Shown here one piece after another: positions 1-35,273 of a DNA stretch of 35,273 nucleotides (its first letter is position 1; the number at the start of each line of letters is the position of its first letter). The position numbers and the translations under genes are program-made. Location: positions 1 to 35,273 of the forward strand of contig JACRCW010000129.1 in NCBI GenBank assembly GCA_016218805.1, in the 5' to 3' direction. The notes beneath the pieces are model-generated. The model had not been told where the DNA came from. It made no database searches and was given only the letters and a program-made list of their open reading frames with translations. The DNA is from Deltaproteobacteria bacterium. Lineage in GTDB: Bacteria; Myxococcota; JACRCW01.

Positions 1-49
1 AGCGGAACGCCATTGCTGCACCCGGTGGCCTTTGCTACGCGCGCTGCCC

Positions 50-3000
50 ATGCCACGCCGCGAAGACATCCACACGGTCCTCATCATCGGATCCGGGCCC
101 ATCGTGATCGGCCAGGCCGCGGAGTTTGATTACTCCGGCACTCAGGCGTGCAAGGCGCTCAAGGAGGAGGGCTACCGCGTGGTGCTGGTGAACTCCAACC
201 CGGCCACCATCATGACCGACCCGGACTTTGCGGACGCCACCTACCTGGAGCCGCTGACTGTCCCGTTCCTGGAGCAGATCATTGCGCGGGAAAAGCCGGA
301 CGCGCTGTTGCCCACGCTGGGCGGGCAGACCGCGCTGAACCTCGCCGTCGCCCTGGCCGAGGCCGGCGTGTTGGAGAAACACGGCGTCAAGCTCATTGGC
401 GCCAACCTGGAGGCCATTCGCGCCGCGGAGGACCGGCAGCTGTTCAAGGACCTGATGCAGAAGGCGGGTCTGGAACTGCCCCGCAGCGGCGTGGCCACCA
501 CGGTGGAGGAGGCGCGCGAGATTGTCCGCAGCACGGGGCTCCCCGCCGTGCTGCGGCCGTCCTTCACGCTTGGCGGCACGGGCGGCGGCATTGCGCACAC
601 GGCCGCGGAGCTGGATGAGATGGTGCGTTACGCGCTGTCCGTCTCCCCCACGCACAGCGTGCTCATTGAGGAGAGCGTCATCGGCTGGAAGGAGTACGAG
701 CTGGAGGTGATGCGCGACCGCAAGGACAACGTCGTCATCATCTGCAGCATTGAGAACGTGGACCCCATGGGTGTGCACACCGGTGATTCCATCACCGTGG
801 CCCCCGCGCTCACGCTGACGGACCGCGAGTACCAGCGCATGCGTGACGGTGCCATCCGCTGCATCCGCGCCATTGGCGTGGAGACGGGCGGGTCCAACGT
901 GCAATTCGGCGTGAATCCGCGTGACGGGCGCATGGTCATCATTGAGATGAACCCCCGCGTGTCCCGCTCCTCCGCGCTGGCCTCCAAGGCCACCGGGTTC
1001 GCCATTGCGCGCATCGCCGCCAAGCTGGCCGTGGGCTACACGCTGGATGAGATTCCCAACGCCATTGTGAACCCGGAGGCCAAGGGCGGCCGCCGCGGCG
1101 TGTCCCGCAGCGAGGACACGCCCTCACCGCGCGCGGCGTTTGAGCCGACGATTGACTACGTGGTGGTGAAGGCGCCGCGGTTTGCGTTTGAAAAGTTCCC
1201 GGGTGCGCGCCCGGAACTGACGACGTCCATGAAGAGCGTGGGCGAAGCGATGTCCATGGGGCGCACGTTCAAGGAGGCGTTCCAGAAGGTGCTGCGCAGC
1301 CTGGAGGTGGGCAGCTACGGACTGGAGACGGACCGCGAACACCGCCGCGACGCGCGCCTGGCCGGCGCGTTTCCCGTCCGTGACGACGAGCTGGAGAGCT
1401 GTCTGCGCCGGCCCAACCCGGAGCGCACCTGGCTGCTGGCGCGCGCGTTCACCCAGGGCATGACCGTGGCGCGCGCGCATGAGCTCACCGGCATTGACCC
1501 GTGGTTCCTCGCGGAGTTGAAGGCCATCGTCGCTGAGGAGGCGGCGTTGCGCGGGCGCGCGCTGTCATCATTCAGCGCGGAGGAACTGCGGCACATCAAG
1601 TCCCACGGCTTTTCGGACCGGCGCCTGGGTGAGGTCTGCGGTGGCGGCGAGGACGCGGTGCGCGCGCGGCGCTGGGAGCTGGGCGTGCACCCGCAGTTCA
1701 AGCGCGTGGACACGTGCGCCGCCGAATTCGAAGCGCAGACGCCGTACCTGTACAGCACCTACGAGACGCCGATGTACCGCGCCGGCAAGCCGGTGGACGG
1801 CAGCGAGGCGTTCCCGACGGCGCGGCGCAAGATCGCCATCCTGGGCGGCGGGCCCATCCGCATCGGGCAGGGGATTGAGTTTGACTACTGCTGCGTGCAC
1901 GCGTCCATGGCGCTGCAGAAGATGGGCATTGAAGTGCTGATGCTCAACTGCAACCCGGAGACCGTCTCCACCGACCACGACACGTCGGACCGGTTGTACT
2001 TTGAGCCGCTCACGCTGGAGGACGTCCTGGAGATCCTGCGCGTGGAACAGCCCGAAGGCGTGCTGGTGCAATTCGGTGGCCAGACGCCGTTGAAGCTGGC
2101 GCGGGCGCTGCTCAGCAACGGCGTGAAGATCCTGGGCACCTCCGCGGACGCGATTGACCGCGCGGAGGACCGCAAGCGCTCTGCGGAACTGGTGGACAAG
2201 TTGGGCCTCAAGCAGCCCCCGTCCGGGACGGCGCACACGCTGGAGCAGGCGCGCGTGCTGGCCGCGCGGCTGGGATATCCGCTGATGGTCCGTCCGTCCT
2301 ACGTGCTGGGCGGACGCGCCATGGAGATTGTGTACGACGAGAAAGGCCTGGACCGGTACGTGGGCGCCGCGCTGGACGCCTCACCCGAGCACCCGGTGCT
2401 GGTGGACCGCTTCCTGTCATCCGCCATTGAGCTGGACGTGGACGTGCTGGCGGACGGGCACGAGGCGATTGTGGCCGGCGTGATGGAACACGTGGAGGAG
2501 GCCGGCATCCACAGCGGTGATTCCGCGTGCGCCATCCCACCCTTCTCCCTGCCCGCGGACATCATTGACGAGGTGCGGCGGCAGGCGCGCGCGTTGGCCA
2601 TGGAGCTGGGCGTGGTGGGGTTGATGAACGCGCAGTTCGCCGTGCAGGGACGCGACGTGTTTGTCATTGAGGTCAACCCGCGCGCGTCACGGACCATCCC
2701 GTTTGTGGGCAAGGCGGTGGGCCTGCAGCTTCCACAGCTGGCCGCGCAGGTGATGGCCGGCCGCACGCTGCGTGAGCTGGGCGTCAAGGAGCCGCGGCCG
2801 CGCGGCGTGGTGAGCGTGAAGGAGAGTGTGTTCCCGTTCCTGCGCTTCCCCGGCGTGGACACCATCCTGGGACCGGAGATGAAGTCCACCGGCGAGGTGA
2901 TGGCCATGGCGGATGACTTTGCCGGCGCATTCCTCAAGAGCCAGCTGGCGGCGGGACAGGTCATTCCCCCAACGGGGACGGTGTTCATCAGCGTGCGTGA

Positions 3001-3373
3001 CGAGGACAAGCCCGTGGCCGTCAAGGTGGCGCGGGCACTGCACGGTGCGGGCTACGCCATCATGGCCACCCGGGGGACGCACCGCGTGATTGAGGCCGCA
3101 GGGGTTCCCTGCACGGTGGTCAACAAGGTGCGCGAGGGTGGACACCACACGGTGGATGCCATCCGCGCGGGTCAGATTGCGATGGTGGTGAACACGACCA
3201 GCGGACCCGCCGACCAGGTGGACAGCTTCACGCTCCGCCGGGAGGCGCTGCAGCGTGGCGTGGCGTACTTCACCACTGCGCGGGCCGCGGAAGCGCTGGC
3301 ACAGTCCATGGCCGGGCGTTCCGGCGAAGTGCCGCGCGTGCGGCGCCTGCAGGACCTCCCGCCGGTGGGGTGA
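50..3373 (+). CDS. carB: Carbamoyl-phosphate synthase large subunit
   Basis: Begins [34 protein letters not shown]. Duplicated ATP-grasp halves (GVHTGDS / [17 protein letters not shown] / EVNPRASRT) and a C-terminal MGS domain. ATG at 50 matches the canonical MP(K/R)R start. Confidence 0.98.
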
Positions 3374-3377
3374 CGCC

Positions 3378-4265
3378 ATGGTGATGCCGCACCGCGCGCT
3401 GGGGCAGACGGGGCTGCTGGTCCCGGTGATCGGGCTGGGTGCGTCCCACCTGGGTGACGCGCCGCTGGAAGACGCGGACGCGGCACGGCTGCTGGACGCC
3501 GCGCTGGAACTCGGCGTCAACCTGGTGGACACGGCGCGCTCCTACGCGTTCTCGGAGGAGCGCATTGGGCGGCACCTGTGTTCCCGCCGCCAGGAGGTCA
3601 TCCTCTCCACCAAGGTGGGTTATGCCATCCCGGGTCATGAAAACTGGACGGCCGGCTGTGTCACCGCGGGGATTGAGCGCGCGCTGGACGTGCTGCGCAC
3701 GGACGTCATTGACCTGGTGTACCTGCACAGTTGCAGCCTGGACGTCCTGGTGCGCGGTGAGTGCACCGACGCGCTGCACCGCGCGGTGCGGGCCGGCAAG
3801 GTGCGCGTGGCGGGATACGCCGGTGACGGGCGCGCGCTTGAATACGCCATGCAGAGCGGCGCGTTTGGCGCGTTTCAGCTCACTTGTAATATCTACGATC
3901 AGTCCGCGCGCGCGCGCCTCCGTCCCGCCGCGGCGGAACGGGGAGCCGGCGTGCTTGTGAAGCGGCCGCTGGGCGGGGCGCCGTGGCGTTACGCGGCCCG
4001 GCCGCCGGAGGAGGACCTGGCCGAATACTGGGACCGGCACCGCGCCATGCAGCTCAACCGGATGGGGCTTGCCTGGGAAGAGCTGGCGCTGCGGTTTGCC
4101 GTCCACCAGCCGGGGGTTGCGGCGGTGCTGGTGGGGACGCGCAGTGCAGCGCACTTGCGGGCGGCGGTGGCCGCACTGGAGTACGGTCCGCTCCCCGCGC
4201 CGATGTTGTCACTGGTGCAGGCGGCGTTTGAGCGCCACGGGGCCGGCTGGCCCGCGGTAACCTGA
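3378..4265 (+). CDS. Aldo/keto reductase
   Basis: RALGQTGLLVPVIGLG, VDTARSY..SEERIG, LSTKVG, LRTDVIDLVYLH: D-Y-K-H tetrad present. ATG 4 nt after the carB stop. Confidence 0.93.
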   Translation: MVMPHRALGQTGLLVPVIGLGASHLGDAPLEDADAARLLDAALELGVNLVDTARSYAFSEERIGRHLCSRRQEVILSTKVGYAIPGHENWTAGCVTAGIERALDVLRTDVIDLVYLHSCSLDVLVRGECTDALHRAVRAGKVRVAGYAGDGRALEYAMQSGAFGAFQLTCNIYDQSARARLRPAAAERGAGVLVKRPLGGAPWRYAARPPEEDLAEYWDRHRAMQLNRMGLAWEELALRFAVHQPGVAAVLVGTRSAAHLRAAVAALEYGPLPAPMLSLVQAAFERHGAGWPAVT

Positions 4266-4275
4266 GGAGGCGCGC

Positions 4276-5268
4276 GTGGAAGACAACCGGCGGCAGGACG
4301 TCATGCTGGGACTGTTCACGCTCGTCGTGGTGGCGGCGCTGGTGACCCTGGCATTGCGCGTGGGCAGCACCGCGCCGGTGGGCGCGGTGTCATATGACTT
4401 TGTCATGGACAGCGCGCTGGGCCTGCAGCGGGACAACCGCGTCAGCGTGGCCGGCGTGAATGTTGGCATTGTTGAGTCCATCCGCGTGGACGGCAAGGCC
4501 GCGCGCCTCACGCTGCTGCTGGAACCCGGGCTGGCCGTGCATACGGACGCCAAGGCGGCGGTCCGTGCGCGCACGCTGCTGGGCGAGAAATACGTGGACC
4601 TGGACCCGGGTACGCCGGAGGCGGGGCGCCTGCCGGCGGGTTCCACCGTGAAGGACAACGTGCCCACCGTGGAGATTGATACGGTGATCCGCGCGGCGGC
4701 CGCGCTGGTCACCAGCCTCAACGACATGACGCCCGCGCTGCGCACGTCCGTGGACCGGCTGGAGGGTGTGCTGGCCACGGCGGACATGCGGCAGGTCAGC
4801 CGGGACCTGACCGGGCTCATCAAGGACGCCAGTGACCTGGTGAAGTCCGGCCAGAACGCGCTGGGTGAGGGCGGCCAGGACGCGCGCATGCTGCTCAAGG
4901 ACCTGCGCACGCGCACGCCGGAGTTGCTCAGCCGGTTGCAGAAGACCACGGAAAAGGTGGATGCGCTCATTGACGCCGTCCCGCAGGACGCGCTGAAGGA
5001 CACCCTGGCGCGCGCACCCGCCACGCTGGACACCACCCAACAGGCGCTGGGAGAGCTGCGCACGGCCATTGCGGATCTCAAGGGCGCCTCCGCCAAGACC
5101 ACGCGCGTGCTGGAACAACTGGAGAAGGTGCTGGGCAAGGCCAACTCGCTCACGGAGCAGCAGATCCGCGAAGTGCTGCAGGTGGAAGGCGTGCGCGTGA
5201 ACCTCATCACGGACCCCGACATTGAACGGCGCGTGAAAGCGCTGGCTCCCAAGCTGCCGGGCAAGTGA
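4276..5268 (+). CDS. MlaD/MCE family protein
   Basis: N-terminal TM (LGLFTLVVVAALVTLAL), MCE motifs GLQRDNRVSVAGVNVGIV and TLLGEKYVDLDPG, long helical C-terminus. GAGGAGG RBS before the GTG. Confidence 0.92.
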   Translation: MEDNRRQDVMLGLFTLVVVAALVTLALRVGSTAPVGAVSYDFVMDSALGLQRDNRVSVAGVNVGIVESIRVDGKAARLTLLLEPGLAVHTDAKAAVRARTLLGEKYVDLDPGTPEAGRLPAGSTVKDNVPTVEIDTVIRAAAALVTSLNDMTPALRTSVDRLEGVLATADMRQVSRDLTGLIKDASDLVKSGQNALGEGGQDARMLLKDLRTRTPELLSRLQKTTEKVDALIDAVPQDALKDTLARAPATLDTTQQALGELRTAIADLKGASAKTTRVLEQLEKVLGKANSLTEQQIREVLQVEGVRVNLITDPDIERRVKALAPKLPGK

Positions 5269-5630
5269 TGACGTCGTCGCCGATGCCCGCGTTTGTGAAG
5301 CTGCTGGCCGCGGACGTGGAACGGTCGGTGCGGTTCTACGGGGCGCTGGGGTTCACGGACGCGGGCCGTGACGGTGTGTTGGTGCACCTGCGCTTTGGCG
5401 AGCACGCGCATCTCTACGTGGTCCGCACCCCGCCAGGGGCCGATCTTCCGGGGCCGCGCGGTGCGGGCGTGCTGGTGTGCTTCACCTGTCCGGACGTGGA
5501 TGCGCTGGCCGCGCGCGCACGGGAAACGGGGGCCCCTGTTGACGGTCCGCGCACCCAGCCCTGGCACACGCGCGAGACCGTGGTGACCGACCCGGATGGC
5601 TACCGCGTGGTGTTCGTGCAGCCCGCGTGA
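5265..5630 (+). CDS. VOC/glyoxalase/bleomycin-resistance family protein
   Basis: DVERSVRFYGALGF, DVDALAARA, PWHTRETVVTDPDGYRV. Overlaps the MlaD stop (GTGATG), so the start is 5265 or 5268. Confidence 0.9.
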   Translation: MMTSSPMPAFVKLLAADVERSVRFYGALGFTDAGRDGVLVHLRFGEHAHLYVVRTPPGADLPGPRGAGVLVCFTCPDVDALAARARETGAPVDGPRTQPWHTRETVVTDPDGYRVVFVQPA

Positions 5631-5642
5631 CGCGGCGCCACG

Positions 5643-5671
5643 TTGACTCCTCGCGTACCGTTCGGCACAAG
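5643..5671 (+). promoter_or_regulatory. Possible sigma70-type promoter for phoD (TTGACT-17 bp-CACAAG), 6 nt before the ATG
   Basis: Good -35 and 17-bp spacing. The -10 is weak. No SD sequence before the ATG at 5678. Confidence 0.35.
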
Positions 5672-5677
5672 GCCCGC

Positions 5678-7165
5678 ATGACGACGTCGCGCCGGGACTT
5701 CCTCCTCACCAGTGCCGCCAGCGTCGGAATCGCCGCGGCGTGCAATCCCACCCGCGGACCGCAGGGAGGCCAAGACGCGGGGCCCCTGTCCACCACAGGT
5801 GACGGCGGCTCACAGCAGGTTGCTGACGGGGGTGGACCTTCAGACGCGGGCACCGCGGACGCGGCCGATGCGGCCGTGCCCGACGCCGCACCGCCCGCAC
5901 CGGACGCGGGCCAGCCCGTCAACGTTCAGGATGTGCCGCTGACGTCGGTGTGGCCGCTGGGAGTGGCCGCCGGGGACACCACGCCCACGTCCGCCATGCT
6001 GTGGACGCAGTACACGGGCTTCCGGACCCTCAAGCTGCTGGCGTGGGAGAGCGCGGACGGTTCGCCGGGTATCCGCGTGGCGGACGCGGAGGTCGCCGCG
6101 GAGGACACGTACGTGAAGTTTGACGTCGTGACGCTCAGCCCCGGTGCGCGTTACGCGTACGTCTTCCTGGAGCTGGAGGACGGCGCACCCGTGGGGCGCA
6201 GCCCGGTGGGCCTGTTCCGCGCGGCCATTGCCGAGGACGCCGAGGAGCGCCTCCTGCTGGGCGCAACAAGCTGCACCAAGAACGGGCGGAACTTTGGCAC
6301 CATTGGCCACGCCGCTGGCCGCGCGGACCTGGATGCGTTCCTGCTGCTGGGTGACACGTCCTACAACGACGGCGCGGAAACGCTGGTGGAGTACCGGGCC
6401 AAGTGGGCGGAGAACCTGGGCACGCCGGAATACCGCGCGCTGCGCGAAGCCACCGCCGTCTACGCCACCTGGGATGACCACGAGGTGGTCAACGACTTCA
6501 CGCCGGAGGACGTGAGCTACGCGAAGTTTGTGACCGCGCAGCAGGCGTTCTGGGAGACGCTGCCCATCCGCCCGCATCCCACGGTGCCCGGGCGCCTGTG
6601 GCGCTCGTTCCGGTGGGGGCGCACCGTGGAGGTGTTTGTGCTGGACTGCCGCGGTGAACGGCGCCCGTCCACGCGTGACAGCGGCAACGCGGAGTACCTC
6701 TCAGCGGCGCAGATGAGCTGGCTGCAGGAGGGGCTGCGCACCAGCCCGTGCGTGTTCAAACTGATCATGAACAGCGTGCCCATTGGGAACTTCCCAACGG
6801 TGTTTGACGTCGCCAGGGGTGACCGCTGGGAGGGCTATCCCAGCCAACGCACCGCCATCCTGCGGTTCATTGATGAGACACCGGTCACCGGCGTGCTGTG
6901 GGTGAGCGGTGACTTCCACCTGGCGACCATTGGCTGGGTGAGCGCGGCGGGCAACCCGGGCGAACACCAGCTTGAGTTCCTGGTTGGCCCCGGGGCCCAG
7001 ACGGGCAACGTGCTGGCGTCCACCCTCAACCCGCCGCTGTGGGAGTGGGCCACGCCCGACGACAACTACGCCACCTTTGACCTGGACCCCGGCACGCGGA
7101 AGGTCATTGTCACCTTCCATGCGGCGTCCGGCACTCGCCTGGCCCAGCGCAGCTTCACGGTGTGA
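5678..7165 (+). CDS. phoD: Alkaline phosphatase D family protein, probable Tat-exported lipoprotein
   Basis: SRRDFL twin-arginine motif and lipobox-like IAAAC. GVAAGD, LLLGDTSYND, WDDHEV, LDCRGER, DRWEGY and SGDFH PhoD metal motifs. Confidence 0.9.
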   Translation: MTTSRRDFLLTSAASVGIAAACNPTRGPQGGQDAGPLSTTGDGGSQQVADGGGPSDAGTADAADAAVPDAAPPAPDAGQPVNVQDVPLTSVWPLGVAAGDTTPTSAMLWTQYTGFRTLKLLAWESADGSPGIRVADAEVAAEDTYVKFDVVTLSPGARYAYVFLELEDGAPVGRSPVGLFRAAIAEDAEERLLLGATSCTKNGRNFGTIGHAAGRADLDAFLLLGDTSYNDGAETLVEYRAKWAENLGTPEYRALREATAVYATWDDHEVVNDFTPEDVSYAKFVTAQQAFWETLPIRPHPTVPGRLWRSFRWGRTVEVFVLDCRGERRPSTRDSGNAEYLSAAQMSWLQEGLRTSPCVFKLIMNSVPIGNFPTVFDVARGDRWEGYPSQRTAILRFIDETPVTGVLWVSGDFHLATIGWVSAAGNPGEHQLEFLVGPGAQTGNVLASTLNPPLWEWATPDDNYATFDLDPGTRKVIVTFHAASGTRLAQRSFTV

Positions 7166-7175
7166 CCGCCGCGGT

Positions 7176-7940
7176 TCACTTGGGCGGCGGCATCCCCTGC
7201 TTCATCCGCTCCAACAGCTCGCGGCGCTGCTCCGGCGTCATGGCCCGCAGCTTCTCCGGGTCCATCGCCTCCAGGGGCAGGCCGCCAGGGACCAGCGGCC
7301 CCTCCTGCTTGGTGTAGCCCGCGGGAACCTCAAACATTGCCGAGTCCAGCGCCTTCTTCTCCACGCGCACCAGCTCCACGGTCATGGCGGCCGCGCCGCC
7401 GCGGCGTTGCACCATCTTCACCACAAAGCCTTCCGCACCCGCGCCCTTGAGCGCTTTCTGCAACGCCCCCATGTCCGCGCCCGGTTCCTGGGCGCTGCGC
7501 ATGTACGTGTCAAAGTCCAGGATGTCCTTGGAGGTCCAGTAGTCCGTCTCCGTGGGGCCGTGCGTCACCACCACGTGCGTGCACTGCCAGGCGCCCACCT
7601 TTTCAGTGCCCACCTTGCGCGCGGTGTATTCATGCGGGCCCAGCCGCGCGGCGGCCGTGGCGCGCGCCTTCTTTGCGTCAATCTCGGTGTACGCCTTCCG
7701 CTCGTCGTGAATGGCGTACACCTTGTCCGGCTCCGCGGTCTTCACCAGCATGACCATGGTCATGGCGCCCGCACGCCCCGGGACGTCCACGCGCAACTCA
7801 GTGCGCACGCCCGGCTTGCCAATCTGGATGAGGCTCTGACCGCTGCCGGAGCGGCCCGTCATCTTCATCTCAATCACGCCTTCAAACGGCGGCGCACCCG
7901 CCGCAACCATCAGCCATCCCAGCAAGGCAAGCGTGTGCAT
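7176..7940 (-). CDS. DUF4412-like secreted protein
   Basis: Signal peptide MHTLALLGWLMVAAGA. FEGVIEMK, GTEKVGAWQCTH, DYWTSKDI and MFEVPAGY pattern typical of DUF4412/GLPGLI-like proteins. Confidence 0.75.
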   Translation of the reverse strand: MHTLALLGWLMVAAGAPPFEGVIEMKMTGRSGSGQSLIQIGKPGVRTELRVDVPGRAGAMTMVMLVKTAEPDKVYAIHDERKAYTEIDAKKARATAAARLGPHEYTARKVGTEKVGAWQCTHVVVTHGPTETDYWTSKDILDFDTYMRSAQEPGADMGALQKALKGAGAEGFVVKMVQRRGGAAAMTVELVRVEKKALDSAMFEVPAGYTKQEGPLVPGGLPLEAMDPEKLRAMTPEQRRELLERMKQGMPPPK

Positions 7941-7941
7941 G

Positions 7942-8544
7942 TCAGAGGTCCTTGGCGGTCTTGGGGTCCGGGTTCCCCAGCCCGAACGCGTACGTGGCAC
8001 CGGTCAGGCTGCCGAAGAAACCGGCCAGGCCCGCGCCGATGATGGCGACGGAGAGGTACTGCGAATAGCGCGCGCGGTCCGTCGCGAACTTCCGCTGCGC
8101 GTAAGGCCGGTCGGCCTTGGTCTGGTCGTACCAGAAGTAGATGGTGAGCGCCTGCAGGGCCACCCCGCCCACGAAAACCACGGCGAACACCGCGGCCCCG
8201 CTCAGCCCGGCGGCGATGCCGGTCCAGGACCACCCCGCGCGCGGCGGCTTCACCTGCTTCTTGGGTTCCTTGAACGCCTTCTCCGGGGGCGGCGTTGCTG
8301 CGGGCGCGGGCGGTGTCTCCGCCGCGGCGGGTGGTGCCGGCTCGGCCACCGGTGCGGGCTCCGCGGCAGGGGCCGGCGCGGCCGGTTCCGGTGCCGCCGG
8401 TTCCGGTTCCGGTGCGGGCGTGGTCTCGGGGGCGGGGGCAGGGGCGGGTGGCGCTTCCGCCGCTGGGGCCGGTGCTGGCTCCAGGGGCGCCGGCTCCTGG
8501 GAGGCCATCCACATGACTGAGACCCACAACAAGGACGTCACCAC
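7942..8544 (-). CDS. Hypothetical Pro/Ala-rich membrane protein
   Basis: Signal-like N-terminus, PAPA/EP low-complexity linker, two C-terminal hydrophobic helices. GGAGG RBS, and tightly packed between the mutase and DUF4412 genes. Confidence 0.75.
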   Translation of the reverse strand: MVTSLLWVSVMWMASQEPAPLEPAPAPAAEAPPAPAPAPETTPAPEPEPAAPEPAAPAPAAEPAPVAEPAPPAAAETPPAPAATPPPEKAFKEPKKQVKPPRAGWSWTGIAAGLSGAAVFAVVFVGGVALQALTIYFWYDQTKADRPYAQRKFATDRARYSQYLSVAIIGAGLAGFFGSLTGATYAFGLGNPDPKTAKDL

Positions 8545-8562
8545 GTCACACCTCCGCCCCGT

Positions 8563-10236
8563 TCACAGGACCACGCTCTCGCGGTGCTCGCCGAACACTG
8601 CGCGCAGCGCGTCCGCCACTTCGCCCAGCGTCGCGCGGGCTGCCACGGCTTCCACAATGAGCGGAACCAGGTTGGCATCACCCCGCGCGCCGTCACCGAG
8701 GCGCCGCAGCGCATCCGCCACCGCCGCCGCCGGCCGCGCCGCGCGCCACGCGCGCACCTGTTCCACGCGCGCGCGCTCCATGGCCGGGTCCAGTTGCAGC
8801 GCCGCCACGCGGACCTCTTCAGCCTGGAACCGGTTCACGCCCACCACCACCTGCCGCCCCTCCTCCACGGCGCGCTGCGCCTGGTAGGCCGCATCCTGGA
8901 TCTCATGCTGCGGCCAGCCCTGCTCAATGGCGCGCACCATGCCCCCCAGCGCATCCACCCGCTCCAGCAGCGCGCGCGCGCGCGCCTCCAGCGCGTCGGT
9001 CAGCTGTTCCACCACGTAGCTGCCGGCAAACGGGTCCACCGTGTCCGCCACGCCGCTCTCATACGCAATGACCTGCTGGGTGCGCAGGGCCAGACGTGCG
9101 GACGCCTCGGTGGGCAGGCCCAACGCCTCGTCACGGCTGTTGGTGTGCAGGCTCTGCGTCCCGCCCATCACGGCGGCCAGCGCCTGCAGCGTCACGCGCA
9201 CCACGTTGTTGTCCGGTTGCTGCGCGGTCAGCGTGGACCCCGCGGTCTGCGTGTGGAAGCGCAACATCCAGGAGCGGGGGTTCTTGGCGCGGAAGCGCTC
9301 CCGCATGATGCGCGCCCACATCCGCCGCGCGGCGCGGAACTTGGCCACCTCCTCCAGGAAGTGGTTGTGCACGTTGAAAAAGAAACTCAGCCGGCCCGCA
9401 AACTCGTCCACGTCCAGCCCGCGGTCCACCGCCGCCTGCACGTACGCCGCGCCGTCCCCCAGCGTGAAGGCCAGCTCCTGCGCCGCCGTGCAGCCCGCTT
9501 CGCGGATGTGGTAGCCGCTGATGGAGATGGTGTTCCAGGATGGGACCTCCCTGGCACAGAACGCAAACAGGTCCGTGGTGAGCCGCAGCGACGGAGCCGG
9601 CGGGAAGATGTACGTGCCGCGCGCCATGTACTCCTTGAGGATGTCATTCTGGACGGTGCCCTCCAGCGTCTTCCAGTCCACCCCACGCTGCCGCGCCACC
9701 GCGCAGTACAGCCCCAGCAGCGTCGTCGCCGTGGCGTTGATGGTCATGGACACGCTGACGTCACCCTGCGGGATGTCCCGCATCAGCGTCTCCATGTCCC
9801 CCAGCGTGGCAATGGACACGCCCACGCGGCCCACTTCGCCCGCGGCGCGCGGGTGATCCGGGTCCAGCCCCATCTGCGTAGGGAGATCAAAGGCAACTGA
9901 CAGCCCCGTCTGGCCCTGCGCCAGCAGGAAGCGGTAGCGCGCGTTGGATTCCTCGGCGGTGCCAAAGCCGGCGTACTGCCGCATGGTCCACGGGCGGGAG
10001 CGGTACATCGTCGGGTGGATGCCGCGCGTGAAGGGGTACTCGCCGGGGAAGCCCACCGCGGAAAGGAAGGGCTCGTCCGCCAGTTGCTCCGGGTCCGGCT
10101 GGTGCACCACGCGCACCGGCACACCGGAGGAGGTGGCGCGCGGCTGCAGGATGTGCGGCGTGCCCCCGGCGGCCTGCCGGAGCGCGCCCTCCTCAAACGC
10201 CATTGTCGCCGTGCGTAGCTTTCCCTGGGTGGCCAT
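8563..10236 (-). CDS. Methylmalonyl-CoA mutase, large (substrate-binding) subunit, split type without B12-binding domain
   Basis: [67 protein letters not shown], ends [17 protein letters not shown]. The specificity Tyr (RQY) and Arg (MAR) match MCM rather than isobutyryl-CoA mutase (Phe/Gln). No DxHxxG motif. Confidence 0.93.
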
Positions 10237-10416
10237 CCGGCGTCCGTCCTCCCGCCCGCGTGGGGTGCGGGTGCATGTACCTCGCAAGGCACCGCGCCTC
10301 CAGCACGGCGACGGGGGGATGTGGGACACCGGCCCGGAGGCCGGCGCGGCCGTTTTGTTGACGCACCACCCCCGCCCACGGGCACAATGCCCCGGGGTTG
10401 CCTGCGGAGGCGTGGA

Positions 10417-12813
10417 ATGGACAGACGCGGTGGGGTGGTGTGGCTGGCGACCTGCATCGCCTCCGCGCAGGCGTGGGCGGAGTCTGCGCCGTCACCCGCG
10501 CCCGCCCCGGCCCCGCAGAGCACGCCCGCGCCCGCCGGCGCCCCCGCACCGGCACCCGGGTCCACCGTGAAGGACGAAAAGGTCCTCTCCGCGCAGACGG
10601 TGGACACCGGCAGTGACGCCGCCAAGCAAGGCAAGTTTGCCGGGTTCATGGGCCTCAACCAGTCCTGGCTGGACACGCGCGTGTCTGACCGCAGTCCCAA
10701 CCTGTGGGGCCAGACCGGCGTGATGCGCGTGAACAGCGCCAACCCGGGCAAGGCCGGCTACTTTGACTTTGGGTTGCACGGCCGCGCGTTCTACACCGCG
10801 CGCGAGTTCCTGCCCGTCGTCACGCCGTTCATCACGGACTGCGCCCGCTATGACGGCGCGCGCAGCTGCGACCACTACGTCAACGGCTACATGTCCGGCT
10901 CCGGCACGTTTGGCGCCACGGTGCTGGACGGCTCATGGCTGCTGGGCGGCGTGGTGCCCACCCCCGGCGTTGAACTCTCACTGGCGGGCACCGCCTCCGC
11001 CAATGAGAACAGCGAGTCCCTCCCGCGCGTGCTGGTGTCGACGGGAAACCTGGGAGGCAGCGCCAAGCTGTCGCTGCCCATTGTGGTGTGGACGGCCGGC
11101 CTGGCGGAGCGCTTCAAGCTGTCCAAGCCGCTGGCGTGGGTGTTTCCCATCCCGCTGAGCTTTGGCGTGGACGGGCGCTTCTACCTGCCCACGCGCAACA
11201 GCGCGCTGGGCCCGCAGTTTGACAACTTCCAGCTGGTCCCCACCGCGCTGGCCACGGTGGATTTCTACGAAGTCCGCGGCTGGCCGTTCCGCGCGCACCT
11301 CAACGCGGGCTACAGCTTCCAGAACACGTGGGGCGTGGAGGAGAGCATCCGCAAGCCCGGCATTGCGGACGGCGCGGGGCGCTGGCTCACCGGTGCGCAG
11401 GGGCACCTGGCCGCCGTGGGCCTGGACTACAACTACCTGGACCGCGTCATGTACGGCGCCGCCGTGGAGATTCCGCTCCCCTTTGCCACGCCGTTCCTGG
11501 AGTACACCGGAGAAGTGCCCGTGCCCGCGCCGTGGAAGTGCGTGGCGGCCAGCGCCGGCACGGGGGGCGAGTGCTCGCATTCGTTTGCTGACGCGAAGGT
11601 GGGCGGCAAGAGCGCCGTGGGCCCGGAGAACCCGTTCTTCAATCCCATTGCCTGGCCCTCCCGTGTGACGCCGGGCGTGCGCATCACGCCGGGCCGCGGG
11701 CTTGCGTTTGACGTGGCGCTGGACCTCACCGTGGGCGGGCGCTGGACCATTGTGGACGGGCTGGCCACGCAGGTCCCGTGGGCCGCGTGGGTGGGCGTGT
11801 CCTACGCGTTCAGCCCGTTCGTCGCCGAGACGCAGGTGGAGGTGCGCGAAGTGGAGCGCCGCATTGAGACGGTGCGCAGCGTCCCCGCGGTGAAAGCGGG
11901 CGGCCGTATTGCCGGGCGCGTGCTGGATGACAAGACCGGCAAGCCCGTACCGGATGCGCGGCTTTGGTTGCCGGGCCAGGGCCCGCGCTTTTTGGCCAAC
12001 GCGGACGGCACCTACGAGTCCTTCTTCATGGACCCGGGCATCTATGACATCACCGCGGAGGCGCCCGACTACGACAGCGCGACGGTGAAGACGGAGACGT
12101 TTGCCGGCCGCACGGTCACGCTGGACATCCGCCTCAAGCCCAACCCGCGCTTTGCCAGCTTCCGCGCCACCGTGGTCAATGAGAAGGACGAGGCGGTCCC
12201 CGCCACCATCATCCTGACCGACGCGCGCGGCGTGACGGTCACCGTGGACGCCAAGGACGGCACCGGCAGCGCGGAGATCCCGCCGGGCAAGTACAACGCC
12301 GTGGCCAAGGCGGACGGCTACCTGCTCAGCGGCAAGAACGTGGTGGCGGATGCGGGCGTGAAGACCGCGGAGTCCTTCCTGCTCAAGCCGGAACCCAAGA
12401 AACGCCTCACCACGCTCACGCGTGAAAAGATCGAAATCAAGAGCACCATCCCGTTTGAGTTCAACAAGGCGCGCCTGCTGACGGCGGCGTCCTTCATCCT
12501 GGACGAGGTGGTGGACACGCTGCTCAAGAATCCGCAGATCGGGAAGCTCCGCGTGGAGGGCCACACCGACAACACCGGCAACGCTGATTACAACCAGAAG
12601 CTCAGCCAGGCGCGCGCGGAAGCTGTGCGCGACTACCTGGTGCAGAACGGCGTGGCGTCGGAACGCCTGGAGGCCGCCGGGTTTGGTGACCAGCGTCCGG
12701 TGGCGCCCAACAACTCCGAGGCCGGGCGCGCCAAGAACCGCCGCGTGGACTTCGTCATCGTCTCCCAGGACGCCGGAGAACCCGGCGCTGAGGGCGGCGG
12801 CGCGCCGAAGTGA
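10417..12813 (+). CDS. Large OmpA-family outer-membrane protein (putative N-terminal barrel, carboxypeptidase-regulatory-like repeats, OmpA C-terminal domain)
   Basis: Signal peptide ending [17 protein letters not shown] repeat. [39 protein letters not shown] peptidoglycan-binding domain. GGAGG before the ATG at 10417. Confidence 0.9.
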
Positions 12814-12822
12814 GGTGAGGCA

Positions 12823-14139
12823 GTGAGCGGACCCGAGCGTACCGTCCTGTTTGTCTACAACACCGGGACGGTGGCACGCCTGGTGGGCAAGGGCAGCCTC
12901 AAGGGGAAGAACTGGACCCTGGGGGCGGGCACCTTCACCATTGGCCGCGAGCCCACCAACAACCTGGTGCTGGACAACGAGCCCGGCGTCTCCAAGGTGC
13001 ACTGCAAGGTCACGCTGGAAGACGGCGCGTACGTGGTGCTGGACGCGGAGAGCCGCAACGGCACGCTGGTCAATGGCACGCCCGTCAAGAAGTCCGTGCT
13101 CAAGAACGGTGACGAGATCCGCATCTGCAACGTGGTGCTCGGCTTTGAGTCGCGTTCGCTGGGCGGGGACGACGCCACGCCGGCCGCCGCGGAGACCACC
13201 GAGCGGCTCACCAGCGCCACCCGGCGCGCCGCGCAGGAGGCGGCGCGCGGGGACCCGGGCGGTTCGGTGTGGCCGTGGATGGCGTTTGGGATGCTGCTGT
13301 TCTTTGGCGCGGCGGGCGGCGCCGCCTGGTACCTGGGATTCCTGGACGGCCTGCTGGGCACGCAGGAGAGCGCGCCCGCGGGGGACACGCCGCCGCCCAC
13401 GGACCTTCCCAAGGACGTGCCGCCGCCCACACCGCCGGCCGTGAAGGGCCGCGCCGCCTCCGCGGACGCACCGCTGGTGACCCCGCCGCCCCGGGAGAAG
13501 GACCCGGCGCCCGCACCCGCCGCTGCGGCGGAGATCATGGGGACGTTGTTGCTGGTCCAGCCCGGCGGCGCGGACGCGTCCGGCCGGCTGGAGGTGAAGC
13601 ACACCCTGACCGCGCGCGTCCGGGACATCCCGGCCAAGCAGGGCGCGGTGGTGAAGAAGGGCCAGGTGCTGTTCACCTACGACGATGCGGAGGCCATGCG
13701 GCGCCTGTCCACCGCGCGCGAGGTCTACAACCAGCTCAAGGAGGTGGTGGCGGCGCAGGACACGGACCGCGCACGCAAAGCGCTGGCCGAGGCAAAAGCC
13801 GACCTGGACCGCGCGCAGTCGGGCGCCAGCAGCCTGCGGGTGACCGCACCCGCGGACGGGACGCTGGCGGAGCTGACGGCGGAAGAAGGCAAGCGCGCAT
13901 CCAAGGGCACCGTGGCGTTGGTGCTGACCACCGGCGGCGGGACCCCGGCGTGGACCGTGGCGTTCAAGGTGCCGGAGGGCCAGAAGCTTGCGGCGGGTGC
14001 GGCGGTGCTGGTGGTGCTGGGGGGGAAGTCCCTGCCGGCCACCGTGTCCAAGGTGACGGACGGGGAGGCCACGGCAACGCTGGACCGCGAACCGCCGGGC
14101 GCCCGCGATGGCCTGCAGGTCACCATCAAGCTGCCCTGA
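12823..14139 (+). CDS. FHA domain + TM + HlyD/biotinyl-lipoyl-like periplasmic adaptor domain protein
   Basis: FHA motifs IGRE..VSKVH..SRNGTLVNG..LKNGDEI. TM segment WPWMAFGMLLFFGAAGGAAWYLG. Then KQGAVVKKGQVLF-helical hairpin-VTAPADGTL barrel-sandwich pattern. Confidence 0.85.
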   Translation: MSGPERTVLFVYNTGTVARLVGKGSLKGKNWTLGAGTFTIGREPTNNLVLDNEPGVSKVHCKVTLEDGAYVVLDAESRNGTLVNGTPVKKSVLKNGDEIRICNVVLGFESRSLGGDDATPAAAETTERLTSATRRAAQEAARGDPGGSVWPWMAFGMLLFFGAAGGAAWYLGFLDGLLGTQESAPAGDTPPPTDLPKDVPPPTPPAVKGRAASADAPLVTPPPREKDPAPAPAAAAEIMGTLLLVQPGGADASGRLEVKHTLTARVRDIPAKQGAVVKKGQVLFTYDDAEAMRRLSTAREVYNQLKEVVAAQDTDRARKALAEAKADLDRAQSGASSLRVTAPADGTLAELTAEEGKRASKGTVALVLTTGGGTPAWTVAFKVPEGQKLAAGAAVLVVLGGKSLPATVSKVTDGEATATLDREPPGARDGLQVTIKLP

Positions 14140-14154
14140 CGGGTGGTGTCCAGC

Positions 14155-15165
14155 TCATTCGTCCACGACGGCGAGGAACATGTCCGCCAGCACGCCGTGC
14201 CCCGTGGGGGTGGGGTGGATGCACGTGAGGTCAAACCACCGCTCCGTCCCCGGGCCGCGGTAGCAGCGCGCCGCGCTGTCCGTGTTGTGGAAGCCGTGCC
14301 CGCAGAAGGTCTCCTGCAGGAACAGCAGGTCAGCCCCGGTCTCCACCGCCACGCGCATCAGCTGCGAGTTGGTCCACAGCAGGATCTCCGGCCCGTCCGG
14401 CCAGCGTTCGGTGATGGTCAGCAGGCGCGCGCCGGGGCAGGACAGCACGTCGCCCGTGCCGTCGGTGTATTCGTAGATGTTCGCAAAGATGACGTCGCTG
14501 CCGCTGGGGAACCGCGCCGGGTCCTTGAGCCAGCGCAACGCCGCCTCAAATGCCGCCACCGTCGCCTCCGCCTGCGGGCGCATCTCGCTCATGGGCGCGC
14601 CCGCGCTGCCGGCGCGCGTCATGTCCGCAAAGTCATTCCCGCCCATGGTGAACACCACCAGCGTGCGCCGCGAGTCGATGGCGTGCGGGAAGCACGGCGG
14701 CAGCTGCGCGTTGTCCCCGCTGAAGAAATCGCGCGAGCGCGCGCCCACGCGGCTGCAGTCAGACACCTCCAGCCCGGCGCCAAACCGCGCGCGCAGGCCC
14801 TCCGTCACGCGCGCACGGTACAGCTGCGCGGGGAGCGTGGGCGGTGTGCCCGCCGTGACCGAATCCCCCAGGAACACCAGCCGCTCCACGTCACGGATGT
14901 CCTGGTGGTTGGTCCCCAGGCAGTGCGACCCCACGCGCGGGTGGAACGGGTCGTATTCGGGGTTGATGAGCTCGGGGTGCCAGATCTCCGGGAAGCACGT
15001 GGGTCCCACGCCGTTGCCCGCGTCCGGGCGGGGGCCGGCGTCCTGCGCGGCGCCGCCGTGCGCGGGCGCGGGGGCGCGCGGGTCCACCCACGCCACGGTG
15101 GGCAGCCCGGGACACCCCAGGAACACCAGCGCCAGCACGGTGACGACGGTCCGCACGCGCCGCAT
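14155..15165 (-). CDS. SGNH/GDSL hydrolase, probable lipoprotein
   Basis: VFLGDSVTAG, TMGGND and CIHPT catalytic blocks. Lipobox-like VFLGC. Confidence 0.88.
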   Translation of the reverse strand: MRRVRTVVTVLALVFLGCPGLPTVAWVDPRAPAPAHGGAAQDAGPRPDAGNGVGPTCFPEIWHPELINPEYDPFHPRVGSHCLGTNHQDIRDVERLVFLGDSVTAGTPPTLPAQLYRARVTEGLRARFGAGLEVSDCSRVGARSRDFFSGDNAQLPPCFPHAIDSRRTLVVFTMGGNDFADMTRAGSAGAPMSEMRPQAEATVAAFEAALRWLKDPARFPSGSDVIFANIYEYTDGTGDVLSCPGARLLTITERWPDGPEILLWTNSQLMRVAVETGADLLFLQETFCGHGFHNTDSAARCYRGPGTERWFDLTCIHPTPTGHGVLADMFLAVVDE

Positions 15166-15239
15166 CCTAGCGCCGCCCCGCCGGCAGTGGCGGCCCGGGC
15201 GGACTGCGGTTACACCGGCGCCCCCTTCCGGAGGTGTCC

Positions 15240-15794
15240 ATGCTTGCCCTGCTCCCCGTTGCCCTTGCACTCCAACTCGCCGCCGCGCCTGACACACAGA
15301 AGCCCACCGTCAAGGCCGTCATCAAGACGTCCATGGGTGTCATTGAGCTCGAATTGGATCGCAAGAAGGCCCCGCTGTCCGTCGACAATTTTGTGAAATA
15401 CGCGAAGGACGGGCAGTACACCAAGACCATCTTCCACCGCGTCATCAGCAACTTCATGATCCAGGGCGGCGGCCTGGATGACAAGATGAAGGATCGGCCC
15501 GTGCGCGCGCCGGTGCCCAACGAAAGCCTCAATGGCCTGCAGAACCTGCGTGGCACCATTGCCATGGCGCGCACGTCCAACCCGGATTCCGCCACGTGCC
15601 AGTTCTACATCAACCTCAAGGACAACAACTTCCTGGACGGCCAGGTGGGCAAGCCCGGGTACACGGTGTTCGGCAAGGTGGTGAAGGGCATGGACGTGGT
15701 GGACAAGATTGCCGCGTCCCGGACCGGCAACGCGGGCGGCATGCCGGATGTCCCGGTGGCCCCCGTCTACATTGAGTCCGTCACCGTGGAATGA
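15240..15794 (+). CDS. Cyclophilin-type peptidyl-prolyl cis-trans isomerase (periplasmic PpiA-like)
   Basis: FHRVISNFMIQGGG, GTIAMART, SATCQFYIN, YTVFGKV, plus a signal peptide. Start is 15234 (GTG) or 15240 (ATG, GGAGG upstream). Confidence 0.96.
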   Translation: MLALLPVALALQLAAAPDTQKPTVKAVIKTSMGVIELELDRKKAPLSVDNFVKYAKDGQYTKTIFHRVISNFMIQGGGLDDKMKDRPVRAPVPNESLNGLQNLRGTIAMARTSNPDSATCQFYINLKDNNFLDGQVGKPGYTVFGKVVKGMDVVDKIAASRTGNAGGMPDVPVAPVYIESVTVE

Positions 15795-16395
15795 GCGCCG
15801 GCCGCGCACCGGTGGGGTGCTGCCGGGACGCGGTGATGATCAGGTCCACGCGCTCGTCATGCGCGGCGGTGGGGACGGATGCGTACAGGCAGTGTTCCCA
15901 CGTGATGGCCACGCGCAGCGCCGCGGGAATCCGCGCCAGCGTCCGGTCATAGCAGCCCTTGCCCCGGCCCAGCCGCCGCCCGTCCGCGCTGAACGCCAGT
16001 CCGGGCACCAGCACCGCGGTGACCTGCGCGTCGTCGGCGGGCGGCCCCGCCGGCGCGGGCATACCCAGCGCGTCCGGCAGCAACGGTGCGGCACCGTCCC
16101 AGGTCACCCACGCCAGGCCGTGGTCCGCCCGCGTGCGCACCAGCGCCAGGCGCGCACCCAGGAACGCAAACAGCGCCTGCAGCGGGACTTCGGTGGGGAG
16201 CGGAACGTACGCGGCCACCAGGCCGTGCGCCGGCAGCACCCCGGCCGCCAGCAGGCAACGCGTGGCGGCATCCCCCGGCGTTCCCGCCGCCCGCGCGCGG
16301 CGAGCGTCCTCACGCGCGCGGGCCCGCGCCGCCGCCTTGTCAGCCGGCAGGTGGTCCGCGGGCCAGGGGATTTCAGGGGTATTGCCGGGAATCAG
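15781..16395 (-). CDS. 5-formyltetrahydrofolate cyclo-ligase; start uncertain (non-canonical CTG at 16395 or 16350)
   Basis: VLVPGLAFSADGRRLGRGKGCYDR and HDERVDLIIT motifs. The frame is open upstream of the GTG at 16239 and encodes the family's N-terminal helix DKAAARARAREDARRAR. Confidence 0.85.
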   Translation of the reverse strand: MIPGNTPEIPWPADHLPADKAAARARAREDARRARAAGTPGDAATRCLLAAGVLPAHGLVAAYVPLPTEVPLQALFAFLGARLALVRTRADHGLAWVTWDGAAPLLPDALGMPAPAGPPADDAQVTAVLVPGLAFSADGRRLGRGKGCYDRTLARIPAALRVAITWEHCLYASVPTAAHDERVDLIITASRQHPTGARPALIPR

Positions 16396-16754
16396 GCCTT
16401 GGCCTCGCGCGCGTGGGAGGCGTGCGGCAACTCGCTGTCCCGCAGCAGTGCGGCGCGGCTGGCCAGGGCGTTCTCAATGGCACGCAACAGGTGCTCGCCC
16501 TTGTGCGCCACCTTGGCGCGGAACTCCTTGCCCTCGCTCTGCATGTTGAAGAGCTCATCCGCAATGTTCATGGCGGCCAGCAGGGCGATCTGGTGGGTGG
16601 GCACGCTGGGCTTGCTCACGCGCTGCAGGTCCTTGACGTGGCGCTCCACGTACGCAGCCAGCTGCTGGATGTGGGCCTCGGCGTGCTCGCTGCGGATGTT
16701 GAGCTTCTGTCCCGCCAGCGTCACCGTCACGCTCCCGACCTTCCGTCCGCTCAT
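16392..16754 (-). CDS. zapA: Cell division protein ZapA
   Basis: VTVTLAGQKLNIRS..HIQQLAAYVE..IALLAAMNIADELF. Conserved linkage to 5-FTHF cyclo-ligase. Confidence 0.92.
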   Translation of the reverse strand: MSGRKVGSVTVTLAGQKLNIRSEHAEAHIQQLAAYVERHVKDLQRVSKPSVPTHQIALLAAMNIADELFNMQSEGKEFRAKVAHKGEHLLRAIENALASRAALLRDSELPHASHAREAKA

Positions 16755-16978
16755 GCCCGCCGCTCCCGTTGCTGTTGCGCTTCACCGTCCCCTGCGGTGA
16801 TGCATCACGTTCGGCACGCTACCGGCCTGCGTGATCGCCGGGCAAGCGCGCGGCGGCCGGTATGGGGCGGTTGCATTTTCCAGCGCGGGCTGTTCCATGC
16901 TCCGCGCGCGGTCTGCATGCGCGGGGTTGACGGAAGACGGCGCGCTGTGCCTGCGCCGCGTTTGTGTGGGAGGCAAGA

Positions 16979-18064
16979 ATGAGGTGGACCTGGCTGGTGC
17001 TGTGGATCGTCGTCGAGGGAAGCGCGCGCGCCGCCATAGGCGGCACCTACCAGACGCCGCTGGGCGACATGACGATCACGCGCAAGGGCAGCAACGTGGT
17101 GGCCGTGGCGGCCGGTGACGGCGGTCCGTGCGGCTACAAGAAGGGCCAGCCGGTGCTCAAGGGCGCGGTGATGGATGACAGCGTGACGGGGAAGCTCACC
17201 GTGTGCACCGAGGGCTGCGGCGTGCAGGAAGCGTTTGTGGTGCTGCTGATTGCCCGCGGTGGCGCGCTGCTGTCCGGCGCCGTCCAACTGAAGAACAAGG
17301 CGTGCAAGCTCCCGCTGGAGGGGAAGGGCATTGCGTTGGCCAGGGTGGCGGGAAAGAAGGGCAAGGGCGCGCCGGTGGCGCGGGCCGCGCGGGTGAAGGG
17401 CAAGCAGGCCCCCGCCGCGGCGCCGGACAAGGCGCCCCGGGGCAAGCAGGGTGCCACGGAAACACCGGACGCGCCGGTGGCGGCCGCGGCGCCGGCCACG
17501 GAGGCGGAGGTGGCGGCAAAGTTTGACGACTGGAACCCCGACGCGGCGACCTCCGGTGCACCCGCGGACCGGGCCGAGGCGCTGCGGCGCGGGCAGGAGG
17601 CGTACAAGCTGATGGAGGGCGGCCAGTTTGAAGCGGCGCGGCCCGCGTTGATGGCGGCACTGCGCGCGGATCCCGGTTACGCCGAGGGCTACACGATGAT
17701 GGGCGCCACCTTCTACGCGCGCGACGCGTACGACGACGCGCTGGACTGGTACAAGAAGGCGCTCACGGCCAACCCGGACTTTGGGGACGCGTATTACAAC
17801 ATTGCGTGCATTTACTCGGTGGAGGGGAAGAAACCGCTGGCGCTCAAGTACCTGCGCATTGCGCTGCTCAACGGATACACGCAGGCGGCCGCCATGGAGA
17901 AGGACCCTGACCTGGACCCGCTGCGCGCCGAGCCGGAATACGCGGAGATCATGAAACTGCTGGAGGCGCCGGCTTCCGCCGCGCCCGTCCCAGATGGCGG
18001 CACGCCGGCCGCCGTCGCGCCCGCCCCGGAGGACGGCGGCGCGCCGGATGCCGGCCGGGACTAG
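16979..18064 (+). CDS. Secreted TPR-repeat protein (Cys-containing N-terminal beta domain, C-terminal TPRs)
   Basis: Signal peptide. TPRs YAEGYTMMGATFY..ALDWYKKAL..DAYYNIACIYS..ALKYLRIAL..DPDLDPLR. GGGAGG RBS. Confidence 0.85.
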   Translation: MRWTWLVLWIVVEGSARAAIGGTYQTPLGDMTITRKGSNVVAVAAGDGGPCGYKKGQPVLKGAVMDDSVTGKLTVCTEGCGVQEAFVVLLIARGGALLSGAVQLKNKACKLPLEGKGIALARVAGKKGKGAPVARAARVKGKQAPAAAPDKAPRGKQGATETPDAPVAAAAPATEAEVAAKFDDWNPDAATSGAPADRAEALRRGQEAYKLMEGGQFEAARPALMAALRADPGYAEGYTMMGATFYARDAYDDALDWYKKALTANPDFGDAYYNIACIYSVEGKKPLALKYLRIALLNGYTQAAAMEKDPDLDPLRAEPEYAEIMKLLEAPASAAPVPDGGTPAAVAPAPEDGGAPDAGRD

Positions 18065-18615
18065 CGGATGATCTCAGCCACGCGCAGCAACTCCGCGTCA
18101 TAGGCTACGGACTCCGCCCGCGCGGCGGCCAGGTTGACCGACAGTCCCGGCTTGCCCCGCCGCTCCGACAGGGCCACGCCCAACCCACCCCGGACCAGTT
18201 CCCGGCTGCCCGTGAAGGTGGCGATGCTGAGGCGCCGCGCCACGCTGCTCAGCGCGGTGACGTCATCCTCCAGCCCGGTGCACACGTAGAGCGCCACCAC
18301 GCGTTGGCGCACCGCCACCTCCTCCAGTGCCTCCGCGCTGCGGAACGCCAGGGGCACCCCGCGGAACGGCCGGTTGACCAGCGTCAGCCGGCTGGCCAGG
18401 GCGGCCAGGGCTTCCAGGGTGGCCTGGGCCTCCGCTTCGGACTGCGGATCACCGGGGCGCCAGGTCACGCCAATCTCCACGGTGGGACCCGCGCGCTGCG
18501 GCAACGCGCGGTGGTAGGCCAGCACCTTGACCATCAGCAGGACGCGCACGTCCGGCGGCAGGCCCCCCGCCGGGACGGTGGCCAACAGCAACCCGGCCAG
18601 CAGGCGCGCCGCCAT
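18061..18615 (-). CDS. YfiR/DUF4154 family periplasmic protein
   Basis: LLMVKVLAYHRAL, TFTGSRELVRGGLGVAL, VNLAAARAESVAYDAELLRVAEII C-terminal pattern. ATG 1 nt after the upstream gene's stop. Confidence 0.8.
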   Translation of the reverse strand: MAARLLAGLLLATVPAGGLPPDVRVLLMVKVLAYHRALPQRAGPTVEIGVTWRPGDPQSEAEAQATLEALAALASRLTLVNRPFRGVPLAFRSAEALEEVAVRQRVVALYVCTGLEDDVTALSSVARRLSIATFTGSRELVRGGLGVALSERRGKPGLSVNLAAARAESVAYDAELLRVAEIIR

Positions 18616-18616
18616 G

Positions 18617-19969
18617 TCAGAACCCGACCGCCGCCTGCGCAAACAGCCCCAGGTCCAGACGGCCCTGGTCATCCAGGGCGGTGGCGCCTTCCAGCTTCAG
18701 CATGGTGCGGGGGGCTTTCACCGGCAGCGGGTAGAGCACCACGCCGCTGAGCAACCGGAACTGGGATGCGCCGGGCACACCGCGCCAGAAGTCCGCCCCG
18801 CGGGACCGCGTGCTCACGCGCGTCACCACGTCCACCTGCGTGTACGGCTCCAGCGCCGGCCGGATGCGGTAGGCAAACAGTGCGTACGCCCCGCCGGACA
18901 CCAGCGCGTTGAACAACGGCCCCGGGCCAAGCAGTCCGGAGACCTCCTGGTGCGCCAGCGCGGCCTCCGCGCGGAAGGTCACCGGCCCGTTCTGCAGCGT
19001 GAGGTCCCCGTCCAGCAGCGTCAGCCGCCGGCGGGCGTTGACCGTGTACGCCCCGGTGTACGCGGACACTCCCAGCGCCAGGCCGCGCGGCAGCCCCACG
19101 CCCAGCCGCCCGCCCACCGCCTTGTCCGGGTGGTTGCGGTCAAAGTGGTTGCCCCGCATGGACCGGATGGCGCCGCCCTCCGCCACCACGCTGTCCTGTT
19201 CGCCCTGGTCCAGGCGCTTGTCCGCCTGTTCCAGGCCGTTGACCACGTAGGCCGCGTAGTTCACGTCCACGCCGCTGACCAACGGGAAGTGCCCGCGCAC
19301 CTGCACGCCGGATTCGGACCAGATGGACGGAATCACCACCCGCGTCACCAGCGGGGCCGCGGCGGTGCGCCGCAGGAAGTCCGGGTAGAGGTATTCGTTG
19401 AACGCCCCAATGGGCACCGGGAACAGGCCCGCCCGCACCACCAGCCAGTCCCACGCTTTCATGTCCACGTAGCCCCACGGTACGTACACCTCAAAACCGG
19501 AGTGCTCCCACTCCACGGCAAACTCCGGGTAGAAACGATCCAACACGCTGGCGCGCAGGATGGTGGTGGCGTGGTGCAGCTCAAAATGGGAGCTGCCGCC
19601 CAGTTGCTTCTGGCGTTCAGACCAGGGCGCGGGTTGGGCCAGGGCCAGCGTCCGCGTGCCCACGTCCGCAAAGTCCGCCGTGGCCTCCGCGGTCACAAAG
19701 CCATGCAGCTCCACCACCAGGCCTTGTTCGGCCAGGCGCAAGCCGTAACCGCCCACCTCACCGCCGCGGATGTCCCGCTGCAGCAGGTCCTCCAGGCGCA
19801 CGGTCTCCACGGGCACAAGGGCCGGTGTTGCAGGGTCCCCAGGGCCGGGGTCGGCCGCGGCTGGGGGGGCTGTGTCCGACGCGGGCGGCGCCTCCGCACG
19901 CGCTCCGGCCCCCAGCAGCAGCGCCCCCAACGCTGCCGCGCCCCCCCAGCCACCAAGTTTTTCGAGCAT
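18617..19969 (-). CDS. Outer-membrane beta-barrel/porin-like protein
   Basis: Signal peptide, alternating amphipathic strands (VRAGLFPVPIGAFNE, WSESGVQVRG, YAAYVVNG, DKAVGGRLG), C-terminal QAAVGF. Confidence 0.8.
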   Translation of the reverse strand: MLEKLGGWGGAAALGALLLGAGARAEAPPASDTAPPAAADPGPGDPATPALVPVETVRLEDLLQRDIRGGEVGGYGLRLAEQGLVVELHGFVTAEATADFADVGTRTLALAQPAPWSERQKQLGGSSHFELHHATTILRASVLDRFYPEFAVEWEHSGFEVYVPWGYVDMKAWDWLVVRAGLFPVPIGAFNEYLYPDFLRRTAAAPLVTRVVIPSIWSESGVQVRGHFPLVSGVDVNYAAYVVNGLEQADKRLDQGEQDSVVAEGGAIRSMRGNHFDRNHPDKAVGGRLGVGLPRGLALGVSAYTGAYTVNARRRLTLLDGDLTLQNGPVTFRAEAALAHQEVSGLLGPGPLFNALVSGGAYALFAYRIRPALEPYTQVDVVTRVSTRSRGADFWRGVPGASQFRLLSGVVLYPLPVKAPRTMLKLEGATALDDQGRLDLGLFAQAAVGF

Positions 19970-20023
19970 GGTCGCGGGCTGTAGCGTTGAGCCACGGCCC
20001 GCGCCAGCGCCAGATCCCCGGTC

Positions 20024-20353
20024 CGGCGGTTGGGAGGGCACATGCACGGGGCCCCCGAGGGCTTCAGTCTCCTCTGGTCTTCTTGCGGGGCTGGCGCGGG
20101 TGGCGACGTGCGCGCGCACACCACCAACAGGCGACGCGGGCCGTTCACGCACCTGCCGGCTTGGCGTCAAAGGCGGGACGCCCACTGCGCGTCCAGGGGA
20201 CGCCGCGGGCACGGTGTGGCCAGGGCTGGGGGAGGGGGAAGTTCCCTGGAACACGCAGCGGTACCGGCGCGGGGGCCGGGGGTGTGCTGCCTGGAAAGTG
20301 TCTCATTTAATGAGACACTTTCCGGGGGAATGGAGGGTCCTTCCCAACCGCCG
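20024..20353. repeat. Long-range 15-bp inverted repeat enclosing 330 nt
   Basis: CGGCGGTTGGGAGGG (20024-20038) pairs with CCTTCCCAACCGCCG (20339-20353): 14/15 Watson-Crick plus one G.U on the + strand. Confidence 0.55.
20293..20323. repeat. Perfect 15-1-15 palindrome, copy 1 (GGAAAGTGTCTCATT-T-AATGAGACACTTTCC)
   Basis: Read directly. AT-rich within GC-rich DNA, and part of a ~55-bp direct repeat. Confidence 0.95.
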
Positions 20354-20603
20354 CGGCCGCCCGACACGCGCGACCGATTTCCACCACCCTTCCAAGCCCA
20401 GCCCGACCCGAGTCCCTGCGCCCGCTCGCGATGCCCGACCCGCTGCGACCCGCGCGCGGCGGGGTCCGCCGCGTCGTCATACCGGGACGCCCGCCAGCGG
20501 TTCCCGCGGCCGCAACGCCGTTGACGGGCGCGCGGCGGCGCCGCGATGCAATCCCGTCGCGTTCGCATACTGCTGGTGCGGCCGGGCCGGGGTGTGCCGC
20601 CTG

Positions 20604-20632
20604 GAAAGTGTCTCATTGAATGAGACACTTTC
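20604..20632. repeat. Perfect 14-1-14 palindrome, copy 2 (GAAAGTGTCTCATT-G-AATGAGACACTTTC)
   Basis: Read directly. 310 bp from copy 1 and preceded by the same GGGGTGTGCyGCCTG flank. Confidence 0.95.
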
Positions 20633-21069
20633 GGGGAGGGAGGGCGAGGCGGCGCGGGCGGGCAATTTACACGCGCAGGTGCCGGGCGGAGTTGACGTTG
20701 ATGTTGGACCGCGCGGATGACTCGGTGGAGATCCTGGTGCAGCAGTCCCTGTTCCTTTGCTCCGGCACAGCGGAAAGCGGTTGAGGAGGTCAGCGCGCAA
20801 TGGGTTGGCAACGCTGAATGAGGCGCGCGTGCTCACGCGCAAGCGCGTGCAGCAGGAGGACGTTCCACCGGGCATGGTGGATGGCCCCACCACGACTCCA
20901 CCCGCCACGGCGCCAGCGGGTACGCCGGGCTGAGCGCAGGTCCTATGCGGCGAGTTTGCGGGCGGTGAATCCCGCGGCGAGGACCATGCTTCAACGCGGG
21001 GTGCACGCTGGATACCCTCGAGCACAACTCGCTTGCGGGGCGGTTGTCCCTGCGGCACAACGTGCCCAC

Positions 21070-21527
21070 ATGGCGGACCTCTACGGCGCGTGGCGAGCCC
21101 TGGTGACGGCGTTGCGCGCCGGGCACATCGACCATGCGCTGTGTGGAGGCCTGGCCCTGGCGGTGCATGGTACGCGCGAGCCACCAAGGACATCGACATC
21201 CTTGCCCGACCCGCCGACATTCCCGCCATCAAGAATGCGGCTGAGCAGTGTGGCTTCATCTTCGAGTCGCTGCCGATGACGTTTGCCTCCAGCGGGATCA
21301 CGATTCAACGCTGCACCAAACGGATTGACGGCATGCCCCTCATGCTGGATGTGCTGTTGGCCCAGCCGCCCCTGGATGCGGTGTGGGCCGCGCGTGTGCG
21401 GCTGCCGTGGGAAGATGACCACATCCAGGTGGTGTCCCGTGAAGGACTCATCACCTTGAAGCTTGCCGCCGGCCGCCCCCAGGACCTGGTGGACGTGCAG
21501 AAGCTGAGGGAGGCGGAACGTGGTTGA
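21070..21527 (+). pseudogene. Nucleotidyltransferase (Pol-beta fold, AbiEii/DUF6036-like), frameshifted at ~21169-21171
   Basis: One frame gives MADLYGAWRALVTALRAGHIDHALCGGLALAVHG. Another frame continues YARATKDIDIL...VVSREGLITLKLAAGRPQDLVDVQKL. The GGxA...HG..RAT.D.D motif is split by one missing base (CAT GG TAC). Confidence 0.85.
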
Positions 21528-21615
21528 CATGAGCCCGGAAGCCATCACCGCGTGCCTCAGGCGGGTGGCGGAGTTGTCCGCGGACCTGCCTGACGCACAC
21601 GCCCTGGTGAAGCGT
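21520..21615 (+). pseudogene. Small partner gene of the nucleotidyltransferase, apparently truncated (MVDMSPEAITACLRRVAELS...)
   Basis: GTG overlapping the NTase stop, with GGGAGG RBS. The first ~32 codons are helical and coding-like; the rest of the ORF (to 22011) is low-complexity and overlaps the convergent gene. Confidence 0.4.
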
Positions 21616-21862
21616 GCAGCCGCCGCGGGCGACAGCAGAAGATCCCCGCAACAGCCCAGCGACTCGCCGATCAGCTGCGCCGGTACGCGGGACGTCACAC
21701 GGAGGGGCAACGCTCCAGCCGACCGGCGCGCAATCGACGTCGCTGGTCGTGGCGGTGAAGCCGGCGCAGCGGGTGGACGTGACGCCGCGCCTGGGCGCGG
21801 GAAGCACGGTGAATGCGGACGTGGTGGGCCAGGCGCTGGACTCCTGACGCCTATGGCGCGCC

Positions 21863-22663
21863 TCACTCCCGTGCGCCCAGCCGCGCCAGCATCTGCCGTG
21901 TCAGCACGCGCTCATGCCGGTTCCACGCCTCCACGGCCGGGTCCGCGGACGGTGGACGCGCCAGCGCCGCGCGCAGCAGCGCCAGGGCGTCCGCCTTGCG
22001 GTCCTCCTTGACGCGCAGCTCCGCCCGAAAACGCGCGTTCCCCAGGAAGTCCGGCGCGCAGCGGTCCGCGGTGCGCAGTTGCTCCTCGCCGTCCTTGCTG
22101 GAACTGCGGCCCTGCAACCGCACCAGGAACTCCGGCGTGCGAATCACCACCGCCGCCCAGAACCGGTTGACGCCGCCGTGGAAGTAGCACGGAGACAGCG
22201 CCCCGGCCCGGTCCATCAGGCGCCGCAGCGTCGGGAGCAGACTGGCGGACCGGATGATGCCGTCAATCTCCGCCTGCTTGGCCAGGTTCACAGTCTCCCA
22301 GAACCAGCCCCCCGGGTGTTGGGGCGCCGCCGCCTGCGCACGCCGCGCCGCGTCCATCCCGCGGCCGTAGGCGGCGCGCGCCTGGGCCTCGGGGGCGCGT
22401 TCGTCTGCCAGTTGCAGGCCGGTCCAGTAGTGCGCCTCCGCCAGCAGGGACAGCGCCTCCGGGTTGCGCGGCTCCGCCGTCACCCACGCCTCCACCGCCG
22501 CCCGGGGCGCCGCCGCCGCGGCCACGCCCAGCCCCCGCGCGTGCCACGCCTCCACGGCGGGCGGCACCGCGGCGGGCACCGGGGGACCCCCATCCGCCGC
22601 CCGGCCCGGCCCGGTCAGCGTCGCCAGGAACAGGGCGGCCCAGCTGATTCGCTTTGTGTGCAG
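21863..22663 (-). CDS. Secreted TPR-like protein (TatT-component-like); start uncertain
   Basis: EALSLLAEAHYWTG, YGRGMDAARRA..PQHPGGWFW, YFHGGVNRFWA, DALALLRAALA. Signal-like KRISWAALFLATL. Upstream ATGs collide with the divergent gene, so the CTG at 22663 is proposed. Confidence 0.7.
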   Translation of the reverse strand: MHTKRISWAALFLATLTGPGRAADGGPPVPAAVPPAVEAWHARGLGVAAAAAPRAAVEAWVTAEPRNPEALSLLAEAHYWTGLQLADERAPEAQARAAYGRGMDAARRAQAAAPQHPGGWFWETVNLAKQAEIDGIIRSASLLPTLRRLMDRAGALSPCYFHGGVNRFWAAVVIRTPEFLVRLQGRSSSKDGEEQLRTADRCAPDFLGNARFRAELRVKEDRKADALALLRAALARPPSADPAVEAWNRHERVLTRQMLARLGARE

Positions 22664-22736
22664 CGTGGCGTGTGTTAGGCACGCACGCCCTTGTGCCCAA
22701 GGTCGGCCTCGCTGACCACGGAGGCCACAAACGCCC

Positions 22737-24305
22737 ATGCGTGCCATCCGAAGCCCATCCATCCCGTGGTTCACCGCCCTGTTCATGGTCCTCTGCGCCG
22801 GCTCCTTCGCGCGCGCGGAGGGCGGGCCCAAGGTGCGGCTGCTCCCCTACCAACCCATTGCCCGGCAGGCCACCCCTGAGCTGTGCACCCAGATCACCAA
22901 CATGCTTGCCGGGGAGCTGGGTGGAGCGGACGCGTTCACGTTGTCCCGTGGCGAGGAGGCCGCCGAGGAGGCGGGTGACGCGCCCACGTCCAACGCCGCC
23001 GCGGCCGAGAAGGCCGAAGAGCAGGCCAAGGCCGCCCTGGACAAGGCGCTGACGCTGTCCCAGGCCGGCGCCAAGCAGGTGCAGAAGCAGAAGTTTGACC
23101 CGGCCATCAAGACGCTGACCGAATCACTCAAGCAGTTTGAAGCCGGCGGCGCCGCGCTGACGGACGTGTCCCCGGTGGTGCAGACGCACATCAACGTGGC
23201 CGTGGCGATGTGGAAGCGCGGCATGGAGGATGACGCCCAGCTCCACCTGGCCGCGGCCGCGCGCCTGGACCCGGACTTCAAGTTGGATCCCAAGGAGTAC
23301 TGGCCGCTGTTCCTGCGCGTGTATGACCAGCAGTGGCGGCGCACGCTGCGCCAGCCGCGCGGCAAGGTCCGCGTGGAGGCCACCGTCCCCGGCGCCGAGG
23401 TGTTCTGGAACGGCAAGAGCGTGGGGGCGGCCCCCACCATGCTCACCAACGCGGTGCCGGGTGCCCACTACCTGCGCGTGGTCAAGGAGGGCGCGGGTGT
23501 GTTTGCGGCCGTGGTGGACGTCAAACCCGAGGGCACCGTGGAGATCACGGCGGACCTGGGCGGCGGCCGGTCCGGCGGCGGCGGGCTGGGGCCGGTGGCC
23601 AACGCCGTGGCGGGCAACCTGGTGGATGAGGCGGCGTTCCGCGCGGCGCGCGAACTGGGCAAATCCCAGGGCGCGGCGTTTGTGCTGTTTGGCGGGGTCC
23701 AGAAGAAGGAGACCGGCATCACCGTGGCCACCTTCATGGTGAACGTGGAGGACGGCAAGGTGGGCCGGCTGGTGGACTTGGAATTGGACCTGGACCTGCT
23801 GTCCGCCTCCGTTGAGGCCTTCAAGCTGGTGGAAGAGGTGGGCCAGCGCATCAAGGACTTTGGGGAACCGCTCCCCGCCGGTGCCAGCCCCGTGGTGCGT
23901 GGCGTGGAGGCCGGCGAGGAAAAGGGCATCACGGAGATCGACATCGGCCCGCCGGTGCCGGAGGGGAAGGCCGCGCGGGACCCGGGTGAGCGCAAGGTGG
24001 CCGGAGAAGAGGGCGGCGAGGACGAGGGCGGCGGGCGCCGGGCGTTTGGCACCGAGGACGAGGCCAAGAAACCCAAGGTGCGCAAGGACTCCGCGGGCAA
24101 ATCCGTGGCCATGCGCGACGACTACAAGACCCAGCGACCCTTCTATCTCAACCCCCTGTTCCTGGGCGCCATTGGCGCGGCGGTGGTGGTGGGCGCCCTG
24201 GTGACGGTGACCCTGGTGGCGGGCGCGGCCGTGGGCGGCGGCACCGCCGGCTTCCTGTTGTTGACCCCGCCGCAGTCCGCCACCGTGGAAGCCACCTGGC
24301 CATGA
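22737..24305 (+). CDS. PEGA domain-containing exported, membrane-anchored protein
   Basis: Signal peptide ending SFARA, TPR-like helices, PEGA motif VEATVPGAEVFWNGKSVGAAP..PGAHYLRVVKEG, C-terminal TM (PFYLNPLFLGAIGAAVVVG). Confidence 0.88.
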   Translation: MRAIRSPSIPWFTALFMVLCAGSFARAEGGPKVRLLPYQPIARQATPELCTQITNMLAGELGGADAFTLSRGEEAAEEAGDAPTSNAAAAEKAEEQAKAALDKALTLSQAGAKQVQKQKFDPAIKTLTESLKQFEAGGAALTDVSPVVQTHINVAVAMWKRGMEDDAQLHLAAAARLDPDFKLDPKEYWPLFLRVYDQQWRRTLRQPRGKVRVEATVPGAEVFWNGKSVGAAPTMLTNAVPGAHYLRVVKEGAGVFAAVVDVKPEGTVEITADLGGGRSGGGGLGPVANAVAGNLVDEAAFRAARELGKSQGAAFVLFGGVQKKETGITVATFMVNVEDGKVGRLVDLELDLDLLSASVEAFKLVEEVGQRIKDFGEPLPAGASPVVRGVEAGEEKGITEIDIGPPVPEGKAARDPGERKVAGEEGGEDEGGGRRAFGTEDEAKKPKVRKDSAGKSVAMRDDYKTQRPFYLNPLFLGAIGAAVVVGALVTVTLVAGAAVGGGTAGFLLLTPPQSATVEATWP

Positions 24306-24319
24306 GAGGGAGACACACC

Positions 24320-26083
24320 ATGCACGCCAAGAACATCCTCCTTGCCGGTACGGTGCTGCTGGCCTCCGGCTGCGACATGCTCCGGCCGACCCTGACGGTG
24401 CGCGTGAAGGCCGTCCTCCCGTGTGACCAGCAGGACGCGCTGGACAGCGTGGGCATCATGCAGTTGCGCGTCGTGTCCGCGGACGGCACGGAGGCCACCA
24501 TCCAGGGCTCGCGCAGCAAGGGCAAGGCCAGCCTGCCCAATCTGGAGATTTCGGACGGCACCGTGGTGTTCATCAACGGCTACCCGGGCGAGGATCCCGC
24601 CGCCGTGGAGGGCATTCCCTCCGCGGTGGGCGCCTCTGCGCCCATGAACCTCAAGGCGTTCACGGAGGAAAGCCGGTTTCCCGCCGCGCGCTCATATCCC
24701 AAGGACAAGACGGAAACCGTGGCGGTGCCGGTGGGCAAGATCAACAGCTTTGCGTCCACCACCGACGTGGGGGGCAGCACCTGCAGCAGCATGGGCCGGC
24801 CGCGCCACAGCCACACGGCCACCTTCAGCAGCGCCACCGGCAAGGTCTACATCATTGGCGGGCTCACCTACGCGGAGCAGGACGGCGCGGAGACGTTTGT
24901 CCCCAAGGACAGCGCGCTGGAGATCTATGACCCCTCCACCGGCACGTACCAATCCGCCGTGGGCCAGGTGTCCGCCGAGTTCCAGCCGTTGTTTGTCCGC
25001 GCGTTCCACACCGCCACGGAACTGCCGGGCGGCAAGATCCTGGTCTGGGGCGGCATTGTGCAGTCCGGCGCCGACGGGCGTGACGTGGCGCCGTGGGCGG
25101 TCAGCTTTGTGCTGGACCCCGCCAGCCTTTCCATCACGCAGCTGGGCCCGCCCGCCTTCCGCATCAAGCGCTTCAACCACACCGCCACGCTGACCCGCTC
25201 GGGTACGTCCGTGATCATTGGCGGCGGCTGCGGGTGCAAGGGATCGCTCACGGCGCAGGACATCAAGGCCGGCCGCTGCCCGGCGCTGGCGGACACGTGC
25301 GCGGACGGCCAGCCGCGCGTGGCGGCGCTGGAGATTTATGACGTGGCAACGGGTGTGATCACCCCGCTCACCAACTCCCTGCTGGACAAGCCGCGCGCGT
25401 TCCACAGCGCCACGGCGCTGGAGGGTGAGCTCGTCGTGTTTGCCGGCGGTGATGACGGCAACGCCGTCATCCGCGAGGTGGAGATCTTCCGGGGCGGGTC
25501 GCAGGCGGGGCTGCTCAAGCCGGTGACGGACCAGCTCCCGCAGGGCGTCACGCACCCCGCGGCGGTGGCGCTCCCCACGGAGGACTGCACGCTGCTGGAC
25601 CCCACCCACCCGGCGGACTTTGAGTGCGTGCTGGTGGTGGGCGGTTGCACCAGTCCCATTGGCACCAATGGCGAGTGCAGCCAGGCGGTGGCCGGCAGCA
25701 CCATCATGGACATGGGCCGCGCGCCCGCCAGCCGGATGGTCACCGGGCCCCAGGGCAACCGCACGCGTTGGGGCCACCAGGCGTTCTTCCTGGCAGCCGG
25801 CACCAACATGGTGATGACCGCCGGCGGGCGCTTTGAGGTGCTCACCTCTGACAGTCTCCCCGTCAGCGCCGAAATCCTGCCGCGCCTGGCGGCGCAGGGC
25901 GGCGGACCCACGCCGTTCCGGCCGGCGCCGGTGCCCCTGATGGTGGACGCGCGCCACCGGTTTGCCACCACGCGGCTGACCTCCGGGCAGGTGATGTTCA
26001 CCGGCGGCACGGAGAGCATTGCGTCCACCACCACGCGCAAGTCCCTGGGTTCCGGCGAGTTGTTCTTCTTCCCGTTCCGGTGA
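24320..26083 (+). CDS. Kelch-repeat beta-propeller lipoprotein
   Basis: Lipobox LASGC. Repeated R..HTAT...G.V...GG units (RHSHTAT, RAFHTAT, RFNHTAT, RAFHSAT, RWGHQA, RHRFAT). Confidence 0.88.
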   Translation: MHAKNILLAGTVLLASGCDMLRPTLTVRVKAVLPCDQQDALDSVGIMQLRVVSADGTEATIQGSRSKGKASLPNLEISDGTVVFINGYPGEDPAAVEGIPSAVGASAPMNLKAFTEESRFPAARSYPKDKTETVAVPVGKINSFASTTDVGGSTCSSMGRPRHSHTATFSSATGKVYIIGGLTYAEQDGAETFVPKDSALEIYDPSTGTYQSAVGQVSAEFQPLFVRAFHTATELPGGKILVWGGIVQSGADGRDVAPWAVSFVLDPASLSITQLGPPAFRIKRFNHTATLTRSGTSVIIGGGCGCKGSLTAQDIKAGRCPALADTCADGQPRVAALEIYDVATGVITPLTNSLLDKPRAFHSATALEGELVVFAGGDDGNAVIREVEIFRGGSQAGLLKPVTDQLPQGVTHPAAVALPTEDCTLLDPTHPADFECVLVVGGCTSPIGTNGECSQAVAGSTIMDMGRAPASRMVTGPQGNRTRWGHQAFFLAAGTNMVMTAGGRFEVLTSDSLPVSAEILPRLAAQGGGPTPFRPAPVPLMVDARHRFATTRLTSGQVMFTGGTESIASTTTRKSLGSGELFFFPFR

Positions 26084-26095
26084 GGTGGCAGCAAC

Positions 26096-27709
26096 GTGGC
26101 GCTGACCCTGGATGCGCTGGAAGGCCTTCCGCGCGCGGGGTTCGTGGCGGCGGCCTCGCCGCTGGAGGCGGTGGCGGTGCGGGGCGTCACCGTGCTGGTA
26201 AAGCGCGATGACGCGCTGACGGCGGGTTTTGGCGGCACCAAGATGCGCAAGCTGGACCACCTGCTGGCGGCTCCGCCGTGGGCCGGCGCGGCGTCCTACG
26301 CGTCGGTGGGCGCCGTTGGGTCCGGTCACCTGGTGGCGCTCATTGAGGCGGCGCGGATGCTGGGCCGCAGGGTGGATGCGCATCTGTTCGCTGAGCCCGT
26401 GAGCGAAGGCGTGCTGGACAACCTCCGCTACACGGTCTCCGGTGCGGCGGGGCTGGCGTACTACGGCTCACGGCTGGAGCTGGGCGTGCGGCACCCGGCG
26501 CTCATCTTTGGCGCGCGGCTGGGGGAGGCGGTGGTGGTGCCGCCGGGGGCGTCCTGTGCGGAGGCCACGGTGGGCGTGGTGCGCGGCGCGCTGGAACTGG
26601 CCGCGCAGCTGCGGGAACGCGGCATGGAGGCGCCGTCGGCGGTGTACGTGGCGTTTGGCAGCGGGGGCACGGCGGCGGGGCTGGCGGTGGGGCTGGGCCT
26701 GGCCGGGATGCGCACCCAGGTGCGCGCGGTGGCCACGGTGGAGCGGGTGTTTTCGCCCGCCGCCCGGCTGCATGCGCTGGTGGAGGCCACGCGTGGGGCG
26801 CTGCGAGCGGCCGGCGTGCCCGGCGTGGATGACCACCCGCCCGTTCCGCTGCACATCATCCGCGGCCAACTGGGGCGGGCGTACGGCCATCCCACGCGGC
26901 GTTCGCTTGCCGCCGTGGAGGAGGCGCGCGCGCTGGGGCTGCCCATGGAGCCGGTCTACACGGGCAAGGCGTTTGCCGCCCTGCTGCGGGAACTCGCCGC
27001 CCCGCCCCGTAACGTTGACGATACGGCGCCGGCCGCAGCGCCCCCGGTGTTCTGGAACACGACGCGTGGACGCGTCCCCGGCCCCGTGGCGCCGGACTGG
27101 GAGGCGCGCCTGCCGCGCCGGCTGGCGCGCGCGTTGGCCCCCGTGAACCGCGGGCGGCGGGCGCTGCTGTGGGGGTCCGCCGTGACCGCCGCGGGCGCCG
27201 TCGTCGGGTGGCGCGCCATGGGCTACGCGCGCTTTGCGGGGTGGCAGGGGGCGGTGCTGGGCCCGCGTGAAGCGGAGGTGCTGGCCGCGGCCGCGGAGGC
27301 GCTGTTCCCGCTGGCGGAGGACGGCGTGGCCGCCGCGGACGTGGTGCGCGCGGTGGACCGCTTCCTGGTGTCCACCACGCCGGCCATGAAGAACGACATT
27401 CACCTCATGCTGGGCGCGCTGGAGCAGTTGCTGCCGGTGGTGGGCTTGTCGTTGGCGCGTTTTTCCCGGCTGCCCCCTCCTGAGCGCCTTGCCTTGCTGG
27501 AGCGCCTGCAGGATCTCCCCGGCGAAGTGGCGCAGGTGCCGCGCGGCGTGCGCGACCTGTGCGCCATGGGCCACTACCAGGCGGACTCGTCATGGCGGGC
27601 CATTGGGTACACCGGGCCGTTCATGCCGCGCTCCCCGGACATGCGGCCGCCGCACGTGGCGGAGAGCTGGCGCGCGCCGCCGGGCAAGCTCCCCGGGAGC
27701 GCGCGATGA
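26096..27709 (+). CDS. PLP-dependent D-cysteine desulfhydrase/ACC-deaminase-like enzyme fused to a gluconate 2-dehydrogenase subunit-3-like domain
   Basis: VKRDD..GGTKMRKL, GSGGTAAGL and EPVYTGKAF. Then RRALLWG plus TM, and VDRFL..RFSRL..ERLALL..WRAIGYTGP. Confidence 0.82.
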   Translation: MALTLDALEGLPRAGFVAAASPLEAVAVRGVTVLVKRDDALTAGFGGTKMRKLDHLLAAPPWAGAASYASVGAVGSGHLVALIEAARMLGRRVDAHLFAEPVSEGVLDNLRYTVSGAAGLAYYGSRLELGVRHPALIFGARLGEAVVVPPGASCAEATVGVVRGALELAAQLRERGMEAPSAVYVAFGSGGTAAGLAVGLGLAGMRTQVRAVATVERVFSPAARLHALVEATRGALRAAGVPGVDDHPPVPLHIIRGQLGRAYGHPTRRSLAAVEEARALGLPMEPVYTGKAFAALLRELAAPPRNVDDTAPAAAPPVFWNTTRGRVPGPVAPDWEARLPRRLARALAPVNRGRRALLWGSAVTAAGAVVGWRAMGYARFAGWQGAVLGPREAEVLAAAAEALFPLAEDGVAAADVVRAVDRFLVSTTPAMKNDIHLMLGALEQLLPVVGLSLARFSRLPPPERLALLERLQDLPGEVAQVPRGVRDLCAMGHYQADSSWRAIGYTGPFMPRSPDMRPPHVAESWRAPPGKLPGSAR

Positions 27710-29226
27710 TCTACGACGCGCGCACGCTCCCATCGCCTCTGCGGCTCAAGGCGGACCTGTGTGTCGTCGGGTCAGGGCCCGGGGGCATGGGCGTGGCGGT
27801 GCGCGCGGCCGAAGCGGGCCTGAAGGTGGTGGTCCTGGAAGCGGGCGCGCACATCTCTCCCCGGGACATGAACCAGCATGAAGAGGACATGTTCCCCCGG
27901 CTGTTCTGGGAGGCGGGCACGCGCACCACGCATGACCGCGCGGTGAAGATCCACCAGGGGCGCGGCGTGGGCGGCTCGTCCTTGCACAATCTCAACCTGT
28001 GCAAGCGCGTGCCGCGGCGGATCCTGCAGGAGTGGCTGGACACGCGGCGGCTGGAGCACCTGCCGCTGGCGCGCTGGGCCGCGCTGTATGACGACATGGA
28101 GCGCCTGCTGGAGGTGTCCGCCGTGCCGGAGCCGCTGTGGAACCGGCACAACCGGCTGCTGCTGGACGGGGCCAGTGCGTTGGGATGGACCGCCGGCGGG
28201 CTGAGCCACAACCGCACCGGCTGCGTGGCCGCCGGTTTCTGCGAAGTGGGCTGCGCCTTTGACGCGAAGAACAACGCAGCCAAGATTCTCCTGCCGCGCG
28301 CGCTGGCCGCCGGGGCGGAGGTCATCACGCACGCCCACGCGTTGCGCGTCCGCCATGACGCCACCCGCGTCTCCGGTGTGGACGCCGTGGTGGATGGGCC
28401 CGCCGGACCGGAACGGGAGCGCGTCATTGACGTGGAAGCATCCCGGGTGTGCCTGTCCGCGTCCGCCACGCGCTCCGCGCTCATTGCGCTGCGCTCCGGC
28501 CTGCCGCACCCGCCAGGCAGCGTGGGGCAGACGCTGCGCATCCATCCCGCGGTGGTGGCGGCGGGAGAGTTTGACGCGCCGGTGAACGCGTGGGCGGGGA
28601 TTCCGCAGACGGTGGAATGCACGCAGTGGCTGGACCTGGAGGGCGGTGACGCGGGCAAGCGCACGTGGATCCTGCCCGCGTTTGCGCACCCGGTGGGCAC
28701 GGCCACCATGGTCCCCGGGTTGGGGCCGCCGCACCGCGCGTTCATGAAGCGCTACGCAAACCTGGCCGTGTTCACCGCCATGCTGCATGACCACACCACC
28801 GGCACCGTCCGCACCGACGGGGAAACCGGCATGCGCCTGGACTACTGGCCGGATGCACCGGACCGCGCGCAGCTGGTCAACGGGCTGTGGGCCTGCGCCA
28901 AGCTGCTGCTCGCGGCGGGTGCGCGCCGCGTGGTGGTGCCCGCGTCGCCGGCCATTGTCGTGGAGAACGCGGCGCAGGTGGACGCGCTGCGCGCGCTGGA
29001 GCTGCGGCCATTCACCACGGACCTGGTGGCGGTGCACCCCATGGGCACCATCCCCATGGGCGATGACCCCGCCACCGCCGCCGTGGACAGCCGCGGGCGG
29101 TGGCACGGCGTGGCGGGGCTGCACGTGGCGGACGCGTCATTGTTTCCCACCAGCGTGGGCGTGCCGCCGCAGTTGAGCGTGTATGCGCTGGGCTGGCACG
29201 TGGGTGAAGACGTGGCGCGAACCTGA
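27706..29226 (+). CDS. GMC family FAD oxidoreductase (long-chain alcohol oxidase-like)
   Basis: VVGSGPGG Rossmann motif, GRGVGGSSLHN, GC...GFC..GC...AK, VHPMGT..MG, VADASLFPTSVGVPPQLS. ATGA overlap with the upstream stop. Confidence 0.93.
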   Translation: MIYDARTLPSPLRLKADLCVVGSGPGGMGVAVRAAEAGLKVVVLEAGAHISPRDMNQHEEDMFPRLFWEAGTRTTHDRAVKIHQGRGVGGSSLHNLNLCKRVPRRILQEWLDTRRLEHLPLARWAALYDDMERLLEVSAVPEPLWNRHNRLLLDGASALGWTAGGLSHNRTGCVAAGFCEVGCAFDAKNNAAKILLPRALAAGAEVITHAHALRVRHDATRVSGVDAVVDGPAGPERERVIDVEASRVCLSASATRSALIALRSGLPHPPGSVGQTLRIHPAVVAAGEFDAPVNAWAGIPQTVECTQWLDLEGGDAGKRTWILPAFAHPVGTATMVPGLGPPHRAFMKRYANLAVFTAMLHDHTTGTVRTDGETGMRLDYWPDAPDRAQLVNGLWACAKLLLAAGARRVVVPASPAIVVENAAQVDALRALELRPFTTDLVAVHPMGTIPMGDDPATAAVDSRGRWHGVAGLHVADASLFPTSVGVPPQLSVYALGWHVGEDVART

Positions 29227-29250
29227 AGGTCCATGGACCGCCTGCGGTGA

Positions 29251-29446
29251 GGGGCGGTGGTGCGCCCGGTGAAGATCCCGGGTGTGTCCCACACGATCAA
29301 CGGCTGCCCCCCACCCCCGCCCTCCCCCCGCCCTCGCTGGTCCATGCCATCCATGGCGTCAGTCAGTGGCGACGGGGGGAGGGCTGGGGTGGGGGCGCAC
29401 GGAGTAGACCATGCGGGACACACCCAAGATCCCCCGCGTTCGCCCC
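29251..29446. mobile_element. 196-bp MITE/REP-like palindromic element with 7-bp target-site duplication GCGGTGA
   Basis: Ends GGGGCG...CGCCCC. Flanked by GCGGTGA at 29244-29250 and 29447-29453. Internal imperfect inverted repeat 29274-29431 centred on GCCAT-CC-ATGGC. Confidence 0.7.
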
Positions 29447-29507
29447 GCGGTGAGGGTGCGCCGCGGGGCCATGAGGGACCCGCACTCGCGGGCGAAGGGC
29501 GCAGCGC

Positions 29508-32500
29508 TCAACCCATCGCCACAAACGCCGCCAGGCGCTTGAGCGCGGACCGCGCGATGCCGAACTCGCTGGCGGGTGCGTCAACGGCGCCGTCCTTGAC
29601 GGCCTGCAGGTAATCCCTGGCCAGCGTGCTGAGCGCGAGCTCCGCCGCGCCCCCGAGCGCGGCCCGGCCCGCCACGTACGCGGCAAACCGGCGCAGCGAC
29701 CGGTCATAGGCGCGTGGCGTGGCGGGGCTCACCGTGGTGGCCAAAGAGGTCTGCAGCAGCGCGTCCAGCTGCGCGTTGAAACGCTCCGCCGAGCCGCCCA
29801 GCGCGGCGGGCCAACCCCCGGCGGCCGGCGCGGGCCCGTCCTCGTCGGCGTCGTCGTCATCCAGGGCGCGGTCCCCGGCGCGGATGATGTCCAGCAGCTC
29901 CTTGGGCGACAGGCGCGCCACTGCGTCACTTCCCTCCAGCACGCCGGAAAGCAGGGCACGCTTGTCCTCATGCAGGGACAGGATCTGTTCCTCCACCGTG
30001 CCGCGGGCGACCAGGCGGATGATGGTCACCGGCTTGTCCTGGCCAATGCGGTGGGCACGGTCCGAGGCCTGGTCCTCCACCGCGGGGTTCCACCACGGGT
30101 CCAGGTGCAGCACGTAGCTGGCGGCGGTGAGGTTCAGCCCGGAGCCTCCGGCCTTGAGCGAGATGAGGAACAGCGGGCCGCCTGCGCCGGCCTGGAACGT
30201 CTTCACCAGCTCGTCCCGACGGTGCGCGGGGGTCTGGCCGTCCAGGTAGAGGTACGGGATGCCCTGTGCGTCCAGGCGTTCGCGGACCAACGCCAGGTGG
30301 CTGGTGAACTGGCTGAACACCAGTGCACGCTGCCCGCTCTCCAACAGCTCATCCACAATCTCCATCAGGCGCGTCAGCTTGGCGGAGGGCGCGGTGGATT
30401 CCGCGTCATAGAGGCGCGGGTGGCACGCGCACAGGCGCAGGCGCGTCAGCGCCGCCAGGATCTGGAAGCGTTGGTCCCGGGCCTCGGTCTCGTCGGCCAG
30501 GCCGCCCATCTCCGCCACGGCGGCCAGGCGGGCCTGCTCGTAGAGGCGGCGTTCGGCGGCGGTCAGCTCCACGTATTCCGTGGTCTGGGTCCGCGGTGGG
30601 AGTTCCGGTGCCACCTGCGCCTTGGTGCGCCGCAACAGGAAGGGGCGCAACAGGCGGCCCAGCGCGCGCCGGCGTGACTCGTCACGCTGCTTTTCAATGG
30701 GCCCGGCGAAGCGGTCCCGGAACTCATCCCAGCTGCCAAACAGGCCGGGGAAGGCCACCCGGAACACGCTCCACAGCTCGCCCAGGTGGTTCTCCACCGG
30801 CGTGCCCGTCAACGCCACGCGGAAGCCCGCCTGCAGCCGGTGTGCTGCCCGCGCGCGCTTGGTTGCCGCGTTCTTCAGCGCCTGCGCCTCATCCACCACC
30901 AGCGTGGCAAACTCCCGCGCCGCCAGCCGCTCCACTTCGCGGGCGGCCATGCCGTGGCTCACCACCAGCACGTCCCCGGGGCCCGCGCGCGCCACCGCGG
31001 CCTCGCGGTCGCCATCCGGCGTCTCGCGATACAGCGACACGCGCAGCCCCGGCGTGAAGCGCTCCGCCTCGGACCGCCAATTCCGGCACACGCTGGTAGG
31101 CGCCAGCACCAGGGCAGGGCCCAGCGGTGCGCGGTGCTCCAGCAGGGCCAGCGCCTGCAGCGTCTTGCCCAGGCCCATCTCGTCCGCCAGGCACGCGCCC
31201 GCCTCCCACGCCGCCAGCCGCGCCAGCCAGGCAAACCCATCCACCTGGTAGTCGCGCAGCACCCCGCGCAGGTGGCCTGACGGAGCCACCGCCAGCTCGC
31301 CCGCGCGCTGGGCGCGGTCCACCAGGGCGGCAAAGGCCGGGTCCGCGCGCAGTTCGCCCAGCTCGGCCTTGAGGTCTTGCAGCGCCAGCGCGCCCGCCAC
31401 GCCCACGTGGGCGTCCGGCCCACCGCCGTGCACGTGGTCAGCCGCCGCCGCCATGCGCGCGCGCAGCTCGTCCCCCAGGGCCACATACGTGTGCTCATCC
31501 ACCGCCACAAACCGGCGGCCGCGGCGGACGGCATCCAGCACCGCGGCCACCGCCACGCGCACGCCGTCCACCTCCACCTCACCCTGCACGCCCAGCCAGT
31601 CCCGCTTGCGGGCCACCTGGACGCGCACGTCCTTCAACCGCGCGCGCCGGCTGACGCGCCAGCGCGCCTGGGACCACTCCACCGCCAGGTCAGCCCCCGC
31701 GCGGTCCTGCAGTGCGCTGACCAGGTCCAGCGCCTCTTCGCCCGCCGCCAGGGTGTGCACAAACCGCGGATCCTCGCTCTCCGGCGGCAGCGGCAACGAC
31801 GCCGCCACTTCCCGCACCCGGTGCGCCTCCCCGTCCAGGTCACGGCGCGCGTGGACGCGGCGGTCGCCCTGGGTGCCGTAGACCACCGGTGCGCCCTCGC
31901 CGGGCCGGAACACGCGGCCGTCCGCCAGCGGCCGCACCAGGAAACTCAGGGACAGCACCCCGCCCTCCAGTGCTTCCAGGCGCGCCACCACCGTTGTGTC
32001 CGCGGGCACCTGGTCACCGGTGAGCCCGGGCGGGAGCTCAATGGGCAGCCGGTCTTCCACCAGGGACGCAAACGCCAGCAGCTCCGCGTGCGCGTCCACG
32101 GGAAACTCCGTCTCATGGCGGGCAAGCACCCGCAGCATCTGCTGCGCATCCGGCGCAATGCGCACCATGCGGATGCGCTTCTCGGCGGGTTCCACCACGG
32201 CAAAGACCTCGCCGCTGTCCGCCGTGCGCTCATCCAGCCCCAGCCGTGCCGCATCCAGCGGCTGCCCGTCCAACGCAAGCGACAACCGGATGGCGCCGTC
32301 ACCGCACTCCGTGGCGACGAGGGTGAGGCGACCGTGACGGAGTTCCACCGGGGTCCGCTGCGGCGTTTCCAGCGCGGCCAGCTCCACGCGCGGGTGACCC
32401 ACCAGCAGCTCCAGCGTCTCCAGCCGGGCCGCGTGGCGCTGCTCGGAGGAGAGCTGAGGGTTGTGCTCTGAGGCCGCCAGCTTCTCCAGCACGCGCCGCT

Positions 32501-33809
32501 CCAGCGGGGTCAGTGACGGCAGTTCCAGCAGCGCGCGGTCTCCCGGCACCGCGGCGGCGCCGGCGGACCAGCCCTTCTTGATGCGCTTGTGGACCACCGG
32601 GCGGAGGTCCATCACGCCGTCCTCCGCCGCCTGGACACGCCAGGACAGCAGCGCCTCGCGCGGCGCGCGCGCCGTCTCAAACTCCTCGCGGGCCCGGCGG
32701 AGCTGGCGCAGCGTGCGGCTCCAGGCGGGTGTGCGCAGGAAGTCCGCCAGCGCCGTGACCTTCGGGTCGGCCGGCTGGGAGACAATGAAGTCGTGGAGCG
32801 CGTCCAGCGCCGCCAGCGCGCGCACCCCGTCCGCGTCACCCGTGTGGTGCCGCTCCCGGGTCCAGGCGTTCACCGGTTGCAGCGGCTGCGTCCGCCACCG
32901 TCCCAGCGGCAGGTGAACCGGCGGCAGGCGGGTCCCGTTCAACTGCAGGCTGATGGCCAGCAGGGCGTCGCCCTCGCCGTCAAACGCAGCGCCAATCAGG
33001 GCGGCCCCGGGCCGCGGACGCGCCGTTTCGCGAATGCGCGCGCGCGCCTCCGCCACGCGCTCCAGGAACTCCCTCAGCACCGCGTCCAGCGTCTCCGGGA
33101 CGCCGCGTGCGGCCCGCTGCGCCTCTTCGGCAGCCCCCTGCTCCACCACCCTGGCTTCCGCCTGCAAGGCGCGCCAGGTGGCCGCCGCCAGCGCGCGCGG
33201 CGCCTCCTTCCCGGCCCACAGCGGCAGCATCAGCCGTCCCAGCAGCGCGTCCGCCGCGCGGGAATGGAGGTTCGCTCCGTAGCTGAGGAACTCGTAGAAG
33301 GGGCGCCCCTCGTGGCCAAGAACCGACGTCAGCGCCTGGTCCAGTGTTTCCCGGATGCCGTGCGCCTCCGCCCACCGCTCCAACTCCGCGCGCGTCTGCG
33401 GCGCGTCCTCCGGTATGGGGCCGCGGGGTGCGCTCTGCTTGGCCGCCACAGGTCCCGGCGCCGCGGGGGGCGCATCGGGGGCCGCTGCCCGCTCCACGTG
33501 GCGCTTGACGGCCTGCACCAGACGGTCCCGCAGCGCGGGGCTGCCCAGGTTTCCCAGGGTCCCCTGGACCTTCCCCCGCTGGCACAGCTCCGCCAGCGTC
33601 TGGACGCCCGTCGCGGTCTCCAGCTCGCGCAGCAGGCCAATGACGGCGGGATCGGTCCGGTCATCGTTCCCCAGCACCGCCCAGGGCTGCTCAAGCGCTG
33701 CACTCCATCCGTGCCTGGTGGCCAGATCACTGAGCTGCGGCAGCGTGGTGGCGCCTTCCAGCTGCTGGCGGATGACGCCGCGCGCGAAGTCGATGATCTG
33801 GGCGGTCAT
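29508..33809 (-). CDS. SNF2/SWI2-family (DEAD/DEAH-like) helicase, 1433 aa
   Basis: LRDYQ, LADEMGLGKT, DEAQ, LTGTPVENHLGELW, FSQFT, ISLKAGGSGLNLT, WWNPAVEDQASDRAHRIGQ. Confidence 0.95.
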   Translation of the reverse strand: MTAQIIDFARGVIRQQLEGATTLPQLSDLATRHGWSAALEQPWAVLGNDDRTDPAVIGLLRELETATGVQTLAELCQRGKVQGTLGNLGSPALRDRLVQAVKRHVERAAAPDAPPAAPGPVAAKQSAPRGPIPEDAPQTRAELERWAEAHGIRETLDQALTSVLGHEGRPFYEFLSYGANLHSRAADALLGRLMLPLWAGKEAPRALAAATWRALQAEARVVEQGAAEEAQRAARGVPETLDAVLREFLERVAEARARIRETARPRPGAALIGAAFDGEGDALLAISLQLNGTRLPPVHLPLGRWRTQPLQPVNAWTRERHHTGDADGVRALAALDALHDFIVSQPADPKVTALADFLRTPAWSRTLRQLRRAREEFETARAPREALLSWRVQAAEDGVMDLRPVVHKRIKKGWSAGAAAVPGDRALLELPSLTPLERRVLEKLAASEHNPQLSSEQRHAARLETLELLVGHPRVELAALETPQRTPVELRHGRLTLVATECGDGAIRLSLALDGQPLDAARLGLDERTADSGEVFAVVEPAEKRIRMVRIAPDAQQMLRVLARHETEFPVDAHAELLAFASLVEDRLPIELPPGLTGDQVPADTTVVARLEALEGGVLSLSFLVRPLADGRVFRPGEGAPVVYGTQGDRRVHARRDLDGEAHRVREVAASLPLPPESEDPRFVHTLAAGEEALDLVSALQDRAGADLAVEWSQARWRVSRRARLKDVRVQVARKRDWLGVQGEVEVDGVRVAVAAVLDAVRRGRRFVAVDEHTYVALGDELRARMAAAADHVHGGGPDAHVGVAGALALQDLKAELGELRADPAFAALVDRAQRAGELAVAPSGHLRGVLRDYQVDGFAWLARLAAWEAGACLADEMGLGKTLQALALLEHRAPLGPALVLAPTSVCRNWRSEAERFTPGLRVSLYRETPDGDREAAVARAGPGDVLVVSHGMAAREVERLAAREFATLVVDEAQALKNAATKRARAAHRLQAGFRVALTGTPVENHLGELWSVFRVAFPGLFGSWDEFRDRFAGPIEKQRDESRRRALGRLLRPFLLRRTKAQVAPELPPRTQTTEYVELTAAERRLYEQARLAAVAEMGGLADETEARDQRFQILAALTRLRLCACHPRLYDAESTAPSAKLTRLMEIVDELLESGQRALVFSQFTSHLALVRERLDAQGIPYLYLDGQTPAHRRDELVKTFQAGAGGPLFLISLKAGGSGLNLTAASYVLHLDPWWNPAVEDQASDRAHRIGQDKPVTIIRLVARGTVEEQILSLHEDKRALLSGVLEGSDAVARLSPKELLDIIRAGDRALDDDDADEDGPAPAAGGWPAALGGSAERFNAQLDALLQTSLATTVSPATPRAYDRSLRRFAAYVAGRAALGGAAELALSTLARDYLQAVKDGAVDAPASEFGIARSALKRLAAFVAMG

Positions 33810-33866
33810 GGACCGCGCCCTACCATGCGGGCGCGTGGCGCGGCATCCGCGCAGCCCATGACGGCG

Positions 33867-34571
33867 TCAGGTGATTATCGCCGCGGAGTCAAAGTTGCCC
33901 TCGCCCACGGAGCGCCGCAGCGTCTGCATGATCCGGGGGACGTCGTCGTGCGGGCCGCTGACATAGAACGGCTTCCCGCCGCGGGAGAACGCAAAGACGC
34001 ACGGACCGGCCCACGGCCCCAGCACGCCGGCACAGCGCGCAAATCCGTCCACCGGTTCAAACCCCAGCGAGCGCGCAAAGTCGACCGCGCCAAACACCAG
34101 TTCTCGGACGGTGGCGAGCGAAACCCGCTCCCAGGTCTGGCCGGATCCCTCCTCAATGTGCGTCAGCAATGCCCGGACTTCTCCCGGCGTGAAGCGCTTC
34201 CGGGAAAAGCAGTTCTTGACGCCCAGGCAACCCGGGTCAACCAGGAAGACGTGGACGGCCACCAGGGACGGGGAGTCTCCCGCCACCACGGCAATCTGGA
34301 TGAGCTTGGGGATGCCGCTGGGCGGCTGCGGCTGCCAATCAGGCGGCGCCAACTGCGGCGGCCCCCGCAGCGCCACCTCCTGGCGCCACGTATTGGACAC
34401 GTAGCACTCCAGGTATGCCGGTGGTTTCTCCTCCGGCCCCCGCGCCGCTGCCAACTGCCGGATCACTTCGGTGACCACGGAAGGTGACAGCTTCACCGCC
34501 CGCGCAATCTCCCGCGCATTGAGTCCCTTCTGCCGCAGCTCAGTGATTCTCTGACGGGTCGCTTCATCCAT
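33867..34571 (-). CDS. Hypothetical protein with N-terminal helix-turn-helix
   Basis: RITELRQKGLNAREIARAVKLSPSVV HTH. C-terminal domain with FLVDPGCLGVKN, LVFGAVDFARSLGFEP and GKPFYVSGPHDD motifs; function unknown. Confidence 0.85.
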   Translation of the reverse strand: MDEATRQRITELRQKGLNAREIARAVKLSPSVVTEVIRQLAAARGPEEKPPAYLECYVSNTWRQEVALRGPPQLAPPDWQPQPPSGIPKLIQIAVVAGDSPSLVAVHVFLVDPGCLGVKNCFSRKRFTPGEVRALLTHIEEGSGQTWERVSLATVRELVFGAVDFARSLGFEPVDGFARCAGVLGPWAGPCVFAFSRGGKPFYVSGPHDDVPRIMQTLRRSVGEGNFDSAAIIT

Positions 34572-34634
34572 GCGCGCTTCTTACATCCACCGCGGCGCGG
34601 CGAGAAACGGGCGTGGCGCAAAGTCGGCGACCGC

Positions 34635-35271
34635 CAGTAGATGCCTTGCCTGCGCGGGGAGCCGCCGCGTCCGTGACGGTGAGCGCGACGGCGGGTTCCA
34701 TCCCCGCGTGCGCGGGGGAGCCGGTGAGCGACCTCGGAGGGCCGTCACAGAAAGGGGTCCATCCCCGCGTGCGCGGGGGAGCCATCGCCAGCGAATAGTC
34801 CGCGTCGCCCCACCGGGTCCATCCCCGCGTGCGCGGGGGAGCCGTCACGCTCGCGGGGTTCCCACGGGAGGGAGCGGGTCCATCCCCGCGTGCGCGGGGG
34901 AGCCAGCGCATAGGCGTCGTCCTGGGTGGCCGACGGGGGTCCATCCCCGCGTGCGCGGGGGAGCCTACGGACAGCTGAGCAATCGGCTGGCGACGTCGGG
35001 TCCATCCCCGCGTGCGCGGGGGAGCCACAGACGCGCAAGGAGGTGCTCCGCGAACTTGGGGTCCATCCCCGCGTGCGCGGGGGAGCCCGAGGACAGCACC
35101 ACCCACGTACTGACGGCCACGGGTCCATCCCCGCGTGCGCGGGGGAGCCGCGCAGACGGGAGCGAGACACGGGGCACCTCAGGGTCCATCCCCGCGTGCG
35201 CGGGGGAGCCACGCGCTCGCGTGGCGGGTGTCGATACGGACAGGGTCCATCCCCGAGTGCGCGGGGGAGCC
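34635..35271 (-). CRISPR. Type I-E-like CRISPR array (trailer end): 10 repeats of 29 bp plus 1 degenerate terminal repeat; truncated by the window edge
   Basis: + strand repeat GGGTCCATCCCCGCGTGCGCGGGGGAGCC starts at 34694 (variant GGTTCC), 34755, 34815, 34876, 34937, 34998, 35059, 35121, 35182 and 35243 (C>A in stem). Spacers are 31-33 bp and all different. Degenerate repeat at 34635-34663. The reverse complement GGCTCCCCCGCGCACGCGGGGATGGACCC matches the I-E repeat family. Confidence 0.97.
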
Positions 35272-35273
35272 CA

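Follow-up and report, generated by a model that had tools for sequence, protein, structure and literature searches.

Evidence for an integrase-type core-binding domain appended to a bacterial SNF2-family ATPase

Described systems closest to this locus

In tyrosine recombinases, core-binding (CB) domains are known as the half that recognises the site, and one source (PMC8138268) defines the domain by its binding to the DNA of the core recombination site. The protein described here is encoded in a window of 35,273 nucleotides, the whole stretch of DNA that was analysed, and its C-terminal tail shares with the CB domains of the Xer-type enzymes XerD, XerA and XerH the same four-helix fold, profile homology over the whole domain, and the residues S-P-x-T-x-x-A-Y...L..F in helix 2 and A-R...L..F-L in the last helix. 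However, Xer-type CB domains are N-terminal to a catalytic domain whereas this tail is C-terminal to a SNF2 ATPase and lacks a catalytic domain, and the tail family has the motifs Y.R...RF and G...AP.SE of its own. Co-option of the recombinase scaffold for DNA binding without recombination is represented by the phage regulators MrpR and SroF (PDB 8a0a and 9rd5), which appeared in our VIA-align structural search at Z 5.6 and 6.0. Judged by PDB length (320 and 317 residues) these regulators have a two-domain, recombinase-sized body, whereas here there is only the CB domain, fused to a motor. No description of a fusion between a SNF2 protein and a CB domain was found in the literature, with subscription journals outside the coverage of that search.

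A SNF2 motor with a small C-terminal helical DNA-binding module is a design also found in eukaryotic ISWI and Chd1, where C-terminal SANT-SLIDE DNA-binding domains are thought to anchor the enzyme during translocation. This is an analogy of design, as the tails are not homologous, the DNA-binding fold is unrelated and the eukaryotic substrate is the nucleosome. FtsK is likewise a dsDNA motor with a small C-terminal DNA-reading domain and a functional link to Xer recombination: its C-terminal gamma domain reads KOPS and activates XerD. However, FtsK is a hexameric pump built on the RecA fold, and the gamma domain is a winged helix and not a CB domain.

The closest relatives of the motor itself are the bacterial SWIM-type SNF2 helicases (Atlas clusters SNF2-rel_dom + Helicase_C + SWIM), which align almost end to end with the N-terminal region and motor of the window protein; the alignments of relatives start at residue 14 or about 125 of its 1433 residues, and the helicase models end at residue 1316, short of the tail. 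The nearest named model is NCBIfam helic_SCO1167, against which the window protein scored 442.8 bits (cut-off 1200). The SWIM zinc motif CxC...CxH has been lost in the window protein, where the aligned segment contains no Cys, and the sister genome (G001) retains only CDH. The pattern is present in 7 of the 10 aligned proteins, with a CxxC...CxH variant in P0012, and the Pfam SWIM match of P0014 reached 18.8 bits, just below the cut-off of 19.6. The tail offers a handle on this large and almost uncharacterised clade of bacterial proteins.

The SNF2 gene and the position of its tail

The features of the gene and of its upstream neighbour are collected in Table 1. Assignment to the SNF2 ATPase family is based on SNF2-rel_dom (193.5 bits, cut-off 24.9), Helicase_C (77.9 bits, cut-off 23.5) and the presence of motif VI. 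The N-terminal region matched no Pfam family and no PDB sequence. C-terminal of motif VI a further 176 residues remain, and the translation ends in ...DRALDDDDADEDGPAPAAGGWPAALGGSAERFNAQLDALLQTSLATTVSPATPRAYDRSLRRFAAYVAGRAALGGAAELALSTLARDYLQAVKDGAVDAPASEFGIARSALKRLAAFVAMG*. The preliminary description had reported that motif VI is followed by an acidic linker containing DDDDADED and then a tail of ~90 residues, which the minus-strand translation bears out; translation of 29508-29786 on the plus strand is meaningless. It had placed the tail at 29508..29786, and although the tail is real this range begins two residues inside the first helix, so the limits given in Table 1 are the better ones. 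GC3 in the tail frame is 0.89, compared to 0.57-0.73 in the two other frames, which indicates that the tail frame is coding.

Table 1. Coordinates of the SNF2-family gene, its parts and the upstream neighbour
Feature	Position	Strand	Residues	Basis or remarks
SNF2-family ATPase with C-terminal core-binding-like domain, whole gene	29508..33809	-	1433 aa	ORF, translation, GC3 0.89
N-terminal region	31251..33809	-	1-853	Homologous to the corresponding region of bacterial SWIM-type SNF2 helicases
SNF2-related ATPase lobe	30411..31250	-	854-1133	PF00176, E 5.6e-57, profile 1-290/290
Helicase_C lobe	30042..30368	-	1148-1256	PF00271, E 8.6e-22
Motif VI	30039-30071	-	1247-1257	QASDRAHRIGQ
Acidic Gly/Pro/Ala-rich linker	29793..29873	-	1313-1339	DRALDDDDADEDGPAPAAGGWPAALGG; net charge -7
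Orphan tyrosine-recombinase-type core-binding (SAM-like) domain	29511..29792	-	1340-1433	94 aa, four helices
Stop codon of SNF2 gene	29508-29510	-		
Upstream neighbour with weak N-terminal HTH	33870..34571	-	234 aa	HTH_38, 25.5 bits, cut-off 27

Homology, fold and distribution of the tail

The preliminary description had identified the tail as an integrase core-binding (SAM-like) domain, and profile comparison, predicted fold and reciprocal searches agree with this. The top Pfam match of the tail is PF02899 (Phage_int_SAM_1) at 17.0 bits (E 0.0077), which misses the cut-off of 22.3, and the tail in the sister genome had no Pfam match at all. Because the window copy scores below the threshold, the case rests on the tail family and not on this single sequence. 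Among 21 homologous tails, 11 matched PF02899 at E<=1, and two, aligned along the whole length of the profile, passed its cut-off (31.7 and 23.8 bits), whereas no unrelated Pfam family was matched by more than two of the 21. Because scores fall below the cut-off, the domain goes unrecognised by annotation pipelines in most members. PF27043, precomputed on some relatives after Helicase_C, could represent a recent Pfam entry for the tail or for a neighbouring segment, and PF27460 is found on some relatives before SNF2.

When the tail family was compared with 30 genuine Phage_int_SAM_1 domains, hhalign gave a probability of 95.5% (P 1.6e-8) over 80 columns, covering positions 1-82 of 83, and a 21-row tail profile gave 95.2%. 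The score of 50.4 compares with a maximum of 21.1 among 100 column shuffles (mean 10.4, sd 2.4) and with 16.4 and 12.8 for the reversed-profile controls, so the resemblance exceeds chance. In the reciprocal direction, nine of the ten non-SNF2 matches of a tail-only profile were complete tyrosine recombinases, with the match falling within the PF02899 region in every case. The T...Y signature (T17, Y21), which is invariant or nearly so in true domains, appears in the window protein as SPATPRAY.

The AlphaFold2 model of the tail (pLDDT 82.6, pTM 0.72) places helices at 3-24, 29-50, 59-71 and 81-98 of the 99-residue query; the single-sequence AlphaFold model, at pLDDT 54.5, was too poor for use. 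A VIA-align search of 48,161 PDB chains returned tyrosine-recombinase CB domains at ranks 1-11 (Z 7.4-9.4). The best was XerD residues 3-89 (Z 9.4, rmsd 1.9 Å over 77 residues), and others included 3nrw (Z 9.0), XerA (8.2), an integron integrase (8.2), XerH (8.1) and the lambda Int CB domain (7.8). It should be noted that Z 8-9 is a range that unrelated helical bundles can also reach, and that the CB matches stand only moderately above such bundles. XerA, Cre, IntI and XerD headed the Foldseek results as well, all with E-values >1, and Foldseek gave no match at E<=0.001. The predicted four-helix fold can be superimposed on solved CB domains.

An alternative is convergence, in which a generic four-helix bundle with no relation to recombinases scores against SAM-like profiles by chance. 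Such a bundle could produce the sub-threshold Pfam score of the window copy and the middling Z values, since unrelated helical domains enter the VIA-align list from rank 12, with Enzyme I helical domains at Z 7.2-7.3. It would also fit the empty sequence searches: phmmer and hmmsearch with the tail or its profile found nothing significant among PDB sequences, and a word-indexed search with residues 1290-1433 matched only the query itself. However, chance resemblance does not readily produce two family members above the curated cut-off, end-to-end hhalign coverage with clean shuffle controls, a reciprocal search that returns recombinases in their SAM-like domain, or 11 leading structural matches from one family, and convergence is considered very unlikely. 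The data support homology of the tail to an integrase-type core-binding domain, fused to a SNF2 translocase without the catalytic domain.

The absence of that catalytic domain, also reported in the preliminary description, was upheld. PF00589 (Phage_integrase) had no match in the 1433-residue protein at E<=10, and none of the nine PF00589 matches in the genome lies on C97, the contig of the SNF2 gene. The protein does not have the features of a tyrosine recombinase enzyme (PF00589, the RKHRH pentad and a tyrosine nucleophile), and therefore cannot cut or rejoin DNA by that route.

The tail was found in the sister genome, in 14 of the 401 genomes of the phylum, and in the metagenomic full-length proteins P0012-15 and P0017-22. 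It always occurs on a SNF2 scaffold, and always within one SNF2 clade; in the tree, 13 of 13 tail-bearing rows form a single clade (support 97/93). A repeat protein (P0003) and an unpublished locus (that of G195) were excluded from all alignments, and alignment A4 additionally leaves out L059, which nearly duplicates L058, as well as L053, which is close to P0006. One family member is labelled a Deltaproteobacteria MAG by its source. The preliminary description had named two outcomes that would speak against it, a tail resembling no integrase core-binding domain and a tail that is disordered and absent from all homologues; the homologue search, with the tail present in relatives and predicted to be folded, agrees with neither. 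In A4 numbering Y29, R35 and Y61 are invariant in the tail family, and R31, F36, S75 and R81 are nearly so.

The tail could instead be a functionless remnant of an integrase gene that became fused to the helicase by deletion. Degenerate tails do occur in one genus, where G287 retains the last helix only, G301 has a cut form and the second copy in G282 is frameshifted. However, decay of this kind is hard to reconcile with tails that share 22-40% identity and keep invariant residues in several families of the phylum and in metagenomes, with an intact reading frame of coding GC3, and with a fold that is predicted with confidence. In addition, no remnant of a catalytic domain was detected in the about 280 bases between the SNF2 stop and the convergent GMC oxidoreductase gene, and a remnant appears highly improbable. 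A CB domain kept under selection on an ATP-driven DNA translocase without its catalytic partner would show that this domain can serve in new contexts as a portable module for DNA binding or for targeting.

Possible roles of the tail and the gene neighbourhood

Since the CB domain binds the recombination site in tyrosine recombinases, the tail is most likely a tethered duplex-DNA-binding module. We consider it fairly probable that the tail, on its flexible tether, binds DNA and so anchors or targets a SWIM-clade SNF2 dsDNA motor. The model proposed here starts from a bacterial SNF2-family ATPase that stands alone, depends on dsDNA and belongs to the SWIM-type clade, its zinc ligands lost in this protein. 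In the clade ancestor it would have gained a C-terminal copy of the roughly 90-residue, four-helix CB domain of a Xer-type tyrosine recombinase. This copy would have been attached by a flexible linker, acidic and rich in Pro/Ala/Gly, and without the recombinase catalytic domain. The tail would then keep the motor in place on DNA, or direct it there, during translocation by the ATPase lobes, and DNA could be pulled or looped, or have its bound proteins stripped off, with the anchor point staying fixed. The analysis shows the homology of the tail, its fold, its fusion to the motor, its conservation and the lack of a catalytic domain; we infer that it binds DNA, and likewise its possible sequence specificity and the mechanism of anchoring. 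The motor may be targeted to DNA sites or recombinase complexes, as the preliminary description had raised. The net charge of the tail is +3 in the window copy and positive in 16 of the 21 members (mean +2.7); it is neutral or negative in the other five, and the positive charge of the domain is modest. Six members of the tail-bearing clade do not have the tail, so it is dispensable for the core function of the motor.

A more specific version is that the tail gives the motors of this clade sequence- or structure-specific loading, for example at a dif-like or att-like half-site or on a recombinase-bound synapse, and this is rather doubtful. If true, these bacterial motors would be site-directed SNF2 translocases, acting at particular loci to remodel or take apart recombination or nucleoid complexes, a SNF2 counterpart to the FtsK-KOPS-XerD arrangement.

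The most conserved motif of the tail family, AP.SE, occupies the loop that precedes the last helix and lacks an equivalent in the CB domains of recombinases. DNA binding does not explain this loop, and it could signal a different, non-DNA ligand. The tail might be a protein-protein docking module that mimics a CB domain and contacts Xer or other tyrosine recombinases, or synaptic complexes, thereby bringing the motor to sites of recombination. By both structure and profile, the tail is closest to Xer-type recombinases, and the same genome encodes Xer genes and other recombinases. CB domains of adjacent protomers touch in recombinase synapses, and the engagement of XerD by the FtsK translocase is somewhat similar. 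A complex prediction of the tail with the Xer recombinase of the genome itself scored 0.00, a result that weighs neither for nor against binding. However, neither the window nor any of the seven other loci analysed has a recombinase gene linked to the SNF2 gene, and docking is regarded as unlikely.

The linker has pLDDT <50 in the single-sequence model. In a different reading, linker and tail would form an autoregulatory element that controls the motor by folding onto the ATPase lobes or onto the N-terminal region, and DNA binding would be a secondary function or would not occur. Flanking segments serve as brakes in eukaryotic SNF2 remodellers. Here a strongly acidic linker (net charge -4 to -16 among relatives) adjoins a mildly basic domain, and the tail-less members of the clade retain an acidic stub. 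However, the linker varies from 27 to 98 residues and is often made up of tandem repeats, which is more in keeping with a loose tether than with docking in a fixed geometry, and autoregulation is not thought probable.

No conserved operon partner was found, as the neighbourhoods differ at all seven of the other loci. The gene upstream in the window lies 60 bases from the SNF2 start on the same strand and may be co-transcribed with it; it had no PADLOC match and is not conserved beside relatives, the upstream gene in the sister genome being a different one.

Defence-system assignments of the SNF2 protein were also considered. PADLOC model PDLC02850, labelled 'DpdE', matched residues 123-1316 at 860.8 bits, although this model has no curated cut-off. 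Identity as DpdE of the Dpd 7-deazaguanine modification and restriction system was rejected at 47.9 bits against the NCBIfam NF041062 cut-off of 500, and Dpd models had no match among the 22 other window ORFs scanned. The label would mislead for this clade of SWIM-type SNF2 proteins wherever a Dpd system is absent. ZorD of Zorya was rejected as well (NCBIfam, 217.8 bits against a cut-off of 1500), and the other PADLOC matches in the window were of the MotB/ZorB type only, in an OmpA-domain protein 17 kb away.

Domain layout of the SNF2 protein

The C-terminal domain that the preliminary description placed at 29508..29786 is a minus-strand feature, and plus-strand translation there is meaningless; the peptide quoted and the DDDDADED run are present exactly as given. 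The first ~55 residues after motif VI (QASDRAHRIGQ, followed by 176 residues to the C-terminus) close the helicase and are common to all relatives, and an acidic linker then leads to the terminal domain, here called the tail. No Pfam match was found in residues 1-853. GC3 of the tail frame is 0.89, which is the coding signature of the genome.

Features of the SNF2 gene and the adjacent upstream ORF
Feature	Position	Strand	Details
SNF2 gene	29508..33809	-	ORF, 1433 residues
SNF2-rel_dom	residues 854-1133	-	Pfam, 193.5 bits
Helicase_C	residues 1148-1256	-	Pfam, 77.9 bits
Acidic Gly/Pro/Ala linker DRALDDDDADEDGPAPAAGGWPAALGG		-	27 residues, net charge -7
Terminal domain (tail)	residues 1340-1433 = 29511-29792	-	94 residues
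234-aa ORF	33870-34571	-	weak N-terminal HTH (HTH_38, 25.5 bits, below cut-off)

Relationship of the tail to integrase core-binding domains

When the window tail was scanned alone, the top Pfam match was Phage_int_SAM_1 (PF02899), a core-binding family of the kind proposed for it, but at 17.0 bits (E 0.0077) this copy falls below the cut-off of 22.3 bits, and no match was found among PDB sequences. For these reasons relatives had to make the case. Run exhaustively against 1.84 billion representatives, phmmer yielded nine other proteins, several of them visible C-terminal fragments of SNF2 helicases. The tail profile was then compared by hhalign with 30 genuine Phage_int_SAM_1 domains, drawn from 13 genomes of the window genome's phylum and counting its own two Xer-type recombinases, which gave a probability of 95.5% (P 1.6e-8, score 50.4) over 80 columns spanning positions 1-82 of 83. 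With reversed profiles the scores were 16.4 and 12.8, 100 column shuffles reached at most 21.1 (mean 10.4, sd 2.4), and a larger tail alignment of 21 rows gave 95.2%. Scanned singly, 11 of these 21 tails matched PF02899 at E<=1 and two passed the Pfam cut-off (31.7 bits in genome G243 and 23.8 bits in protein P0006), both over nearly the whole profile; no unrelated Pfam family was matched by more than two of the 21.

AlphaFold2 with a 10-row alignment gave a confident four-helix model of the tail (pLDDT 82.6, pTM 0.72), and the single-sequence model reached a pLDDT of only 54.5. Foldseek returned no significant E-value for the tail model, with a list headed by XerA, Cre, integron integrase and XerD. 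In VIA-align, which is independent of Foldseek and covered 48,161 chains, ranks 1-11 were eleven tyrosine-recombinase core-binding domains, all aligned over their N-terminal domain, among them XerD residues 3-89 (Z 9.4, rmsd 1.9 A over 77 residues), a Haloarcula integrase N-domain (Z 9.0), XerA and IntI (both Z 8.2), XerH (Z 8.1) and the lambda Int CB domain (Z 7.8). From rank 12 unrelated helical domains follow at Z ~7, and the structural evidence is therefore supportive, not decisive alone.

The most telling of the homology tests is the reciprocal one, in which 401 genomes of the phylum were searched with a profile built from helicase tails only, and 24 of them gave matches. The sole match falls outside an SNF2 gene in 10 genomes, and nine of these ten matches are complete recombinases (PF02899 59.6-75 bits, PF00589 138-178 bits) in which the match falls within the SAM-like domain. 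Convergence could appeal to the unrelated helical domains in the structure search; set beside the recombinase matches it appears highly improbable, and the tail is very likely a divergent homologue of the Xer-type core-binding domain, as originally proposed.

The tenth match, the only one outside both SNF2 proteins and recombinases, is a Cas_GSU0053 protein of genome G324 (locus L070 976-1935(-), G324:C84, E 3.1e-4). The window tail also has a faint Cas_GSU0054 match (E 0.14), and both are probably chance. P0003, a 493-aa protein from the phmmer search, is made up of tandem repeats, at least four in number and each roughly 110 aa long, every one matching tail query residues 15-80 (E 3.3e-6, 4 stretches). 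The protein, which may consist of core-binding-like modules in series, was kept out of all alignments.

Distribution and history of the tail

The same tail recurs in SNF2 homologues. The orthologue in the sister genome G001 is 47% identical to the window protein; its assembly breaks inside the QDKVPAP tandem repeat of the linker, and the matching contig end holds the remaining repeat, followed by a tail that shares the VDAPASE motif. The two parts are L002 (3' end of G001:C487) and L021 1999-2490(-) (end of G001:C291), and gene callers would report them as a truncated helicase and a separate 163-aa fragment. Overall, the tail was found attached to an SNF2 frame, or to what is left of one, in 14 of the 401 genomes (G000, the window's own, G001, G042, G072, G157, G195, G210, G230, G238, G243, G268, G282, G287 and G301), or 13 of 400 without G195, which is unpublished and enters this count only. 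Of the 12 strong loci checked, 11 have motif VI in the same frame at a distance of 128-216 residues from the C-terminus; the sole exception is the cut form in G301. Word-indexed searches added ten further full-length metagenomic proteins (976-1489 aa), and all matches were SNF2 proteins (5/5 in one search, 8/8 in another). Eighteen more distant SNF2 relatives stop ~55 residues past motif VI or carry no more than a short acidic stub there.

The helicase core was used for a maximum-likelihood tree of 31 rows, chosen by the author among the collected loci and proteins, with other paralogues left out. All 13 rows that bear the tail fall together in a clade of 19 (support 97/93), with six tail-less rows interspersed. 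The tail label needs five changes on this tree, of which well-supported branches force at least two; with the root at the midpoint only, a single acquisition followed by several losses is the simplest reading. The family keeps Y29, R35 and Y61 invariant and R31, F36, S75 and R81 nearly so (consensus T...Y.R..RRF ... YL.AL..G...AP.SE...AR..L..L..FL), and a functionless remnant is hard to credit. Linkers of the relatives are 27-98 residues long, Pro/Ala/Gly-rich and often tandemly repeated, with net charges of -4 to -16.

In G282 a second tail copy (L077/L078, G282:C95, about 105777-106072) is interrupted by a frameshift. Before it stands a short stretch similar to the SNF2 N-terminal region, and the copy looks like what remained after deletion of the motor. 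Within one genus, the tail is reduced to its last helix in G287 (L072, G287:C198) and joined straight to the N-terminal region in G301 (L063, G301:C201). These forms are either degenerate alleles or assembly artefacts.

Possible role, neighbourhood and the DpdE label

The protein joins an SNF2 motor through a flexible acidic tether to a conserved, folded homologue of the core-binding domain, whose job is described in PMC8138268 as binding the recombination site. By that kinship the tail would bind duplex DNA and, once bound, would anchor or aim the motor, a role that is somewhat favoured. Comparable designs are those of ISWI and Chd1, which have SANT-SLIDE domains, and of FtsK, which has a gamma domain. 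The preliminary description also held that no catalytic domain accompanies the tail, and this is borne out: Phage_integrase (PF00589) has no match in the SNF2 protein even at E<=10, the nine PF00589 matches in the genome all lie off the window's contig, and the convergent GMC oxidoreductase gene is reached only about 280 bases beyond the stop codon. Docking to recombinases, at which the origin of the domain might hint, is unlikely with recombinase genes so placed. Autoregulation of the motor by the tail is equally doubtful.

No description of an SNF2 fusion to a core-binding domain was found in the literature searched, and the fusion, which is conserved in one clade, brings two well-known modules together in a new way. 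Because two members pass the Pfam threshold, it probably already sits unremarked in domain-architecture tables. Pfam PF27043 (listed after Helicase_C) and PF27460 (before SNF2) are precomputed on some tail-bearing relatives (among P0012, P0013, P0015, P0017 and P0018), and PF27043 may bear on whether the architecture is already tabulated.

The window is housekeeping territory, with genes for carbamoyl-phosphate synthase, methylmalonyl-CoA mutase, PhoD, an OmpA-domain protein, cyclophilin, PEGA and Kelch proteins, a PLP enzyme and the GMC oxidoreductase. Around seven other tail-bearing genes the neighbours vary from locus to locus and include AbiEi/AbiEii, Gp49 with an HTH protein, Fic, ATP-dependent DNA ligase, Lhr-like and HrpA-like helicases, and sugar and cell-wall genes. 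In two of the seven, the 3' end of the SNF2 gene is closely followed by AbiEi or AbiEi/AbiEii toxin-antitoxin genes (L080 7239-7979(+) in G042; L081 6158-7851(+) in G238), and the Gp49/HTH pair is upstream in G230; these neighbours may mark variable genome regions. The 234-aa ORF, 60 bases upstream of the window's SNF2 gene on the same strand, is otherwise without known family and is not conserved beside the G001 orthologue.

PADLOC model PDLC02850, labelled DpdE, matches residues 123-1316 with 860.8 bits. DpdE identity was rejected: the NCBIfam equivalog scores 47.9 bits against a cut-off of 500, and no Dpd model matched among the 22 other window ORFs. PDLC02850 is read here as covering a broad SWIM-type SNF2 clade, and the nearest Atlas clusters agree, carrying SNF2-rel_dom, Helicase_C and SWIM. 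The CxC...CxH zinc ligands are kept in relatives but lost in the window protein (32800-32950(-), residues about 290-340, all replaced) and in G001, which retains only CDH. A defence-finder run could mislabel this SWIM-type clade as DpdE.
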